Shown here piece by piece: positions 1-64,000 of a DNA stretch of 64,000 nt (the stretch's first letter is position 1; each line of letters opens with the position of its first letter). The translations under genes and the position numbers were made by a program. The notes under the pieces are model-generated. The model saw only the letters and a list, made by a program, of their open reading frames with translations, was not told where the DNA came from and searched no databases. The DNA is from a virus (lineage: Duplodnaviria > Heunggongvirae > Uroviricota > Caudoviricetes): the IMG/VR virus record IMGVR_UViG_3300032315_001309, positions 12,305 to 76,304 of that record; one strand, written 5' to 3'.

Positions 1-231
1 TGATAATGCGAGTGTTGGAATATACTATTGGTCAAGGGGATCTGATTATGTCAAATATGCCCAACAAATGATCAGTAAAGGTATCACCACAAAAAATGAA
101 TATTATGTATGTCCGGTTTTTAATGAGGCTATCGCAGATGGTAAAAAAATCAGAATGAAGGAAATTCAAAAAATGTGGGGACTCGGAACTCCAGAAGATC
201 TTGACTACTTTTTGGAGCATTATAACGCATG
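1..231 (+). CDS. 3' end of an upstream gene (C-terminal fragment; possibly a sugar-nucleotidyltransferase-like protein of the glycan island)
   Basis: Open frame from the window edge to TGA at 229-231, overlapping the next ATG (ATGA). The C-terminal ...GTPEDLDYF motif is reminiscent of nucleotidyltransferases. Too short for a firm call. Confidence 0.3.
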
Positions 232-681
232 AAATTGATAGCACATCGTGGTAATGTTCATGGCCCGAAACCAGATCGGGAAAATAGTATCGCTTATATT
301 GAAGAAGCAATTACTGAAGGATATGATGTTGAAATTGATCTAAGAGTTGAGAACAATAGATGCTATCTTGGGCACGACAATCCTGAATATGTCGTAACTA
401 TGGACTGGTTGAGAAAATACAAAGAGATTCTTTGGATTCATTGTAAGAATCATGAAGCACTTGAAAAAATTTCTAGTTCTTTTGTGGAATTTAATTACTT
501 TTGGCACGAAACGGATAGCTATACTATCACCAGTAAAGGTATAGGATGGGTATATCCAGGCAAACAACCATATTCAAAATCTGTTATAGTTATGCCAGAA
601 AATCTTGGTGGAGACATTAAAATACTTAAGGAGTGTGACTGTTATGGTATTTGTAGTGATTATGTAGGAGAGCTTTTTTAA
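229..681 (+). CDS. glycerophosphodiester phosphodiesterase (GDPD)-like protein, short form
   Basis: ATG start. IAHRGN...EIDLR...GHDNPE motifs are typical of the GDPD fold (HRG, E-x-D, HD). Only 150 aa. Confidence 0.5.
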   Translation: MKLIAHRGNVHGPKPDRENSIAYIEEAITEGYDVEIDLRVENNRCYLGHDNPEYVVTMDWLRKYKEILWIHCKNHEALEKISSSFVEFNYFWHETDSYTITSKGIGWVYPGKQPYSKSVIVMPENLGGDIKILKECDCYGICSDYVGELF

Positions 682-1619
682 TGTATAAAAATAAAAAAAT
701 GATTGCCTGCTCCCCAGTCGGAAGAAAGGAATCCATGAAATGTCTTTTCAATCACATGCTGAGACATAAGCAGGTGATTGATGAATATCATCTTTGGGTG
801 AATACTGTAGTCCAAGAGGATTTGGAGTTCATTCAAGAATTCTATGAATCTAATAAAGATTTTGTTCATCTTAAATATGGATGTGAAGAGCTAGATCCAT
901 TACAAATGGGTAGAGCCAATAACGTTAAACGATTTTATAATTATTGCATTGAACCTGGTACATTTTATTTCAAAATTGACGATGACATCATATTCATTGA
1001 AGATGGGACATTTGAGAAGCTGGCTCAATATAAATTAGATAATCCAGAAACATTTTTAACATATCCAATAATCATTAATAATTATTGGTGTACACATTTT
1101 CTTAGAAAATATGATGCTATCGATGTCCCATCATGTCCAATTTGCGATGGTATTTGGTATGACTTATTCGAACAAAATAGAGAAGCCATAAAAAATACGG
1201 ATCAGACATTGAGTGATAATCTAGAAGAACCTAAACCAAGAGACTTTATACCAGAGCAATACTTTTTCAGTCCTTTGTATTGGAGAGATTCACAATTTTC
1301 ATATTCAATTTTGAATGAAACATACAATTATATAAAAGAAAACAAACTTTCAGATTTGGATATTGAAAACATAGTTCTTGATTATGAGCCAGTTTCCATT
1401 CAATTTATTATGTGGTCTGGTGAAGATTTTGCAAAATTTGATGGTAATGTAAAATCAGTAGGTGATGAACCATGGCTCTCGATGTTTTATCCTATTAAAT
1501 ATGATCTGAAAAATGCAATAGTGGGCAATACGAGAGTTGTTCATTATGCATATTGGCCACAAAGAGATTACCTGAATTCTACGGGTATTCTAGACTTATA
1601 TGAAACCCTTTACTCATAA
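681..1619 (+). CDS. hypothetical protein, possible nucleotide-sugar glycosyltransferase (DxD-like FKIDDDIIFIEDG)
   Basis: 312-aa ORF with ATG start overlapping the previous stop. An acidic DDD patch follows a hydrophobic strand, as in GT-A enzymes. Context is a glycosyltransferase island. Confidence 0.35.
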   Translation: MYKNKKMIACSPVGRKESMKCLFNHMLRHKQVIDEYHLWVNTVVQEDLEFIQEFYESNKDFVHLKYGCEELDPLQMGRANNVKRFYNYCIEPGTFYFKIDDDIIFIEDGTFEKLAQYKLDNPETFLTYPIIINNYWCTHFLRKYDAIDVPSCPICDGIWYDLFEQNREAIKNTDQTLSDNLEEPKPRDFIPEQYFFSPLYWRDSQFSYSILNETYNYIKENKLSDLDIENIVLDYEPVSIQFIMWSGEDFAKFDGNVKSVGDEPWLSMFYPIKYDLKNAIVGNTRVVHYAYWPQRDYLNSTGILDLYETLYS

Positions 1620-1628
1620 TTTAATCTT

Positions 1629-2399
1629 ATGAAAATAGCCTTATGTTTTTCTGGTCAGCCCAGATTTGTAAATGAAGTATATAATTATATTCAACAAAAT
1701 GTATGTGATGGATATGATGTTGATGTGTTTATGCATCTTTGGTTTGATGAAGAGCTACAGACTAAACCATACAAATATGGTGGAAATGGTAACTGGGTAG
1801 ATCAAAGAATTTCACCTGATGCAATAAAATATGCCGAAGCATTATATTCACCTAAAAAATTAAAAGTTGAGAAAAGTAGAATATTTAGAGACTCTAATAT
1901 TGTAACTGATTATTGTTATGACTTAAACGGTAATCTTATTGATTGGACAAAACATTGGAAGGAAAGTCAGGAGCCGGATTACAGAAACAGAATGGTCAAT
2001 AATTGGCTGTCTTCATTCTATAGTTTAAATCAAGTTAATATTCTGAAGAAAGAATATGAATATGAGAATGATTTCAAATATGATTTTGTGGTTAGATGCA
2101 GAACCGATTCTGTTGTACATACAAAAATTGTATATGAACAATACGACCCTCGCGTTGTGTATTACACTAATATATTAAATCAACCTGATGGTATGATTGC
2201 TGATTATTTAAATCTTGGTGGTTCAAAGGTGATGGATTGCTTTATGAGTACCTTCAATTATATTGACCGTATATTTGACATATGCAATCAAGATCTTGGA
2301 GGAGCCTGGAGTAATGAAATGCTACATAGAAAGACACTTGATTTTTTTGGAATTCCACATGAATCACGATCAATTGTTATTACTTTACCTAGGTTTTAA
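1629..2399 (+). CDS. hypothetical protein (glycan-island member)
   Basis: 256-aa ORF with ATG start and tight spacing to neighbours. No motif I can name confidently. Confidence 0.4.
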   Translation: MKIALCFSGQPRFVNEVYNYIQQNVCDGYDVDVFMHLWFDEELQTKPYKYGGNGNWVDQRISPDAIKYAEALYSPKKLKVEKSRIFRDSNIVTDYCYDLNGNLIDWTKHWKESQEPDYRNRMVNNWLSSFYSLNQVNILKKEYEYENDFKYDFVVRCRTDSVVHTKIVYEQYDPRVVYYTNILNQPDGMIADYLNLGGSKVMDCFMSTFNYIDRIFDICNQDLGGAWSNEMLHRKTLDFFGIPHESRSIVITLPRF

Positions 2400-2475
2400 T
2401 TGTGGAAAATTCTATCTTTGAAGATATATATTGTCGAATCTGTATTATTTTATTGTATATTGATATAAAAACTTT

Positions 2476-3483
2476 ATGAAACCTAAAATTATTATCTGGG
2501 GATTCCCTTTAGATACTCATACACACTCTTATATACATGCTGCTTGGTATAAGACTTTCAAATTTCTTGGATATGAGACCTATTGGTTTCATGATGGAAA
2601 TTACCCAGAAAATTTTGATTATAAAAATTGCCTTTTTATATCAGAAGAATATGCTGCTAGTAAAATTCCCATCGAGGCTTCTTCGACTTATTTCATACAC
2701 AACGCAATCAATCCATCAAAATATTTGGATAAAGGGGCTCGGTTAATTGATATACGTTTTAATGTATATGGAATTAATGATGTTAATTACAAGCTGAAGG
2801 TAAATAAGGCGGAATTAGTTAAGCTTGATGATGTAACTTTTTACAACCCTAAAGCAGATGATAGCGTCTTAGCTGACCAATGGGAGAAGGGAATCTCTGG
2901 TTATGAAGCAATACATCTAACTTGGGCAACTGATTTACTACCACATGAATTTTATTATGATGATGCATTGATGAAAAGGCATCAAGAATACTATCATGTT
3001 GGATCTATTATTGGTAGTAACATCAAAGAAATGCAGAAGGTGGTTTCGGCATTACAAAGTTTAAATATTCCATTTGTACATATTGACCCATGGAGAAATC
3101 CAGTTTCTTTTGAGGATGGTAAAAGATATATGCAATTGTCTAGGCTTTCACTTGATGTACGAGGAACCGAAACCAAGGAAATCGTAAATGGTAAACCTGG
3201 AAATGGTGGTGATCACAAAAATATCGGATATATTCCATGTAGGACTTTTAAGGCAATTAGTTATGGTAGAATAACCGGAACTAACTCAAAAGCCGTAAAG
3301 GATGTTTTCGGTGATTACGTAATTTATAATGATGATGAATATCAATTGGTTTATGATATGAACGAAGCAGAAAAAAGAGACAAGGTTCAATTAGTTATCG
3401 AATCCATGAGATGGGTACAGGAAAATCATACCTATATTAATAGAGTTAATTGTCTTATGCAAGTATATAATCAGGAGATTTGA
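2476..3483 (+). CDS. hypothetical protein, possible glycosyltransferase
   Basis: 335-aa ORF with ATG start. The N-terminal Rossmann-like beta strand is MKPKIIIWGFP. Confidence 0.4.
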   Translation: MKPKIIIWGFPLDTHTHSYIHAAWYKTFKFLGYETYWFHDGNYPENFDYKNCLFISEEYAASKIPIEASSTYFIHNAINPSKYLDKGARLIDIRFNVYGINDVNYKLKVNKAELVKLDDVTFYNPKADDSVLADQWEKGISGYEAIHLTWATDLLPHEFYYDDALMKRHQEYYHVGSIIGSNIKEMQKVVSALQSLNIPFVHIDPWRNPVSFEDGKRYMQLSRLSLDVRGTETKEIVNGKPGNGGDHKNIGYIPCRTFKAISYGRITGTNSKAVKDVFGDYVIYNDDEYQLVYDMNEAEKRDKVQLVIESMRWVQENHTYINRVNCLMQVYNQEI

Positions 3484-3484
3484 T

Positions 3485-4291
3485 ATGTCAGATATTACGT
3501 TAGTTACTGCCCTTTACGATATTAATCGAGATATATATGGTGATGGCCGAACATTTGAAGAATACCTTGTATGGTTCAGTAAAACACTAAAAATTACGAC
3601 ACCAATGGTAATTTATGTGGATGAATCATTAGTAGATTTTGTAAAAAAAGAAAGAGGGTCTTTACCCACTAAGATTATTACACAATCTCTAGATGAGGTC
3701 CCGTATTATTCATTAAATGAATCTATTAATAATATTTTAATGTCTGATAATTACAGGCTAAAAATAGATGCGCCCGATAGAATTGAGTGTAAAATGAGTA
3801 TGTACAATGTAATTATTTACTCTAAATTCAAATGGGTAGAATTAGCCGTTAAGAATAATTATTTTGACTCACAGTATTTTATGTGGGTGGATGCTGGATT
3901 GTCCAGATTTTTTGGTGGAATCGATAACAATTATCCATCAAAGAATGCGACAGAAACTTTAATTGGGTGTGCGGACCATATTTTAATTCAAACCTCAATG
4001 TCGTATTATCCTGATTTAGTGGAGGCCGAGGGTTGTTCTGAAGAATACTTTTGGGATTCTCGTAGTTGGGTAATGGCTGGACTATGGGGTGGTGGTAATA
4101 AAATTATGCTAGAATTCTGTAATGAAATTGAAAATATTTTAACACAGAAAATGATCAAAAATAATGTCGTGAACAATGAGCAAATTGCAATGGCGTATTT
4201 GTATAAAAATAAACCAAATATGTTCATAGAATTTGAAAATTATGCACATATGCATCGACAATATGAATTAATACAGGAGTTAGGTAAATGA
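3485..4291 (+). CDS. HtrL/YibB-like protein (LPS-core-associated putative glycosyltransferase family)
   Basis: The N-terminal ITLVTALYDINRD motif resembles the HtrL family start (TxVTAxFDIGR). A later WVDAG motif is also present. Overlaps the next gene (ATGA). Confidence 0.4.
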   Translation: MSDITLVTALYDINRDIYGDGRTFEEYLVWFSKTLKITTPMVIYVDESLVDFVKKERGSLPTKIITQSLDEVPYYSLNESINNILMSDNYRLKIDAPDRIECKMSMYNVIIYSKFKWVELAVKNNYFDSQYFMWVDAGLSRFFGGIDNNYPSKNATETLIGCADHILIQTSMSYYPDLVEAEGCSEEYFWDSRSWVMAGLWGGGNKIMLEFCNEIENILTQKMIKNNVVNNEQIAMAYLYKNKPNMFIEFENYAHMHRQYELIQELGK

Positions 4292-5238
4292 AACTTACAT
4301 TAGTTGGACCCGGAATTATGCCGATTCCCCCAAGTGGGTGGGGTGCTGTGGAGATTCTTATTTGGGATACCAAATGTGCACTGGAAAAATTAGGACATGA
4401 AGTACAGATAATCAACACCAAAGATTGTCAACAAATTATCAATGATATTAATGAATTTTCGCCTGATTTTGTTCATGTACATTATGATGAATTCATCTCT
4501 ATAGTTCCATATATTCAATACCCAAATGCAATCACAAGTCATTTTGGGTACCTGGAACGACCAGAAATGTTCAATGGTTATGCTAATATTGCAAATGAAT
4601 TCGCAAGAATTAAACCAAATATATTTTGTCTTTCTGATGGAATCGAGAAAGTATATAATTTGATGTTTGATATACCCAAAGAAAATACTTATGTTACTCC
4701 TAATGGAGTAAATACAGCTAGCTTTAAATATAAAGAGATTCCTGAATATCTTGATAGGAGCATTTATCTTGCAAAAATTGATTATCGTAAAAGGCAACAT
4801 CTTTTTCAGTCTATTGATAGTCTTTGGTTTGCAGGTAATCTGGCTGATAATAGATTTGACGTAAATAAAAATTATCTTGGGGAATGGAGTAAACCTGATC
4901 TGTATGAGAAACTTACTGATTATGGTAACTTAGTTCTCTTATCCGATGGTGAAGCGCATCCTTTGGTGTGTATGGAGGCTCTTGCGGCAGGTTTAGGTGT
5001 AGTTGTATGTGAATGGGGTAAATCAAATTTAGATGTTGATAAAGATTTCATCACGATCATACCCGAAAAAAGAATTGATGACATTGATTATGTAGAAAAA
5101 CAAATTATCGAAAATAGAAAATATTCCGTCAATCACCGTGATGAAATTGTTGAATATTCAAAGCAATTCGACTGGAATAAAATTATAGAAACATACTATA
5201 TACCCAATGTTAAAAAAATAATTGAACGCCATGTATGA
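4288..5238 (+). CDS. glycosyltransferase family 1 (GT-B, GT4-like)
   Basis: C-terminal E-x7-E-like region GEAHPLVCMEALAAGLGVVVCEWG is typical of GT1 enzymes. 316 aa. Confidence 0.55.
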   Translation: MKLTLVGPGIMPIPPSGWGAVEILIWDTKCALEKLGHEVQIINTKDCQQIINDINEFSPDFVHVHYDEFISIVPYIQYPNAITSHFGYLERPEMFNGYANIANEFARIKPNIFCLSDGIEKVYNLMFDIPKENTYVTPNGVNTASFKYKEIPEYLDRSIYLAKIDYRKRQHLFQSIDSLWFAGNLADNRFDVNKNYLGEWSKPDLYEKLTDYGNLVLLSDGEAHPLVCMEALAAGLGVVVCEWGKSNLDVDKDFITIIPEKRIDDIDYVEKQIIENRKYSVNHRDEIVEYSKQFDWNKIIETYYIPNVKKIIERHV

Positions 5239-6028
5239 TACTATTTTAGAAAAAAATAAATCCATATATAAACTTGACAAGTTTGGTCCAATTTATTATA
5301 TAAATTTGGATGATCAACCCGAAAGGCGGGAGTATATGGAATCTCAATTTAAGTATTGGGGAATCGATAATTACACTAGAATTTCTGCTTATGATGGTCG
5401 AAATGATGATTTGAGTGACATTATAAAGGGCAAATACCCCGAGAATATTTCAGCTTCTGAATTGGGTTGTTTGACTAGTCATCTAAAATCAATCAAACAT
5501 TGGTATGATACTAGTGAAACACCATATGCCATCTTCATGGAGGATGATTGCATTATTAATAATGCAAAATATTGGAATTTTACTTGGCAGGAATTTATAT
5601 GTCGAGTTCCCTATAATTGGGATTGCTTACAGTTGGCCGTCATAGTTACTGGCGATATACACTTACAAATACACAAACATTATAGTAATGAATTCTCGAC
5701 TGCTTGTTATGTTATAACAAGGCGATATGCAAAAAAATTAATCGATCTTCATGTGAAAGATGGTAAATATAGATTAGATCAAGATATTCGACCCAGGGCA
5801 GTTGCTGATGATGTATTATATAATACGGGAGTTACCTACACAGTACCCCTATTTTTATATGAACTTAAATTAGGATCAACTATACACCCAGATCATATTG
5901 ACACATTTCATAAAAATTCTTATGAAAGTTTGAGCCAATTTTGGCAAAATAAAGGATCAGAATTGACGGTAGATGCTATTACTGATTATAATCCTTATTT
6001 TAATAGTATCGTTGGATCTACACAATAA
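5231..6028 (+). CDS. glycosyltransferase family 25 (LPS beta-1,4-galactosyltransferase-like)
   Basis: YYINLDDQPERREYMESQF matches the GT25 N-terminal signature. The ORF track start at 5222 is a TTG; the first ATG is at 5231. Confidence 0.6.
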   Translation: MYDTILEKNKSIYKLDKFGPIYYINLDDQPERREYMESQFKYWGIDNYTRISAYDGRNDDLSDIIKGKYPENISASELGCLTSHLKSIKHWYDTSETPYAIFMEDDCIINNAKYWNFTWQEFICRVPYNWDCLQLAVIVTGDIHLQIHKHYSNEFSTACYVITRRYAKKLIDLHVKDGKYRLDQDIRPRAVADDVLYNTGVTYTVPLFLYELKLGSTIHPDHIDTFHKNSYESLSQFWQNKGSELTVDAITDYNPYFNSIVGSTQ

Positions 6029-6041
6029 ACGCAGCCAGGGG

Positions 6042-6070
6042 TTGACAGATCCTAAATAATCACTTATTAT
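6042..6070 (+). promoter_or_regulatory. sigma70-type promoter: TTGACA, 17-bp spacer, TATTAT
   Basis: Consensus -35 at 6042-6047, exactly 17 bp of spacer, then TATTAT at 6065-6070. A relatively GC-rich leader follows, upstream of the RlpA-like and hli genes. Confidence 0.4.
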
Positions 6071-6179
6071 GCAGGGGCCTCGAAATTGAGGCTTGGTGAA
6101 ACGAGAGCTAGGGGTGCTACTCTTTTTAAGAGGAGTTGCGATAGCACCAAAGCCTAGATGTAGAATTCTATTATTTTTA

Positions 6180-6659
6180 ATGCTTTTTAACAACAAAATT
6201 TTAACCTCTATTGTTTGTGGGACTATTGGGGCCACTGTACTGAGCCCTATTCCAACACAAGCTATTTCTGTGACCTCATCTATCGAATCTATGACCGTTC
6301 CTGCGAGAAGTCAAGATTGGTATTTAAAACTCGAAAAAGTGCTTCCAAATTACAAAGCACCTACAGCAAGTGCCCAATATGGTAATGCTAGTTGGTATGG
6401 TCCTGGATTTTATGGAAACCGAACCGCAAATGGTGAAGTTTACCGACCAGGTTCAATGACAGCAGCACACAAATATTTACCTTTTGGTACTAGGGTTCTG
6501 GTCACAAATCTTAACAATGGACGATCTGCTGTTCTTCGAATTAATGATCGTGGTCCATTTTATGGAGGTAGAATTATTGATCTATCCGAAACAGCGGCTG
6601 GTGTCTTGGGGCTTAAAAGTCCTGGAGTCGGTCCAGTTAAAGTAAAGGTTCTAAATTAA
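6180..6659 (+). CDS. RlpA-like double-psi beta-barrel protein with N-terminal signal peptide
   Basis: ASWYGPGFYGNRTANGEVY...MTAAHKYLPFGTRVLVTNLNNGRSAVLRINDRGP is the classic RlpA/DPBB signature. A hydrophobic N-terminus starts at the first ATG (6180). The track ORF at 6093 begins with TTG. GC content is higher than in the surroundings. Confidence 0.6.
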   Translation: MLFNNKILTSIVCGTIGATVLSPIPTQAISVTSSIESMTVPARSQDWYLKLEKVLPNYKAPTASAQYGNASWYGPGFYGNRTANGEVYRPGSMTAAHKYLPFGTRVLVTNLNNGRSAVLRINDRGPFYGGRIIDLSETAAGVLGLKSPGVGPVKVKVLN

Positions 6660-6675
6660 TTTTATAAATATTATA

Positions 6676-6870
6676 ATGACTGTAACAACTAATGAACATG
6701 GACAACAAAACATGTTTGCCAAGGAACCAGAAATGTATTATGAAGATTATGGTACGGAAACTCCGAACCAAATTAAAGAGAAATACAATGGTCGTTGGGC
6801 AATGTGTGGAATTGTCTCTGGACTTATTTCATATACTTTAACCGGTAAACTTTTCTTTGGTATTTTCTGA
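6676..6870 (+). CDS. hli: high-light-inducible protein (HLIP/Scp family)
   Basis: C-terminal NGRWAMCGIVSGLISYTLTGKLFFG resembles the chlorophyll a/b-binding one-helix motif (NGRxAMxGF...). Confidence 0.55.
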   Translation: MTVTTNEHGQQNMFAKEPEMYYEDYGTETPNQIKEKYNGRWAMCGIVSGLISYTLTGKLFFGIF

Positions 6871-6964
6871 TAACCCAAGTACTTTTACCGTGACAAGTAT
6901 TGCCTTTATTGTGCCTTTGGCACATTTTATTAACCTACTTTTTGAAACTTATTGAGGAAAAACA

Positions 6965-7087
6965 ATGAAAAACTTTGGATGGACTGAACAGGCGGAATTA
7001 GCAAACGGAAGACTAGCTATGTGCGCCTTTGTTATTGCTGTCGGCACTTATTTGACTACTGGACAATTAATTCCCGGTATTCTTTGA
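6965..7087 (+). CDS. hli: high-light-inducible protein (HLIP), 40 aa
   Basis: MKNFGWTEQAELANGRLAMCAFVIAVGTYLTTGQLIPGIL carries the canonical FGWTxxAExxNGRLAM motif. A GAGGA ribosome-binding site sits 6 nt upstream. Absent from the ORF track because it is under 60 aa. Confidence 0.7.
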   Translation: MKNFGWTEQAELANGRLAMCAFVIAVGTYLTTGQLIPGIL

Positions 7088-7095
7088 TTTCACCT

Positions 7096-7117
7096 GGGGG
7101 CTATAGCCCCCATTTTA
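7096..7117 (+). terminator. rho-independent terminator (GGGGGC-TATA-GCCCCC + ATTTTAATT)
   Basis: Perfect 6-bp GC stem with a 4-nt loop, followed by an A/T run, directly after the second hli gene. Confidence 0.5.
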
Positions 7118-7128
7118 ATTAATCAATA

Positions 7129-7464
7129 ATGGAAAAAAAATGCATCAGATGTAACAATATCAAATCTATTAATAATTTTTCTACGAGTAAGAGAGGAACT
7201 CGTAATGTTTGTAAAGAATGTATAAATTTAAGCAGTAGAATCGTCAATAATTTAAAAAAAACCGCACCACCAAAGCCAGTACCTGAGGTGTGTCAGTGCT
7301 GCAGAAAAAAAAGTAAATTAGTATTAGATCATTGCCATGAAACCAGCAAATTCCGAGGCTGGATTTGTCACCAATGTAACATGGCTATAGGTAATTTGGG
7401 TGATAATATAGCCGGGCTTATGAATGCTGTACTGTATCTTGCGGAATGTCACGAAACTAAATAG
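7129..7464 (+). CDS. recombination endonuclease VII (T4 gp49-like)
   Basis: LVLDHCHETSKFRGWICHQCNMAIGNLGDN matches the EndoVII motif (DHxH...G.RG.LC..CN...G). N-terminal Cys pairs form a zinc ribbon. Confidence 0.65.
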   Translation: MEKKCIRCNNIKSINNFSTSKRGTRNVCKECINLSSRIVNNLKKTAPPKPVPEVCQCCRKKSKLVLDHCHETSKFRGWICHQCNMAIGNLGDNIAGLMNAVLYLAECHETK

Positions 7465-7484
7465 CTTAAATTGTAATATGTTTG

Positions 7485-7685
7485 ATGATAGGATTCATAA
7501 CTGATGATGGTGAATACGGGGTATTTCCGTATAATAAAAAATGGATGGTGATATACCACAATCAACAATTGGAGGTGTTTAATACACCAACTCAATGTAA
7601 AAAATATATCAAAACCCATTCAGCCAGTTTGAAAAATGGCCTAGCAGACCCCACATCAGAAAAAAAACCGACTATGGTAAGATAG
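7485..7685 (+). CDS. hypothetical protein
   Basis: Small ORF. The track start at 7482 is a TTG; the first ATG is at 7485. Confidence 0.3.
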   Translation: MIGFITDDGEYGVFPYNKKWMVIYHNQQLEVFNTPTQCKKYIKTHSASLKNGLADPTSEKKPTMVR

Positions 7686-7717
7686 ACTTCGAATAAACAA
7701 ATCGTAAATAAGAAATA

Positions 7718-8029
7718 ATGATTTCAACTAAAATTCGTCTACAACTTGAAGAAATTTGTGAAAGAATTGAAAATAGAAAAAAAGTCACCTTGGCCGAAAT
7801 GGTTTTAATTGAAAAGTATGCAAAGGCAAATCGAATTGTATTCGACATGCTACAGAGAGCCCGTCGAAGGGCCACACAGGGGCCAATCCCAGAAGGAGGA
7901 CCAGATGAGTTCTTAGATCAAATGAATCTCGGAAACCCGGACCCAACGACTCATATTACGGGTGCTAGTAATATTGATGATATTGTGAATTTTTTTACAA
8001 ATGATACTGATCACATGAGGAGAGATTGA
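7718..8029 (+). CDS. hypothetical protein
   Basis: 103-aa ORF with ATG start. Confidence 0.35.
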   Translation: MISTKIRLQLEEICERIENRKKVTLAEMVLIEKYAKANRIVFDMLQRARRRATQGPIPEGGPDEFLDQMNLGNPDPTTHITGASNIDDIVNFFTNDTDHMRRD

Positions 8030-8277
8030 TGTTCACTAATGGTTATTATTTAAGTTTATTTTTTATTTTTTGTTTATTGTGCTATGCCATTGTGGTAGAT
8101 AAAAATGTAGGTGAATATATTGTTCTGTCTCTACAACTAATGAAAATTACATTCACAAGATATGTTATGCTAATCAAACTACATCCACATAATCCAATTA
8201 CAAATTATATGGCTAGGGTGAGATACTCAAAAATAGCAAAAGACCTACACGCCGAATTAAACAAAAAAACCCCTTGA
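8029..8277 (+). CDS. hypothetical small membrane protein
   Basis: Hydrophobic N-terminal helix. The ATG at 8029 overlaps the previous stop. Confidence 0.3.
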   Translation: MFTNGYYLSLFFIFCLLCYAIVVDKNVGEYIVLSLQLMKITFTRYVMLIKLHPHNPITNYMARVRYSKIAKDLHAELNKKTP

Positions 8278-8318
8278 CCAATCTGGGGTCATGTGCTATG
8301 ATATGGAGAACTTAAAAA

Positions 8319-8921
8319 ATGACCATGGCTGAAGACTCAATCAATTTAAAGTTTCTGCAATCGCGGATTAATGACATCAAACAAGAAGGTCAAGAATCTG
8401 TCGATTTTACAATCGAATATCTTCAATGTCTTATGGCTCGACATGATCTAATGGAATCTATTCCTGATGATTTTGAGCTTGATGATGTTCCTGATAGTAT
8501 TTTGGATACTCTTCGTAAAGGAGAAATTCCAACAAAAGACGAGATCATTCTCATGGATACGGAGATTCAAAATTATTTTCTATTTGAACTGATTTGGTTG
8601 TGTGGTATGACTGCTATTGCATATTATACTTCAGACGAATCGGACAATGAACAACAAAACAATCCGAATACATTTGACGTTATTGTGAGTATGTTAGAAG
8701 TATCACCTGGACATGCGACAGGTTGTTATCTGATTGCAGTTTTTACTCTTCTTATGAGTCAGCTTCCAACAGAAGCAATGATTTCTAATATTACTAATAA
8801 TTTCTCAGATGATTTTGATCAATGTCAAAAAAATATGGATTATTTTGTAGAACTAGCTTCTTCAATCTTGACTAGACACAAAGAAGATAAATTATATATG
8901 AGTGGAATCGATCTTGCCTGA
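8319..8921 (+). CDS. hypothetical protein
   Basis: 200-aa acidic ORF with ATG start. Confidence 0.4.
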   Translation: MTMAEDSINLKFLQSRINDIKQEGQESVDFTIEYLQCLMARHDLMESIPDDFELDDVPDSILDTLRKGEIPTKDEIILMDTEIQNYFLFELIWLCGMTAIAYYTSDESDNEQQNNPNTFDVIVSMLEVSPGHATGCYLIAVFTLLMSQLPTEAMISNITNNFSDDFDQCQKNMDYFVELASSILTRHKEDKLYMSGIDLA

Positions 8922-9043
8922 CTTTGACGTAACATCCCCATGGTTTGAATTCAATAGCTATTGCTTTTGTTGTGAATCATTGGGTGTGGTTCCCACCATA
9001 ACAAAATTTTTACGTTATAATAAATTTTATAAAAATAACTTTA

Positions 9044-9286
9044 ATGAAAAAACGCAAAGGTTTGACGACCAAAATTAAACCACTAGCGAATACAATTTCA
9101 CCACGAAATTGTACGACCCCATTTCATGAAGCCTTCCCAATTAAATTGACACATATAGATAATAAAGTAGAAAAAAATTGTTACTTTGTCTGTAAGGAAC
9201 ATCTACAATCTTACATAACTAGATATAATATAAAAAAAGACGAAGCTAAAATAGAAAAAACATTACCACAAACTGGAGTAAATTAA
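9044..9286 (+). CDS. hypothetical protein
   Basis: 80-aa ORF. Confidence 0.3.
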   Translation: MKKRKGLTTKIKPLANTISPRNCTTPFHEAFPIKLTHIDNKVEKNCYFVCKEHLQSYITRYNIKKDEAKIEKTLPQTGVN

Positions 9287-9287
9287 A

Positions 9288-9518
9288 ATGGCATTGAGTG
9301 ATAAAGTAGAAGATAAACTAAAAGAAGCAGAAGGTGTTTTGCGAGACGCAATTTACTGGGCAGCCAAGAATGAAAATCCTGTCGTAATTAGTTCAATTTC
9401 TAAAATTATTTGTGAAATTGACATGCTAATGAAAATTGATAGATTTCAGGACAAACTTGAAGAGTTAATGAAAAAACAAAACGGCAATGATTCTGGATTT
9501 CTTGGTGGATTTTTTTGA
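9288..9518 (+). CDS. hypothetical protein
   Basis: 76-aa ORF, adjacent to the previous one. Confidence 0.3.
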   Translation: MALSDKVEDKLKEAEGVLRDAIYWAAKNENPVVISSISKIICEIDMLMKIDRFQDKLEELMKKQNGNDSGFLGGFF

Positions 9519-9536
9519 TAATTATAGGATAATATA

Positions 9537-9737
9537 ATGGATTTTATAGCTGGCCTAATTCTTGGTGCTTTTGTTGTTGGTGGTATGGCTCAACTATACT
9601 CAATGCAGGACTCAAATAATGGATGGATACAGTGTAAATTGCAACCTAAAATATGTGAAGCAAGATTCACACAATACAAAGCCGAAATAAAACTTGAAAA
9701 ATTAAGAGAAAAAAATCAAAAAGAATTTGGTTTTTAG
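9537..9737 (+). CDS. hypothetical small membrane protein
   Basis: Hydrophobic N-terminus, 66 aa. Confidence 0.3.
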   Translation: MDFIAGLILGAFVVGGMAQLYSMQDSNNGWIQCKLQPKICEARFTQYKAEIKLEKLREKNQKEFGF

Positions 9738-9781
9738 TTAAAAATTATTTTAGTCGTATGTCAAAACAGTGAGGAATAAAT

Positions 9782-10291
9782 TTGAATATTTTTGTCACAT
9801 CACAATTTCCTGCAGAAAGTGCTATTGTACTTCCCGATAAACATATAACAAAAATGCCACTTGAATCATGTCAAATGCTTTCAATCGTTGCATCGAAGTG
9901 GTATCATGATTATGGTAATTTAATGAAATCTGATGGAACACCATACAAGACGGAAAAGGGAGCTTTTCGAAATCATCCATGCACTAAGTGGGCAGCCGAA
10001 TCAATTCATAATGCTTATTGGTTAATCAAGCATGGTATGAATCTATGTGATGAATTTCAACTACGTTATGGGAAGCCACACGCATGTTACAATACCTTAG
10101 TCGATGCGTATTACTTATTCCCTAAAGGTAAAATTACTGAAGTATCTTCTTTTGTGCGAGCGATGCCGGATGAATTTAAACTTGACGAAACCATTGACAC
10201 TTTTACTGCTTACAAGATGTACATTGGGTCCAAACCTTGGGTTGCATCTAATTATCTTCGTATGCCAAGCCGAAAGCCTGAATGGGTCTAA
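9782..10291 (+). CDS. conserved hypothetical protein (TTG start)
   Basis: 169-aa ORF whose only upstream in-frame start is TTG. A GTGAGGA ribosome-binding site lies 9 nt before it. No family assigned; a weak resemblance to EndoV-type glycosylase N-termini was not accepted. Confidence 0.4.
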   Translation: MNIFVTSQFPAESAIVLPDKHITKMPLESCQMLSIVASKWYHDYGNLMKSDGTPYKTEKGAFRNHPCTKWAAESIHNAYWLIKHGMNLCDEFQLRYGKPHACYNTLVDAYYLFPKGKITEVSSFVRAMPDEFKLDETIDTFTAYKMYIGSKPWVASNYLRMPSRKPEWV

Positions 10292-10389
10292 ATATTTTTA
10301 AAGACATTTATTACATAAAAATTATACAAAAATTTGTATAGTACAATTTAAAGCAAAATCCAAACCTTACAACAATAGATAAATTAAAA

Positions 10390-10644
10390 ATGAAATTTTT
10401 CATTTATTCCAAGAACAATTGCCCATACTGTGAAAAGATTAAAACTGTTATGGCGACGTATAATTTTGAACATGTAGTATATACTTTAGATGAGGATTTT
10501 ACTCGACAACAATTTATTGAGAAACATGGTATTGGTTCAACTTTCCCCCAAGTGATTATGCAAGAGGATCTTGGTTTGGAACGAATTAAATTGGGTGGCT
10601 GTGTGGATACGGTAAAATACCTAAGAGAAAATGGTTTTATATAA
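10390..10644 (+). CDS. nrdC: glutaredoxin (NrdC-like)
   Basis: CPYC active-site motif at residues 11-14 (SKNNCPYCEKIK). Thioredoxin-fold size of 84 aa. Confidence 0.7.
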   Translation: MKFFIYSKNNCPYCEKIKTVMATYNFEHVVYTLDEDFTRQQFIEKHGIGSTFPQVIMQEDLGLERIKLGGCVDTVKYLRENGFI

Positions 10645-10994
10645 TGGAAGAAGCATTTTATGATATAGAGAAAGCAATAGATTATGCTTTCACTGAAAGA
10701 AAATTCGTTATGAATTTCTACTCTTATTTAAAAGTGAAGAATGCAAGAAGAATCGATGCTCAGTCATTTAAAGAAAGCTTAACCGCTAGGAACATACGGA
10801 ATCTAGCCGAGGAATTACATCTTTATATTGATGGTGGACAGACAAATAATGCAAAAATGCTAAGAGAAGCATATGGGCATATTTCAAAACCCGAGGCCAG
10901 GAAAATCGAAAATTACCTTCTTAAGTTCATATCTGATTGCGATCAATATATTAAAGATAAAAATGCCAAAAAGGGAAGAAAGCAAGCTAAATAA
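10644..10994 (+). CDS. hypothetical protein
   Basis: 116-aa ORF. A possible overlapping small gene continues to 11139. Confidence 0.4.
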   Translation: MEEAFYDIEKAIDYAFTERKFVMNFYSYLKVKNARRIDAQSFKESLTARNIRNLAEELHLYIDGGQTNNAKMLREAYGHISKPEARKIENYLLKFISDCDQYIKDKNAKKGRKQAK

Positions 10995-11159
10995 TACAGG
11001 AAATCGAGGATTTGAATGGATGCTCGATTCGGAAAGTAATAATAAACAAAAGGAGGAATCTGTTTTTAGTTATAGATTTAAGAAATTTATTTCTTTTCTT
11101 TATGAGAGAATCAAATTCTTAAGAAATTATCCAAGATAAAAACTATTCGGAGAATATAA

Positions 11160-11417
11160 ATGTATACAATTGCTGTTTTTATGAGCGTTGTTTTAACATT
11201 ATTACTTTTTATTGTAGGGGGCATTGTTGGTTGGATCGCAACACTGTATTTGAATACTTTAGGTACGCAACAGCCTTTTATTCATCCAGAATTTTTTGAT
11301 AGTAACGGTAACATTATACCAGACGAGATCATTGCAGTAAGAATTACACCTAAATTAAACATTGAAGAAGACTATTATGACACAGACAGCAACGAGGAAG
11401 CCGAGGACTACAGCTAG
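11160..11417 (+). CDS. hypothetical membrane protein
   Basis: N-terminal transmembrane helix and acidic C-terminus. Confidence 0.3.
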   Translation: MYTIAVFMSVVLTLLLFIVGGIVGWIATLYLNTLGTQQPFIHPEFFDSNGNIIPDEIIAVRITPKLNIEEDYYDTDSNEEAEDYS

Positions 11418-11952
11418 TGCGGCAAAAAAGGTAAGTTTGGATTTACCAGCAAATCCTTTTCAACATGAAATACTAGAACTAGCATGTAAACAGAAAACAA
11501 AGGCTAAAAAAATTGAAGTTCTACAAAAATATGCTAACGACGCACTAACTAGTCTCATAATTTGGAATTATGATGATACAGTTATTACGCTATTACCTTT
11601 TGGGGATGTTCCATATTCAAAAGTCGCTGATATCTTACCTGGAAACTCGACTCTGACTGAATCGATCACTCATCAAATCGATGATAAAATGGTTGATGCC
11701 GTTGGTGGAAATCAAAGAACCACCCTAAGGACGGAATATACAAAATTCCATAATTTTATTCAGGGTGGAAATGATACTCTCAGCACCATTCGAAGAGAGA
11801 CTATTTTTATTCAACTTTTAGAGGGCCTACATCCCAAAGAAGCAGAAATCGTATGTTTGGTCAAGGATAAGAAATTGGCAACTAAGTATAATTTATCCTT
11901 TGATCTTATTAAGGAAGCCTACCCCCATATTGTCTGGGGTGGTAGATCCTAA
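11377..11952 (+). CDS. hypothetical protein
   Basis: The track start at 11362 is a TTG; the first ATG is at 11377. 191 aa. Confidence 0.4.
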   Translation: MTQTATRKPRTTASAAKKVSLDLPANPFQHEILELACKQKTKAKKIEVLQKYANDALTSLIIWNYDDTVITLLPFGDVPYSKVADILPGNSTLTESITHQIDDKMVDAVGGNQRTTLRTEYTKFHNFIQGGNDTLSTIRRETIFIQLLEGLHPKEAEIVCLVKDKKLATKYNLSFDLIKEAYPHIVWGGRS

Positions 11953-11985
11953 TTTATAAATTATAAAACAACAGAGAGAATACCA

Positions 11986-12177
11986 ATGTCAAATGGGTTC
12001 AGTAATTCTATTAAGGTCTCTTTACGTAAAGATGGCATTAATGAATTACTTAAAAAATATAAAAATGCTAAAAAAATAATGAAATCTAATTTATACCAAG
12101 TCCAGGTTATGGATGGCACTGAAAAATATATTTCATCATTGATTTGTGAAGCCAATGAGAACCCCCCTGACCTCTGA
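11986..12177 (+). CDS. hypothetical protein
   Basis: 63-aa ORF. The overlapping minus-strand ORF is judged spurious. Confidence 0.3.
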   Translation: MSNGFSNSIKVSLRKDGINELLKKYKNAKKIMKSNLYQVQVMDGTEKYISSLICEANENPPDL

Positions 12178-12503
12178 TGGGAAAACATTACTTACTAGAC
12201 CTATATGGTTGCGAATTTGAAGTATTAGATAATCTAGAATTTCTACTACAACTTCTAGTAGATTCGGCTCTTCTTTGTGGTGCAACTATTTTGAATAAGT
12301 GCTATCATAAATTTGAGCCACAAGGGGTTACAATTATTCTCTTATTGGCCGAGTCACATATTTCAATACATACTGTACCTGAGAAGGGAGAAGCATATGT
12401 TGATGTGTATACTTGTAGTATAGTAGATCCAGAAATTTCATGTCTTAAAATTATTGATGAAATAAAACCATCACGACATAATTTAAGATTATTTGATAGG
12501 TAG
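12177..12503 (+). CDS. speD: S-adenosylmethionine decarboxylase proenzyme (small prokaryotic class)
   Basis: HYLLDLYGC...LAESHISIHTVPE...YVDVYTC is the AdoMetDC signature, including the ES|S self-processing site (ESHIS). Confidence 0.75.
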   Translation: MGKHYLLDLYGCEFEVLDNLEFLLQLLVDSALLCGATILNKCYHKFEPQGVTIILLLAESHISIHTVPEKGEAYVDVYTCSIVDPEISCLKIIDEIKPSRHNLRLFDR

Positions 12504-12573
12504 GTGATTTGGAAAGTATCTAATCTTCCCTTTTTGGGTAAAATAATATAAACTTTAAGATATAGTGGTGTAT

Positions 12574-12813
12574 ATGCGAGACGAAAGAATTAAACTAATT
12601 ATTAAAAACATGGATCTTCTTCTTAGACAATTAAAGTTGGAATTTGAGGAAGATGTTGAACCGGAATTAACTGAAGAAAAATCTAACAAATCTAATTTGA
12701 TTAGTATTCGGGATTTACTTATGCCAGAGGATTATGAGGAACCTCCGTATTACGAAGAACCCGAAAAAGATTTACCCAATATTTCTGTAAGATGGAGAAA
12801 AGAAAATGTATGA
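12574..12813 (+). CDS. hypothetical acidic protein
   Basis: The track start at 12565 is a GTG; the ATG is at 12574. Confidence 0.3.
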   Translation: MRDERIKLIIKNMDLLLRQLKLEFEEDVEPELTEEKSNKSNLISIRDLLMPEDYEEPPYYEEPEKDLPNISVRWRKENV

Positions 12814-12969
12814 TTTAACTGACTTTGAAAAAGAACTGGGAAAATTTTCCGATAGAATTGAAATCATTGTTGCCCTTGAAATTGGGGGTAAGATTTCGGC
12901 AGATGATGCATATGCAATGGTTAAGGAAGAATATAAAAAATTAAAAAAAATGCATAAATCGAATTAATT

Positions 12970-13722
12970 ATGAAACCAATAAAAGCAAATGATCTTCTTG
13001 AATTAGATCAAAGATTACAGACTGTGCTTCTGCAGTGCTATCCAATTCCAGAGCAGGTCATTTATCAAGCAGGTAAGAATGATTATTCGGAAATTCCTAT
13101 TCATGAACAAGTAATACCGAACCCAAAAGAATGTGGTGAGTGGATTGTAAATGAACTTCTGAGTAATGATAAAGGCCATTATGGGCCACTGGAACATCCA
13201 GGTATTACTTTTTCTGTCTCTGGTTATGTACATAATGTAATGGTGCAAGGAAGAACTCATCGAATTGGAACATCGTGGGATGTTCAGTCACAGCGTTATA
13301 CTGGAAAGCGTGTGACCAAAGTTGCTACAGGCGAACTTGCAGTTGATGATGTTTTCTATATCCGTCCTCCTGGTTTTTATACAAACAGAAAAGGTAAAAA
13401 GTATGATTGGACGCAGGATGACTATAATGATGAATTGGAGTTTATTCTGCTGGGCTGTAAGCGATATGCACAAAAATATGAAAAGGGAATGTGTGAGGAA
13501 CATATTCGGGACTATCTAGTGCAAGCAATTCGTCAAAATTTTGTGGTTTCATTTAATCTCCGGTCTGTTCTACACTTTTTGGACCTGAGAGCCAAAATGG
13601 ATGCACAATTAGAAATTCAGGCCCTTTGTGCTCAACTTGCCCCACTACTTGAAAGATGGGCACCTAATGTTTGGAAGTATTATGAGCTAAAGCGATTACA
13701 TCGAGCTAAACTAAGTCCATAA
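12970..13722 (+). CDS. thyX: flavin-dependent thymidylate synthase ThyX
   Basis: RTHRIGTSWDVQSQRYTG matches the ThyX motif (RHRxxSxxxxSxRY). 250 aa. Confidence 0.75.
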   Translation: MKPIKANDLLELDQRLQTVLLQCYPIPEQVIYQAGKNDYSEIPIHEQVIPNPKECGEWIVNELLSNDKGHYGPLEHPGITFSVSGYVHNVMVQGRTHRIGTSWDVQSQRYTGKRVTKVATGELAVDDVFYIRPPGFYTNRKGKKYDWTQDDYNDELEFILLGCKRYAQKYEKGMCEEHIRDYLVQAIRQNFVVSFNLRSVLHFLDLRAKMDAQLEIQALCAQLAPLLERWAPNVWKYYELKRLHRAKLSP

Positions 13723-13938
13723 ATAAATCGCCAGATAAGTGGAATTATGAGAAATTGGTGCGTAAAAGTCGTCAAAACTGGCGACATATTTAAGGTATTT
13801 TTAACTGAAAATGAATTTAGAGAGTTTCTTGCTGAGAATCCAGAAATAGGAGAGTGTATCGAGTGCGTCGATTGTGACGATGCGCCATCACTATTAATCG
13901 AATAAATAGAACACATTCATATAATTGAGGTTCAGTAC

Positions 13939-14187
13939 TTGGCCATTTATCCGATATATAATCCGGTAACGGGAGAAAAAAGAGTTGTTGAAATGAGCGT
14001 ACATGAAATTACACAATGGTATAAAGATAATCCCCCCTGGTCTAGGGATTGGGGTGAAGGTTGCGCTTCTATTGGGTCTGAAGGTGAATGGAAGGATAAA
14101 TTAAATAAATCTCACCCATCATGGAATGAGATTCTAAAAAATGCAAAAAAAACTGGTGGTATGAATTCAAGAGTGGAGACTTTATGA
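13939..14187 (+). CDS. hypothetical protein (TTG start, or ATG further downstream)
   Basis: 82-aa ORF. A GAGG ribosome-binding site precedes the TTG. Confidence 0.3.
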   Translation: MAIYPIYNPVTGEKRVVEMSVHEITQWYKDNPPWSRDWGEGCASIGSEGEWKDKLNKSHPSWNEILKNAKKTGGMNSRVETL

Positions 14188-14951
14188 CAAGAGCACGGCG
14201 TAAAACACGGCAACAAGCAAACATTCCATTAAACAAGAAAAAGACTCAAAATCCTTTAGTAACATTAGATCATTTAATTGAGTTACAGCCACTCACTGAA
14301 AATCAAGAAAAACTATTTGCTGCTTACGATAAAGGAAAAAATATCGTCGCTCATGGGTATCCTGGTACAGGAAAGAGCCTATGCTTGCTCTACAAGGCCC
14401 TAGAAGACGTTCTAGACCCCAAGACGCCCTACAAGAAGGTCATCATGGTAAGATCCACTGTAGCCACCAGAGACATTGGATTTCTGAAGGGCAGTGTGGA
14501 AGAAAAAATTGGTGAGTATGAAAAGCCATATAAGTACATGATCAAAAATCTTTTTGATTTTAACTCAGATGAGCAGTATGAACTTCTTTATGGGAATTTA
14601 AAGGCACAGAAATCATTCTATTTCATGTCAACTAGTTTTGTTCGTGGAATGACCTTTGATGAATGTGTTTTGATTGTTGATGAATTTTCTAATATGTCTT
14701 TTCATGAATTGGATTCTTTGATTACTCGTGTTGGTATGGATTGTAAGATTCATTTCAGCGGTGATTTAGAGCAAACCGACCTCATCAAGACAGCTGAAAA
14801 AAATGGTGCCCCATCATTTCTTCGAATTCTTAGGGAAATGAATTCATTTGAGAGAATTGATTTTGAAGTAGATGATATTATTCGTTCTGGTACCGTCAAA
14901 GAATATATTATGGCTAAAAATAAGCTTGGCTTGTTCTCAAATCCCAGTTGA
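14184..14951 (+). CDS. phoH: PhoH-like ATPase
   Basis: Walker A GYPGTGKS plus the PhoH-type downstream motifs (VRSTVATRDIGFLKGS, Walker B VLIVDEFSNM). Confidence 0.75.
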   Translation: MTRARRKTRQQANIPLNKKKTQNPLVTLDHLIELQPLTENQEKLFAAYDKGKNIVAHGYPGTGKSLCLLYKALEDVLDPKTPYKKVIMVRSTVATRDIGFLKGSVEEKIGEYEKPYKYMIKNLFDFNSDEQYELLYGNLKAQKSFYFMSTSFVRGMTFDECVLIVDEFSNMSFHELDSLITRVGMDCKIHFSGDLEQTDLIKTAEKNGAPSFLRILREMNSFERIDFEVDDIIRSGTVKEYIMAKNKLGLFSNPS

Positions 14952-14966
14952 CAAACTGGCCTTTTT

Positions 14967-15671
14967 GTGCTAAGATTTGAGCATGTACAAAAAGGCCAAA
15001 TGCAATTTACACATAATATTCTGGATGTTCCTAAATTAAAGAGATTTCATCTCGACGGTAAGAGATTCTATCAAAATCCCAATTCCGATACGATAAAAAA
15101 TTATATTTCGATCACGACTATTACTTCACATTACAATAAAGAGAAGTTTAAGGCGTGGAGAGAAAGAGTCGGAGAAGAAGAAGCCAATAGGATTACGAAT
15201 GCCGCGACTAGTCGTGGTACACAAATGCATACTTTGGTGGAGCACTATATTGGAAACGAACCACTTCCAAAAGCTGCCCCACTACCAAGAATGTTGTTTG
15301 ACGTAGCAAGGCCAGAGTTAAATAAGATAAATAATATATTAGGTATCGAAATTCCACTCTTTTCAGAGTATTTCGGTATAGCCGGTACTTGCGATACTAT
15401 TGCCGAATATAATAATATTCTAAGCATTATTGACTACAAGTCTTCCGAAAAACCAAAACCGAGAGAATGGATTGATTCATATTTCGTTCAAGCATTGGCT
15501 TATAGTATAATGCTTTATGAAATGACCGGAATTAAGGCAAAACAACTTGTCATTATTATGGCATGTGAAAATGGAGAGGTTGAAGTTTATATCGAAACCG
15601 ATTTCAAAAAATACCTCAAAATGCTTGTCGAATACATCAAAAAATTTAAACAGGATCATGACAGCAACTAA
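14967..15671 (+). CDS. PD-(D/E)XK nuclease superfamily protein (Cas4/RecB-like exonuclease fold)
   Basis: GTCDT...IIDYKS (D...D-x-K) followed by QALAY (QxxxY) gives the RecB-family motif order. Start is GTG at 14967 or the downstream ATG. Confidence 0.45.
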   Translation: MLRFEHVQKGQMQFTHNILDVPKLKRFHLDGKRFYQNPNSDTIKNYISITTITSHYNKEKFKAWRERVGEEEANRITNAATSRGTQMHTLVEHYIGNEPLPKAAPLPRMLFDVARPELNKINNILGIEIPLFSEYFGIAGTCDTIAEYNNILSIIDYKSSEKPKPREWIDSYFVQALAYSIMLYEMTGIKAKQLVIIMACENGEVEVYIETDFKKYLKMLVEYIKKFKQDHDSN

Positions 15672-15930
15672 TTATAAACAAGAATTACAAGAAGAACTAG
15701 AGAAGAAGTTTCACTCACCTGAAAAATTTGCACAGGGAGTCGAACTAATACTAAAGACAAATGCAGAACATAATTACATTACTGCGATTGTGGAATATTG
15801 TGAACTAAATCAAATAGACATTGAACTTGTACCCAAGCTCATGACAAAGCCACTAAAAGAAAAACTTAAGTGGACTGCAATGGAACTAAACTTTCTGAAA
15901 AAAACTTCTCTCGGTAAATTGCCAATCTGA
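15658..15930 (+). CDS. hypothetical protein (position upstream of gp59, as dsbA is in T4)
   Basis: The track ORF at 15547 overlaps the previous gene. The first ATG clear of the overlap is at 15658. Confidence 0.35.
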   Translation: MTATNYKQELQEELEKKFHSPEKFAQGVELILKTNAEHNYITAIVEYCELNQIDIELVPKLMTKPLKEKLKWTAMELNFLKKTSLGKLPI

Positions 15931-15940
15931 ACAATTACTT

Positions 15941-16543
15941 ATGTTGACCCCATATGATGTTTATGTGCTTTATTTGGCCTTGAAGTTACACTTCACTAGT
16001 CCCAGTTATAATTATTTCAAATATGGTGGAAAAATTAAGGCAAACGTACAATCCTTTAATAAACGGAAAGATCGATATTTCTTTGAGCACTTATCTAGAA
16101 AAAAACAAAAAACGGATTTGATCAATTATTTTGTATCTAACTTTATTGTATCTTCCGACCTATCAAAAATGTGGGTTGGTGAACTTAGAGAAAAGGGTGA
16201 TGATAACTACATTAAATGGAAAAGCAGAATACAATCTTTGCGTTATCTATTTGCACAAGATATTAATACTTTAATTAGAGAAGATCATATATACGAGACT
16301 TTGGTAGCCAAACCAAATACGCATCCTAAAGCCGTTAAATATTATTTGTCTGGTAAAATTTCATTAGAGACTCTAGTTATATTAAACGATATTACGTCTT
16401 TTGCTGATAAATTAGAGTCATCTTTGAGTCACGATCCGATATTTCATATCGTGTTAAATAAGATAAGAAAGTATAAATCATTTTTTGTTTATGACAAGCC
16501 GTCATATGTAGAAGAATTTAAGGCCAAAATTTTTATTAAGTAA
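15941..16543 (+). CDS. 59: gp59 helicase-loading protein
   Basis: YDVYVLYLALKLHF and KRKDRYFFEHLSRK resemble T4 gp59 (SVYKLYLMIKQH, KRRDKYFFQKLSEK). It lies immediately upstream of gene 32, as in T4. Confidence 0.65.
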   Translation: MLTPYDVYVLYLALKLHFTSPSYNYFKYGGKIKANVQSFNKRKDRYFFEHLSRKKQKTDLINYFVSNFIVSSDLSKMWVGELREKGDDNYIKWKSRIQSLRYLFAQDINTLIREDHIYETLVAKPNTHPKAVKYYLSGKISLETLVILNDITSFADKLESSLSHDPIFHIVLNKIRKYKSFFVYDKPSYVEEFKAKIFIK

Positions 16544-16602
16544 TTTTCGGGTTGGTAAACCCAGTAAAAAAGTTTCCAATGTACCGTTATTTAAAAATTA
16601 AA

Positions 16603-17553
16603 ATGGATTTCAAACAACTAAAAAAAGCATCTTCCCTTGGTAGTCTTACCGAAAAACTTCTACAGGAAGCGGAAAAAATGGGAGGTGGTGCATCCATGAA
16701 GGATGATCGCATCTTCTCTGTTGAGCGTGATAAGGCTGGTCTAGGCTTTGCTGTCGTTCGCTTTATGCCTGCTCCACCAAATGAGGATCATACATTCGTA
16801 AAACTTTATAATCATGGATTTAAGGTGAATGGTAAGTGGCTAATTGAAAACTGCCCGACTACTATTGGCGATCAGTGCCCAATTTGCACCTCAAACACTG
16901 CACTATATGATACAGGTATTGACGCAAATAAGAAAATTGGCTCTCAGCGTAAACGTAAACTAAGCTTCTATAGTAATGTTTATATCGTAAAGAACCCTTC
17001 AAATCCTTCTCTAGAAGGAACAGTAATGCTGTATCGCTTCGGTCAGAAAATCTTTGACAAGATTAAGTCTGCAATGAAACCCGAATTTGAAGATGATACC
17101 GCAATCAATCCTTTTGATCTGTGGGAAGGTGCAAATTTCAAAATCAAAGTGAAGACCGTGAAGGAATCTTCTGGTCAATCATATCCAAACTACGATGATA
17201 GTGTTTTTGAATCACCTGCGCCCTTTTTGGGTGGTGATGATGAAGAGCTAGAAAAAGTATGGAGGCAGTGTTATTCACTTGCAGATCTTGTCTCTTCAGA
17301 TAAGTTCAAGACTTATGATGATCTTGAAAAGCGCCTTAACATCGTTCTTGGTACCAAGGCTACTGCGAGTTCCACTCAGCGGCAGGAAGAAGAACTAGAA
17401 GAAACATTTAGTTCGCCTTCTACAGATTCCAAGGAAGATATTATGCAGGAACTGGAAAAATCATACAATAAATCAAAGTCTGATGAGGGCGAAGATCAGG
17501 ATGATGATGATTTCGATGACTCTCTTGCTCGGTTCAAAGAACTAGCCAATTGA
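16603..17553 (+). CDS. 32: gp32 single-stranded DNA-binding protein
   Basis: VVRFMPAPPNEDHTFVKLYNHGFKVNGKWLIENCPTTIGDQCPIC aligns with T4 gp32 (IRFLPS...VNHGFKKNGKWYIETCSS). Acidic C-terminal tail. Start chosen at the ATG giving MDFKQLKKAS (like the T4 MFKRKST); the track start at 16552 is a TTG. Confidence 0.8.
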   Translation: MDFKQLKKASSLGSLTEKLLQEAEKMGGGASMKDDRIFSVERDKAGLGFAVVRFMPAPPNEDHTFVKLYNHGFKVNGKWLIENCPTTIGDQCPICTSNTALYDTGIDANKKIGSQRKRKLSFYSNVYIVKNPSNPSLEGTVMLYRFGQKIFDKIKSAMKPEFEDDTAINPFDLWEGANFKIKVKTVKESSGQSYPNYDDSVFESPAPFLGGDDEELEKVWRQCYSLADLVSSDKFKTYDDLEKRLNIVLGTKATASSTQRQEEELEETFSSPSTDSKEDIMQELEKSYNKSKSDEGEDQDDDDFDDSLARFKELAN

Positions 17554-17566
17554 CCTTGAATATTCT

Positions 17567-17590
17567 GGCTCCCATTTGGGGGCCTTTTTT
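17567..17590. terminator. bidirectional rho-independent terminator between convergent gene 32 and gene 53
   Basis: GGCTCCC-ATTT-GGGGGCC stem-loop followed by TTTTTT. Confidence 0.5.
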
Positions 17591-18317
17591 ATTGGTTAAA
17601 AATTTTAGTATTTTCTCCCCTTTTCAATTTTCTGTCTACGTATTGAGTACCACCTTCCTTATATGTCATAATATCTTCAAGATTTTCAAATAATATATTT
17701 AAATATTGCGCCTTCAATAAAAATATTTCTCTTTTTCTTTCTTCTTTATTGATCTCATAATCATAATTAGTAACTACTTTTATTAGCTCTGTGGATGGTA
17801 CTGATACGGTAACTTCTAGATCACTATCATAATACTCATAAGAATAAGCACTTTCAGATTCCCCTACCAACTCGATAAAATTACCGTTTGTTTTCCATGT
17901 CGAATTTACCTGAGTTCCTTCAGGTAAAAGAATTCTTTCTCTAGAATCTTTAACCTCAATTGTCTCGTAGTGATGAATTCCCTGATAGAGTGCTTCATAT
18001 GATCCGTATTTTTGAATCATGACTTTATCAAAAGAATCTTGAGATAGTGGCCATTCATCTTGAACACTTAGGTAATTATTTGAGAGGAAAATAACCCAAT
18101 CTAGAGTTGAATCGCCATAAATTTTCTGTGCCACATTATATGGTTTCTCATCACCTTCGATATTATACTTTTCAAAGAAAGATAGTTCATTGAAAATTTC
18201 TTCAAATATTTTACCTTTTCTGAAGAAGTTTTTTATCTGTATATAATCGTTTATTTTAGCATTTGGTAGTCTGCTAACATAATTAAAATTAGGAACGCTT
18301 CTAAAATAGTGTGCCAT
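17589..18317 (-). CDS. 53: baseplate wedge protein gp53
   Basis: IYGDSTLDWVIFLSNNY resembles T4 gp53 (IYGNPQLYWVLLMCNDNY). 242 aa. Confidence 0.55.
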   Translation of the reverse strand: MAHYFRSVPNFNYVSRLPNAKINDYIQIKNFFRKGKIFEEIFNELSFFEKYNIEGDEKPYNVAQKIYGDSTLDWVIFLSNNYLSVQDEWPLSQDSFDKVMIQKYGSYEALYQGIHHYETIEVKDSRERILLPEGTQVNSTWKTNGNFIELVGESESAYSYEYYDSDLEVTVSVPSTELIKVVTNYDYEINKEERKREIFLLKAQYLNILFENLEDIMTYKEGGTQYVDRKLKRGENTKIFNQ

Positions 18318-19681
18318 TAGTATCCGATTGAGTGCTCATTGTCATAATCATTATCGTATATAGGAGTTAACTCCTTAAATTGCAAACCTAAGTTATACAT
18401 AAACATCGTTTTATCTTCATCGTCAAATGTCATATAGCTTCCCATTGGAGTATAATCGACTGCACATGATTGTAGAGCACATAATTTAATCTTATTTAAT
18501 GATCGATGTTCTTTTGTACCTGACAGATATTCTACCTTAAACACATATGGTGATTGTAGAAATACTTTACTTTCAGTATTTCTTACTGCCATATTTTTTT
18601 TGAAAAATTTGATGATTTGTTTTATTTTCTTTGCCTCTAGTTCAGCTTTAGGAATCATGCTGAAATTAAATACAAATGATCTTAATTGTGGTCCTCTGAA
18701 TAATAGCTCTAAGTTTGGATTGAATATCGCCCCTGTGGCTCTTGTCAATAATCCACCAACCCCAACAGCTTGTCCTGCAAGACTTAATCGTACCATATTT
18801 GCAAATTCTGGAGTTTTAGTAGCATAATCTAGAAGCGCATCGGTTTGATCTATAGCTTTCTGGCCCTCATTGACCATAAGATTTAATGATATTTCAGCCA
18901 ACCGCCTTTGTAGGGGATTCATTAAATCCTCGTTCCAATCAACGGTATTAGAATCTGATATTTTCGTTATTGGTAAATAAACAACAGAAGAATCTGGCAC
19001 TAGTTCATAATTGTCATATTCACTAGCTGTTAATTGAGATTTATATATATCAGCTAAATTTAAATTATCCCCAACGGTTGTTACATTTGGGCTGGTTATA
19101 TTTCTAGTTTTATTCTTCCACACAGAAAACTTTATCCTATCTTGACCATCTTTCATGTCACTTGGATACACTAATAATGGCGAAACTTTTCTGCCAATGT
19201 TGCCGGTCCCAACTACAGGTGTTGCTAATACTGAGGCATTTCCAATTGTTTCTGTTATTTTTGCAGTTCCTGGGCTTATATTACTTTTATTTTCTAATTT
19301 ATATTCTTCAATCGTTTCGTTTGCTTGGCCTTTTATTATTGTTCCCCATTTAGCTGGATCTTGCTTTATTTCTGGTGATGTTATTGTAGTTGTGGCTAAC
19401 TTATTTCCATTTAGTATAGCATTAACTCCCAAATATAAAACTTCACCATTATCTAGATTATATGTTGTTACTAGTTTATCATCTCCTCTTTGTCTTATTT
19501 TGTTGTAATCCTGTTGATTTATTCTTTTATATAAAACAACAACAGAGGAAGTTCTACCGTCAGCCGGTAAAAAATCATTACCAACTGTTCTTCCTTCTAC
19601 TCCAACATAATATCGATCCTTTGTATTTGGACCTAAGAATGGCTTTATTGAAATTAATTCTTCTACTATCGGTACGGCCAT
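18317..19681 (-). CDS. baseplate structural protein, gp48-like (tail-tube cap / tube-related)
   Basis: 454 aa on the minus strand, placed between gp53 and gp4 as gp48 is in T4-like cyanophages. The assignment rests on position and size only. Confidence 0.4.
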   Translation of the reverse strand: MAVPIVEELISIKPFLGPNTKDRYYVGVEGRTVGNDFLPADGRTSSVVVLYKRINQQDYNKIRQRGDDKLVTTYNLDNGEVLYLGVNAILNGNKLATTTITSPEIKQDPAKWGTIIKGQANETIEEYKLENKSNISPGTAKITETIGNASVLATPVVGTGNIGRKVSPLLVYPSDMKDGQDRIKFSVWKNKTRNITSPNVTTVGDNLNLADIYKSQLTASEYDNYELVPDSSVVYLPITKISDSNTVDWNEDLMNPLQRRLAEISLNLMVNEGQKAIDQTDALLDYATKTPEFANMVRLSLAGQAVGVGGLLTRATGAIFNPNLELLFRGPQLRSFVFNFSMIPKAELEAKKIKQIIKFFKKNMAVRNTESKVFLQSPYVFKVEYLSGTKEHRSLNKIKLCALQSCAVDYTPMGSYMTFDDEDKTMFMYNLGLQFKELTPIYDNDYDNEHSIGY

Positions 19682-19692
19682 CTATTTTTTAG

Positions 19693-20271
19693 CTATTTAG
19701 GTATTTTGATTGGATAAAATGTTGGAATTTTCAATACATATTCAAGTTCATCCGGCATAATTTTATAAAATTTTGATTGTACTCTATCGAATCTATACTT
19801 TCTAAATGGTGATTCAACATAAGATGGGGCGTCTCTCCAGTGAAAGTTGACTCCTTCAAAATGCGATCCACTGATATTAGTTACAATAATAACAGGATTT
19901 AAATCATACCATTCGGGCGTTTTTGCTATGTACTTAAAAGTATAAATTTGATTTAATTGAAATGATTCAGCCGTTCTATTCATAGAAGAAAGAACAGATG
20001 TTAACGCAGTAAAATAATAATTTGGATTATATCCTCTTGGGATATTTTCATATAATTTTTTTAACTTATTTATTTTTTCCTCTTCCTTTTCAATAATTTC
20101 ATATTCAGGAAAGGATTGTGGTAGTCTATTCTGCTTTAAAGAAAGATCTATAATTCTTTCTTTATCTCGTTTAATTTTTCTTCTTCTTGCATCCGATAAT
20201 TTACCAAAAAGAGAAATAATTTTCCCTACGGTATTCCATGCGCTAGCGGCTAGATTAGAAAATATTGACAT
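19693..20271 (-). CDS. virion structural protein (possibly gp2-like DNA end protector)
   Basis: 192 aa. Synteny guess only. Confidence 0.3.
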   Translation of the reverse strand: MSIFSNLAASAWNTVGKIISLFGKLSDARRRKIKRDKERIIDLSLKQNRLPQSFPEYEIIEKEEEKINKLKKLYENIPRGYNPNYYFTALTSVLSSMNRTAESFQLNQIYTFKYIAKTPEWYDLNPVIIVTNISGSHFEGVNFHWRDAPSYVESPFRKYRFDRVQSKFYKIMPDELEYVLKIPTFYPIKIPK

Positions 20272-20711
20272 TATATACCTAATTCCTTTTCGGTGAGCAG
20301 TTTAAATATCATATTATTTGACTCGCAAAACTTTTCAGCCTGAGTCCATTTAGAAATGTTCTTTTGATATGTTGCTATTTCATTTAAATATGTTTTCGTT
20401 TTCTTTTTTCTTTGCTGGGGTGGTTTTGTTTGTTTCTCTGGTTTTATTTCTATAAGGTATTTTTTTATCTCATTATTTTTGTCTTTTACTTTTAGAAATA
20501 AATCTGGAAAGTATCTTCTGAATTTATTAGTTGACTCATCAAAATATCTTATAGGGAATGGTTCAGATGACCATTCAATAATATTTTCGTTATTATCGGC
20601 CCACTTGAATGCTCTCAATTCCCATGAAGACCTATAGATAATTTGGTTAATATCGCCAATATATTTTAATGGATGATTTGGTTTATATAAACCTTGAATA
20701 TAGTTAGCCAA
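20271..20711 (-). CDS. 4: head completion protein gp4
   Basis: KYIGDINQIIYRSSWE, IKPEKQTKPP and FKLLTEKELGI match the T4 gp4 pattern (YRSSWE...IEIKP..QT.PP...F..VTE.ELGI). 146 aa. Confidence 0.6.
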   Translation of the reverse strand: MANYIQGLYKPNHPLKYIGDINQIIYRSSWELRAFKWADNNENIIEWSSEPFPIRYFDESTNKFRRYFPDLFLKVKDKNNEIKKYLIEIKPEKQTKPPQQRKKKTKTYLNEIATYQKNISKWTQAEKFCESNNMIFKLLTEKELGI

Positions 20712-20713
20712 GC

Positions 20714-20721
20714 TATAAATA
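20714..20721 (+). promoter_or_regulatory. T4-type late promoter TATAAATA
   Basis: Exact TATAAATA 28 nt upstream of the ATG at 20749, in the divergent intergenic region. Confidence 0.35.
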
Positions 20722-20748
20722 ACTAATGAAGTAATAAGTATTTATGGT

Positions 20749-21471
20749 ATGGCACCTCGGATAAGAACAATGAATGATCTTAAGAATAAGATCTTGAGAC
20801 CTGCCACAACAAGTCACTTTGAATGTAATTTCAAGCCTCCTGAAAAAGTAGTCGCATGGATGAAACAGAAGGGGAGATCTGGTGCAGGAGTTAATCTAGA
20901 TTCTGCAGTGATGGATAAAATTAATATTAGTTGCTTTGAGGCATCTTTACCTGGATCTTCATTACAAACCACTAATTTGAATGATACTTATACTGGAGTT
21001 ACTGAAACCTACGCATATCGAAGGGCCTACGATAATCGATCTGATTTTACTTTTTATGTGGATCATTTGGATAATGGTAATAACAATTCTCAAAGCTATA
21101 CTGTAATTTTGTTTTTTGAGAATTGGTTATCTTACATTTCAGGTGAAAATTATGCCGATGGCCTGAGAGATCCAAATTATTTCTATCGAATAAATTTCTT
21201 TGATAATTATGTTGCTCCAAAAATAGAAATTGATAAATTTGAAAAAGACGTGGTCGGAGATTACTTACATTATGAATTCATTAATGCATATCCAATCTCA
21301 ATCGCATCGATGCCTGTTTCATATGAGGGGTCACAATTGTTAAGATGCACCGTTTCATTTACATATCAGAGATATTTAATTCAAAATAAACCAGCATCTG
21401 GTATTGGTAGGCCACCCATTGAGCCAAGAAGAGTCGTCGCCCCAACAACGCCTACACCACCAACCCTTTGA
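20749..21471 (+). CDS. hypothetical virion/baseplate protein
   Basis: 240-aa ORF preceded by a late-type promoter. Confidence 0.35.
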   Translation: MAPRIRTMNDLKNKILRPATTSHFECNFKPPEKVVAWMKQKGRSGAGVNLDSAVMDKINISCFEASLPGSSLQTTNLNDTYTGVTETYAYRRAYDNRSDFTFYVDHLDNGNNNSQSYTVILFFENWLSYISGENYADGLRDPNYFYRINFFDNYVAPKIEIDKFEKDVVGDYLHYEFINAYPISIASMPVSYEGSQLLRCTVSFTYQRYLIQNKPASGIGRPPIEPRRVVAPTTPTPPTL

Positions 21472-21501
21472 TTTTGACCAACTAAATAATAAGATAATTA
21501 T

Positions 21502-22242
21502 GTGTTATATTTGCTAATCATGGCTCTTCCTATTATTAATAATCCTGAGTATTTTGTTGAACTTCCTTCCACCGGTAAGAAAGTAAAATACCGTCCCTTT
21601 GTTGTAAGAGAGGAGAAGCTTCTTCTCTTGGCTTTAGAGAGTGAAGATCTTTCTGAAATGTCCAACGCAGTTAAGAATGTTCTTTCCAATTGCGTGAAGG
21701 GAGACAATCTAGATATTGAGACTTTACCTACTTTTGATATTGAATATCTATTTTTGAATATTAGGGGTAAGGCTGTTGGTGAGGATATTCAAGTAAACAT
21801 TCTTTGTCCTGATGACGAAGAAACTTACGTGAATGTAAAGATTTTTATTGATGATATCAAAGTAGTTAAAAACCCAGAACACAATAATCAAATCAAGATT
21901 AATGAAACCATAATGATGGAAATGAAATATCCATCACTTGAACAATTTATTAAAACGAATTTTGATTTCCAAAACAAGAAAAATCAGTTAGATCAATCAT
22001 TAGATTTAATTGCATCTTGTGTGCGTAAAATTTATAATGAAGATGAAGTTTGGACATCTTCCGATGTAACCGAAAAAGAAATTATTGAGTTCCTTGAGAG
22101 CATGAATTCTACTCAGTTCAAAAAAATAGAAAATTTCTTTGAGACAATGCCAAAATTGGAGCATAAAGTTAAGATCAAAAATCCCAACACAAAAGTTGAA
22201 AGTGAAGTTACATTGATGGGCCTGGCTGATTTTTTCGGTTAG
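21502..22242 (+). CDS. hypothetical structural protein (baseplate hub-assembly position)
   Basis: 246-aa ORF. CTAAATAATA upstream is NATAAATA-like. Confidence 0.35.
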   Translation: MLYLLIMALPIINNPEYFVELPSTGKKVKYRPFVVREEKLLLLALESEDLSEMSNAVKNVLSNCVKGDNLDIETLPTFDIEYLFLNIRGKAVGEDIQVNILCPDDEETYVNVKIFIDDIKVVKNPEHNNQIKINETIMMEMKYPSLEQFIKTNFDFQNKKNQLDQSLDLIASCVRKIYNEDEVWTSSDVTEKEIIEFLESMNSTQFKKIENFFETMPKLEHKVKIKNPNTKVESEVTLMGLADFFG

Positions 22243-22421
22243 GGATGAGCCATATGGATTTGATGTCTTACTATAAAGTAGTTTTTAGTTTGACTCAATT
22301 TCATAAATGGTCCATCACTGAGATTGAAAATCTAATGCCATGGGAAAGAGATATTTTCGTTTCGATGTTGATCAAACATATTGAAGAAGAAGAAAACAAA
22401 CAACCCAAATCAGAATAGTAA

Positions 22422-25238
22422 ATGTCAATTCCGCAGCAATTAAATAATCTCAAGAAAACATATGGCACAGGAAACTTTGCTGCTGCGGAAGTATTCGTAA
22501 AACTTTTACGTTTCAAAAAAACGGATAGATTATATGCAGCCGCAGTAGAGTGGGCTGCAATGAGAATTGGATCAAATACTGATCTATTATCTTCTAGAGA
22601 CGCAAAACAGTTTGCAAAAGATAATCGGGATAAAAAATTAGGAGTAATACACAAGAAAATAATAAAGGAGATTGGTCAACTCTATAAGATCAATGAGGTG
22701 ATGAAAGGTATTGTATTACCTCCAAAATCTCAATTATTGGAACCTGCGGCCACACAATCTTTTACCAATTTAATTAAACAAAAAATACCAAAACCAGAAG
22801 TAAAACTGGAGTCCAGTAATACAATCGTAGAATCCGGGGGATCGACTGTATTATATTGGACTGCAAAAAACGCAACAAAAATAAAAAGAAGTAATATACC
22901 TGGAGTAACAACCAAGACTCCAGTAAATGGTTCTGCTGAAGTTTTTGATATAAAAAGAAGACGACAATTTTATATCGTTGTTCAGAACTATGAAGGAGTA
23001 ACTGCAGAATCCAGATTACCAATTATAGTAGAGACTCAAGATTACAAAAAACAACAAAAGAATGCTCCTGTACCAAGACAAACAACTAGTCAAACTAGTA
23101 CTCCACGAGCTAGTGTTTCTAGGTTACTGAGTCCATCGACAACTGTTTCGACTGAAGAAAAATCACAAACACAAGACAAGAAATCTTTTTCTGCGATTAC
23201 TTCACTGGATAATGGTATTCTTTTGAGTATTGACAAATCTCTCACAAATATATTAAAACTACTTAGAGGTCAATTAAAATTAAATCAAAATATTTTCAAC
23301 AAGGATAGAATATCCTCTGAAGCTGAAAGAAGAGCCAGAAGAGAAAAAACAATGGAAGGATATCAAAATGATTCTGGTATGTCGAAGATAGCCAGAGGTG
23401 CAGAAGATATGTTGTCTCCCTTTAAAGTTATTATTGATAAAATAGTAAATTTTATTTATTATACTTTTCTGGGTAAAGCATTTACTGATATTCTCAAATG
23501 GATGAATGATCCAGCAAATAAAGGTAAAGTCGATTCTTTTGGGAAATTTCTTAAAGATTTCTGGCCGATTATTGCAGGAGCCGCTTTATATTTTCTAACT
23601 CCTCTGGGTGGATTTATTAATGGGACCGTAAACGTATTGCGTGGGTTCACTAAATTAATGCTTAATTTGACTCCAAAATTACTAAAAGTATCTAAAGTAT
23701 TACTTTCAAATCCATATTTTGCTACTGCTGCTGCCGGTGTTATTGGATCTATTGCAAGAATAAAAGAAAAAGAAAGATTAAAGCCACTAATAAAAGAAAA
23801 ACAAAAACAAATAGATAAAGAGTTAGCTGATGAAAAAACTCCATGGTATAAAAAATTAGGATTATATTTTGCTAAGCAGGAGGCTTCATTTTCTAAATCC
23901 CAAGAAACATTACCCACATACTCACCGGGATCAATGTTTGCGAATGGGGGTACAATATTTTCAGGACAAGTAACTTCCAATGATGGGAAAAAAGTATCAG
24001 GTGCCGGAAAGGATACACAATTATTTTCAGTTATGGGTGGGGGTATGGCCGTTTTACAAAAAGGAGAAACTGTTTTACAACCAGGAGTTAGAGAAAAAAT
24101 AATTTCAGATAAAGGAATAGATGTTCTCGCATATAATAAAGGACCAAATGCAAATAAACCAAATACATTAGCCGGAAATATCACCCCAATGAATACTGGT
24201 GGTGTTGTTGGTTCCAAGGGATTGAGCCCGGATCAATTAATGTTCATTCAAAGAGCTATCGCTAGAGGAATTACAAATCCAAAAGAAATTAGTGCATTTA
24301 TGGCACAGGTTCATGTTGAACAGGGTGGGGATTTTTCAAAACCAAGAAGAGAGCTTTATAATCCTAGTTCAAGTGATCCTAAAGGTAAACCTGGGTATAA
24401 TTATTTTGCTCCGTATGCTAATCCTAAATTAGGTTTGGGTAATAGAAATACTGATGATGCTTATAATTATAGTGGTAGAGGATATTTGCAACTTACCGGA
24501 AGAGCAAATTACCAAGATATTGGAAAAAGAATAGGTGTAGATTTGTTGCAAGATCCGAATAGCCTGGTTAAAAATAAGGAAATCTCCATGGATGCTTCTA
24601 TAGAATATTGGAAGACCAGAGTAAGACCTAAAATTAAAAATTGGGACGATGTATTTAATGTATCTCGATTAGTGAATAATCCAAGTGCCAGGAGTCCAAG
24701 AGGAATCAATCACTTTAAACAAAGGGATGATCAATATAGATTTTATTCTGGATTACCGGGATCTGTTTACAAACCAAAACAGAAACCGAAACCGAAACCA
24801 AGACAAAAACCCAATCTATTACAATCTGTTTTTGAATTTATGGGTATGACTCCACGGAAAAAATATGGTGGACTAGTAGAGCCAGATTCCGGTGAAAGAT
24901 TATCTCATGCACAGGATAATATCCTTATGAGAGCCGAAAGGGGGGAATATGTAATTCCAACTATAGCTGCTAGGAAAATTGGAATAGATGTATTGGATAA
25001 AATTTCATCATTAGATCCTAATTTTAAAATTACAAGAGCGGATATTCCAATTCCCACACCGAAGCCATTTAACCCATCAGCTAAACGTAATACCGTTACT
25101 TTACCTCCAATTGGCGATCTAGGCAATTCGAGTGGAAGTTCTTCTGGTTCTGGTACTGAAATTCCTAGTTTTTCAGCCACTCCTGCTAGTGGAATTCAAG
25201 TTAGATTGGCTATGGCAAATATCTATGGGATTAACTAA
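22422..25238 (+). CDS. tape-measure-like tail protein with embedded GH19-like (chitinase/lysozyme-like) domain
   Basis: 938 aa. Central hydrophobic/TM segments (FWPIIAGAALYFLTPLGG..., NPYFATAAAGVIGSIA). NYSGRGYLQLTGRANYQDIG matches the GH19 GRG(P/Y)(I/L)QLT motif. C-terminal RKKYGGLV motif is shared with the next protein. Confidence 0.5.
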   Translation: MSIPQQLNNLKKTYGTGNFAAAEVFVKLLRFKKTDRLYAAAVEWAAMRIGSNTDLLSSRDAKQFAKDNRDKKLGVIHKKIIKEIGQLYKINEVMKGIVLPPKSQLLEPAATQSFTNLIKQKIPKPEVKLESSNTIVESGGSTVLYWTAKNATKIKRSNIPGVTTKTPVNGSAEVFDIKRRRQFYIVVQNYEGVTAESRLPIIVETQDYKKQQKNAPVPRQTTSQTSTPRASVSRLLSPSTTVSTEEKSQTQDKKSFSAITSLDNGILLSIDKSLTNILKLLRGQLKLNQNIFNKDRISSEAERRARREKTMEGYQNDSGMSKIARGAEDMLSPFKVIIDKIVNFIYYTFLGKAFTDILKWMNDPANKGKVDSFGKFLKDFWPIIAGAALYFLTPLGGFINGTVNVLRGFTKLMLNLTPKLLKVSKVLLSNPYFATAAAGVIGSIARIKEKERLKPLIKEKQKQIDKELADEKTPWYKKLGLYFAKQEASFSKSQETLPTYSPGSMFANGGTIFSGQVTSNDGKKVSGAGKDTQLFSVMGGGMAVLQKGETVLQPGVREKIISDKGIDVLAYNKGPNANKPNTLAGNITPMNTGGVVGSKGLSPDQLMFIQRAIARGITNPKEISAFMAQVHVEQGGDFSKPRRELYNPSSSDPKGKPGYNYFAPYANPKLGLGNRNTDDAYNYSGRGYLQLTGRANYQDIGKRIGVDLLQDPNSLVKNKEISMDASIEYWKTRVRPKIKNWDDVFNVSRLVNNPSARSPRGINHFKQRDDQYRFYSGLPGSVYKPKQKPKPKPRQKPNLLQSVFEFMGMTPRKKYGGLVEPDSGERLSHAQDNILMRAERGEYVIPTIAARKIGIDVLDKISSLDPNFKITRADIPIPTPKPFNPSAKRNTVTLPPIGDLGNSSGSSSGSGTEIPSFSATPASGIQVRLAMANIYGIN

Positions 25239-27940
25239 TGAACGCTTCCGCTTTTTTAGGTAGACAATCAACAGTAAGAAATCCTTCAACTCCATATAAA
25301 AGTGCTAGGATGGTAGATTCTTCTGCTAACTATTCTAATCGTATTGAAAGAAAAGTACAAAGAACTCCCACAACAAAATCTTTACTTACAATCAGACGAA
25401 AGGTATTTGATGTAGAAAATACTTTAAAGTCTTTGTTTAATTTGAATGTGAAATCTTCAACTATGAAGAAAAGAATCAAATTAATTCAAGGACAAGAAGA
25501 TAGAGACGGTAAAAAAAATACAAAAACAACTTCGAATTTGGGTGGAATCACACAAAAAACTCAAGTGGGGTCAATGGGCTTTATTTCAAATTTCTTAACT
25601 TTTACTTTTCTTGGGTGGTTGTTTAGTGTTTTTCAGCCTCTGATCGGAAAATTGGAAGGAATGGTACCTCTTTTAACTGGGACATTTGGCTTCTTTGGCG
25701 GGGTCCTTACTTCTTTGCTTGATGGGTTTGCTTCCTTTGTTAAATTTGGGAACGATACTCAGGATAAAATTAAAGGTGCGGAAAATCAAATAAAGAATCA
25801 AGCATCAAATATAAAGAAAACTTTTGATGATGCCACAAGCGCATTGGTGGGTTTACTTAATAGTACCACTCAAGTAGCAACTTCATTTTTGGATATATTT
25901 AATGAAACTTATGATAAACAATCTCTATCTTCAAGCAATACCACTCAAGAAAATGTTGTAAGCTTTTCTAGTCTTGCTAGCTCGGCAACTCCTCGCGTAA
26001 GAACATATGCTGAAGGTGGTCACGTAGATAATGGAAGAATTGATCCCCGGACTCCAATTAAAAGAGGTGGTAAAGAAAGAAGAACGCCGACACAAAAACA
26101 AAAGCCTATTATTCAACAACTAGTCACACAACCAGGAAAAGATGTTGGTGGTATTGATAAAATACAAGAATTATATGATCAAAGATCTAGTGATTCGGGT
26201 TTCAATATTTTTTCTACTTTTGATAGAACACATAAAAGTGGTTATGTTGCTCTTACCAAAACATCAGAAGAATTTAAAAGAGTCCATTCCAGTGATTTTC
26301 TCGGTATTGGTAATTTAATGAGCATCTCAGTCGATGCTTCTTTAGGACAAAAACCAGAAAAGAGATCATATACTCAATTTGCCGAAGGTATTAGTTATTT
26401 GGTTAATTTTGGATTGACGCAATCCGAAGAGTTTAAGAAACTCAATATAGAAAAAATGATAGAGAATATTGTTCAATCGAAAGTAGATTCTGCCATTAAT
26501 AAGGTAAGAGAAGAAATAAACAAAAGGAGTAAAGTAGAAGAAGGTGGTCCAGGTGGGGGTGCTGGTGAAATCGCTGGGGGTGAATATGGTGCATATGCCC
26601 CATCTGGAATAGAAAAACAAATTTATGATTATTTGATTAATGAGAAAAAAATGAATGATTTTCAGGCTTTGGGTTTGATGGCTAATATCCATCGGGAAAG
26701 TAGCTTTATTCCAAATAATAGAGAACCTAATGGAACTGGTGTTGGTTTATTTCAATGGTCACATGGTAGAGTAGCGCCGTTTATGCGAGCAGTTCCTAAT
26801 TGGGAAACTGATTGGAAAGGTCAGATTGATTATGCTTTATCTGAGCCGGAAAATTTATCTTTAGTTAAACCTGGGGCTTATCAATCGCAACAGTTTAAAT
26901 CTGCACAACAAGCGGCTGATTGGTGGATGAAAGAATGGGAAAGACCCAGAGATACTTTTACGGGTAGTAAAAAACATACAGAGTATTTAAATTCGGTTCC
27001 AAAAGGTCCAAGTGGATCTGCAAAATTTAGAGAAGGTTCCTCACTTGAAAATCTATCAGTCGAAGGTGGAATATTACCTAGTACTAGATTCATTTCTAGT
27101 TATAGGGGATGGAGATGGGGACAAATGCACAGAGGTGTGGATTATGCTGGGGCCGGTGTTGATGATAAACCCATATCAATAATAAAAGCAGGTAAGGTGG
27201 TGACAGCAGGTTACGATCCCGGCGGTGGTGGTTATATTGTAGTAATACAGCACAATGATGGAACCCTGTCCAAATATTTTCACCTAAAAGAAGGATCTAT
27301 AAAAGTTAAAGCTGGCCAAGCTGTATCACCCGGAAGAGTAATAGGTATTGTTGGAAATACGGGAAGAAGTACTGGTACACATTTACATTTTGAGGTGTGG
27401 AAAGGAAACAAAGATTTAGATAATCCCCATTTGTTGGCAAATAATTATTTTAGATTTGGTGGGAATGTTAAACCAACTCAAGTTAAGCCAGTTAAAACAA
27501 AACCTACACCTGGCCAATCTCCAATACCGGAGAATCAAGCACCAAAAGGCGAGGCATTCATGATTAACGGAAAAATGTATTATGTTGACCCCAAAGGCCA
27601 GGGAAAAGTTACCACTGAAAGTGGCGCAGAGATTGATTTCTCTGGTGGCAAAAATATTTCTCTATTGAAAGAAATATCAAAACTCAGAGAAATGAGAAAT
27701 ATTAAAGGTGCGCCAAAGAAAAAATATGGCGGATTGGTTTATTCAAGAGGTTCCAACCCATTACTGCCTCCAGATAAGTACGCATCATATAACGACCCAT
27801 CAATGACTTCGACTATTTTAATTCAACCTATAATTAAATCTAAGATAGTTCCAATCGACTCTGAAACAAATGGTACAATTATGTTCGCTGCTCCTAATGT
27901 AAATAGTTCATCAAGTAGTTTTGAATTAATGAGAAGTTAA
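25238..27940 (+). CDS. tail/baseplate protein with SLT-type lytic transglycosylase and M23 peptidase domains
   Basis: 900 aa. ANIHRESSFIPNN...GTGVGLFQWS matches the SLT E-S...GxGLMQ pattern. MHRGVDYAG...GNTGRSTGTHLHFEV matches M23/LytM (HxxxD...HxH). Hydrophobic N-terminal region. KKKYGGLV motif near the C-terminus. Confidence 0.6.
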   Translation: MNASAFLGRQSTVRNPSTPYKSARMVDSSANYSNRIERKVQRTPTTKSLLTIRRKVFDVENTLKSLFNLNVKSSTMKKRIKLIQGQEDRDGKKNTKTTSNLGGITQKTQVGSMGFISNFLTFTFLGWLFSVFQPLIGKLEGMVPLLTGTFGFFGGVLTSLLDGFASFVKFGNDTQDKIKGAENQIKNQASNIKKTFDDATSALVGLLNSTTQVATSFLDIFNETYDKQSLSSSNTTQENVVSFSSLASSATPRVRTYAEGGHVDNGRIDPRTPIKRGGKERRTPTQKQKPIIQQLVTQPGKDVGGIDKIQELYDQRSSDSGFNIFSTFDRTHKSGYVALTKTSEEFKRVHSSDFLGIGNLMSISVDASLGQKPEKRSYTQFAEGISYLVNFGLTQSEEFKKLNIEKMIENIVQSKVDSAINKVREEINKRSKVEEGGPGGGAGEIAGGEYGAYAPSGIEKQIYDYLINEKKMNDFQALGLMANIHRESSFIPNNREPNGTGVGLFQWSHGRVAPFMRAVPNWETDWKGQIDYALSEPENLSLVKPGAYQSQQFKSAQQAADWWMKEWERPRDTFTGSKKHTEYLNSVPKGPSGSAKFREGSSLENLSVEGGILPSTRFISSYRGWRWGQMHRGVDYAGAGVDDKPISIIKAGKVVTAGYDPGGGGYIVVIQHNDGTLSKYFHLKEGSIKVKAGQAVSPGRVIGIVGNTGRSTGTHLHFEVWKGNKDLDNPHLLANNYFRFGGNVKPTQVKPVKTKPTPGQSPIPENQAPKGEAFMINGKMYYVDPKGQGKVTTESGAEIDFSGGKNISLLKEISKLREMRNIKGAPKKKYGGLVYSRGSNPLLPPDKYASYNDPSMTSTILIQPIIKSKIVPIDSETNGTIMFAAPNVNSSSSSFELMRS

Positions 27941-29269
27941 ATGTCGAATTTTTCCGCTGCCCCAGGTGAAGGCCAAATACAAGAACTAACAATATTTTCG
28001 AATTACTTTAAGGACTTGAATCTGGCTGGTAATTCATTTATTGAATTAATTTTATATGAAAGTATTCTCGATTACTCTGTGAGAGCTTCTTTTTCGTTTG
28101 TGGATACAGGTTATAGGAGTTCAGGTAATTCAGTGGCGATAACCGAGGCCGATGGTATAAATTTAGTTTCTGGTGAAAAGGTATTTTTGAAAGTAACTGA
28201 TGGGTATGGTCAAGTTATATCATGTAAAAATGATTATCAATTAAGAGTAAATTCTCTGAAGAGTGCTGACGAAACAGTGAACAAAACTATAATATCTTTA
28301 GATTTTTATTCTAAGGAGTGTATTGACAATGAATTGGTGGAAAATCGAGTAACCAAAAGATACGAAGGAAAAATTTCAGATTCAGTTGAATCTATATTAA
28401 AAAATGTTCTGAAGACACCCAAAAACTTAGATATTGATCCTGGGTTAAATGATTTTAACTTTTTGGGTCATGTGGAAAAACCTTTTTATAAGATCGCATG
28501 GTTAGCAAAAAGAACAGTACCTGACATGCCAGATTCAAAGGGTAAGTTGGCTGGGTATTTTTTCTTTGAAACTTTAGATGATGGTGTTGGATCTGGGGGT
28601 TACAAATTCAAATCAATTGATATGATGTGGTCACAAACACCAAAAAGAAAATTAATTTATAATGATCTAGTTGCAACTCCACCTGGATACAATGCCAAAA
28701 TTCTTTCGTATTCTTTTAACAACTCAACAAGTATTGATAAATTATTAAAATCGGGTGCTTTTTCTTCACCTACGCTTAAGAGATTTGACCCATACACTAA
28801 CGAGTATGTTGAAAATCAATTTTCTGATACTGGGAGACTAAAGCCAAAAAATATGGGTGGATTAGAGCCGCCCAAGATAGCTAGTGATCTTGATTTATGG
28901 AATAAGTCTAGTAGAATTAGTTACCGATTTGATGACAAGGGCGTACTTCCAACCGGCACAACACTGAAAAATCAGTTGGAGTTTTCAAAGGATATTAACT
29001 TCAGTACCGAAGAGATTATTCGACAATCTTACACTAGATATAATAATCTCTTTACTATTAAACTGTCTGTCACAATCGTTGGGGATTTTGGAATACATGC
29101 AGGTGATTTGATTAGGTGTGATTTTCCTGAAATAAGTGGAAAAGAAAATACCATAGTCAGTAGTAAAAAAAGTGGACTATATATTGTGGTGGATGTTGCA
29201 CATCGAATACACCAAACAGGATATTATACGACACTGCACTTAGCCAGAGAGAGTATCTATAAAAAATAA
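27941..29269 (+). CDS. baseplate hub protein, gp27-like (by position upstream of gp5)
   Basis: 442 aa, immediately upstream of the gp5-like spike. No motif confirmation. Confidence 0.3.
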   Translation: MSNFSAAPGEGQIQELTIFSNYFKDLNLAGNSFIELILYESILDYSVRASFSFVDTGYRSSGNSVAITEADGINLVSGEKVFLKVTDGYGQVISCKNDYQLRVNSLKSADETVNKTIISLDFYSKECIDNELVENRVTKRYEGKISDSVESILKNVLKTPKNLDIDPGLNDFNFLGHVEKPFYKIAWLAKRTVPDMPDSKGKLAGYFFFETLDDGVGSGGYKFKSIDMMWSQTPKRKLIYNDLVATPPGYNAKILSYSFNNSTSIDKLLKSGAFSSPTLKRFDPYTNEYVENQFSDTGRLKPKNMGGLEPPKIASDLDLWNKSSRISYRFDDKGVLPTGTTLKNQLEFSKDINFSTEEIIRQSYTRYNNLFTIKLSVTIVGDFGIHAGDLIRCDFPEISGKENTIVSSKKSGLYIVVDVAHRIHQTGYYTTLHLARESIYKK

Positions 29270-29293
29270 CTTCACGGAACACATTAAAACACA

Positions 29294-31594
29294 ATGAGTG
29301 ATTTATTTAATTCAGAAAAGGGGGGAATTGAAAATCTCTATGGTTGGATGGGACAAGTTGTTGATGAATCTTGTTGGGTATATAACCATTCAAATTCTGA
29401 TTTTAAACATAAATTACATAGCTCAAAAGATATTGCTGGTTATGGATACCGCTATAAGGTAAGAATTTTCGGTAGAGATGTATCAACAAAAGATATACCA
29501 GATGATCAACTAGAAATGGCGGAAGTTCTTCTTCCTGTTACTTCTGGTTCTGGTCATGGTGGATCAGTACAGACACCGAACATACGACAGGGAATGTATG
29601 TTTGGGGGTTTTATAAAGATGGTATGGATGCAACCGAACCCATTATTGTGGGGGTGCTTCCAAATAATTCACAAACTACTCTTTTTGGTGGAGACCCAGA
29701 TCAAAATTTTATACCTAGATCAGGGTATATTGGACTAGAAAGAACATTACCAGTATCCACTAAGAATATAAAATTAGAGGGACCTTCATCACTCTCCACA
29801 AATGAAGGTATAAATGCAACAGTTACGACTGTTGCGCATGAGGATCAAAAGTTAGACGGTAAAAGAAGATTCTATGTCCCCAAAACCATTAATTGTGATG
29901 GTTCAGATGGTGAAATAAAAGGATTACAGAAAATAATTAAACAATTATTAAAAGATATTCAGAGAATAAAAAGATTCTCTCAGAGTTTTTCGGGGGCAGT
30001 TTCTGATCTGGCGTCAAATATCACTAGTTTAATTAATGATGTTACGGTAATTGCGGCCTCTATTGTCAAGTCATTAATGATGAGAGTTAGGGGCTATGTA
30101 GTGAATTCACTAAACAAAAAAATATCTCAGATAATTGAAAAACTTCCACCGAATCGAAGGCCGAATTTAGTTGAAAGCGTAAGAAAGTCTACTGATACTA
30201 TACAATGCACTTTTAATAAAATAGTATCAAGATTATCTGGATTGGTGGAAGGTTTATTAAATGATATAGTAGAAAAATACGTTAACGCACCTTTATGTGC
30301 AGCCGAAGCATTTGTGGGGAATTTTATTTCTAGTATTTTAGGTGACTTAACTTCTGGAATCACAAGCGCATTGAGTTTTATATCTGAAGTGACCTCAGGT
30401 GTTACAGATTCAATTTTTTCTGGTCTTGATGTTTTAACCGGTGTTCTCAAATTCCTTTCGTGTGAAGAGGAATTGAATTGTCAAATTTTAGATGAATGGT
30501 CGTTTTGGGATGGATCCCAATTGACTGTTGATAATATTTTAGGTGAAAAAGTAAGTGAAAAAATAAGAGGAGTTGTAAATCAAACAGCCCCAGGATGCAG
30601 TTATTCCCAGTTACCTTGTGGGCCACCAAAGTTACAGTTATATGGTAATGGTAGTGGCGTATCTGGAAATGTTGTCGTAAGCCCATCTGGATATATTATG
30701 GGTATTGATATATTATCCGGTGGACAGTATATTTCTGAACCGATTGTTAAAATTGTAGACGATTGTGGAAGTGGAAATGATGCTGTGGTTGTTCCAATAT
30801 TAGCAACAATACCAAGTTTCGAGTTGGATGATGTCCCACAATTTACTATAGATAATTTTATAGTTATTGATCCTGGGTTTGGTTATTTGAATTATCCTGA
30901 CGGGTCAACCGGTGGGGGTGGTGGTAAATTTTCCGGTCCATGTGATACAATAGTAGGAGTAAGCGTCTATACACCTGGTCAAAATGTTGTAGTCAAAGCT
31001 GGTGATATTGTTTATCTTCCATACAAAACCACTATTGATATTTTTGATTCACAAAACGAAATAGTTCAAATCATAAATGGTCTAGGTCAATTAACTCCAC
31101 TTATAGTTGAATTCAATGGGACGTTTGTTACTCCCGAATGCGCTTCCGATAGCTTAATCGGCGTTGGGGGATCTAGTGGTAACATTGAGACTGTAACAGG
31201 CCCTACAGGGGCAGCAACAGCCCCCTCTGGTGGTTCTCCGGTTTCAATAGGTAGTAGCTCAACATACCCAGTTGTTGTCTCTATTTGTGATTTGGCCGTT
31301 TTGAATGGGGGAATTAATTATTCACCATCCGACACAATACAAGTGATTCCAAATAATGGAATCAACGTTAAACCCATATTTGATTCTTTTGGTAAATTAT
31401 TAGATGTGGAAGTTTCTTCGTGTGGAGTCGGTTATGAGGATATACCCGAGATACGAGTTATCTCAGAAACTGGATATAATGCCGTTTTGGTTCCGGTCTT
31501 TAAATTTGACAGAATCAAGAATCAGGAAGACCTTCTAAATATTACACCTGGAGTTCCTTTAATAAACGTAGTGGATTGTGTTGGTAAATTATGA
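29294..31594 (+). CDS. 5: baseplate central spike gp5-like (OB-fold N-terminus, no lysozyme domain)
   Basis: The N-terminal GWMGQVVDES...YRYKVRIFGRD...LLPVTSGSG...GMYVWGFYKDGMDATEPIIVGVLPN matches the gp5/VgrG OB-fold pattern. The C-terminal half is Gly/Ser/Val-rich and beta-helix-like. Confidence 0.55.
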   Translation: MSDLFNSEKGGIENLYGWMGQVVDESCWVYNHSNSDFKHKLHSSKDIAGYGYRYKVRIFGRDVSTKDIPDDQLEMAEVLLPVTSGSGHGGSVQTPNIRQGMYVWGFYKDGMDATEPIIVGVLPNNSQTTLFGGDPDQNFIPRSGYIGLERTLPVSTKNIKLEGPSSLSTNEGINATVTTVAHEDQKLDGKRRFYVPKTINCDGSDGEIKGLQKIIKQLLKDIQRIKRFSQSFSGAVSDLASNITSLINDVTVIAASIVKSLMMRVRGYVVNSLNKKISQIIEKLPPNRRPNLVESVRKSTDTIQCTFNKIVSRLSGLVEGLLNDIVEKYVNAPLCAAEAFVGNFISSILGDLTSGITSALSFISEVTSGVTDSIFSGLDVLTGVLKFLSCEEELNCQILDEWSFWDGSQLTVDNILGEKVSEKIRGVVNQTAPGCSYSQLPCGPPKLQLYGNGSGVSGNVVVSPSGYIMGIDILSGGQYISEPIVKIVDDCGSGNDAVVVPILATIPSFELDDVPQFTIDNFIVIDPGFGYLNYPDGSTGGGGGKFSGPCDTIVGVSVYTPGQNVVVKAGDIVYLPYKTTIDIFDSQNEIVQIINGLGQLTPLIVEFNGTFVTPECASDSLIGVGGSSGNIETVTGPTGAATAPSGGSPVSIGSSSTYPVVVSICDLAVLNGGINYSPSDTIQVIPNNGINVKPIFDSFGKLLDVEVSSCGVGYEDIPEIRVISETGYNAVLVPVFKFDRIKNQEDLLNITPGVPLINVVDCVGKL

Positions 31595-32229
31595 ATTTAA
31601 CGCATTTAAATGCCAGAGATGAAGGTAAAGAAAAAACAAATTCGGAATGGGTCAAATATGGAACCAAGGACGGGCAAATAGAATTTGGTCATCTACATTT
31701 ATCCAACGATGATCAAGGTTCAGGTGTAACATCTGGAGTTTATCTACAAGCATATGACTCTAGACACTATATGACAATGGATATTGATGGAAAACGAAAG
31801 GGTTGGACCTTGAATCGCTGTCCTGGGAGTTATGAAATTTTATGTGGAACTGAGACAAAGGAAAGTGACGCTGGATTTTTTCTTCTCACTGAAAATGGAG
31901 ACATTATAATTCGGGCACCAAAAGGAAGAATTCGACTTTCCGCACTTGACATAGATATAAGAGCGACCGGAAAAGATAACACCAGGGGCTCTATAAACAT
32001 TGATTCAAACCAAAGCGTTAATATAAAAACAGGAACTTTTGATGTCAATGCAAATGTTGGAATTAAATTATTTACCGCATCAACTTTAGATTTGATTGCG
32101 AATACTTCAATGACAATAACAAGTAATTTTATAAATGGATTAACTGCTGCGTCTAAAGCATATCCGAACAAGAGTGCAACTACGCAACAATCAACTGGTA
32201 AATTTAACACTAATTCAAGTTATAATTAA
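31591..32229 (+). CDS. hypothetical baseplate/spike-associated protein (beta-helix-like repeats)
   Basis: 212 aa with repetitive N/T/I-rich strands. Overlaps the gp5-like stop. Confidence 0.35.
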   Translation: MNLTHLNARDEGKEKTNSEWVKYGTKDGQIEFGHLHLSNDDQGSGVTSGVYLQAYDSRHYMTMDIDGKRKGWTLNRCPGSYEILCGTETKESDAGFFLLTENGDIIIRAPKGRIRLSALDIDIRATGKDNTRGSINIDSNQSVNIKTGTFDVNANVGIKLFTASTLDLIANTSMTITSNFINGLTAASKAYPNKSATTQQSTGKFNTNSSYN

Positions 32230-32230
32230 A

Positions 32231-33016
32231 ATGGCATTTCAGGCAGATGATATATCAGTATCTCACCAATTAGTTGTTGGTGATGGATTTCCAATACAGG
32301 TACTGGGAGTTGGGTTAGGTAAAATTAGAGGATCGTCCTATATAGAAGGCCCCGCAATATTCGGCAGAGCCACGTCTTTCCCGAATGTCTGGGCCACAGT
32401 AATGATTGGTCCAAACTCTAATGTGGATTCGAAACCACCAATCATACCGGGAGCGTTATGTACTGGAGTCAATAATCCGTATTCTTTGGGTGTTCGCGGA
32501 CCTTCGGCTTTTATGGATGTAATTGATGCTGCTGAAAATATTAATGTGGGTGGTAACTTAATAGCTCAAGGCGAGGTAATATCTAGATGCGGAAAACATA
32601 TTCTATCTGCGAAAAAGAATTTCGATATCCCACACCCAACAAAAGAGAATTGGAGACTGAGGCATACTTGCCCCGAAGGCCCAACAAATGATGTCTATGT
32701 TCGGGGAAAATTAAAGAATAGTAATGTGATCAAACTACCCGAATATTGGAAAAAATTAATAGACCCCACCACAATTACAGTAAGTTTGACACCAATAGGA
32801 TACCACCAAAATATAATAGTAAAAACAATTACCATAGAAAAAATTGATATTCAATCAAATAGTCCGGTACCTATTCATTGTTTTTATCATATTTTTGCCG
32901 AAAGAGCCGATGGTGAAAAATTAATAGCAGAATATCCAGGCAATAGTCCAATTGATTATCCTGGGAACAATGATGAATACTCTATTTGCGGTTACCATTA
33001 TGATATTAAGGAGTGA
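32231..33016 (+). CDS. structural protein, paralog A of a tandem pair
   Basis: HPTKENWRLRHTCPEGPTNDVYVRGKLKNSNVIKLPEYWKKLIDPTTITVSLTPIGY is about 60% identical to the next ORF. The first ATG after the previous stop is at 32231; the track ORF starts earlier with an overlap. Confidence 0.4.
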   Translation: MAFQADDISVSHQLVVGDGFPIQVLGVGLGKIRGSSYIEGPAIFGRATSFPNVWATVMIGPNSNVDSKPPIIPGALCTGVNNPYSLGVRGPSAFMDVIDAAENINVGGNLIAQGEVISRCGKHILSAKKNFDIPHPTKENWRLRHTCPEGPTNDVYVRGKLKNSNVIKLPEYWKKLIDPTTITVSLTPIGYHQNIIVKTITIEKIDIQSNSPVPIHCFYHIFAERADGEKLIAEYPGNSPIDYPGNNDEYSICGYHYDIKE

Positions 33017-33021
33017 TTTAA

Positions 33022-33678
33022 ATGGCTGAAAAGTTTATACCAAGAAATAATGGAATAAGAGATTGTTCTGATCAACAAACATGGGGACAAAAATCTTTTA
33101 GATATGATTATATTGTAAAATCGACATCGGGCGATGAGGAATATCCAATCGACGCATGTAGGCCCTGGGTTCATGCGAATTTTCAGGTCGATAATATTCA
33201 GATAAATGGAACAGCTACTGGTGATTTTGAAGGAACTTTTAATGGAATAATTAACGTCCAATCCTGGAAAGGATTTGATATTAAACACCCCACTAAAAAG
33301 AATCATAGATTGAGGCACATTTGTTTAGAAGGCCCTGAAGGTGGTATTTATTTTCGTGGCCGATTGACTAATTCCAATATAATTGAAATACCCGAATATT
33401 GGAATAATTTGGTTGATCCTGAGAGTATTACTGTGAGCCTCACACAAATAGGATATTCGCAAGACTTAATTATAGAAAAAATTGAATGGGGTAGGCGGGT
33501 GATTATAAAATCTGGAACAGGGTCCAATATTGATTGTTACTATCTAATACATGGATCCCGTATAGATGGAGAGCCTTTAATTGTCGAATATGCGGGAGAC
33601 ACCCCAACCGATTACCCAGGTAATGACACTCAATATTCGATTTCTGGTTACAATTATGATAATAGGAGCAATTCATGA
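33022..33678 (+). CDS. structural protein, paralog B of a tandem pair
   Basis: HPTKKNHRLRHICLEGPEGGIYFRGRLTNSNIIEIPEYWNNLVDPESITVSLTQIGY is clearly homologous to the previous ORF. Confidence 0.4.
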   Translation: MAEKFIPRNNGIRDCSDQQTWGQKSFRYDYIVKSTSGDEEYPIDACRPWVHANFQVDNIQINGTATGDFEGTFNGIINVQSWKGFDIKHPTKKNHRLRHICLEGPEGGIYFRGRLTNSNIIEIPEYWNNLVDPESITVSLTQIGYSQDLIIEKIEWGRRVIIKSGTGSNIDCYYLIHGSRIDGEPLIVEYAGDTPTDYPGNDTQYSISGYNYDNRSNS

Positions 33679-34280
33679 AAATTACAACTGAGACACATCA
33701 AGAGCTATTTGAATTACAAGAGGACATGGCAAGTCATTTTACAACCGAACATTTTCCCATAAGCGGTGAAGCCTATTGGGCGGTGGTCGAATGTATTGCC
33801 ATTGCGAAATTAGCCGAGCTTCGAGGGCAGTTGGACAGTTCACATACTGTCCATTGATCTGGTTTCCTGATCTGTTTTGGATGTATTATTAACAAGTCCA
33901 ACACAATTCAAAACTATGCAAGGATATATTAACAAAGAAGACATTCTTCAATCATATCGGAATAAATCGGATCTCGATAAATTTGAGGCAATCACCGCAG
34001 TGATTAATGAAGTTTTACCGGAATATCATTTAGATGTGATGGCCCTTGAAGATTATTATCATACAATCTTTACTGTATGGAATATCATTGAGAGTAATGA
34101 GACCCGAAACTAAAGAGGCTTTGTGGGATGTATATTATAGTAGAAAAAATATACCCAATGCGGCCCAATCTTGTGGGCTGACAAACAAAGAAATGAAGAT
34201 CATTTTTAGTGAATTTTGTAGATTACATGAACCAGATTATAATCATGAAATAAATACAAAAGATTGACTGAAGGTGACTA

Positions 34281-34577
34281 ATGGGATTCAAAATCACAAG
34301 TTCCTACCATTGGTATTTGATTCCAAAAGAGCCACCTGCTCTTATAAAGGCATACTTCATCGAAGGAATTCCCTTTGATTTTGATTACTTGGAGAATATA
34401 GAAACTGTACAAAAAACTAGTCCAGAAGTATTGTCCGAGGCTGAGAGAAATAAGGGAATTCATGCTGATGATATGTTTAGAAAATCAGATTATCTTATTG
34501 CGGAAATGATGCACCCGCTTCTTTTTGATTTGGAAATAGATAATCCAGAAGAATTACCACAGGAAAATATCAACTAA
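34281..34577 (+). CDS. hypothetical protein
   Basis: 98-aa ORF upstream of the giant fibre gene. Several small ORFs (33675-34267) precede it. Confidence 0.3.
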   Translation: MGFKITSSYHWYLIPKEPPALIKAYFIEGIPFDFDYLENIETVQKTSPEVLSEAERNKGIHADDMFRKSDYLIAEMMHPLLFDLEIDNPEELPQENIN

Positions 34578-34607
34578 ATAAACATAAGGAATTATGTAAC
34601 AATAATA

Positions 34608-37600
34608 ATGGCGTTAAACCGTTTAGAGAATTTTCTGAAGTCTTCTAGAGGAAAAGTTCTTCATGTAAATCCAGAAAATCTGGATTCAACTGATGCAATT
34701 TCAAATGATGGTTCCTCACCATTTACTCCGTTTAAGACCATCAACAGAGCCCTCATGGAGGCTTCAAGATATTCTTATCAAATTGGTTTGGGTAATGATA
34801 GATTCAATTTCTGCACCATTCTATTATACTCAGGTGAACATCTTGTAGATAATAGACCAGGTGCAGTAATAAGTGATGATGGAATAGTAAGAGTAAGAAG
34901 CGGTTCTACTACAACAATCAACCAGTTTGATATAAACACTATTCTTGATATCACAAATTCCAATAATAAATTATACCTCTTAAACTCTGTTCATGGTGGA
35001 GTGATAGTTCCAAGAGGAACATCTATTATTGCACAAGATTTAAGGAAAACAGTAGTTAGACCATTATATGTTCCAGATCCTATAAGTAGCGATACTATCG
35101 ATGAAAACATAGAAAGATCCGCCATTTTTAGAATTACTGGGGCTTCTTTTTTCTTTGGTTTTAGTATTTTAGATGCAAGTCCAAATGGATTCTGTTATAA
35201 AAATTATAATACTTCTAAATTTACTCCAAATTATTCACACCACAAATTAACCGCATTTGAATATGCTGATGGGGTGAATCCAGTAAAAATAAGAGATGCT
35301 TTTATTAATCTAGATACTACTAGAACTGACCTAGATCAATATTACGAAAAGATTTCTCTGGTTTATGGTGTTAGTTCCGGTAGAACTATAACTGATGTAA
35401 ATTATGTTGGTGGAGTATCCGTTGATATTCAACCAATTATTGATGAATATCGAATTGTTGGACCTAGAGGAGAAGTTGTAGGTATTTCAAGTATTATTTC
35501 GGGTGATGGTGTAACGCCATCAAAAGTAATCACCGTAACTCTAGATGGACCAGCAACTGGTATTTCAGTAGACACTTCTATTCAAGTTTCTGACGTTAAT
35601 GAAATAGGATATGATGGACAATATGTTGTTGCCTCTATTCCAACAACTAATCAGGTTCAGTACATAACACCGAATATTCCAACTGATCCAAATCCACCAT
35701 TATTTGGTGCTACGTTAAACATCATATCTGATACTATATCATCAGCGTCACCATATGTTTTTAACGTATCATTAAGATCCGTTTATGGCATGTGTGGCCT
35801 ACATGCAGACGGTAGTAAAGTTACTGGATTTAAGAGTGTAGTTGTTGCACAATTTACTGCTGTTTGTTTACAGAAAGACGATAATGCATTTGTAATTTAT
35901 GATGAAGATAGCGGTAATTATGTTGATTCATCAGTAATACCAGATCTCTATAAAAATACCAGATCAAGATATAAGCCAGAGTTCGAAAACTACCACATTA
36001 AGGTATCTAATGACTCTTTTGCACAGCTAGTTTCTGTTTTCTCTATTGGATATGCTACTCAAATTGTTGCGGAAAGCGGTGGTGATTATTCAATCACTAA
36101 CTCAAACTCCAACTTTGGTGCAAAGACCTTCATTTCTTCTGGTTATAAAAAGGACTCATTTGATCAAGATGATCACGGATACATTATAGGTGTAATTCCA
36201 CCCGAAGAAGTAAATGTAGATCCAGTTACAGTTGAATTCGCTCAGATTGATATTGGTCTGACTAAATCTGTTTCTGCGGGAATCGGCACCACAAATAGAT
36301 TGTATTTGTATAATAAAACTGATATAAATTCTCCACCTAATGTAATTATGGATGGATTTACTGTTGGTGCTAAAATAAATGATACGATAAACATTGAACT
36401 ACCAACAAGAGCATCATCTAAAATTGTTATACCGAATACTGAAAGTTCATATGCAAAATCTTTTAATGTTCAAAGACAAAATAATGATTTTGAAAATGCC
36501 ATTACCGGTGGAGTTTTAACTCTAACACAATCACACACATTTGAGTCTGGTGAAAAAGTAAGGGTATTGTCTGAAAATGGACATCTACCAGACGGTCTTG
36601 ATGATAGAGTTTATTATATTATAGAATCGAGTATCGATAATACTCTTTTAAATACTCAAGTAAAACTAGCCACCACATTTAATAACTCTATCAACAATAT
36701 ATCCATACTACCAAATAGGAAGGGTGGAGTTCTTTCAATTGTAAGTAGAGTACACGACAAGATAGCGAATGATCCAGGACACCCTATTCAGTGGGATTCG
36801 GTTAATAATAATTGGTATATTACTGTAAGTGAAACAGACAATGGAATATATTCTGTTATTAGTCCTCTTAGTATTGATAGCACTGGAAGAACTTTCGTCA
36901 TCAGGACCCCCGATAGAAGAACAGAGCAGAATAAATTATATAAATTAATTTATAGTATTCCAAAGAATACAGCAACCGCTGCAAGGCCGCCAATTAACGG
37001 ATATATCATACAGGAAAGTAATAATAGTTCTCTTACTAATGAAGAACTTTCAAGATATTTTGGAAGCAGTAGCTTAACTGTAGACAATGAAATTAGAAAT
37101 CCTAGATTTATTTCTGATATACGGTGGGTCAGTGGTGAGATTATAGTAACTACAGAATTGCCCCATAAGTTAAACGTAGGGGACTTTACTGAAATTGTAA
37201 ATGTTCTCCCTGTTGGATATAATGGAACATATCAAGTATTAAGAACACCTAGTTCTAGAAGTTTCGTTTATACTTCAACAAATAATCCTGGTATCTTCTC
37301 AAACGATACCAGAAATAGAAATATTGATCTCCCATATATTAAAAGAAAAGAAATCCGGGATGTTTTTCAAATCTATAAATCTGAAGAAGTTCAGAAATTT
37401 ATTAGAGATAAACAAGATGGTATATATGAATTAACAGTTATTCATAATTCTGTAGCGCCAACAGTAGCGCCGTTTACTGAATTTAAGTTTTCCCAACCAT
37501 TAACAAATCTCTATCCAAGATTGGATAGAGATAATTTGAATATAGATCCAAATCCAACAGTTTGTTTTGCTCATTCTAATCTAATTGGTAGTGTATTAGT

Positions 37601-40600
37601 TAATAATCCAGAAAACTCAGTCACGAAAGAATCTTTTAACAAATTTAATTCTGATTTAGTAGTCGGTTTTGGTGTCACTGGTATAGTATCCAACCAAACT
37701 GGTACTTCACATACGATTTATACTAGTGTTGATCATGGATTGGCTGGTATTACTAGTGTTTCTATCGTTAGTACTGGAGCATCTTATATAAGTGGAACTT
37801 ACTATGGTGTGGGTGTAGGTACTACTTCTGGTGGGGCATCAGCGTCCTTTAAAGTTGTTGTTGACGGCACCCAAAGAGTTTCATCTGTCAGCCTCATGAA
37901 TGGAGGTAGCAATTATTCAGTCGGAAACCGAATTTCTATTATATCAGGAATCGGAACTACTACTGGATTTATTCCTGCTGTTTTAAATGTAACTTCAATT
38001 GCTGATAGTATTGATAACTCAGTTTCCGTTTCTGGTTTCGGTGAGAAATATTTAAATTATAATGACGCATATAGAATAACCGAGATTAAAAATTCAAATC
38101 AAGTAATAGTTTCTTCAGCATCTACAATAATTGGCTTTTCGACTTCAATAGTTCCTATTATCGGTGCAGGTATAATTAATGGTAAAATTATACCAATATT
38201 ATCGTTAACATATAATAATATCACGGGTATTTCAACTGTTACTTTAGGTCGATCATCTGGTATAAAATTAAATTCTAAAATTAGAATTACTGGATTTAAT
38301 TCTAACTTATATAATCAAGACGTTGTAGTAACTAAAGTAAACTCTCTGACACAAGTTGAAGTCAAAACTGGTATTTCTACTACAACACCACCAACTAGTG
38401 GTTCTGGTATTGTAATTCCATTGGGTATTTCGCCTATTGTTGGAAAAAATAGAAATAGTTATTACTACTCTGGAATTTCAACAACCACTGGAGCCGCACT
38501 TAACTCTAATGCTTCTGATAGCACACCACTTAACATAAGAAATGCCACTGTAACTGGGTTAAAGCAGGGTGATTTTATTGAAGTGAATAGTGAAATCATG
38601 AGAATTAAATCACCTATAACTTCAAATTTAGTTCCGGTTTATCGTGGAGTTTTTGGTACTGAAAGAACGACACACCCAATCAATTCTTTAGTTAAAAAAG
38701 TACAGATCATTCCAGTTGAATTAAGAAGAAATTCCATCATTAGAGCGTCTGGTCATACATTTGAATACGTTGGTTATGGTCCAGGTAATTATTCAACTGC
38801 GTTACCTGAAAATCAAGACCGAGAGATTTCAACCAAGGAAAGATTACTATCGCAGGCTACTAAAATAGGTGGTGGAACAATCTATTATAGTGGAATGGAT
38901 GAAAATGGTGACTTCTATTCTGGAAATAGGAAGTTGTCATCTTCCACTGGACAAGAGGAAGTTTATGATCTTCCAATCCCAACAGTTGTAGGCGAATATT
39001 CTACCCCGAATATTGCGGAATCTGATAAATTAATTGTTTCGAGTTCCATTACGGTTAATGGTGGTGAGAATAATAATGCGGTATCTGAATTCAATGGACC
39101 CATTATTTTAAATAAAAAATTAACATCATATTCACCTGACGGAATAGAAACCACCTCGTTATTTTTACAAGGTGATCAAGAAATTTCAAGAAGACATTCT
39201 ATTTCTGAAGATACTCCAATTATTGTAGGTAATTATGGTGATATTCTTTACCGTGCTACTCCAAATGAGGGTGAAAATATTGGATGGGTTTATACCACAA
39301 ACGATAGATGGAAAACCTGGGGATACGTTGGCGATCTAGGAACATTAGTTTACTTATATTCTGGAACAGAATCGACATCCACTTTAGAAGGTATCGTTGA
39401 TTCACTTAAAATTGTTGGTGATCCTAATGGATTTGGTATAGATGTTGATATACAAATAGATCCAGTGGTTGGATTTGGTACAATTGTATTACGAAATCCA
39501 ATTAGTATTATAAATTTTGGAACAGAGTTAAGTAGAAATAATCCGACTTTTACAAATAGAAGTGGCGGATCTCGATTAGTTTATTATAATAATTTAAATA
39601 CAACTAATGTAGATTATGCAACTGGTGTAAGCGCCAACTCTCTATGGAATTCAATTCCAATTAATGATCCCTCAGTTAACTTTAAGTGGTTTGCTGGTGA
39701 AACTGAAATTGCATCTTTAAATGGTGTTGGTAATCTTACCATAGCTGGAACACTTAACGTAAGTGGTGGAATTACTGGTACCATAACCGGTAATGTGACT
39801 GGTAATTTGACTGGCACTGCGACAAGTTCAATAACATCTGCAAACTTAACTCGATCAGTCGTTGCTGGTGATGGATTAGCTGGTGGCGGATCTTTAAATG
39901 GCCAGAATGTAACTTTAAATATAGGTACTGTGGTAAATGGTGGTATTCAAGTTGATGGCGATAGCATTCAAGTCGATTCCACTGTAGTAAGAACTTCTGG
40001 AACTCAGAGTATTTCTGGTGCCAAGACTTTTAATGATGGTGTTTCTGTTACCGGAAATACTAGTTCAACTACATTTACTGGTAATGGTATTACCCCAATT
40101 GGTGGTATTATTATGTGGAATGGTACTTTTGCTGAAGCTGCCACATTACAGCCAGGTTGGGCAATATGTGATGGTAGGACAGTAAATGGGAGAACTACTC
40201 CAGACTTAAGAAATAGATTCATTGTTGGATCTGCCGGTGATTCCGGTGGAATATCTGTTGCCACAATAACCGGTGGAGTCACTAAAACTGGTGGTAATAA
40301 AGACTCAATTGTTGTTTCACACTCACATACAGGGTCTACTACTGGTGCTGGTGGTCACGGTCACAGTGTTTCAGATCCTGGCCACTCTCATGATGTGACT
40401 GCCGCAGTAACTGGTGTTGCGTTCCCATCACTTACTTCTACTGGTGGTTTTGGTCTTGTCGTGACCAATACAACAATTGGTACCACTGGTTCTGGAACTG
40501 GAATTAGTATCTCTGCTGTTGGTGATCACGCTCATGGATTATCGATTGATGCTACGGGCGGTTCAGGAACAGATGCTAATCTCCCACCATATTATGCACT

Positions 40601-40625
40601 TGCATTCATTATGAGAACTGCTTGA
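34608..40625 (+). CDS. giant tail-fibre/structural protein (2005 aa) with C-terminal phage tail-collar domain and His-rich terminus
   Basis: The C-terminal IMWNGTFAEAATLQPGWAICDGRTVNGRTTPDLRNRFIVGSAG matches the tail-collar pattern. The His/Gly tail is SHSHTGSTTGAGGHGHSVSDPGHSHD...GDHAHG. Long S/T/G/N-rich repetitive body. CTAAATAAACA upstream is late-promoter-like. Confidence 0.7.
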   Translation: MALNRLENFLKSSRGKVLHVNPENLDSTDAISNDGSSPFTPFKTINRALMEASRYSYQIGLGNDRFNFCTILLYSGEHLVDNRPGAVISDDGIVRVRSGSTTTINQFDINTILDITNSNNKLYLLNSVHGGVIVPRGTSIIAQDLRKTVVRPLYVPDPISSDTIDENIERSAIFRITGASFFFGFSILDASPNGFCYKNYNTSKFTPNYSHHKLTAFEYADGVNPVKIRDAFINLDTTRTDLDQYYEKISLVYGVSSGRTITDVNYVGGVSVDIQPIIDEYRIVGPRGEVVGISSIISGDGVTPSKVITVTLDGPATGISVDTSIQVSDVNEIGYDGQYVVASIPTTNQVQYITPNIPTDPNPPLFGATLNIISDTISSASPYVFNVSLRSVYGMCGLHADGSKVTGFKSVVVAQFTAVCLQKDDNAFVIYDEDSGNYVDSSVIPDLYKNTRSRYKPEFENYHIKVSNDSFAQLVSVFSIGYATQIVAESGGDYSITNSNSNFGAKTFISSGYKKDSFDQDDHGYIIGVIPPEEVNVDPVTVEFAQIDIGLTKSVSAGIGTTNRLYLYNKTDINSPPNVIMDGFTVGAKINDTINIELPTRASSKIVIPNTESSYAKSFNVQRQNNDFENAITGGVLTLTQSHTFESGEKVRVLSENGHLPDGLDDRVYYIIESSIDNTLLNTQVKLATTFNNSINNISILPNRKGGVLSIVSRVHDKIANDPGHPIQWDSVNNNWYITVSETDNGIYSVISPLSIDSTGRTFVIRTPDRRTEQNKLYKLIYSIPKNTATAARPPINGYIIQESNNSSLTNEELSRYFGSSSLTVDNEIRNPRFISDIRWVSGEIIVTTELPHKLNVGDFTEIVNVLPVGYNGTYQVLRTPSSRSFVYTSTNNPGIFSNDTRNRNIDLPYIKRKEIRDVFQIYKSEEVQKFIRDKQDGIYELTVIHNSVAPTVAPFTEFKFSQPLTNLYPRLDRDNLNIDPNPTVCFAHSNLIGSVLVNNPENSVTKESFNKFNSDLVVGFGVTGIVSNQTGTSHTIYTSVDHGLAGITSVSIVSTGASYISGTYYGVGVGTTSGGASASFKVVVDGTQRVSSVSLMNGGSNYSVGNRISIISGIGTTTGFIPAVLNVTSIADSIDNSVSVSGFGEKYLNYNDAYRITEIKNSNQVIVSSASTIIGFSTSIVPIIGAGIINGKIIPILSLTYNNITGISTVTLGRSSGIKLNSKIRITGFNSNLYNQDVVVTKVNSLTQVEVKTGISTTTPPTSGSGIVIPLGISPIVGKNRNSYYYSGISTTTGAALNSNASDSTPLNIRNATVTGLKQGDFIEVNSEIMRIKSPITSNLVPVYRGVFGTERTTHPINSLVKKVQIIPVELRRNSIIRASGHTFEYVGYGPGNYSTALPENQDREISTKERLLSQATKIGGGTIYYSGMDENGDFYSGNRKLSSSTGQEEVYDLPIPTVVGEYSTPNIAESDKLIVSSSITVNGGENNNAVSEFNGPIILNKKLTSYSPDGIETTSLFLQGDQEISRRHSISEDTPIIVGNYGDILYRATPNEGENIGWVYTTNDRWKTWGYVGDLGTLVYLYSGTESTSTLEGIVDSLKIVGDPNGFGIDVDIQIDPVVGFGTIVLRNPISIINFGTELSRNNPTFTNRSGGSRLVYYNNLNTTNVDYATGVSANSLWNSIPINDPSVNFKWFAGETEIASLNGVGNLTIAGTLNVSGGITGTITGNVTGNLTGTATSSITSANLTRSVVAGDGLAGGGSLNGQNVTLNIGTVVNGGIQVDGDSIQVDSTVVRTSGTQSISGAKTFNDGVSVTGNTSSTTFTGNGITPIGGIIMWNGTFAEAATLQPGWAICDGRTVNGRTTPDLRNRFIVGSAGDSGGISVATITGGVTKTGGNKDSIVVSHSHTGSTTGAGGHGHSVSDPGHSHDVTAAVTGVAFPSLTSTGGFGLVVTNTTIGTTGSGTGISISAVGDHAHGLSIDATGGSGTDANLPPYYALAFIMRTA

Positions 40626-40698
40626 TTAATGCAATATGTTTGAATTTATCATAAATAATTAAACTATAATAAGGTAGGCGCTCTCCTCCTTCATATAA

Positions 40699-42189
40699 AT
40701 GGCAATAGAAAGAAATTTTATAATAAAAAATGGACTTGAGGTTGCAGATAATTTATTAGTCACAAATAATGATAAGATTGGTATTGGTACAACTCAACCA
40801 AATTACGTTTTAGATATAGTTGGTGATGTTGCTTCATCGGGAAAATTATTATTTCCACCCGAAAATCAACCAAATTCAACAACTGGAACATTTAGTTCCC
40901 CGACTCCTTTTTTAGTTACAGGAATTAATACTTCCCTTTTCCGTGTATATGATTCATTAGATGACACTGGGAGTATATTAACTCCTGGTACTAAAGTTGT
41001 AAATATTGGAATATCTAGTATTAGTATTTTTCCTGGACATAATTTAGCTGTAGGTTCGGCCCAAACTACTATTTCTATCATTAGAAATGTAACTGCGGGG
41101 GAAGCAGAACAATTTTTAGTATCTAGGGGTCCAAGTCTACCTCCCGTTTGGAAAACAATTAGTGGCTTTGGTACCGTTAGTCCTGCCGGTATAGGTTCAA
41201 CTGGTCCTGCTGGTCCTGCTGGTCCTGCCGGTATAGGTTCAACTGGTCCTGCTGGTCCTGCCGGTATAGGTTCAACTGGTCCTGCTGGTCCTGCTGGTCC
41301 TGCCGGTATAGGTTCAACTGGTCCTGCTGGTCCTGCCGAATTCAGAAATGTTCTAATCAATGGAGATTTTCAGGTCAAGCAACAATACGGGACGACGGTA
41401 ACGCCTGGATTCACCACAAGTCTGTATGTAACCGATAGATGGGCAGCACAAGCTTTCGGTTCTGGACTAACCGCACAAACTGTTGTCACTGACCAGAGGG
41501 CCAGGCTGCAAATCAATGGTGCCGCAGGCAACTTTGGTTGCAACGTACTGCAGCGCATTGAGTCGGTCAATGTACTACACATGCGCAACAGTAGCGTTAC
41601 TCTTTCTGTCGATCTTGCAAATACGCTGTTAACGTCAGTCACCTGGGCTGCATATTATCCCAACACAATCGATACTTTTACGTCACTCACCCTGATTGCG
41701 TCAGGTACGTTTAACGTAACATCAACACTAGGGCGTTATAGTGCTACATTCAACATAGGCGACTTCGCTTGGAGAGGTGTCGAAATCCGCTTTTCTGTCG
41801 GCGCTCAGAGTTCAGGTACTTTTACCTTGCGTGACGCTATGTTAGAGCTAGGCACTGCGGCAACTCCCATGGAAAGAAGATCCTATGGCGCAGAGCTACA
41901 GCTTTGCCAACGCTATTTCCGCTGGGTTTCGTGTAACTCTACTCTCCGTGCTGTCATCAGTACCCAAACCCAAGAGACAGGAATAAACTGGCCCGAGATG
42001 AGGGTAACTCCAACAGCGGGAACTCCGGCCCCAGATCCAAACACACCTGGATTCTCTGAAACCACTAACGTCGCTTTCTTCTTTCTTGGGCGTATGACAC
42101 CATATGGCGGCTCTCTTATACTGACTAGCAATACCTCTGGTGTCTCATATACTCTCGGTTACCGAGCCTCTCTCTCTGCTGAACTATGA
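40699..42189 (+). CDS. collagen-repeat tail-fibre protein with GC-rich C-terminal domain
   Basis: GPAGIGSTGPAGPAGPAG... Gly-X-Y repeats lie in the middle. The N-terminus resembles phage fibre starts. The C-terminal 280 aa are encoded by about 50% GC DNA, against about 35% elsewhere. Confidence 0.65.
   Translation: MAIERNFIIKNGLEVADNLLVTNNDKIGIGTTQPNYVLDIVGDVASSGKLLFPPENQPNSTTGTFSSPTPFLVTGINTSLFRVYDSLDDTGSILTPGTKVVNIGISSISIFPGHNLAVGSAQTTISIIRNVTAGEAEQFLVSRGPSLPPVWKTISGFGTVSPAGIGSTGPAGPAGPAGIGSTGPAGPAGIGSTGPAGPAGPAGIGSTGPAGPAEFRNVLINGDFQVKQQYGTTVTPGFTTSLYVTDRWAAQAFGSGLTAQTVVTDQRARLQINGAAGNFGCNVLQRIESVNVLHMRNSSVTLSVDLANTLLTSVTWAAYYPNTIDTFTSLTLIASGTFNVTSTLGRYSATFNIGDFAWRGVEIRFSVGAQSSGTFTLRDAMLELGTAATPMERRSYGAELQLCQRYFRWVSCNSTLRAVISTQTQETGINWPEMRVTPTAGTPAPDPNTPGFSETTNVAFFFLGRMTPYGGSLILTSNTSGVSYTLGYRASLSAEL
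41178..41336 (+). repeat. tandem DNA repeat (33-nt unit ggtataggttcaactggtcctgctggtcctgcc plus 9-nt ggtcctgct sub-repeats) encoding collagen-like GPA triplets
   Basis: About four near-perfect copies read directly. The minus-strand ORF 40866-41360 mirrors them and is an artefact. Confidence 0.7.
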
Positions 42190-42623
42190 CCTACCAACTT
42201 ACTCGTTTTGGCACCATTATCCGCCTTTCTGATGGATTCACTATTCCCTTTGATTTGCGCAACATTGATTACCAAGAATATCTGAAATGGGTGGCGGAAG
42301 GCAATACCCCATTACCTGCACCTGAAGACATTCCCACCCCCAACTTCCGGGGATTTCTAGATGCCGTAATTGCCAGCCCCCTTTATCAGAAGGTAGGTGA
42401 ACAGTCCGTAACCACTCCAGCGGTCAACGTGGCATTTACCACCACGATGGGTGCCCTGATACTGGCCTCAACGGGCCAACCCAACCTGACAGCATTGCAA
42501 TCTGGGTTCAGTAATTTACTGGCGGCGATGACGGTCGATCAGAATGATCTGGACTCACTGCAAGCTTTACTTGTGGGTACCGGCCTGGATACCTTGATAA
42601 CCATAAGTGTTACCCCTAGTTAA
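42186..42623 (+). CDS. hypothetical protein (fibre-associated, within GC-rich module; possible tail-fibre chaperone)
   Basis: 145 aa, overlapping start (ATGA). Its composition is GC-rich and Ala/Thr/Leu-rich, unlike the rest of the proteome. Confidence 0.35.
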   Translation: MTYQLTRFGTIIRLSDGFTIPFDLRNIDYQEYLKWVAEGNTPLPAPEDIPTPNFRGFLDAVIASPLYQKVGEQSVTTPAVNVAFTTTMGALILASTGQPNLTALQSGFSNLLAAMTVDQNDLDSLQALLVGTGLDTLITISVTPS

Positions 42624-42763
42624 GTTTAAAAACACTAACACACACAACAGAATGTGTCAAGTGCATTGTGACAGTTATTGAATCGTCACATTTAGAATTG
42701 ACATTTTGATATATTGTGTCTAGAGTGTGTTTGTCGCTTTTGAAGTGTTTCTGTATATATTAT

Positions 42764-42799
42764 TAATTAGTGGACGGTTCGATAGCTGTCCACTAATTA
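42764..42799. promoter_or_regulatory. perfect 12-bp inverted repeat TAATTAGTGGAC-N12-GTCCACTAATTA
   Basis: Read directly. Lies in the 228-bp non-coding gap upstream of the helicase gene. A TTGACA-N17-TAGAGT promoter-like element sits around 42690-42720. Confidence 0.4.
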
Positions 42800-42851
42800 G
42801 CTGGTTCTAAAATAAATCGGTTATTATTATTTCATACTGATTCAATAATCA

Positions 42852-44084
42852 ATGACTTCTATCCTTCTTCGCCCACACCAAGGATCCGCTCTGGATTTGA
42901 TGGATATGTACGAAACTGGAAAGATTATTCTCCCAACCGGTTCCGGTAAGAGTATCGTTTTTATTCAGAATACTATTAATCAATTTGAACAGGAAACACC
43001 ACAGATTGTTTGTGTTGTTGCTCCTAGGTTGCTTCTTGCGTGTCAATTGTCTGCTGATTATGAACAGTATATCACTAACGCCAAATATCTACACGTTCAT
43101 TCTGGAAGTAAGCTAAAGCATTATCGCACCACCAATACTGCAGATATCGAAGAATGGTGTCGAATTCATAAAGATGAACATAGGCTAATTTTTACATCTT
43201 ATAATTCTCTACATAAGATTACTAATTCTTCTATCGACGTGAATACTTATCACTTTGATGAATGTCATAATTCTGTGAAGAAAAATTTCTTTCCACATAT
43301 TGAAACCGCAACAAAAAAGGCGAATAAAAAATATTTCTTCACTGCGACACCTAAAAACTCTAAAATTCCTACCAAAAAGCCTGGTATGAATATTCAAGAG
43401 GTTTATGGTCACACTATTTGTGATATTCCGATGACACAAATGGTCAAGAGTGGATATGTTCTACCTCCACTTGTGATTAAAAAGAAAGTCCATAATCTGA
43501 TGAATGACGATGAGCGCAATTGTGATCTGATTATCACAACTCTCGATGAACAAGCCCCATCTAAGGTTCTCATTGCAGCAAAATCCACTAAATCCATTAT
43601 CTCTTTGATTTCGGACACTGATTTTGTTACGCAACTACGTGATCGAGATTATCATATTTTACATATCACGGCTGCTCATGGTGCTTATATTGACGGTAAG
43701 CAAGTCAAGCGGGATGCATTCTTCCGTATATTGAATGAGTGGGGTCTAGATGATTCTAAAAAGTTTGTTCTTTTAAATTACTCGATTCTCTCTGAGGGTA
43801 TCAATTGCACTGGACTTGATTCTGTGATCTTTCTTCGCAATATGAATGTTATCGCTATGTGCCAAACTATTGGTCGCATCATTCGTCTACACAAGAAAGA
43901 TTCCGATAAGCTTGCTACTAATCAACTCGAAGTGGGTGATTATGACAACTACAAAAAGCCTTATGGTGTAGTTGTTCTTCCTGTTTATGATACTTACTCT
44001 GAGTCTATTGCTGATGCTGTAGAATCAGTGATTCATAAGTCGTTTGTTATGGGACAGACGGTCTCAGATGAAATCGAGAAGTGA
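42852..44084 (+). CDS. uvsW: UvsW-like DNA helicase (SF2)
   Basis: LRPHQ...ILPTGSGKS (motif I), FDECHN (DECH box) and TIGRIIRL (motif VI) parallel T4 UvsW (LNLPTSAGKS, DECH, TIGRVLR). 410 aa. Confidence 0.6.
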   Translation: MTSILLRPHQGSALDLMDMYETGKIILPTGSGKSIVFIQNTINQFEQETPQIVCVVAPRLLLACQLSADYEQYITNAKYLHVHSGSKLKHYRTTNTADIEEWCRIHKDEHRLIFTSYNSLHKITNSSIDVNTYHFDECHNSVKKNFFPHIETATKKANKKYFFTATPKNSKIPTKKPGMNIQEVYGHTICDIPMTQMVKSGYVLPPLVIKKKVHNLMNDDERNCDLIITTLDEQAPSKVLIAAKSTKSIISLISDTDFVTQLRDRDYHILHITAAHGAYIDGKQVKRDAFFRILNEWGLDDSKKFVLLNYSILSEGINCTGLDSVIFLRNMNVIAMCQTIGRIIRLHKKDSDKLATNQLEVGDYDNYKKPYGVVVLPVYDTYSESIADAVESVIHKSFVMGQTVSDEIEK

Positions 44085-44161
44085 CACTTCATTAACTGTC
44101 CACTATATTCACTAGGTTGCCACTGCTTGTGGTAGCCTATCTATATTATCAAGAAATCAAC

Positions 44162-45487
44162 ATGTTTAAAATCTCGGAAAATTCAAATCCAAATTATCTT
44201 GCTCAGATTGTAAGCCTGAAAAATATTCGACCACACCCAAATGCGGATCGACTTCAGCTATGTACAATTCAGGGAAATAATATTATTGTATCTCTAGATG
44301 CAAGTGAAGGGGATGTTTATATTTATTTTCCTCTAGAGTGTGCTATTAATAAAGAATATCTTTCTTGGTCGAATTCCTTTTCAGATAAAACTTTAAATCA
44401 AGACCAAGAAGAAGTTGGCTTTTTTAGTCATAAAGGTCGAGTTCGTGCTGTAAAACTCAGGGGAACCCCATCAGAAGGATATGCGATTCCCGCAGATAAA
44501 CTTCTACAATGGCTAAGTGAAAAGCTAGGTAAAAATATTACGTTAAATGAAAAGTGGATCAATCAGGAATTTGATACTTTTGATGGAATTCTTCTTTGTG
44601 AGAAGTATGTAAACCAAGTTCAACTTCGGTCACAGAAGAATCTGGAGAATAAAAAGAAAGGGAAGAAAGCTGTTGAATCGAAACTGCTTGCTGGGCAGTT
44701 CCACTTTCACATTGACACACCTCAACTTAAAAAACTGGTTTCACATATTTCACCTTCCGATTATATTTCTATTACTAAGAAGTATCACGGTACCAGTGCA
44801 GTTGTATCCAATATTCTTTGTTTCCGAAAACTCAATTGGTTTGAGAAACTTCTTAAGCGATTTGGCGTTAAAATTCAAGAATATGAATATGATCTTGTGT
44901 ACTCCAGCCGTAAAGTAATTAAAAATGGAAATCGACAAGACGATATTCAACATTATTATTCTTCAGATATTTGGGGTATTGCAGCTAAGTATGTTCAACC
45001 TAGCCTGGAACCTGGAATTACTCTATACATGGAAATTGTAGGTTTCGTGAATGGAGGTGGATATATTCAACGTGACTATGATTATGGTTGCGAACCAGGC
45101 AAGTATGATATCTACGTGTATCGAATCACACATACTGATCCAACTGGTCGAATTTTTGAATATTCCCCGGCACAAGTGGAAGAATACTGTAACCGAAAGG
45201 GTATCAAAGCAGTAGAAACATATTATTATGGTAAGGCTGGGGATCTATTTGATGTAGATGTAGAAAATCATTGGCATCAAAACTTCCTTCAAAAAATGTG
45301 TGAAACCTATCTAGAAAAAGATTGCAGTCTTTGTGCAAACAAAGTCCCTGATGAAGGAATTGTGCTTCGTCGGGATGTTCCGAATGATATTGATGTTTAC
45401 AAACTGAAATCATTCAAGTTTCTTATGAAAGAAACAGCACAACTCGATGACGAGAACTTTGTTGATATGGAATCAGCCGATATTTGA
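44162..45487 (+). CDS. RNA-ligase-like nucleotidyltransferase (Rnl2-type KxHGT motif)
   Basis: ITKKYHGTSAVV resembles ligase motif I of the Rnl2 family (KIHGTN in T4 Rnl2). There is an N-terminal extension of about 200 aa. The start could be ATG 44117 or ATG 44162 (MFKISEN...). Confidence 0.4.
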   Translation: MFKISENSNPNYLAQIVSLKNIRPHPNADRLQLCTIQGNNIIVSLDASEGDVYIYFPLECAINKEYLSWSNSFSDKTLNQDQEEVGFFSHKGRVRAVKLRGTPSEGYAIPADKLLQWLSEKLGKNITLNEKWINQEFDTFDGILLCEKYVNQVQLRSQKNLENKKKGKKAVESKLLAGQFHFHIDTPQLKKLVSHISPSDYISITKKYHGTSAVVSNILCFRKLNWFEKLLKRFGVKIQEYEYDLVYSSRKVIKNGNRQDDIQHYYSSDIWGIAAKYVQPSLEPGITLYMEIVGFVNGGGYIQRDYDYGCEPGKYDIYVYRITHTDPTGRIFEYSPAQVEEYCNRKGIKAVETYYYGKAGDLFDVDVENHWHQNFLQKMCETYLEKDCSLCANKVPDEGIVLRRDVPNDIDVYKLKSFKFLMKETAQLDDENFVDMESADI

Positions 45488-45491
45488 ATTT

Positions 45492-45743
45492 ATGAAAGAA
45501 AAGTATTTGACTACTAACCAAGTAGCCAAGATATTGGAAATTGACTCACCCGAAACAATTCACAATTGGTTAGAGGGTGGACAATTTCCAGGATCATTTT
45601 TAAATGATGAGGGATATTGGCAATTTCCTTTATATATTGTTGAATTGGTAAAATCACGTATGAATATTATTAAAAATTTAAACATCATAGGTGATATTTA
45701 TGTATCTGACATAAATGACGATTTTCAGCCACCTCTATCATAG
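45492..45743 (+). CDS. putative HTH DNA-binding protein (excisionase/MerR-like HTH_17)
   Basis: LTTNQVAKILEIDSPETIHNWLEGGQFPG fits the pattern helix, turn, helix, W, then G..P. The ATG at 45492 avoids overlap with the previous gene. Confidence 0.35.
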   Translation: MKEKYLTTNQVAKILEIDSPETIHNWLEGGQFPGSFLNDEGYWQFPLYIVELVKSRMNIIKNLNIIGDIYVSDINDDFQPPLS

Positions 45744-45836
45744 ATGTGCCACATAAAAAACTGTCCACTCGTGACCAAACCGCTTCAAAAATGACCTATT
45801 ATTGGTCTGTTCACCAAACAATACAACATCACACTT

Positions 45837-46184
45837 ATGGAACAAGTTACACCCACCATTCATTCTGCTACTGATTTTGCATACGACGAGTATGAAGAAG
45901 ATCTTTCAGTAATGGCCTATAATCGCGCCACTAAACAATGGGAAATGGCGGAACTATATGAAGTAGAAGATGGTATTTCACCATATACTCGCTTCTTTTT
46001 CGTTGATGAACTTCCCACTCCTAAGGAAGACTCTAAGTTTGATGCCGCCAAGGCCAAACTTGACGAAATGATCAATTGGATCAATCGGTGGTCTGTGAAG
46101 GCCCCTGCGGTAGATGAAGCCCTGAATGGCTTCAGGACTTCAATTCATGAAATCCTAGATCAAATTGAAGAGAGCCAGTCCTGA
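45837..46184 (+). CDS. hypothetical acidic protein
   Basis: 115-aa ORF. Confidence 0.35.
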   Translation: MEQVTPTIHSATDFAYDEYEEDLSVMAYNRATKQWEMAELYEVEDGISPYTRFFFVDELPTPKEDSKFDAAKAKLDEMINWINRWSVKAPAVDEALNGFRTSIHEILDQIEESQS

Positions 46185-46255
46185 AACTGGACTAAGTAAA
46201 CCAGATTCCGTTAATCCCTCTGCTATCCTAAACAGGTTAGTCGAGGGATTTTTCC

Positions 46256-46936
46256 ATGTCGGTATGTTTTATTTCTGATGTCCATTCTCAGTATGATAGA
46301 CTGCAGAAAGCAGTAGATTATGCAGAGAGCCAAAATCTTCAAATCATCTTTTTGGGTGATTTGTTTGACTCGCGGGTGGATTACTCCGACACTTTTGGCA
46401 CATTAAATCTAATGTATCGCTGTATCAAAAGTGGTCATCTTTGTGTAAACTCTAATCACCAAGATAAGCTTATTCGTTATCTGAAAGGAAATAAAGTTGT
46501 ACAGAACAATGGCCTAGAGGTAACCGTTCGCCAACTGGAAGAAAATCAAGTAAACAAAACTGATCTACTGAATTTTCTCTCTTCTTTTGCCTATGGGATT
46601 GTTTGTAAAAACTCTCACGGAAAACAATTTCGGGTAGCTCATGCATACTTTCCAAATTTCCTGAATGTAGCAAAAACTGATGAGGTTCAATTCTTTCATG
46701 GAGAAAATCTGAATCGCAAGGCCAAAAATCTAATGATCTATGGTCCGACTGATCGGGATAATCTCAGGACCTTTTGGTGGAATTCTGAGAACAACAGTCG
46801 TGATTATATTAAAGTTGCTGGACATTATCACACTGTTCATGTTGATGATCACTCTGTGATCATTGATAGTGGTTGTGGTAGTGGTGGTTGTCTTTCTCTC
46901 TATGTTGCGGACACTACTGTTATTAAGGAGTTTTGA
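46256..46936 (+). CDS. calcineurin-like metallophosphoesterase (lambda-PPase / ApaH / Pnkp-phosphatase-type)
   Basis: Motif order ISDVHS (DxH), then FLGDLFDSR (GDxxDR), then VNSNHQD (GNH[DE]-like). Confidence 0.6.
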   Translation: MSVCFISDVHSQYDRLQKAVDYAESQNLQIIFLGDLFDSRVDYSDTFGTLNLMYRCIKSGHLCVNSNHQDKLIRYLKGNKVVQNNGLEVTVRQLEENQVNKTDLLNFLSSFAYGIVCKNSHGKQFRVAHAYFPNFLNVAKTDEVQFFHGENLNRKAKNLMIYGPTDRDNLRTFWWNSENNSRDYIKVAGHYHTVHVDDHSVIIDSGCGSGGCLSLYVADTTVIKEF

Positions 46937-47413
46937 ATGAATTATAAAAAATTGGAACCCTTTAAGGATGTTTTGTTGTTGAATGCGGATTACAATCCAA
47001 TTTCAATCATCAAATGGCGAAGAGCGGTTGTACTTCTCATGAAGAATCGAGTGAAATTCATTTCAAAACGAGTAGTATGTCTTTTTACATATATTAAAAT
47101 CCCACATCATAGACTTCTGAGCGTTAGACCGACAAAAAATCTAATTAAAAAATTTTGTAACTATCAATGTAGTTATTGTGGATCCATCAAAGATCTAACA
47201 ATTGATCACATTATTCCACTATCTCGTGGTGGTCTTCATGCCTTTGAAAACTTGACTTGTGCATGTTTAAAATGCAATGCAGAAAAGGGAAACAGAACGC
47301 CTGAAGAATGGGGAAAGCCACTGTATGTCAAGACATACAAACCTTTCAGTAGATTAGAAATTATTCTCAAAACTTCTAAGGTTGATGAATGGCTTGATTA
47401 TGTCTACAACTGA
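46937..47413 (+). CDS. HNH endonuclease (McrA-like)
   Basis: CNYQCSYCG...LTIDHIIPLSRGGLHAFENLTCACLKCNAEKGN is an HNH motif with flanking Cys pairs. Confidence 0.65.
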   Translation: MNYKKLEPFKDVLLLNADYNPISIIKWRRAVVLLMKNRVKFISKRVVCLFTYIKIPHHRLLSVRPTKNLIKKFCNYQCSYCGSIKDLTIDHIIPLSRGGLHAFENLTCACLKCNAEKGNRTPEEWGKPLYVKTYKPFSRLEIILKTSKVDEWLDYVYN

Positions 47414-48694
47414 CCAGTCCTAAAACTGGCACACCCATTTCGTTTCAGGCCCACCTTAGACTATATAATACTAAAGCAAACAACAGAGGAACAATTGGAT
47501 CAGCAACAGAAATTTCTTTTCGACATTATTTCCCAACTTGAGGACTGTATCCTTGATGCAGAATTCGATCTTGGGTCCGATTCGGTTCTTTACCAAAAAC
47601 TAAAGGATCTTGTGGAAACTGTAGAAACGTATCAAGAAAATCTATGAAATTCAAGGAGATTTAGACATGCCAACAGTTCAGGGAATTCAAAAAATACATA
47701 TCACCGACGTTGAAATTTTTTCGGAAAATGAAAAATATTTTGTTCGCGTTGATTATTCCGATGGGGAATCCGACGAATTCGGCCCTTATCGGTCACATGA
47801 AGAAGCTAAGTCCATCGTCTTTTAAATCAAAAAACAAACCCATCGAAAAGGAGATTTTATGAAAGTACACACCATGGAAACCACCAAAACGGAAGAATTT
47901 CAAAATCTATATGATCTTCTCGATGAAAAAGAAAATGAAAAAGAACAGGAAAGGTATTACCCTGAATTTGACGACCAAACTTGATCACTGTACCAATTTT
48001 AAAACTGTCCACCCATGGCCAAAAAACTCAAAAAAGCTGATATGCTTGATGGATCAGAGCACCCCGTCAAGGAAACTCTGATTGATGACTTACTTGATAC
48101 GGGATTGTTTAAATCTCCAGTTCAAGAAGTCTTTTCTCCAGAACTACAACAGCTTCTGGATGAATTTTAATCAATATCCCATTATTTTTAAGTAAACTAT
48201 GTCTCGTGAAGAAGCTCTTGTTATTATTCGCTCAGGTAAAAATGGCACCCAAATTCTAGATCTTCTAGATAAAGTCGCCACTCTTTGCCCCACTGAATCT
48301 ACTGTTGACTCTGAATTTTCTGACGTAAAATTTAATGATTGATACTCTTTCATTTAACTATGGAAATCTGACTACCATTATTGGATTTGTCGGTATCGTT
48401 TCATCTTTGGTGATCGTTGTTACTGCTTTCACAAAGCATTACAACTCACCGGTCAATAAGTAAGACCACTCTCTGAACTGTCCATTAGCTCCTATCAATT
48501 CGCTTGGTGGGGGCTATACTTTTGAAGTTAACTCATTGAACAATGAAACACTATTCGGCCCACTCACATACAGAATTTTTTGAGACAGATGATCTTGAAG
48601 AAGCCAAAGATATTGCAATGTCTATGTGCGAGCACTTTGGGTCTGGCTATGTAATCGACAACACAAACAATCAAGTAGTTGAGGAATACTGAAC

Positions 48695-50272
48695 ATGATT
48701 TTAAATTTTAAAGTACCAAAGAATATTTACAATAAAATTGATGCGTATGATTTGGTAAAGCCAAAAGAAGAAAGGGCGGCCGCCAAGGCAAAAAAAGTCA
48801 ATACTTTTCCTAAGGCTGGACTTCCCGAACAACTGATTCCAGAATCAGTGATTCCAAAGACGGTGTTGATGGAAGCAATTAACCTTTTGAATATTCGACA
48901 CAATGATACTTATTGGTACGATTCTGGTAGTTTTGCTGGGACTCATGGAAACATTCAATATCTAATTACCAAGAAAGCTAATAAGTATTGGTCCGCTATT
49001 TGGTTTGATACTCAAAATTCTGATATTGTATTTGGATTCTCTCATTCTTTTCGAAATCTAAAATCATACAAGAATTATCGTTATAATTCATTCTTGAATG
49101 AAACTAAACTTGACGAAACAAAATTCACTTCCGTAAAGCACAATAAGAAAGATTACCTTTATTATAGCCAACTGGTTACACCATCCGATCTAATTGATCG
49201 AAAGTTTAATTGTGTAATCCCGGCATATAATCAACGAAACGAAACAGTAGCTTTCACCAACCTATTTAAAGCCCGACTAGGTAAATATACTTTAGTCTGG
49301 AGTAAAAGTAATAATGTTTTTGAAGCATATAATACACCACTATATGATCTTCTGGGTGTACGTGGAATTAAGGATCATAATTGGGTTCCTGATTTCAATT
49401 ATATTCTAAGTAAAGTTCCTGATGTTTTTTCCAAAAAAATCAACATTCCATACTTTCGACGTAAGTTGACTGCGATGTGCGATGATGCAGTGAAACAATA
49501 TCAATCAAGTGATTTTGATCGATATAAACTCAAATTCAGTACACGATCTATTGAGATTCTACAATGGATTGATCAGATTTACGATTGGACTGTACCTGTT
49601 GATTATCTACAGCAGGTATGGGAGGACCTAAAATTTGATGAAAATACTTCACAGTTTCGATATGTAAACACAAGTAATCACAATGTAGGCACTGAATGGC
49701 TTCGCCAGAATGTCCCGATTAAATCCTTTATCAACATGTTTGTTCGGGATTATTCGGTATTCATTGATACTATCTCGATGTTACGTGATATTCTGGGGCG
49801 GAATCCAGATCTTAAGTATAATGGTAGGTGGCGGGTACAGGAACTACACGACTGGGCCATGGCTGAGCAATGGAAACAAAGTAACAAAAATCAAAACCTA
49901 CCTCAGGATCTATTTCCGGCTCCATTGAAAGTCGATAATATGACTTTCATTCAACCAATCAACACTCACCAACTTGCTCAATGGGGTCGAGCAGCCCGAA
50001 ATTGTGTGGGATCCTCTTCATACTATAATGGAATCATTAAGCATAATCATTTCATTATTCTGGCTCTCTCTAAAAATGAACCATACCTAACTATTCAGGC
50101 TAGGTTGGAAGGTGAGGAACTAAAGGTGACTCAGATCAAGAAAACATGCAACGAAAGTCTGAGTTATACGGAAGAAGATGAATACCGAAAAGTATTCCAA
50201 AAAGCTCTTATTATTCGTAGTGCTCAACTAGCAGAGGAACCACAAGAAGTTGAACCAGTAGTGGAATCATGA
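48695..50272 (+). CDS. hypothetical protein with PcfJ-like C-terminal region
   Basis: 525 aa. The C-terminal QWGRAARNCVGSSSYYNGIIKHNHFIILALSKNEPYLTIQARL resembles the PcfJ-family core (WG..NCV.S..Y...). Confidence 0.35.
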   Translation: MILNFKVPKNIYNKIDAYDLVKPKEERAAAKAKKVNTFPKAGLPEQLIPESVIPKTVLMEAINLLNIRHNDTYWYDSGSFAGTHGNIQYLITKKANKYWSAIWFDTQNSDIVFGFSHSFRNLKSYKNYRYNSFLNETKLDETKFTSVKHNKKDYLYYSQLVTPSDLIDRKFNCVIPAYNQRNETVAFTNLFKARLGKYTLVWSKSNNVFEAYNTPLYDLLGVRGIKDHNWVPDFNYILSKVPDVFSKKINIPYFRRKLTAMCDDAVKQYQSSDFDRYKLKFSTRSIEILQWIDQIYDWTVPVDYLQQVWEDLKFDENTSQFRYVNTSNHNVGTEWLRQNVPIKSFINMFVRDYSVFIDTISMLRDILGRNPDLKYNGRWRVQELHDWAMAEQWKQSNKNQNLPQDLFPAPLKVDNMTFIQPINTHQLAQWGRAARNCVGSSSYYNGIIKHNHFIILALSKNEPYLTIQARLEGEELKVTQIKKTCNESLSYTEEDEYRKVFQKALIIRSAQLAEEPQEVEPVVES

Positions 50273-50661
50273 CATTTGAAAAGAATCTAGAGTACATTGA
50301 TGATAGAGTCAATGTACTGATTCGAGAAATTTGTGATGGGAATTGTGAGGTTATTGATGAATATCATCGACTAGTAAATCTTTATGCACATACGTGCCTA
50401 GAAGAAGAATCAAAATTTTTGATTCCTTCGTCTATCAATGGTATTAAACCAACTCTCACTAAAGATGCGATTAGATTAGATGAAGACGGAAACACAGTAA
50501 ATGTTCCACATAGTTTACGGTCTAAAGCATTTACATACAAGAAAACTACTGCAATGAAAATGATTACTGCCTGGTTAAAAAAACATGAGACAACTGAAAA
50601 TTGTCCAAATTCTTATCAGGACACTCTAAACATTCCATTTCAGCAAATCAAGCCAGTATAA
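50269..50661 (+). CDS. hypothetical protein
   Basis: 130-aa ORF overlapping the previous stop. Confidence 0.35.
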   Translation: MTFEKNLEYIDDRVNVLIREICDGNCEVIDEYHRLVNLYAHTCLEEESKFLIPSSINGIKPTLTKDAIRLDEDGNTVNVPHSLRSKAFTYKKTTAMKMITAWLKKHETTENCPNSYQDTLNIPFQQIKPV

Positions 50662-50730
50662 AAACTGGCACTTTGACAACCAGATTTCATTTGTCACACC
50701 TCTATAATAGGTACACTAAACCAATTTATT

Positions 50731-51009
50731 ATGATTTCCCTACCCAATCTAGATACCGATACAGATATTGTTCTTGACACTGAACTTGATGCTGAATATG
50801 GTGGTGATATCACTGTCACTTTGACGTATGTAGAGCATGATGTTCTAAATGATATTATCAATAGTGCTCTTGATGCTATTCAACTTATTGCACCTTATGG
50901 TAGTGGTCTAACACATCTACCACTAGATAATGAGATTATTCAACGTATCTCTACTATTGATAATCTTAAGGAACGATTTGACGCTCTATGGGCCAGTCGC
51001 TTTCTTTGA
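50731..51009 (+). CDS. hypothetical acidic protein
   Basis: 92-aa ORF. Confidence 0.3.
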   Translation: MISLPNLDTDTDIVLDTELDAEYGGDITVTLTYVEHDVLNDIINSALDAIQLIAPYGSGLTHLPLDNEIIQRISTIDNLKERFDALWASRFL

Positions 51010-51055
51010 GGTGAGTCCAATAAACAAGTTTAATATCATTTAATGTATAAAATAA

Positions 51056-51331
51056 ATGAAATTCACTGAACTCAAATTCGCCCCACATCCACATATTCCT
51101 GGTGATGAAGCTATTTTAGCTGTTCATATTTTTCCTAATTCTTACGGGGTATGTGTTGTGCGTTTTCCAGGGAGTTATGGTTACATGCAAGGACTATATG
51201 AATTATACATCATTAAAGGAACTTTAGATAATTATCAGGCATGTTATAATACACATATCACTAATGATATTTTGGGTCATCTTGATGAGATTAGAGTGGA
51301 AGATATTATGTGTGAAGTTGAAAACCTATAA
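51056..51331 (+). CDS. hypothetical protein
   Basis: 91-aa ORF. Confidence 0.3.
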   Translation: MKFTELKFAPHPHIPGDEAILAVHIFPNSYGVCVVRFPGSYGYMQGLYELYIIKGTLDNYQACYNTHITNDILGHLDEIRVEDIMCEVENL

Positions 51332-51355
51332 CCTGGACGAAATGTCCTATAAAAA

Positions 51356-51961
51356 ATGAGAGACCAAAATTATCTAGCACTAGATCTTGAAATCAATACT
51401 GATGGTAATGGCTGGGTCGGTGACATTATTCAGGTTGGAATTTCTGTTGGCAATCCCACAGTCGGAATTTATTTCGATGAAGATTTTCTGATCAAACCAT
51501 ATGAAAAAACCAATGGTGGACTGTTGACTCCATTTATCACACAATTAACCGGAATCACACAAGAAGAATTTGATCTGGACGGGGTCACACTTGCAGACTG
51601 TGCAGATAGACTAAAGCAAGTAATTAAGGAATATAACACCTTTGTGAATCCAGTACAATGGGGACTTGGTGATGCCGATGAACTGATGGATGCATTTAAA
51701 TATAAAACAATTGATTTTCCTAATTTTGGGCGGCGAGTAATTGATGTAAAACACCTTTTCTTGTACCTGGAGGCAGCCAACGGCAGAGCCCTCTCAGGCG
51801 GCCTAAGGAGCGCCATGGGCAAGTACAAGCTCCCTTTTGAGGGGAAGCCACACGATGCGGCCAGGGATGCCTACAACACGCTCAGATTCTTTTTTCACCT
51901 ACTGGAGCGTCAGAAGAAATTAGAAGACTGTGCTAGGTTGATGAAAACTATTGCGTATTGA
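51356..51961 (+). CDS. DEDD-family 3'-5' exonuclease (DnaQ/oligoribonuclease-like)
   Basis: LALDLE (Exo I D-x-E) and HDAARDAYNT (Exo III H-x4-D) are in the correct order. 201 aa. Confidence 0.55.
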   Translation: MRDQNYLALDLEINTDGNGWVGDIIQVGISVGNPTVGIYFDEDFLIKPYEKTNGGLLTPFITQLTGITQEEFDLDGVTLADCADRLKQVIKEYNTFVNPVQWGLGDADELMDAFKYKTIDFPNFGRRVIDVKHLFLYLEAANGRALSGGLRSAMGKYKLPFEGKPHDAARDAYNTLRFFFHLLERQKKLEDCARLMKTIAY

Positions 51962-52233
51962 AATCAATGAAAAAAATACTTGAGGGGTTACGAAACTGCC
52001 GAAGTAATTTCCAACAATGGAAATACCTTATTTCTTATAAAAATTATAATGATTATGAGCATTGGATATTTTTTAACTATATCAACGGGACCGAAAATAT
52101 TGAGCCATACAGAATTGTATTGTCTTCTGAAAATTATGATGCTTTAATTGAAATGTTAAATACCCCACCTGATCTTGCGGTGGTTGATAATTTAAAAGAA
52201 TTTATGAGCCGACCTTCACCGTGGGACACTTGA
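51958..52233 (+). CDS. hypothetical protein
   Basis: 91-aa ORF. Confidence 0.3.
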   Translation: MKSMKKILEGLRNCRSNFQQWKYLISYKNYNDYEHWIFFNYINGTENIEPYRIVLSSENYDALIEMLNTPPDLAVVDNLKEFMSRPSPWDT

Positions 52234-52291
52234 AAAACTGGCACACAAATTCTAAAACACCCTCCATATACCCTATACTACTTTTGTACAA

Positions 52292-52474
52292 TTGAAAGCC
52301 TACATGAAATTAACAACCAAAAAAGAGTTTAATTTATCCCTATCTGAATATGAAGCTACACAATTAAGAAACTTTATACGTGATTGTAAAGTTTGGGATA
52401 ATACTGAAATGAAAGGAAAAGAGTATTACATCACGGTTATTGAATTGTGGAATTCTTTAAAGGCTGAAGAGTAA
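52292..52474 (+). CDS. hypothetical protein
   Basis: 60-aa ORF. Confidence 0.3.
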   Translation: MKAYMKLTTKKEFNLSLSEYEATQLRNFIRDCKVWDNTEMKGKEYYITVIELWNSLKAEE

Positions 52475-52920
52475 TGAAAACATTCTATCTAGATACAGAA
52501 TTCAATAGTTTCGGTGGTGACTTAATTTCACTTGCCCTGGTTTCGCAGGATCTTGAAGTTCAATTTTATGAGGTTTTACCTTGGGCTCATTTGAATCTTC
52601 ATCCATGGGTGGAGACAAATGTAATTCCGGTTCTTTTTAAAAATCCACGTGGGTCTAAACTTGATGCTCAACGAAAACTAGCCAAGTTCTTAACAGAGAA
52701 CGCAGTTGATAACGAAATCACAATCGTGGCAGACTGGCCAGAGGACATTAAGCACCTATGCGATTTTCTGCTCACTGGGCCTGGGACTTGTCTATCTATT
52801 CCTAACATTATTATGATTGTTGATAGGGTGAATCTCCCAAGTACAACAGAATATTCATTAACTCCACATAATGCACTAGAAGATGCAAAAGCTCTTGCTA
52901 TGTGGACGCAAAAACCATAA
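52474..52920 (+). CDS. second DEDD-type exonuclease-like protein (RNase H-like fold)
   Basis: FYLDTEF (D-x-E) near the N-terminus and HNALEDAKALA (H-x4-D) near the C-terminus. 148 aa. Confidence 0.45.
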   Translation: MKTFYLDTEFNSFGGDLISLALVSQDLEVQFYEVLPWAHLNLHPWVETNVIPVLFKNPRGSKLDAQRKLAKFLTENAVDNEITIVADWPEDIKHLCDFLLTGPGTCLSIPNIIMIVDRVNLPSTTEYSLTPHNALEDAKALAMWTQKP

Positions 52921-53144
52921 TGAGGTGATTATTTATGTTAGCTAGAACTCTTTCACTATTAGCCGGACTTGGAATTATATTCACAGTTCTGGTTATTCGA
53001 GGAATTCCTATTCTTCTACTTGCTAAGGGTGCATTTCTCTTAGTTCTTCTACTTGTTGCTGTGGTGCTAATCGCAACCTCATTTTCAAGTGATTCCTGAT
53101 TCAATTATTCAAATTATTCAAACTATTCAATTACTTAAATTATT

Positions 53145-53966
53145 ATGAGCACTACTGGTAAACTAATTCTCGGCGGCGTTGGCGTATTTCTTGCCGTCAC
53201 TCTTGTTGGCGGCAACTTCACCACGATTCAAACTGGTGAAAATGGACTCTATAAGAGTTTCGATGGTAAGATCTCTGAGCAGGTTCTACAGCCTGGTATC
53301 AACTGGGATGGTCTTGGTTCTATTCAGACTTTCAACACCCGTAAGATCACTGTTAATGCAAATGATCTGAAGCCTAAGACAAAAGATAACACCATTATGA
53401 AAGAAATGGATGTTACTGTCACCTACTCTATCTCTCCCACATCCCTGTTCGGTTTCTATACCGGATATGATATCTCTAATCATGGAGTTACTCAAAATGG
53501 GCAGATTCAGTTGATGGCCGCATACATTCAACGTCTAATCACATCTTCCGTTAACCAATCCGTTGATGAATTCCCTGCTCTGGAAGTCAACTCCAAGCTG
53601 GAAAACATTCAGGATGCTATCAAGGCCAACCTGACGGCTGCTCTTGAGAAGAATGGTCTGGCTGGTAAAATCACCATTGATTCTGTAATCGTTGGTAAAG
53701 CCGATCTTCCTGATTCTCTGGTTGCTTCTGTTAACCGAGTTGTTGTTGCTCAGTCTGCATTCAAGGAACAGGAACAACGTACCCTTACTGCTGAAAGTAA
53801 GGCTAAGGAAAATGCGGCTCTTGCTGCTACTGTTACTGAAAAATCTATTGAGTACAAGCGACTTGAAATCATGGAGAAATTTGTTGATAATCCCAACATC
53901 AAGTGGGGTATCATCAATGGCGCCAAGATGGACTTCATGCCTGGTGGTATGGTAGGCGATAAGTGA
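53145..53966 (+). CDS. SPFH/band-7 (stomatin/prohibitin/HflKC-like) domain membrane protein
   Basis: An N-terminal TM helix is followed by IQTGENGLYKSFDGKISEQVLQPGINW, which is typical of the SPFH domain start, then a coiled-coil-like Ala-rich C-terminus. Confidence 0.5.
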   Translation: MSTTGKLILGGVGVFLAVTLVGGNFTTIQTGENGLYKSFDGKISEQVLQPGINWDGLGSIQTFNTRKITVNANDLKPKTKDNTIMKEMDVTVTYSISPTSLFGFYTGYDISNHGVTQNGQIQLMAAYIQRLITSSVNQSVDEFPALEVNSKLENIQDAIKANLTAALEKNGLAGKITIDSVIVGKADLPDSLVASVNRVVVAQSAFKEQEQRTLTAESKAKENAALAATVTEKSIEYKRLEIMEKFVDNPNIKWGIINGAKMDFMPGGMVGDK

Positions 53967-53972
53967 TAATGC

Positions 53973-54016
53973 ACCAGGTGGCAGGCTAAAACTGCCACCT
54001 GGTCTTAATAATTTAT
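53973..54016 (+). terminator. stem-loop terminator candidate (12-bp GC-rich stem ACCAGGTGGCAG/CTGCCACCTGGT)
   Basis: Perfect inverted repeat with a 7-nt loop, directly after the SPFH gene, followed by an A/T-rich stretch. The loop-stem junction carries the AAAACTGCCAC motif. Confidence 0.4.
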
Positions 54017-54020
54017 TACT

Positions 54021-54230
54021 ATGACACCCGAAAGATACCAAGAAATCCAAACATTCCTCAATTATATTCGTTCAAATCCGTTTGGAATTCGTCTAGACCG
54101 ACAGTATAATTATGAATTTAAAAGAGAAAAGCCAACCTGGTCAACTAATGTAGTGTACCGTATGATGACACAACCAGGCCGATATGATTCTGATGTTTTG
54201 AATTACTTACGTGGAGCATTTATAAAATGA
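54021..54230 (+). CDS. hypothetical protein
   Basis: 69-aa ORF. Confidence 0.3.
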   Translation: MTPERYQEIQTFLNYIRSNPFGIRLDRQYNYEFKREKPTWSTNVVYRMMTQPGRYDSDVLNYLRGAFIK

Positions 54231-54384
54231 TTAAAATCTTTGAAAAGAGCTATGACGGAGAATCACTCTACGATCTCCAAAGGGATGCGGGAGAGGCAGT
54301 GAGTGAAGAATATAATGACAAAATGCAACAACTTCCAGTAGATCAGTATGGATTTACTGCTGGTATGTTCAAAGTAACTATCGA

Positions 54385-54837
54385 GTGGACACTATGAAAC
54401 AACTAGTAACTTATGCATCGCATGTAGAAGATCCCACTGCATATGCATTCATGGTCTTTGATTCTATCGAAGACACTGAGAAGTTCTTCCGAACCGCACA
54501 GATCTATTTTGAAATGTATCCTGGTGATACTCTCCAAACTATCTACCTAACTAGTGATAAGTTTGTAGAATATACCAACTACATGAAATTCAGGAATGAT
54601 TTTGAAGTAAAGAATATTTCCAATGAACAGTATCAAACATTGAAGGCTGTATTCACTGGCGAATGTAGCAATCATGGAGCATGTGGAGAATTTGGACATA
54701 CTCAGGTCTTTGATATTATCGAATGTTTCGGTAATCTTCCATACGAAGAGAAACCAGAACTGGTTAAAGAGTTGACTGACTTATATCCCGAATGTGATCT
54801 TGCACTTTCTGGTGAAGATGGCGTCTACATCACATAA
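54385..54837 (+). CDS. hypothetical Cys/His-containing protein
   Basis: 150 aa. Contains GECSNHGACGEFGH, a possible metal site. Confidence 0.35.
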   Translation: MDTMKQLVTYASHVEDPTAYAFMVFDSIEDTEKFFRTAQIYFEMYPGDTLQTIYLTSDKFVEYTNYMKFRNDFEVKNISNEQYQTLKAVFTGECSNHGACGEFGHTQVFDIIECFGNLPYEEKPELVKELTDLYPECDLALSGEDGVYIT

Positions 54838-54907
54838 TTTTTGACTAAATAAACACAAGACCAGAAAATAGATTTCTGGCATATTACACTAAAGGAGCTT
54901 TAGTACC

Positions 54908-55933
54908 ATGATTAAAAAAAAGTTTGACACCATTGTTTTTATTGGTAGATTTCAACCATTACACAATGCACACGTAGCTACAATAAAGAAAGCATATAGT
55001 CTTGCTGATCAAGTATTGATTGTAATTGGTTCCGCAGGAGAACCTAGCACATATAAGAATCCTCTATCAGCGGAACAGCGAGAGGATATTTTGATCTATG
55101 CAATGGCAGATATCGATATTCCAGAACAAGATTATAAGATCATTCACCAGGAAGATTGTCTCTATAGTAATCTTAAATGGTTTACTGAGATTCAAGATAA
55201 AATTACAAAACATACCAAGCCCACTGATAATATTGGAATTATCGGGTATGAGAAGGATAGCAGTAGTTTTTATCTCAAGGGATTTCCACAATGGGAATAC
55301 ATTGAAATGCCATTAGTAGAACATCTGAGTTCTACTGATATTCGGACTCTTTACTTTGTTGAATATCCAAATCTCAAATTCATTAAAGGTGTAATTCCTA
55401 AAGCAACCTTTGAGTTTCTTGAGGATAATTTAAACACCAGTTTCAGGACAAACATCGTAAAAGAACGAAGGTTTGTTGAGAACTATAAAAAACCATATGT
55501 GAATCTCCCATATCCTCCGATTTTCGTAACGACAGATGCCGTAGTTTTCCAATCGGGTCATGTTCTAATGATTCGCAGGAAGGCTTTCCCAGGAAATGGT
55601 CTACTCGCTTTACCTGGAGGATTTGTAAATGCAAATACTGATAAATCTCTTGAAGATGCTATGCTCAGGGAGTTGCGAGAGGAAACTAAGATTAAAGTTC
55701 CGCCCGCAGTTCTTAGAAGTAGTATCACTTCATCCCACGTATTTGATGCTATTGAACGAAGCACTAGAGGAAGAACTATCACTCATGCATTCAATATTGT
55801 TCTGAATGAACCAGAATTACCTAAACTAAGGGCGAGTTCCGATGCATCTGATGCAATGTGGATTCCGATTAGTCAAATCAAAAGAAGTGAGTGTTATGAA
55901 GATCATTATCATATCATTTCCTACTTTATCTAA
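54908..55933 (+). CDS. bifunctional NMN adenylyltransferase / Nudix hydrolase (NadM-Nudix, NatV-like)
   Basis: The N-terminal IVFIGRFQPLHNAH is a nucleotidyltransferase (H/T)xGH motif. The C-terminal GGFVNANTDKSLEDAMLRELREETKIKV is a Nudix box. Confidence 0.75.
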   Translation: MIKKKFDTIVFIGRFQPLHNAHVATIKKAYSLADQVLIVIGSAGEPSTYKNPLSAEQREDILIYAMADIDIPEQDYKIIHQEDCLYSNLKWFTEIQDKITKHTKPTDNIGIIGYEKDSSSFYLKGFPQWEYIEMPLVEHLSSTDIRTLYFVEYPNLKFIKGVIPKATFEFLEDNLNTSFRTNIVKERRFVENYKKPYVNLPYPPIFVTTDAVVFQSGHVLMIRRKAFPGNGLLALPGGFVNANTDKSLEDAMLRELREETKIKVPPAVLRSSITSSHVFDAIERSTRGRTITHAFNIVLNEPELPKLRASSDASDAMWIPISQIKRSECYEDHYHIISYFI

Positions 55934-55945
55934 TTATTATTAAAA

Positions 55946-56476
55946 ATGAAACAATTTACAGAACAAAATTTTCTAGAAAAATATAATCAATATGTATTTT
56001 TCTATGGTGGATTTCTTTCCAATTGGGCAAATACACACTTTTTGGATACTCGCTCAGGAACACCATATAACTGCACGGAACAGTATATGATGGAGAAAAA
56101 GGCGTTGCTCTTTCATGATTATGAAATTGCTAAACGTATTATGACTAAGACTTTTCCTGGTGACCAAAAAGCACTAGGGCGAAAAGTAAAAGGATTTGAC
56201 AAATCTTTGTGGGATCAACACGCCAGGCAAATTGTTTACGAAGGTTGTTATTACAAATTCACTCAAAATGAAGATGCTTATAACTATCTAATGGAAACTA
56301 ACGGATATCTTCTTGTAGAAGCCTCTCCCACTGATACTGTATGGGGAGTTGGAATGGGTGGTTATGAGAAAGAAATTGAAGATCCTAAAAACTGGAAAGG
56401 AACTAATTGGTTGGGTCAAGTTCTTACTCAACTACGAGAAGATATTATAGGTAAACCAGAATTAATAATGTTCTGA
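55946..56476 (+). CDS. NADAR-domain protein (YbiA/DUF1768 family)
   Basis: FFYGGFLSNWANTHF...EQYMMEKKALLFHD...LGRKVKGFDKSLW...LLVEASPTDTVWGVGMG matches the NADAR pattern. Confidence 0.6.
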   Translation: MKQFTEQNFLEKYNQYVFFYGGFLSNWANTHFLDTRSGTPYNCTEQYMMEKKALLFHDYEIAKRIMTKTFPGDQKALGRKVKGFDKSLWDQHARQIVYEGCYYKFTQNEDAYNYLMETNGYLLVEASPTDTVWGVGMGGYEKEIEDPKNWKGTNWLGQVLTQLREDIIGKPELIMF

Positions 56477-56695
56477 TTATGAAAGTTCATACTACAGAAT
56501 TAGTTAAAAAAATTCTAGCTAACCCATCAGCACAAAAACAATTACAATAAGCTCTAACTAACCCAAATCAATGTATAGAACTTGATGGTAAAATATATGA
56601 GCTTGTAAAAGTTTGACAGATGTAAAGTCATTAAAACATGAAGACCTTCGGATAGACTGAAGGCAATTAAAAATCACTAAAGGAGATTTAGTACA

Positions 56696-58084
56696 ATGAA
56701 CAGCAACATTATTCTCAATACTGACTCTTACAAATACAGTCAGTTCAATCAATATCCACCAAATACAGAAATCGTATCTTCCTACATTGAAAGTAGGGGG
56801 GCTAAAGGTGGATTCTATGACAGAACCGTATTCTTCGGTTTGCAGATGTTTCTGAAAGAATATCTTTCCAAACCTATTACTCTAGATCAAATCAACGAAG
56901 CAGAAGAAATCGTTAATGCTCACGGACTTCCATTTAATCGTGCAGGATGGGAATACATCCTCAAACAATATGGTGGATTTCTTCCTCTATGCATTCGTGC
57001 AGTAAAAGAAGGTTCCATTATTCCTACTAAAAATCTTCTGGTTTCTGTAAAAAATACTGATCCAAATTGCGCATGGTTGACTTCTTTTATGGAGACAGCT
57101 ATTCTTCGTGCTGTATGGTATCCTACCACCGTAGCCACATATTCGTGGTACATGAAGCAACTGATTCTACATTCTCTGAAAAGAAATGGTACTCCAGAAT
57201 CTATTGATTTCAAACTACATGACTTCGGATTCCGTGGCGTATCTTCTAAGGAATCTGCTGGTATTGGTGGACTAGCTCACCTAGTCAACTTTCAAGGCAC
57301 TGATACCATGGAGGCCCTACTGTATGGTAGGAGGTACTACAATGCCCCTATGGCAGGTTTTAGCATCCCAGCCACAGAACACAGTACAATCACCTCCTGG
57401 GGGCGTATGGGGGAGGCTGATGCATATGAAAACTTCCTGAATAAGTATGCCCAAGAAGGAAAGATCATCGCATGTGTTAGTGATAGCTACAACATCTATG
57501 ATGCATGTTCTAAGATCTGGGGAGAGCAACTGAAGCAGAAAGTTATTAGTTCTGGTGCTACTCTTGTGATTCGTCCCGATAGTGGATATCCACCAGAAGT
57601 TGTTATGGAATGCCTACACATTCTTGATGCTAAGTTCGGACACACTATCAACAATAAAGGATACAAAGTTCTGAATAATGTTCGTCTTATTCAGGGTGAC
57701 GGAGTTTCTTATGAAATTGTTGGTAACATTCTAAGCAGAATGGATACTGCCGGATTCTCTGCTGATAATATTGCATTCGGTCAAGGCGGCGGACTACTAC
57801 AGGCACATGATAGGGATACACTGAAGTTTGCTATGAAGTGCTCTGCTATCCTTGTGGATGGTGAATGGCGTGATGTGTACAAGCAACCTATCACTGATAT
57901 GGGTAAAGAATCCAAGAAAGGATTGATTGACCTTTACAAAATCGATGGTGAGTATGTCACTAAACGTATTGATGATCATGAAAACCCAGCGAGCGAAACT
58001 CAAATGGTTTTTTATAATGGTATTATGTATAACAGCACCAACTTAGAGACGGTTCGCAAACTGGCACAGTCTATGAGCGTCTGA
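56696..58084 (+). CDS. nadV: nicotinamide phosphoribosyltransferase (NAMPT/NadV)
   Basis: NTDSYKYSQF, HDFGFRGVSS, GTDTMEAL and STIPATEHST are characteristic NAMPT motifs. 462 aa. Confidence 0.8.
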   Translation: MNSNIILNTDSYKYSQFNQYPPNTEIVSSYIESRGAKGGFYDRTVFFGLQMFLKEYLSKPITLDQINEAEEIVNAHGLPFNRAGWEYILKQYGGFLPLCIRAVKEGSIIPTKNLLVSVKNTDPNCAWLTSFMETAILRAVWYPTTVATYSWYMKQLILHSLKRNGTPESIDFKLHDFGFRGVSSKESAGIGGLAHLVNFQGTDTMEALLYGRRYYNAPMAGFSIPATEHSTITSWGRMGEADAYENFLNKYAQEGKIIACVSDSYNIYDACSKIWGEQLKQKVISSGATLVIRPDSGYPPEVVMECLHILDAKFGHTINNKGYKVLNNVRLIQGDGVSYEIVGNILSRMDTAGFSADNIAFGQGGGLLQAHDRDTLKFAMKCSAILVDGEWRDVYKQPITDMGKESKKGLIDLYKIDGEYVTKRIDDHENPASETQMVFYNGIMYNSTNLETVRKLAQSMSV

Positions 58085-58302
58085 CTCTGAGAGTGCTACT
58101 ATATATTAGTAGTTGAGAGATTTTTCTCAAATCACCCAAAAATTTTAAATACTAAATAAATACAGCTAATCAATTAATTATTATGGCCAATTATTACGAC
58201 TGGGATCTCATTCAAAAAAATGATTGGGATTTTATTAAAAAGAATGATTGGGAGATACTTTCTCTGGGAATGTAAGTTATATTTACATAACCAATACCGA
58301 AG

Positions 58303-58336
58303 AGAGTTCAATCCCACAAAGATTGAACTCTTTTTT
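58303..58336 (+). terminator. rho-independent terminator (11-bp stem AGAGTTCAATC/GATTGAACTCT + T6)
   Basis: Perfect inverted repeat with a 7-nt loop and a TTTTTT run, upstream of the tRNA island. Confidence 0.6.
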
Positions 58337-58451
58337 ATGATTAGCTTATGACACTATCTCAACTGTCCATTACTACAACATCCTCTTCAAAAATCGGGTA
58401 TTGTATAGAAGTGATTGAGAAATCAACAGAACCTTGACAATTTAAACTTTT

Positions 58452-58524
58452 GGGTTAGTAGCATAGTGGCTAATGCACCTGGCTTTTAACCAGTATATCG
58501 TGAGTTCGAGTCTCACCTAACCCA
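58452..58524 (+). tRNA. tRNA-Lys (anticodon TTT)
   Basis: Manual fold: 7-bp acceptor GGGTTAG/CTAACCC, D-arm GCAT/ATGC, anticodon loop CTTTTAA, T-arm GTGAG-TTCGAGT-CTCAC. Confidence 0.65.
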
Positions 58525-58555
58525 TTAGGACACTATTATCTAAAATGTCCTATTT

Positions 58556-58626
58556 GTCTGGTTCGTCTAATGGTAAGACTGGAGCTTCCAAACCTTTTGA
58601 CGTGGGTTCGATTCCTACACCAGGCG
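58556..58626 (+). tRNA. tRNA, anticodon unresolved (possibly CCA, Trp)
   Basis: Acceptor GTCTGGT/ACCAGGC, D-arm GTCT/AGAC, T-arm GTGGG-TTCGATT-CCTAC. The anticodon stem could not be folded cleanly by hand. Confidence 0.4.
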
Positions 58627-58653
58627 TTAGGTTAAATATACCTAGATTTATTT

Positions 58654-58740
58654 GGGGAAATGGCAACTATCGGCAAGTGTTGCGGCGCTCTGTAAAAGCG
58701 TTACTTTGAACCGTTGGGGGTTCGACTCCCTCTTTCCTCA
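58654..58740 (+). tRNA. tRNA-Tyr (GTA), type II with long variable arm
   Basis: Acceptor GGGGAAA/TTTCCTC, anticodon arm GCGCT-CTGTAAA-AGCGT, T-arm GGGGG-TTCGACT-CCCTC. 87 nt. Confidence 0.5.
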
Positions 58741-58769
58741 TTAGTCATAAATATGACTAGTATATAATT

Positions 58770-58843
58770 GGTCCTGTAGCATAGTGGCCTAATGCACTAC
58801 CCTGTCACGGTAGATTACGGCGGTTCAAATCCGCTCAGGATCG
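58770..58843 (+). tRNA. tRNA-Asp (GTC)
   Basis: Acceptor GGTCCTG/CAGGATC, perfect anticodon stem CTACC/GGTAG with loop CTGTCAC, T-arm GGCGG-TTCAAAT-CCGCT. Confidence 0.7.
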
Positions 58844-58844
58844 T

Positions 58845-58870
58845 ATCTTGCTTCAATAGCAAGATTTTTA
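58845..58870 (+). terminator. hairpin terminator ATCTTGC-TTCAATA-GCAAGAT + TTTT
   Basis: Perfect 7-bp inverted repeat and a T run, directly after tRNA-Asp. Confidence 0.5.
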
Positions 58871-58897
58871 ACTTTATTATCTGAACACTGGAGAATC

Positions 58898-59155
58898 ATG
58901 GGAACAAATTCTAATTGTTGCTGCTATGAAGGAAAAGCTAATCACCCAGATGATGAAGCAGTAGATCGTTTTGCTACTGCTATGAAAGAAAAACTCGCCA
59001 AGAAACGGGAGCAAGGGTGTAGCGGGTGGCAAACTGCTTCGGCTGATTTGCTAAATCAGTTGCTCCAAGAACACCTAAGCAAAGGTGATCCTGTCGATAT
59101 TGCAAATTTTGCCATGATGCTGCATCAGAATGGCCAATCAATCGTAATAAAATGA
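58898..59155 (+). CDS. hypothetical protein
   Basis: 85-aa ORF with a GGAG ribosome-binding site, between tRNA clusters. GC content is higher than the average. Confidence 0.4.
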   Translation: MGTNSNCCCYEGKANHPDDEAVDRFATAMKEKLAKKREQGCSGWQTASADLLNQLLQEHLSKGDPVDIANFAMMLHQNGQSIVIK

Positions 59156-59355
59156 TTACTTTTGAAAGAAAAATGAGGTTGTATGAGAAACTTCATGTAG
59201 GTTGGTGGTGGATCGGGCAAATCTTTGACGAGTGGCGTTGGACCATGACTCATGATGATGGTGACTTCTTTAACTATCTTCAGTCAGATTATGTTGCTTA
59301 CGAGCAAGATATGTATTATGAAGTGAAAGATGGTAAGAAGATTACCACTAAATAA
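59152..59355 (+). CDS. hypothetical protein
   Basis: 67-aa ORF overlapping the previous stop. Confidence 0.35.
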   Translation: MITFERKMRLYEKLHVGWWWIGQIFDEWRWTMTHDDGDFFNYLQSDYVAYEQDMYYEVKDGKKITTK

Positions 59356-59362
59356 AACACAA

Positions 59363-59414
59363 TGGGATGTAGTTCAGCGGTAGAACGTCCTTCATGACGG
59401 TAAACTGTATTCAA
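59363..59414 (+). pseudogene. degenerate tRNA-like 5' fragment (acceptor + D-arm GTTC-AGCGGTA-GAAC, CAT-containing loop)
   Basis: Clear tRNA-type D-arm and a TTCATGA loop. No matching T-arm or 3' acceptor follows, and it abuts the start of tRNA-Asn. Confidence 0.25.
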
Positions 59415-59487
59415 TCCCCATGACTCAGCAGGCGACGAGGGCTGACTGTTAATCAGTTTTTGCTAGGATCGATACCTAGATGGGGAG
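59415..59487 (+). tRNA. tRNA-Asn (GTT)
   Basis: Acceptor TCCCCAT/ATGGGGA (U1-A72), anticodon arm GCTGA-CTGTTAA-TCAGT, T-arm CTAGG-ATCGATA-CCTAG. Confidence 0.5.
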
Positions 59488-59515
59488 TTGTCTGAATAGA
59501 CATTAAACTATTTGA

Positions 59516-59588
59516 GGGAGCATAGCTCAGCGGCTAGAGCAAACTCTTGATAAGGGTTAGGTCACAGGTTCAAATCCTGTTGTTCCCA
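59516..59588 (+). tRNA. tRNA-Ile (GAT)
   Basis: Acceptor GGGAGCA/TGTTCCC, D-arm GCTC/GAGC, anticodon arm AACTC-TTGATAA-GGGTT, T-arm ACAGG-TTCAAAT-CCTGT. Confidence 0.7.
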
Positions 59589-59610
59589 TTCCGCTGAATA
59601 AGTGGTGTAT

Positions 59611-59687
59611 TGCGGAAAAGTGTATTGGTTGCACACTGGGCTCATAACCCAGAGGTAGTCTCAAACGGTTCGATTCCTACTTCCGCC
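59611..59687 (+). tRNA. tRNA-Met-like (CAT) with atypical T-arm, possibly a pseudogene
   Basis: Acceptor (T)GCGGAA/TTCCGCC, D-arm GTGT/GCAC, perfect anticodon stem CTGGG/CCCAG with loop CTCATAA. The T-stem pairs poorly (AACGG-TTCGATT-CCTAC). Confidence 0.35.
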
Positions 59688-59756
59688 ATTGGGAAGCAAT
59701 TCTAGATTATCCCTTCCGGTGCACCCTACCGGGTCTGAATAGATGAAGTGGGTCCA

Positions 59757-59830
59757 GGGGAATTAGCTCAGATGTGTAGAGCACTTGGTTGAAGCCCAAG
59801 GTGTCGTCGGTTCGATTCCGACATTTCCCA
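59757..59830 (+). tRNA. tRNA-Phe (GAA)
   Basis: Acceptor GGGGAAT/ATTTCCC, anticodon arm CTTGG-TTGAAGC-CCAAG, T-arm GTCGG-TTCGATT-CCGAC. Confidence 0.7.
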
Positions 59831-59868
59831 TACGAGTCACTAAATAATAGTGACTCGATTCCTTTGTT

Positions 59869-60387
59869 ATGAAACATCTTCATCATATTATCCCAAAACA
59901 CGCAGGAGGAACTGACGAACCCTCCAATCTTATTGAACTTACTGTAGAAGAACATGCGAGGGAACATTACCTCTTGTGGAACCAATATGGTAGGTGGCAA
60001 GATAAAGTTGCGTGGAAGGGTTTATACGAAATGATAGATAAACAAGATGTTATTGCTAACATCAGGAATGAAATGTGGCAATCTTCTAGTCATAGAGAAA
60101 TGTTTTCTCACATAATGAAGCAAGTCTGGAAAAGAGAAGATTATCGTCAACGACAGTTGCAAATGTCAAATGTTTCTCAGCCGATTGCTACTTTAGCATC
60201 AACTTCACCCGAATCCAGACAAAAGAGAAAGAAGACTTTACAAGAAATCAATCATCAACAGGGTTCTAAAAACTCACAGTTTGGTAAGATGTGGATCACA
60301 AACGAAACTCATTCTTATAGGATAAATAAGAATGAGTCTATCCCCGAAGGTTACCGAAAGGGTAGAGTCATTAAAAGTAAGACCTAA
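59869..60387 (+). mobile_element. HNH homing endonuclease gene inside the tRNA island
   Basis: The N-terminal HHIIPKHAGGTDEPSNLIELTVEEHAREH is an HNH motif. The C-terminal GSKNSQFGKMWITNETHSYRI...PEGYRKGR is a NUMOD-like DNA-binding motif. A perfect 9-bp hairpin (GAGTCACTA/TAGTGACTC) sits just upstream. Confidence 0.65.
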
Positions 60388-60474
60388 GTGATTTTATAAA
60401 GCATTGGGGTGGAAATAACACACCACATTAAAACCGGGTTAGAAGTTTGTAGGTTTTCATAAACCTACCATTAT

Positions 60475-60548
60475 GGGGTCACATGTACCAAGGCTGGCGA
60501 GACTGCTTTGCAAGCAGACTGTGTAGAGTTCGATTCTCTATGATTCCA
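60475..60548 (+). tRNA. tRNA-Ala (TGC)
   Basis: Acceptor GGGGTCA/TGATTCC with the G3:U70 Ala identity pair, anticodon arm ACTGC-TTTGCAA-GCAGA, T-arm TAGAG-TTCGATT-CTCTA. The D-arm is poorly paired. Confidence 0.5.
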
Positions 60549-60570
60549 TTGATACTTAAAGTATCATTTT

Positions 60571-60641
60571 GGTCCTGTCGTCCCGTGGTTAAGACGCTGC
60601 CCTTTCAAGGCGGAACAAGAGTTCAATTCTCTTCTGGACTA
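60571..60641 (+). tRNA. tRNA-Glu (TTC)
   Basis: Acceptor GGTCCTG/CTGGACT, anticodon arm CTGCC-CTTTCAA-GGCGG, short variable loop, T-arm AAGAG-TTCAATT-CTCTT. Confidence 0.55.
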
Positions 60642-60649
60642 TTTCTCAT

Positions 60650-60750
60650 TTATGAGAAACCTGTTGAATACTCGGGCCAGTTGGACGGGAGTTAATGTTA
60701 AAGTGCTCAATGACTTTAATTCTTCAAGAGTTCGACTCTCTTGTGGTCCA
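60650..60750 (+). ncRNA. tRNA-like element of unresolved structure (T-arm AAGAG-TTCGACT-CTCTT present; possible atypical or pseudo-tRNA)
   Basis: Canonical T-arm and a possible CCA-proximal GTGGTCCA are present. No standard acceptor or anticodon arms could be built. A 6-bp inverted repeat TTAAAG/CTTTAA lies upstream. Confidence 0.2.
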
Positions 60751-60886
60751 TAATTTATAATCATTTGTAATTAAAATGTAACCAAAATGAGGAAAAAACT
60801 TGTTGGTTGGAATTTTGATTTTAGACTGTATGACTCTAGGCATTGGGATAATAAAAACAATTGTTGGCACTCACAGTAGGTAAGCA

Positions 60887-61180
60887 ATGAAAGGCACAGC
60901 ATATACAAAACTTTATAGTTATAATCCCATTCACGAACCCATAAGTGGGTTACCTTGGCATCTAGCCTTTGGTAAAATGCGAAGAGAAGCAATCAAGAAA
61001 GAGTTTTTGAATAATCCACGTCTTCAACAATGGGGCCTCCGTATTGATAGCTCATGGTGTCCACAATTAAAAAATGATCCAGAGTTAAGGCAACTTGTGA
61101 AATCTGGATTTCTGAAACAAGTAAGAAGATTCGATAAATCTTATTTGGTATTGAACGATGAATGTGTATCGACATATTAA
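60887..61180 (+). CDS. hypothetical protein
   Basis: 97-aa ORF. The overlapping minus-strand ORFs are judged spurious. Confidence 0.3.
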   Translation: MKGTAYTKLYSYNPIHEPISGLPWHLAFGKMRREAIKKEFLNNPRLQQWGLRIDSSWCPQLKNDPELRQLVKSGFLKQVRRFDKSYLVLNDECVSTY

Positions 61181-61418
61181 AAACGGTCACCTGTATTGGG
61201 TCTATCGTGATAGATATCATCAAATAAAGGTAGAACCTTTGTATTATGGTACGCCAAAGTTGACTTGTACTCAGAATCCAAGAAAGCTCACTCACTATAG
61301 TGGGCTTGAGAGTTTTACATTAACATATACAGAATAGATTGGTCCAATCTAAAAACTGACACACCAAGCAGGCTCAAGCCTGAATTCCTGATATGATTTT
61401 ATCAAATGAAATTAAATC

Positions 61419-61619
61419 ATGCGTTGGATTTGGCCCCCGAAAGAACATAAAGATTCCGAATTGGATGATCTTGTTAATAATGGGAAACTTAAAGAGTATT
61501 CTTATGTTTCTCTTGAAGATTACGAAAAACTCGTTTTGACTCTTCCATGCGGAACTAAAATTTCTATTGATTCTGAACCTGGAATTGAATGTAGTTCTCT
61601 TTCTGTTCGTGTATCCTAA
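61419..61619 (+). CDS. hypothetical protein
   Basis: 66-aa ORF. Confidence 0.3.
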   Translation: MRWIWPPKEHKDSELDDLVNNGKLKEYSYVSLEDYEKLVLTLPCGTKISIDSEPGIECSSLSVRVS

Positions 61620-61826
61620 ATGGAAAATAAATCAGTTGAAATTGATATGGAATTCATTCGAGAATTCACTGGGCTCTTTCAGGAAGTAAATTGTTCGCTA
61701 TTCAGGAAACCCAATCTACAAGAAAGAGTAGATGAATTTGTCGAAAAGTATTCTCATGTAATTAACAGAGAAGGTTATGAAAATCCCGAACCCAAACAAA
61801 ATCATGCAACTTACTGTCAACTATAA
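61620..61826 (+). CDS. hypothetical protein
   Basis: 68-aa ORF, contiguous with the previous one. Confidence 0.3.
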   Translation: MENKSVEIDMEFIREFTGLFQEVNCSLFRKPNLQERVDEFVEKYSHVINREGYENPEPKQNHATYCQL

Positions 61827-62007
61827 TTCACACACACAAATGTTTGTCTGGACCATATATGATGGCCCAGACGGAATTGATGAGGGTTGCGGCGATGCTC
61901 GTACTCTTGGTGAAGTGTTTGAACAAGTTACTATCTGGAGGCATAACAACGCCAAACAGTATTTCTGATAAATCGGTACTCAATACAAAAACCAACTACA
62001 AAATCTC

Positions 62008-62382
62008 ATGAAAAATAAAAAACTCAAAAGAATCAAAGCCTGGGTAAAAGCTCTCAAGTCTGGTAAGTATAAACAAACCACTGAACAACTATATGATGGA
62101 AAAGGATTCTGTTGTCTTGGTGTGGCCACGGACCTATATCTGAAAGAAAAGGGGAAGGAATGGCAAAAAGAAACTTCACGTTCTTATGGTGTTGATAATG
62201 AGTTTGATGAGATCGAAACCTCTGAACTTACTACAAGAATCGCTTCGTGGTATGGATTGAAATTAAGGTCACCAGAAGTTTCTCACAAAGGTCTCGGCAG
62301 AACATTGATGTATCTTAATGATAGTGAGAAACTTTCTTTCAAAAAGATTGCTAAGTTGATCAAAAAAACTTATCTAAAGTAA
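62008..62382 (+). CDS. hypothetical basic protein
   Basis: 124 aa, Lys-rich at both ends. Confidence 0.35.
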   Translation: MKNKKLKRIKAWVKALKSGKYKQTTEQLYDGKGFCCLGVATDLYLKEKGKEWQKETSRSYGVDNEFDEIETSELTTRIASWYGLKLRSPEVSHKGLGRTLMYLNDSEKLSFKKIAKLIKKTYLK

Positions 62383-62547
62383 AAAACATGAAAGATTATG
62401 ATTTGGAACGATTGATCGAGTCTGGTGATATCACTAAGTATGTGTATGAAGATGATGAGTACACTGAAAATGTCAAGATCACGTTTCCTTCTGGTTTGGT
62501 GTTATCTATTAGTTCTTCTGCAACTACCTATGGTGGTAGCGGTTTGA

Positions 62548-62913
62548 TTGTTGAAGTTGGTGAATGAAATGACTGAAAAAGATCTACTATTGCGACTAGA
62601 ACATATCTGTCAGGTATATCGTGACATTAACGACAAGTATTGGGAAGAAAATGATCTTACTTTAGAAGAAGTGAATCAATGTCTAGTCTACATTTCTGGT
62701 AAACTTCAAAATAATATATTCAATCGAGAAGATCCTGAACAGTGGCAAGAAGTTAAATATATTCTCTATGGACGACTAGAGAAGAAATCGCCCCAGACAA
62801 CGTTTGAACTATCTTTGGGACTTCCTGAGGGTGTTGGTACTGTTGTTCTGGATGAAATAGAATATGGTCGCATGTACCTAGATGAAAATTATCAAATTGG
62901 ATTAAAAAAATGA
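62548..62913 (+). CDS. hypothetical protein
   Basis: 121-aa ORF. Confidence 0.35.
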   Translation: MLKLVNEMTEKDLLLRLEHICQVYRDINDKYWEENDLTLEEVNQCLVYISGKLQNNIFNREDPEQWQEVKYILYGRLEKKSPQTTFELSLGLPEGVGTVVLDEIEYGRMYLDENYQIGLKK

Positions 62914-63110
62914 ACATAAAACAACTTAAAGAACTATTAAATGAACACCCTGATGATATGCGACTAGTTCGACGTGGGTATGAGGGTGGTTATTCTGATA
63001 TAGATGATTTAGTGGTGATTGGTTTGAAACTCAACAAAAATACTGCATGGTTTTACGGCCCACATGAAATTTCTACGGATGAAGACGAATTTGCACTTCT
63101 TATTGATTAA
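62910..63110 (+). CDS. hypothetical protein
   Basis: 66 aa, overlapping start (ATGA). Confidence 0.3.
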   Translation: MNIKQLKELLNEHPDDMRLVRRGYEGGYSDIDDLVVIGLKLNKNTAWFYGPHEISTDEDEFALLID

Positions 63111-63113
63111 AAA

Positions 63114-63446
63114 ATGAGCTACTACATTCTTGTTGTTGATCGTGACGGTGACGGGCTTGAAATGCTTACAGAAAATAAATATATGAATGTGTGTCTGTTT
63201 TTCACTAAAGAAGAACTTGATGCCGGAATCGTTGGTGCAATCAAGTATCTTAAAGATCAATTAGAATTTGGTCAAAATTACTCTGACATTGATTCAATGT
63301 TGAATGTTTTTGAATGTGTGAGTAGTATTGGTGATATCAGTACTGTAAATTACATCAGGAACATTCGGGAATCAATTGATGAGGAAGAAAAACAAAAAGA
63401 CAAACGACGAAAACTTTATTTGGAACTTCAACGGGAATTTGGCTAA
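63114..63446 (+). CDS. hypothetical protein
   Basis: 110-aa ORF. Confidence 0.35.
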   Translation: MSYYILVVDRDGDGLEMLTENKYMNVCLFFTKEELDAGIVGAIKYLKDQLEFGQNYSDIDSMLNVFECVSSIGDISTVNYIRNIRESIDEEEKQKDKRRKLYLELQREFG

Positions 63447-63480
63447 TAACCAAACTTCAAAAATTTCACACTAAATTATT

Positions 63481-63678
63481 ATGCCTAAACTATCTGACGC
63501 CGATAAAATCGGGGCAGTGATTTTCTCCACTGTTGTAACTCTCATTCTTATTATGATCGCCCACCAAAATATCATGAATAAACGACAACATGATTCTTTT
63601 GTTTTGTGCTTGAAATCGGGGGTTCCTAGTGAGTATGCTGATAATTCAATTGCATGTTCTTCTATTCTTCGTAATTAA
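63481..63678 (+). CDS. hypothetical small membrane protein
   Basis: Central TM helix VIFSTVVTLILIMIA. Confidence 0.3.
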   Translation: MPKLSDADKIGAVIFSTVVTLILIMIAHQNIMNKRQHDSFVLCLKSGVPSEYADNSIACSSILRN

Positions 63679-63683
63679 ATATA

Positions 63684-63908
63684 ATGACTCCTACCGAAGC
63701 CTCAGTTAAATTAGTAGAAATCATCGAAAAGCACATTGACTCTAAACCAACTGAATTGTATTTAAAAATTATGGTTCTTATGTGTGAATATGGTGATTCT
63801 TGTTATTTGGTAGCAAAACAAAAATATTATAAAGATGGTTATGGCGATGGACATTTTGATGGTTATCAAGAAGGATATGGTTCAGGCTGTAGTGATTCCG
63901 CGCCATAA
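63684..63908 (+). CDS. hypothetical protein
   Basis: 74-aa ORF. Confidence 0.3.
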   Translation: MTPTEASVKLVEIIEKHIDSKPTELYLKIMVLMCEYGDSCYLVAKQKYYKDGYGDGHFDGYQEGYGSGCSDSAP

Positions 63909-63918
63909 ATAAAATAAA

Positions 63919-63990
63919 GGCAGTATAGCTGAGTGGTAAAGCGCATCATTCATACCGATGTGATCATGAGTTCGATCCTCATTGCTGCCA
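63919..63990 (+). tRNA. tRNA-Met/Ile2 (CAT)
   Basis: Acceptor GGCAGTA/TGCTGCC, anticodon arm CATCA-TTCATAC-CGATG, T-arm ATGAG-TTCGATC-CTCAT. Confidence 0.65.
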
Positions 63991-64000
63991 TGTGGTCGTA

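Follow-up and report, generated by a model that had tools for sequence, protein, structure and literature searches.

Does a homing endonuclease that resides in a phage tRNA array erode the tRNA genes around it? Homing endonucleases of such arrays are already known from T4 (SegB) and T5, and a mobile nuclease among phage tRNA genes is itself a type known from T4. The question is raised by a 64,000-nt stretch of DNA (the window; all features given below are on its + strand) from a T4-like freshwater cyanophage with 96-98% identity to Synechococcus phages B3 and B23, in which an HNH gene lies among tRNA genes and the first-pass annotation attributed the odd appearance of several neighbors to its insertion and the accompanying repair. 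We consider it probable that the gene at 59869-60387 encodes a free-standing homing endonuclease, is intact and under selection, and resides in the tRNA array of a T4-like cyanophage, that its product is built in a modular fashion from an HNH head and a SegB-type domain, and that the atypical tRNAs surrounding it are not its by-products.

The gene (59869..60387) is an ORF of its own encoding 172 aa, located between complete genes for tRNA-Phe and tRNA-Ala and not in an intron or intein; it starts 38 nt past tRNA-Phe and ends 87 nt ahead of tRNA-Ala. An intron-encoded endonuclease could be ruled out, as intron family models gave no match in the region 58000-64000 (E up to 10) and the ORF is flanked by complete tRNA genes. 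All the reported features of the tRNA island are where the first-pass annotation placed them, and its identification of the product as a NUMOD-carrying HNH homing endonuclease is supported. The protein matches PHROG 655 "homing endonuclease" (E 1.3e-13) and, barely over the cut-off, the Pfam HNH family (PF01844; residues 3-24, 21.9 bits vs 21.4), while PF07460 (NUMOD3) is recorded for several of its homologs.

Analysis of the domain layout reveals an HNH (His-Me) nuclease in residues 1-~40 and a SegB-type DNA-binding domain in residues ~65-169. The head has the His-Me finger motif, i.e. the general-base His, structural Asn and metal-binding His of the beta-beta-alpha-metal arrangement: N20, H29 and H33 never vary among 66 homologs, H5 and H6 hardly do, and the AF2 model (pLDDT 95.4) begins with strands 2-6 and 21-25 followed by a helix 26-40, a beta-beta-alpha start. 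In Foldseek comparisons the head superimposes locally on Cas8-HNH domains (rmsd 0.7 A over 41 columns, 32-34% identity), with E-values that, owing to the shortness of the domain, fall short of significance; the whole protein has no significant structural match in Foldseek, and a sequence search of the PDB returned weak HNH-motif matches only. Many HNH enzymes, though not all, carry two CxxC zinc-binding pairs, which do not define the superfamily. Both pairs are absent here: the protein begins with MKHLHHII, the second pair is replaced by EEHAREH, and the Pfam HNH alignment starts only at profile position 15. N-terminal truncation was considered and ruled out, and since all homologs begin at the same MKH.HHI, the CxxC-less N-terminus is the form proper to the family. 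For more distant HNH relatives in IMG/VR, similarity is confined to the N-terminal domain. The gene is intact and, with a dN/dS of 0.136 against the ortholog in locus L006, under strong purifying selection. Ahead of it, as the 5' leader of the cassette, a 10-bp hairpin followed by a T-rich tract (59833..59857) forms a terminator-like site, probably a terminator or attenuator of expression; L006 has an equivalent hairpin with other stem bases, and no such hairpin is found in the Phe-Ala spacer of S-CRM01 and L034.

The C-terminal domain relates the protein to SegB of T4: residues 65-169 align with SegB residues 119-220 with 37% identity over 107 residues (E 5e-18). Both genes are found inside a phage tRNA array (segB starts 42 nt past tRNA-Ile), and both are present or absent among related phages in a similar way, T2L, RB1 and RB3 lacking SegB and differing in the neighboring tRNA genes (PMC2330249). 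The heads differ, as that of SegB is GIY-YIG and that of the window protein is HNH (His-Me). The gene was not filed as a member of the SegB family because its N-terminus is HNH and carries no GIY-YIG catalytic domain, and because of this catalytic domain the chemistry of the cut, including a nick versus a double-strand break, may differ from that of SegB. A true GIY-YIG relative exists in locus L033 (2348-2926), where a full-length SegB homolog with the same C-terminal module directly follows tRNA-Phe. The two enzymes, HNH-SegB domain and GIY-YIG-SegB domain, both after tRNA-Phe, form a natural pair in which the division of work between binding domain and head can be addressed, and the window supplies a cyanophage case of a SegB-type tRNA-gene-binding domain fused to a different head, HNH. 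SegB recognizes GGTTCRANTCC in the tRNA T-arm and cleaves tRNA genes at their 3' ends (PMC2330249; PMC13096335). By homology of the domain, the window enzyme would likewise recognize the T-arm and cut at tRNA 3' ends; the exact motif is present in six tRNAs that precede the HNH gene, and none of the three that follow it has it. Unlike SegB, the gene belongs to a cyanophage, and its cleavage and homing are predictions from sequence.

Counterparts of the head are found in the Mob proteins (MobE of RB3/T4 and MobD; PMC2790892), with which the N-terminal motif HHI(I/V)PK..GG.D...NL.EL...EH..H and the last C-terminal motif G..WI.N......I.....IP.G...GR can be aligned; over the whole length RB3 MobE and the window protein are 25% identical (E 4e-13). 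The Mob genes, too, are free-standing and located between host-independent genes. However, MobE lies between nrdA and nrdB and not among tRNAs, and an alignment of its central and C-terminal DNA-binding part requires long gaps, that of the window protein being much closer to SegB. HNH endonuclease genes of the T5 type are also found in or adjoining tRNA gene arrays, a likeness of type and setting, and such endonucleases are thought to aid the spread of the array.

The genomic niche of the family is uniform. In all 11 loci examined (the window and 10 others with homologs 50-85% identical) the gene lies directly 3' of a tRNA, with about 10-52 nt between the end of the tRNA and the start of the gene. 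The preceding tRNAs are Phe (twice), Asp (twice), Ser-GGA, Met, Ile, Leu and Gly, besides one that is truncated where the contig ends; the family appears to live only at tRNA gene 3' ends. The gene is also polymorphic in presence between conserved flanks. It is missing from B3 and B23, and the HNH gene at the same site in L006 has a near relative in L034 (tRNA-Phe 98.7% identical) which, like S-CRM01, shows a Phe-spacer-Ala arrangement with no gene. Close relatives in the databases are few, and these comparisons amount to two with/without-HNH contrasts for the insertion site. The alignable parts of the window and L006 are limited to Phe+HNH (83.9%) and an unusual tRNA-Ala (87.8%); as the similarity of the cassette (84%) does not exceed that of the two tRNA-Phe genes, there is no sign of recent transfer between them. 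Exact look-ups of the HNH protein and of a 67-aa ORF upstream retrieved the same haplotype only. The homologs of that ORF are marine cyanophage proteins with at most 70% identity and provide no useful context, and the spacer upstream of tRNA-Phe found one low-complexity junk contig in a single metagenome scan and S-CRM01 only in IMG/VR.

The presence/absence pattern among near relatives fits mobility, for which homology and position suggest the following course, including the putative cleavage site, type of cut and homing itself. In a genome devoid of the cassette, the SegB-type domain would bind a tRNA gene at its conserved T-arm/3' region, and the HNH head would nick or cut near the 3' end of the bound gene. 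Recombinational repair from a co-infecting HNH-bearing genome would then copy the cassette, comprising the hairpin leader and the ORF, to just behind the tRNA, and the markers on either side, here tRNA-Phe before it and another tRNA-Ala allele behind it, would be copied along with it. It has been shown in 2026 that SegB helps phages to evade tRNA-cleaving defences, and in phage T6 it drives amplification of tRNA-Tyr and escape from Septu (PMC13096335). By this precedent the window gene could have ceased to be selfish and been co-opted for amplifying or diversifying tRNA genes against such defences, as its SegB-type DNA-binding domain, its identical niche and its strong purifying selection would allow. 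We regard this as doubtful: an active selfish element would show purifying selection equally, the window contains no tandem amplification of the block, and the distribution among near relatives suits mobility.

To see what accompanies the gene, we compared the window with its HNH-less relatives. The left flank (59341-59760) is identical to B3 in 418 of 420 positions and the right flank in 72 of 74; pairwise alignment and BLAST segments delimit between them a block of 781 nt (59761..60541) that differs from B3 and B23 and contains tRNA-Phe, the hairpin, the HNH gene, a spacer and a noncanonical tRNA-Ala. Its counterpart in B3 is 62 nt of one canonical tRNA-Ala, and homology to B3 picks up again within tRNA genes, in their first 4 nt and their last 7 nt. 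The tRNA-Phe(GAA) gene (59757..59830), canonical by ARAGORN and Rfam, is missing in B3 and B23 and found in S-CRM01 and L006. Thus, the sole HNH-linked change relative to B3 is a block swap, in which a canonical tRNA-Ala stands against tRNA-Phe, the HNH gene and a tRNA-Ala with an odd D-arm.

Several of the neighboring tRNA genes are indeed atypical, as had been noted and as Rfam, ARAGORN and reading by hand confirm. The left flank holds four of the elements in question. The first is a tRNA-derived fragment (59364..59414) with an acceptor-like 5' strand, a D-arm, a 4-bp/6-nt hairpin and no T-arm. Its D-arm, TAGTTCAGCGGTAGAAC (59370-59386), is perfectly canonical and is the one match to the D-arm consensus in 64 kb, with a chance expectation of 0; it agrees with the D-arms of phage tRNA-Asn and tRNA-Gly in 18/18 positions and with that of tRNA-Met in 20/21. 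The Rfam tRNA search on the fragment alone gave no match; the fragment abuts tRNA-Asn, with an overlap between its 3' side and the 5' acceptor strand of that tRNA, and in B3 it has 1 mismatch. We also considered the fragment and tRNA-Asn as one split or intron-bearing tRNA, but no fold or model supports this. The second element, tRNA-Asn(GUU) (59415..59488), is missed by ARAGORN and scores 30.8 bits in Rfam vs a cut-off of 29; its D-stem is paired in 3/4 positions, its T-loop reads AUCGAUA, and the identical gene of B3 is labelled a pseudo-tRNA in the annotation of B3 and B23. It is followed by a canonical tRNA-Ile(GAU) (59516..59588; ARAGORN, Rfam 67.7 bits) and an initiator-like tRNA(CAU) (59611..59688; Rfam 33.9 bits), in which reading by hand identified a GGG/CCC anticodon stem and a U1 x C72 mismatch. 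The T-stem of the latter has an insertion of 9 nt in its 5' strand (59659-59667) and three non-standard pairs; the gene is identical in B3 and B23, which lack the HNH gene and whose annotation lists it as tRNA-Met of 78 nt, and an exact homolog with the insertion was not found in IMG/VR. The first-pass annotation would have been refuted by a tRNA finder that folds the odd elements as normal tRNAs; this is not the case for the fragment and for an element X downstream of the gene, which have no Rfam match, and is only marginally so for the CAU tRNA and tRNA-Asn.

Element X (60674..60750) is a 77-nt tRNA-derived gene or pseudogene located behind tRNA-Glu(UUC) (60571..60641; ARAGORN, Rfam), which has its own 3' end. 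X has a good T-arm, a 7-bp stem with an 8-nt loop where an anticodon arm is expected, and no recognizable D-arm. It might be a diverged copy of tRNA-Glu, but with Glu tRNAs it aligns in the T-arm and acceptor and nowhere else; refolding with a UUA anticodon was ruled out, as there is no variable loop and the stem is paired in 3/5 positions. In Glu and X, the T-arm together with the acceptor 3' strand constitutes a 27-nt direct repeat (60616-60642 and 60725-60751; family D4), the two copies being 81% identical with a spacing of 109 nt, and the 3' 26 nt of X are identical to the 3' end of B3 tRNA-Glu. The acceptor of the window tRNA-Glu is paired in 6/7 positions and that of X in 6/7, but the B3 tRNA-Glu, composed of a Glu 5' part and an X 3' part, is paired in 4/7. 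Because Glu and X pair with their own 3' ends while B3 has a mismatched chimera, the window retains the older, two-gene state, and X is not a product of the insertion. B3 and B23 have lost 109 nt, with the 27-nt T-arm repeats as the likely substrate of the deletion, and in B3 this left the chimeric tRNA-Glu; X is probably an old tandem partner of tRNA-Glu, decaying in the window and half deleted in the relatives.

Alternatively, X and the CAU tRNA might be functional noncanonical tRNAs, X for instance a reader with an 8-nt anticodon loop. X has a perfect T-arm and a 6/7 acceptor, the CAU tRNA keeps initiator hallmarks and exceeds the Rfam cut-off, and the odd tRNA-Ala described below demonstrates that failure of a detector does not equal a dead tRNA. 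In contrast to that tRNA-Ala, neither has a homolog in IMG/VR (three search patterns for X and a search with the CAU-tRNA insertion retrieved nothing, or chance matches outside a tRNA context). Moreover, B3 and B23 are viable with two thirds of X deleted, X favors a rod-like fold (MFE -22.5 kcal/mol) over a cloverleaf-like one (-15.9 kcal/mol) by 6.6 kcal/mol, and we know of no precedent for a 9-nt T-stem bulge in working bacterial tRNAs. We therefore hold function of these two elements to be improbable, and a decaying X to be the better reading.

Our findings largely contradict the proposal that insertion of this HNH gene and subsequent repair eroded or duplicated its neighbors and yielded the fragment, the defective CAU tRNA and X. 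The proposal has some appeal, as no atypical element is more than 500 nt away from the gene on either side, homing endonucleases of tRNA arrays cut inside tRNA genes and drive rearrangements (PMC2330249; PMC13096335), and in L006 a second, unrelated HNH ORF occupies the site of the S-CRM01 tRNA-Ile, with a 3' tRNA half remaining. However, across the stretch from the fragment to the CAU tRNA B3 and B23, which lack the gene, show 2 mismatches in 420 positions, and the fragment, tRNA-Asn and the CAU tRNA with its 9-nt insertion are present there too, in essentially identical form; their defects thus exist without the HNH gene. X predates the difference between the phages, judging from its pairing with its own 3' end and the mismatched chimera of B3, and none of these elements lies inside the variable block 59761-60541. 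We conclude that this explanation is very unlikely and that the 5' fragment, tRNA-Asn and the CAU tRNA are older features of the lineage.

A wider version, in which repeated cuts by endonucleases throughout the lineage, not necessarily by this copy, were annealed between tRNA repeats and eroded the array, has a modest chance of being correct. It would cover the loss of tRNA-Phe and the Glu/X junction in B3 and B23 as well as the loss of two tRNA-Ser genes from the window. Both B3-specific deletions lie less than 1 kb from the HNH site and end in short direct repeats of adjacent tRNA genes (GGGG..TTAGCTCA at tRNA 5' ends and the 27-nt T-arm repeat), the HNH family is always found in tRNA arrays, and SegB breaks lead via homologous recombination to changes in copy number (PMC13096335). 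On the other hand, deletions between repeats also arise by replication slippage or ordinary recombination, with no endonuclease needed, and the claim is a historical one with putative break sites. Erosion of the array seems independent of the nearest endonuclease.

The tRNA-Ala inside the block requires a different interpretation. This tRNA-Ala(UGC) (60475..60548) is missed by ARAGORN and scores 20.0 bits in Rfam vs a cut-off of 29. Its D-region, CAUGUACCAAGGCUGGCGAG, forms a mini hairpin CCA/UGG, its anticodon stem has 7 bp, and G3:U70 and A73 are kept. The same D-region was found in more than 119 IMG/VR contigs, corresponding to 56 distinct tRNA-Ala and 27 distinct tRNA-Trp sequences, with G3:U70 and A73 in 56/56 Ala members and G73 in 27/27 Trp members. 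In the stems of this class pairing holds in 98% of cells, compensatory changes occur at 17 of 22 pairs, and the covariation score is 0.764 vs 0.184 for shuffled and 0.10-0.17 for slid alignments; RNAalifold and RNAfold give the same fold for the tRNA-Ala class. The acceptor, anticodon and T stems thus covary and the identity elements are kept, as expected, at the level of sequence, of functional tRNAs. The odd tRNA-Ala is not degenerate but a member of a widespread, strongly covarying, phage-specific Ala/Trp class, about half of which escapes standard tRNA finders, and because the tRNA-Ala class passes the covariation test, Rfam RF00005 under-scores a real class. Since one odd-looking phage tRNA here belongs to a large conserved class, such tRNAs are not readable as debris.

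Could the odd allele be tied to the endonuclease? If the enzyme preferred the canonical tRNA-Ala gene, an uncuttable odd allele could travel with the HNH gene and protect its carrier. Both HNH-bearing genomes at the site (the window and L006) have the odd allele, while 5/5 HNH-less genomes (B3, B23, S-CRM01, L034 and L038) have a canonical tRNA-Ala beside or replacing tRNA-Phe; the canonical alleles of B3 and S-CRM01 contain GGTTCGA(T/G)TCC, the SegB core motif, from which the GAGTTCGATTCTC of the window and L006 departs in two positions. Yet a single old linkage may underlie both contrasts, the odd allele is common in phages that have no HNH gene of this kind in its vicinity, many class members have T-arms that match the motif, and family members elsewhere adjoin ordinary tRNAs. 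Among the class members retrieved from IMG/VR we found no general link to the HNH family, their loci having no close HNH homolog adjoining and, in a few cases, weak matches to the C-terminal domain only. Protection by the odd allele would also be unneeded, because the recognition site could already be interrupted by an insertion directly behind tRNA-Phe, and on balance we think it rather unlikely.

The class may, as a tentative suggestion, represent an undescribed architecture of phage tRNAs, defined by a fixed D-region of 19-22 nt, CAUGUNCCAAGG(N0-3)UGGCGAG, whose mini hairpin has 3-4 bp, and by an anticodon stem of 7 bp, occurring as tRNA-Ala(UGC) and tRNA-Trp(CCA) in phages of many host phyla. 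It might be kept because the altered D-region protects the tRNA from an agent directed at host-type tRNAs or tRNA genes, for example a homing endonuclease or a defence that cleaves tRNAs, and in the window it might move as one unit with the SegB-domain HNH gene, replacing the canonical allele. We found nothing relevant on the odd D-arm in the literature, which does not prove it undescribed. Some animal mitochondrial tRNAs have a reduced D-arm or a longer anticodon stem, and there is no evolutionary link between them and the class. They differ in that the odd class is encoded by phages and has a D-region sequence fixed across the Ala and Trp families, and resemble it in combining a reduced D-stem and a longer anticodon stem with retention of the acceptor, the T-arm and G18-G19.

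The closest relatives of the window are two freshwater Synechococcus myoviruses, B3 and B23 (Kyanoviridae, ~244 kb), to which a DNA search assigned 96-98% identity where the sequences are alignable; S-CRM01 is related more distantly, and these three annotated phages were used as controls throughout. In the tRNA array ARAGORN detected tRNAs for Lys, Trp, Tyr, Asp, Ile, Phe and Glu, with an additional tRNA-Met at 63919, while the Rfam tRNA model (cut-off 29 bits) added three weaker members: a tRNA with a CAT anticodon (59611-59688, 33.9 bits), tRNA-Asn(GUU) (59415-59487, 30.8 bits) and a noncanonical tRNA-Ala(UGC), which scores 20 bits, i.e. under the cut-off, and whose span (60475-60548) was delimited by hand. 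In agreement with the first-pass annotation, an HNH endonuclease gene is situated between tRNA-Phe and tRNA-Ala, its ORF (59869-60387, plus strand) lying 38 nt past the former and 87 nt ahead of the latter. The array is directly preceded by NAD-salvage genes (NAMPT at 56696-58084, NMNAT/NUDIX and NADAR further upstream), as is also the case in B3 and B23.

The HNH gene is absent from both B3 and B23. The window and B3 differ at only 2 of 420 positions in the left flank (59341-59760) and at 2 of 74 in the right flank (60542-60615); between them the window has 781 nt comprising tRNA-Phe, a hairpin, the HNH gene, a spacer and the odd tRNA-Ala, where B3 has one canonical tRNA-Ala. Homology stops after the first GGGG and restarts at GATTCCA. 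S-CRM01 and L034, a contig with no HNH gene at this site, exhibit tRNA-Phe, a 37-38-nt spacer and a canonical tRNA-Ala. In L006, which comes from a near relative of L034 (tRNA-Phe 98.7% identical), the HNH gene is located exactly between tRNA-Phe and the L034-type spacer, and the tRNA-Ala is again of the odd type, so that the two genes co-occur in both pairs of close relatives (n=2). The window and L006 are alignable only in tRNA-Phe plus HNH (83.9%) and in the odd tRNA-Ala (87.8%). This pattern is compatible with the transfer of a unit from genome to genome together with a flanking tRNA allele, the latter being either cargo or protection.

The irregular tRNA-like sequences around the HNH gene had been explained as neighbouring tRNA genes eroded or duplicated by insertion and repair. 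The irregularities themselves were recovered. The 5' fragment abutting tRNA-Asn (59364-59414) lacks a T-arm and gave no tRNA match when searched alone, yet it has a perfect canonical D-arm, the sole match to the D-arm consensus in the 64 kb (0 expected by chance). The CAT tRNA bears the initiator hallmarks (a 1:72 mismatch, and GGG/CCC in the basal part of the anticodon stem). In its T-arm the 5' strand is interrupted by an insertion of 9 nt (59659-59667), the arm being perfect in all other respects (GUAG[UCUCAAACG]G UUCGAUU CCUAC). Element X (60674-60750), described as unfoldable, possesses a perfect T-arm and an acceptor stem with 6 of 7 pairs, but it gave no match in the tRNA-model search and favours a rod-like fold. 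An IMG/VR search found no relatives of X or of the CAT-tRNA insertion. We regard X and the fragment as putative decaying genes, and the CAT tRNA probably likewise.

The proposed cause, however, is not supported by comparison with the tRNA island of HNH-less relatives. The fragment, tRNA-Asn and the CAT tRNA are the same in those phages and lie outside the differing block, and thus the insertion was not their maker. For X the pairing points in the reverse direction: in the window 6 of 7 acceptor positions are paired both in tRNA-Glu and in X when each is matched with its own 3' end, whereas tRNA-Glu of B3, which corresponds to the window tRNA-Glu up to the variable loop followed by the T-arm and acceptor strand of X, pairs at only 4 of 7 and is a mismatched junction. 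The spacing (109 nt) of two 27-nt repeats at 60616-60642 and 60725-60751 is compatible with a repeat-to-repeat deletion in the B3 line, and the absence of tRNA-Phe from B3 would likewise fit a deletion that ran from the 5' end of the Phe gene to the similar 5' end of the Ala gene.

Further differences are scattered over the array. At 60790-60886 (4513-5009 in L001, the B3 locus) the window lacks a 55-aa ORF (gp61) and the two tRNA-Ser genes of B3 and B23; S-CRM01 has two tRNA-Ser genes at the corresponding place, and ARAGORN found none in the whole 64-kb window. At 58880-59150 (L001 3583-3699) an 85-aa ORF (58898-59155) replaces the 39-aa gp54 of B3, and at 58545 (L001 3146-3242) B3 is longer by ~95 nt in the interval from tRNA-Lys to tRNA-Trp. 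The Glu/X junction and the missing tRNA-Phe of B3, together with the gp61 ORF and tRNA-Ser genes missing from the window, indicate that the array is in flux in all lines. L006 harbors a second, unrelated HNH ORF (2780-3112, CxxC...HH...CxxCH, within 2741-3150) at the position of the second tRNA-Ile of S-CRM01. It is flanked by a 10-nt direct repeat, ATAACCGATA, and the tRNA behind it is reduced to its 3' portion, which starts at the anticodon loop (ATAACCGATAGACCAGAGTTCAACTCTCTGCGTTCCTA); this is a clearer example of tRNA-gene disruption by an endonuclease gene.

The odd tRNA-Ala belongs to a large class of noncanonical phage tRNAs, which we regard as the most interesting lead of this study. 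Its D-region, CATGTACCAAGGCTGGCGAG, recurs in an annotated tRNA-Ala of Pseudomonas phage VCM, and the class is characterized by the D-region CATGTNCCAAGG(N0-3)TGGCGAG, a mini D-hairpin of 3-4 bp and a 7-bp anticodon stem. A pattern search retrieved the D-region from at least 119 IMG/VR contigs (loci L039-L157), besides loci L164-L232 from genomes and L004 (1512-1587). The matches listed include 56 different tRNA-Ala(UGC) sequences, which without exception have G3:U70 and A73, and 27 different tRNA-Trp(CCA) sequences, which invariably have G73; in most of them 15-17 of the 17 stem pairs form. Constancy of the D-region is partly an artefact of its use as the query, but the diversity elsewhere is not. 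In an alignment of 49 members 98% of the cells pair, compensatory changes occur at 17 of 22 pairs, and the covariation score is 0.764 (vs 0.184 for shuffled and 0.10-0.17 for slid partners). RNAalifold independently yielded the same fold, with 7 bp in both the acceptor and the anticodon stem, a 6-nt connector, a CCA/UGG mini hairpin extended by inserted U residues where these occur, and a T-arm of normal form; the window member adopts this fold from energy alone. We therefore conclude, from pairing and covariation, that the odd tRNA-Ala is not debris. ARAGORN detects only 65 of 121 class copies, and a literature search found no description of the Ala/Trp class. Among 185,579 species (one genome each) the motif occurs only 69 times, spread across many phyla and mostly on MAG contigs, and the class is therefore phage-linked. 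No close HNH relatives were found beside the class members retrieved.

The HNH protein matches the Pfam HNH family barely over the cut-off and PHROG 655 ('homing endonuclease') with an E-value of 1.3e-13. A protein search returned 1147 relatives, several with a NUMOD3 record, and the catalytic His, Asn and His are conserved among 66 homologues. Comparison with the 85%-identical L006 orthologue gives dN/dS of 0.136, i.e. the ORF is under purifying selection. The AlphaFold model, of high confidence (pLDDT 95.4), opens with a beta-beta-alpha unit, continues with a long helical section and closes with two beta hairpins at the C-terminus; Foldseek returned only local HNH-domain matches (rmsd 0.7 A over 41 columns) with non-significant E-values. 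The whole-length relatives in cultured phages are T4-type Mob proteins (25-31% identity), while residues 65-169 match residues 119-220 of T4 SegB (37% identity, pairwise E 5e-18), which is the key result: the protein joins an HNH head of Mob type to a DNA-binding body of SegB type. By its head the gene is a Mob-like HNH homing endonuclease; SegB is functionally the closest known system, but the different catalytic domain places the gene outside the SegB family. On contig L033 a full-length SegB homologue (2348-2929) that combines a GIY-YIG head with the C-terminal module of the window protein directly follows a tRNA-Phe. Together the two genes form a natural pair, with two nuclease heads and one binding domain. 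That tRNA arrays of phages and cyanobacteria harbor endonuclease genes is well documented (PMC2330249, PMC13096335, PMC8421152), and the present case is a tidy example of domain shuffling among them.

SegB, the GIY-YIG homing endonuclease of the T4 tRNA cluster, recognizes a site of 27 bp around the T-arm sequence GGTTCRANTCC, and its cleavage falls at tRNA-gene 3' ends; when T4 is crossed with T2L, a phage devoid of SegB and with different neighbouring tRNA genes, its inheritance is nearly 100% (PMC2330249). T4 segB starts 42 nt past tRNA-Ile. On the contigs of ten further homologues of the HNH protein (50-85% identity) the gene always starts ~10-52 nt past a tRNA gene within a tRNA array, the preceding tRNAs being Phe, Asp (twice), Ser-GGA, Met, Ile, Leu, Gly and one cut by the contig end. 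A short leader ending in ...TTCCTTTGTTATG, often with a hairpin, accompanies the ORF across the homologues; in the window it contains a 10-bp terminator-like hairpin (59833-59857). By analogy with SegB, this position is compatible with T-arm binding and cleavage at the end of the tRNA gene. On the evidence of homology, purifying selection, position and presence/absence polymorphism, we infer that the SegB-type domain would dock on the T-arm region of a tRNA gene in a co-infecting genome devoid of the cassette, that the HNH head would nick or cut near the tRNA 3' end, and that repair off the cassette-bearing genome would copy the cassette with adjoining markers. The upstream hairpin probably keeps expression at a low level, a role also proposed for segB and mobE (PMC2330249).

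The most attractive rival, though in our opinion an improbable one, holds that the enzyme prefers the canonical tRNA-Ala as its target and that the odd allele is immune. Canonical tRNA-Ala alleles do fit the SegB core motif, from which those of the window and L006 differ at two positions; the support, however, comes down to two linked contrasts. Docking on the T-arm region of a tRNA gene, as outlined above, is the reading we prefer. In the window GGTTCRANTCC is exact in six tRNAs upstream of the HNH gene (Trp, Tyr, Asp, Ile, CAT and Phe, 58605-59819), and the three T-arms downstream (Ala, Glu and X, 60526-60741) read GAGTTC.A.TCT, with two differences from the core.

The array has two further features. 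The 89-nt tRNA-Tyr(GUA) found by ARAGORN (58653-58741) is recognized by Rfam only weakly, as the tRNA-Sec model (21 bits), and its sequence is conserved in B3 and B23 but unannotated there. Nearly every inter-tRNA spacer contains a short hairpin (59490-59503, 59590-59606, 59730-59745, 60448-60467, 60549-60569 and 60642-60659), and several carry the motif CTGAATA(G/A), also present in S-CRM01 (TCTGAATAGATAAAG); these elements may act as signals for processing the transcript of the array.
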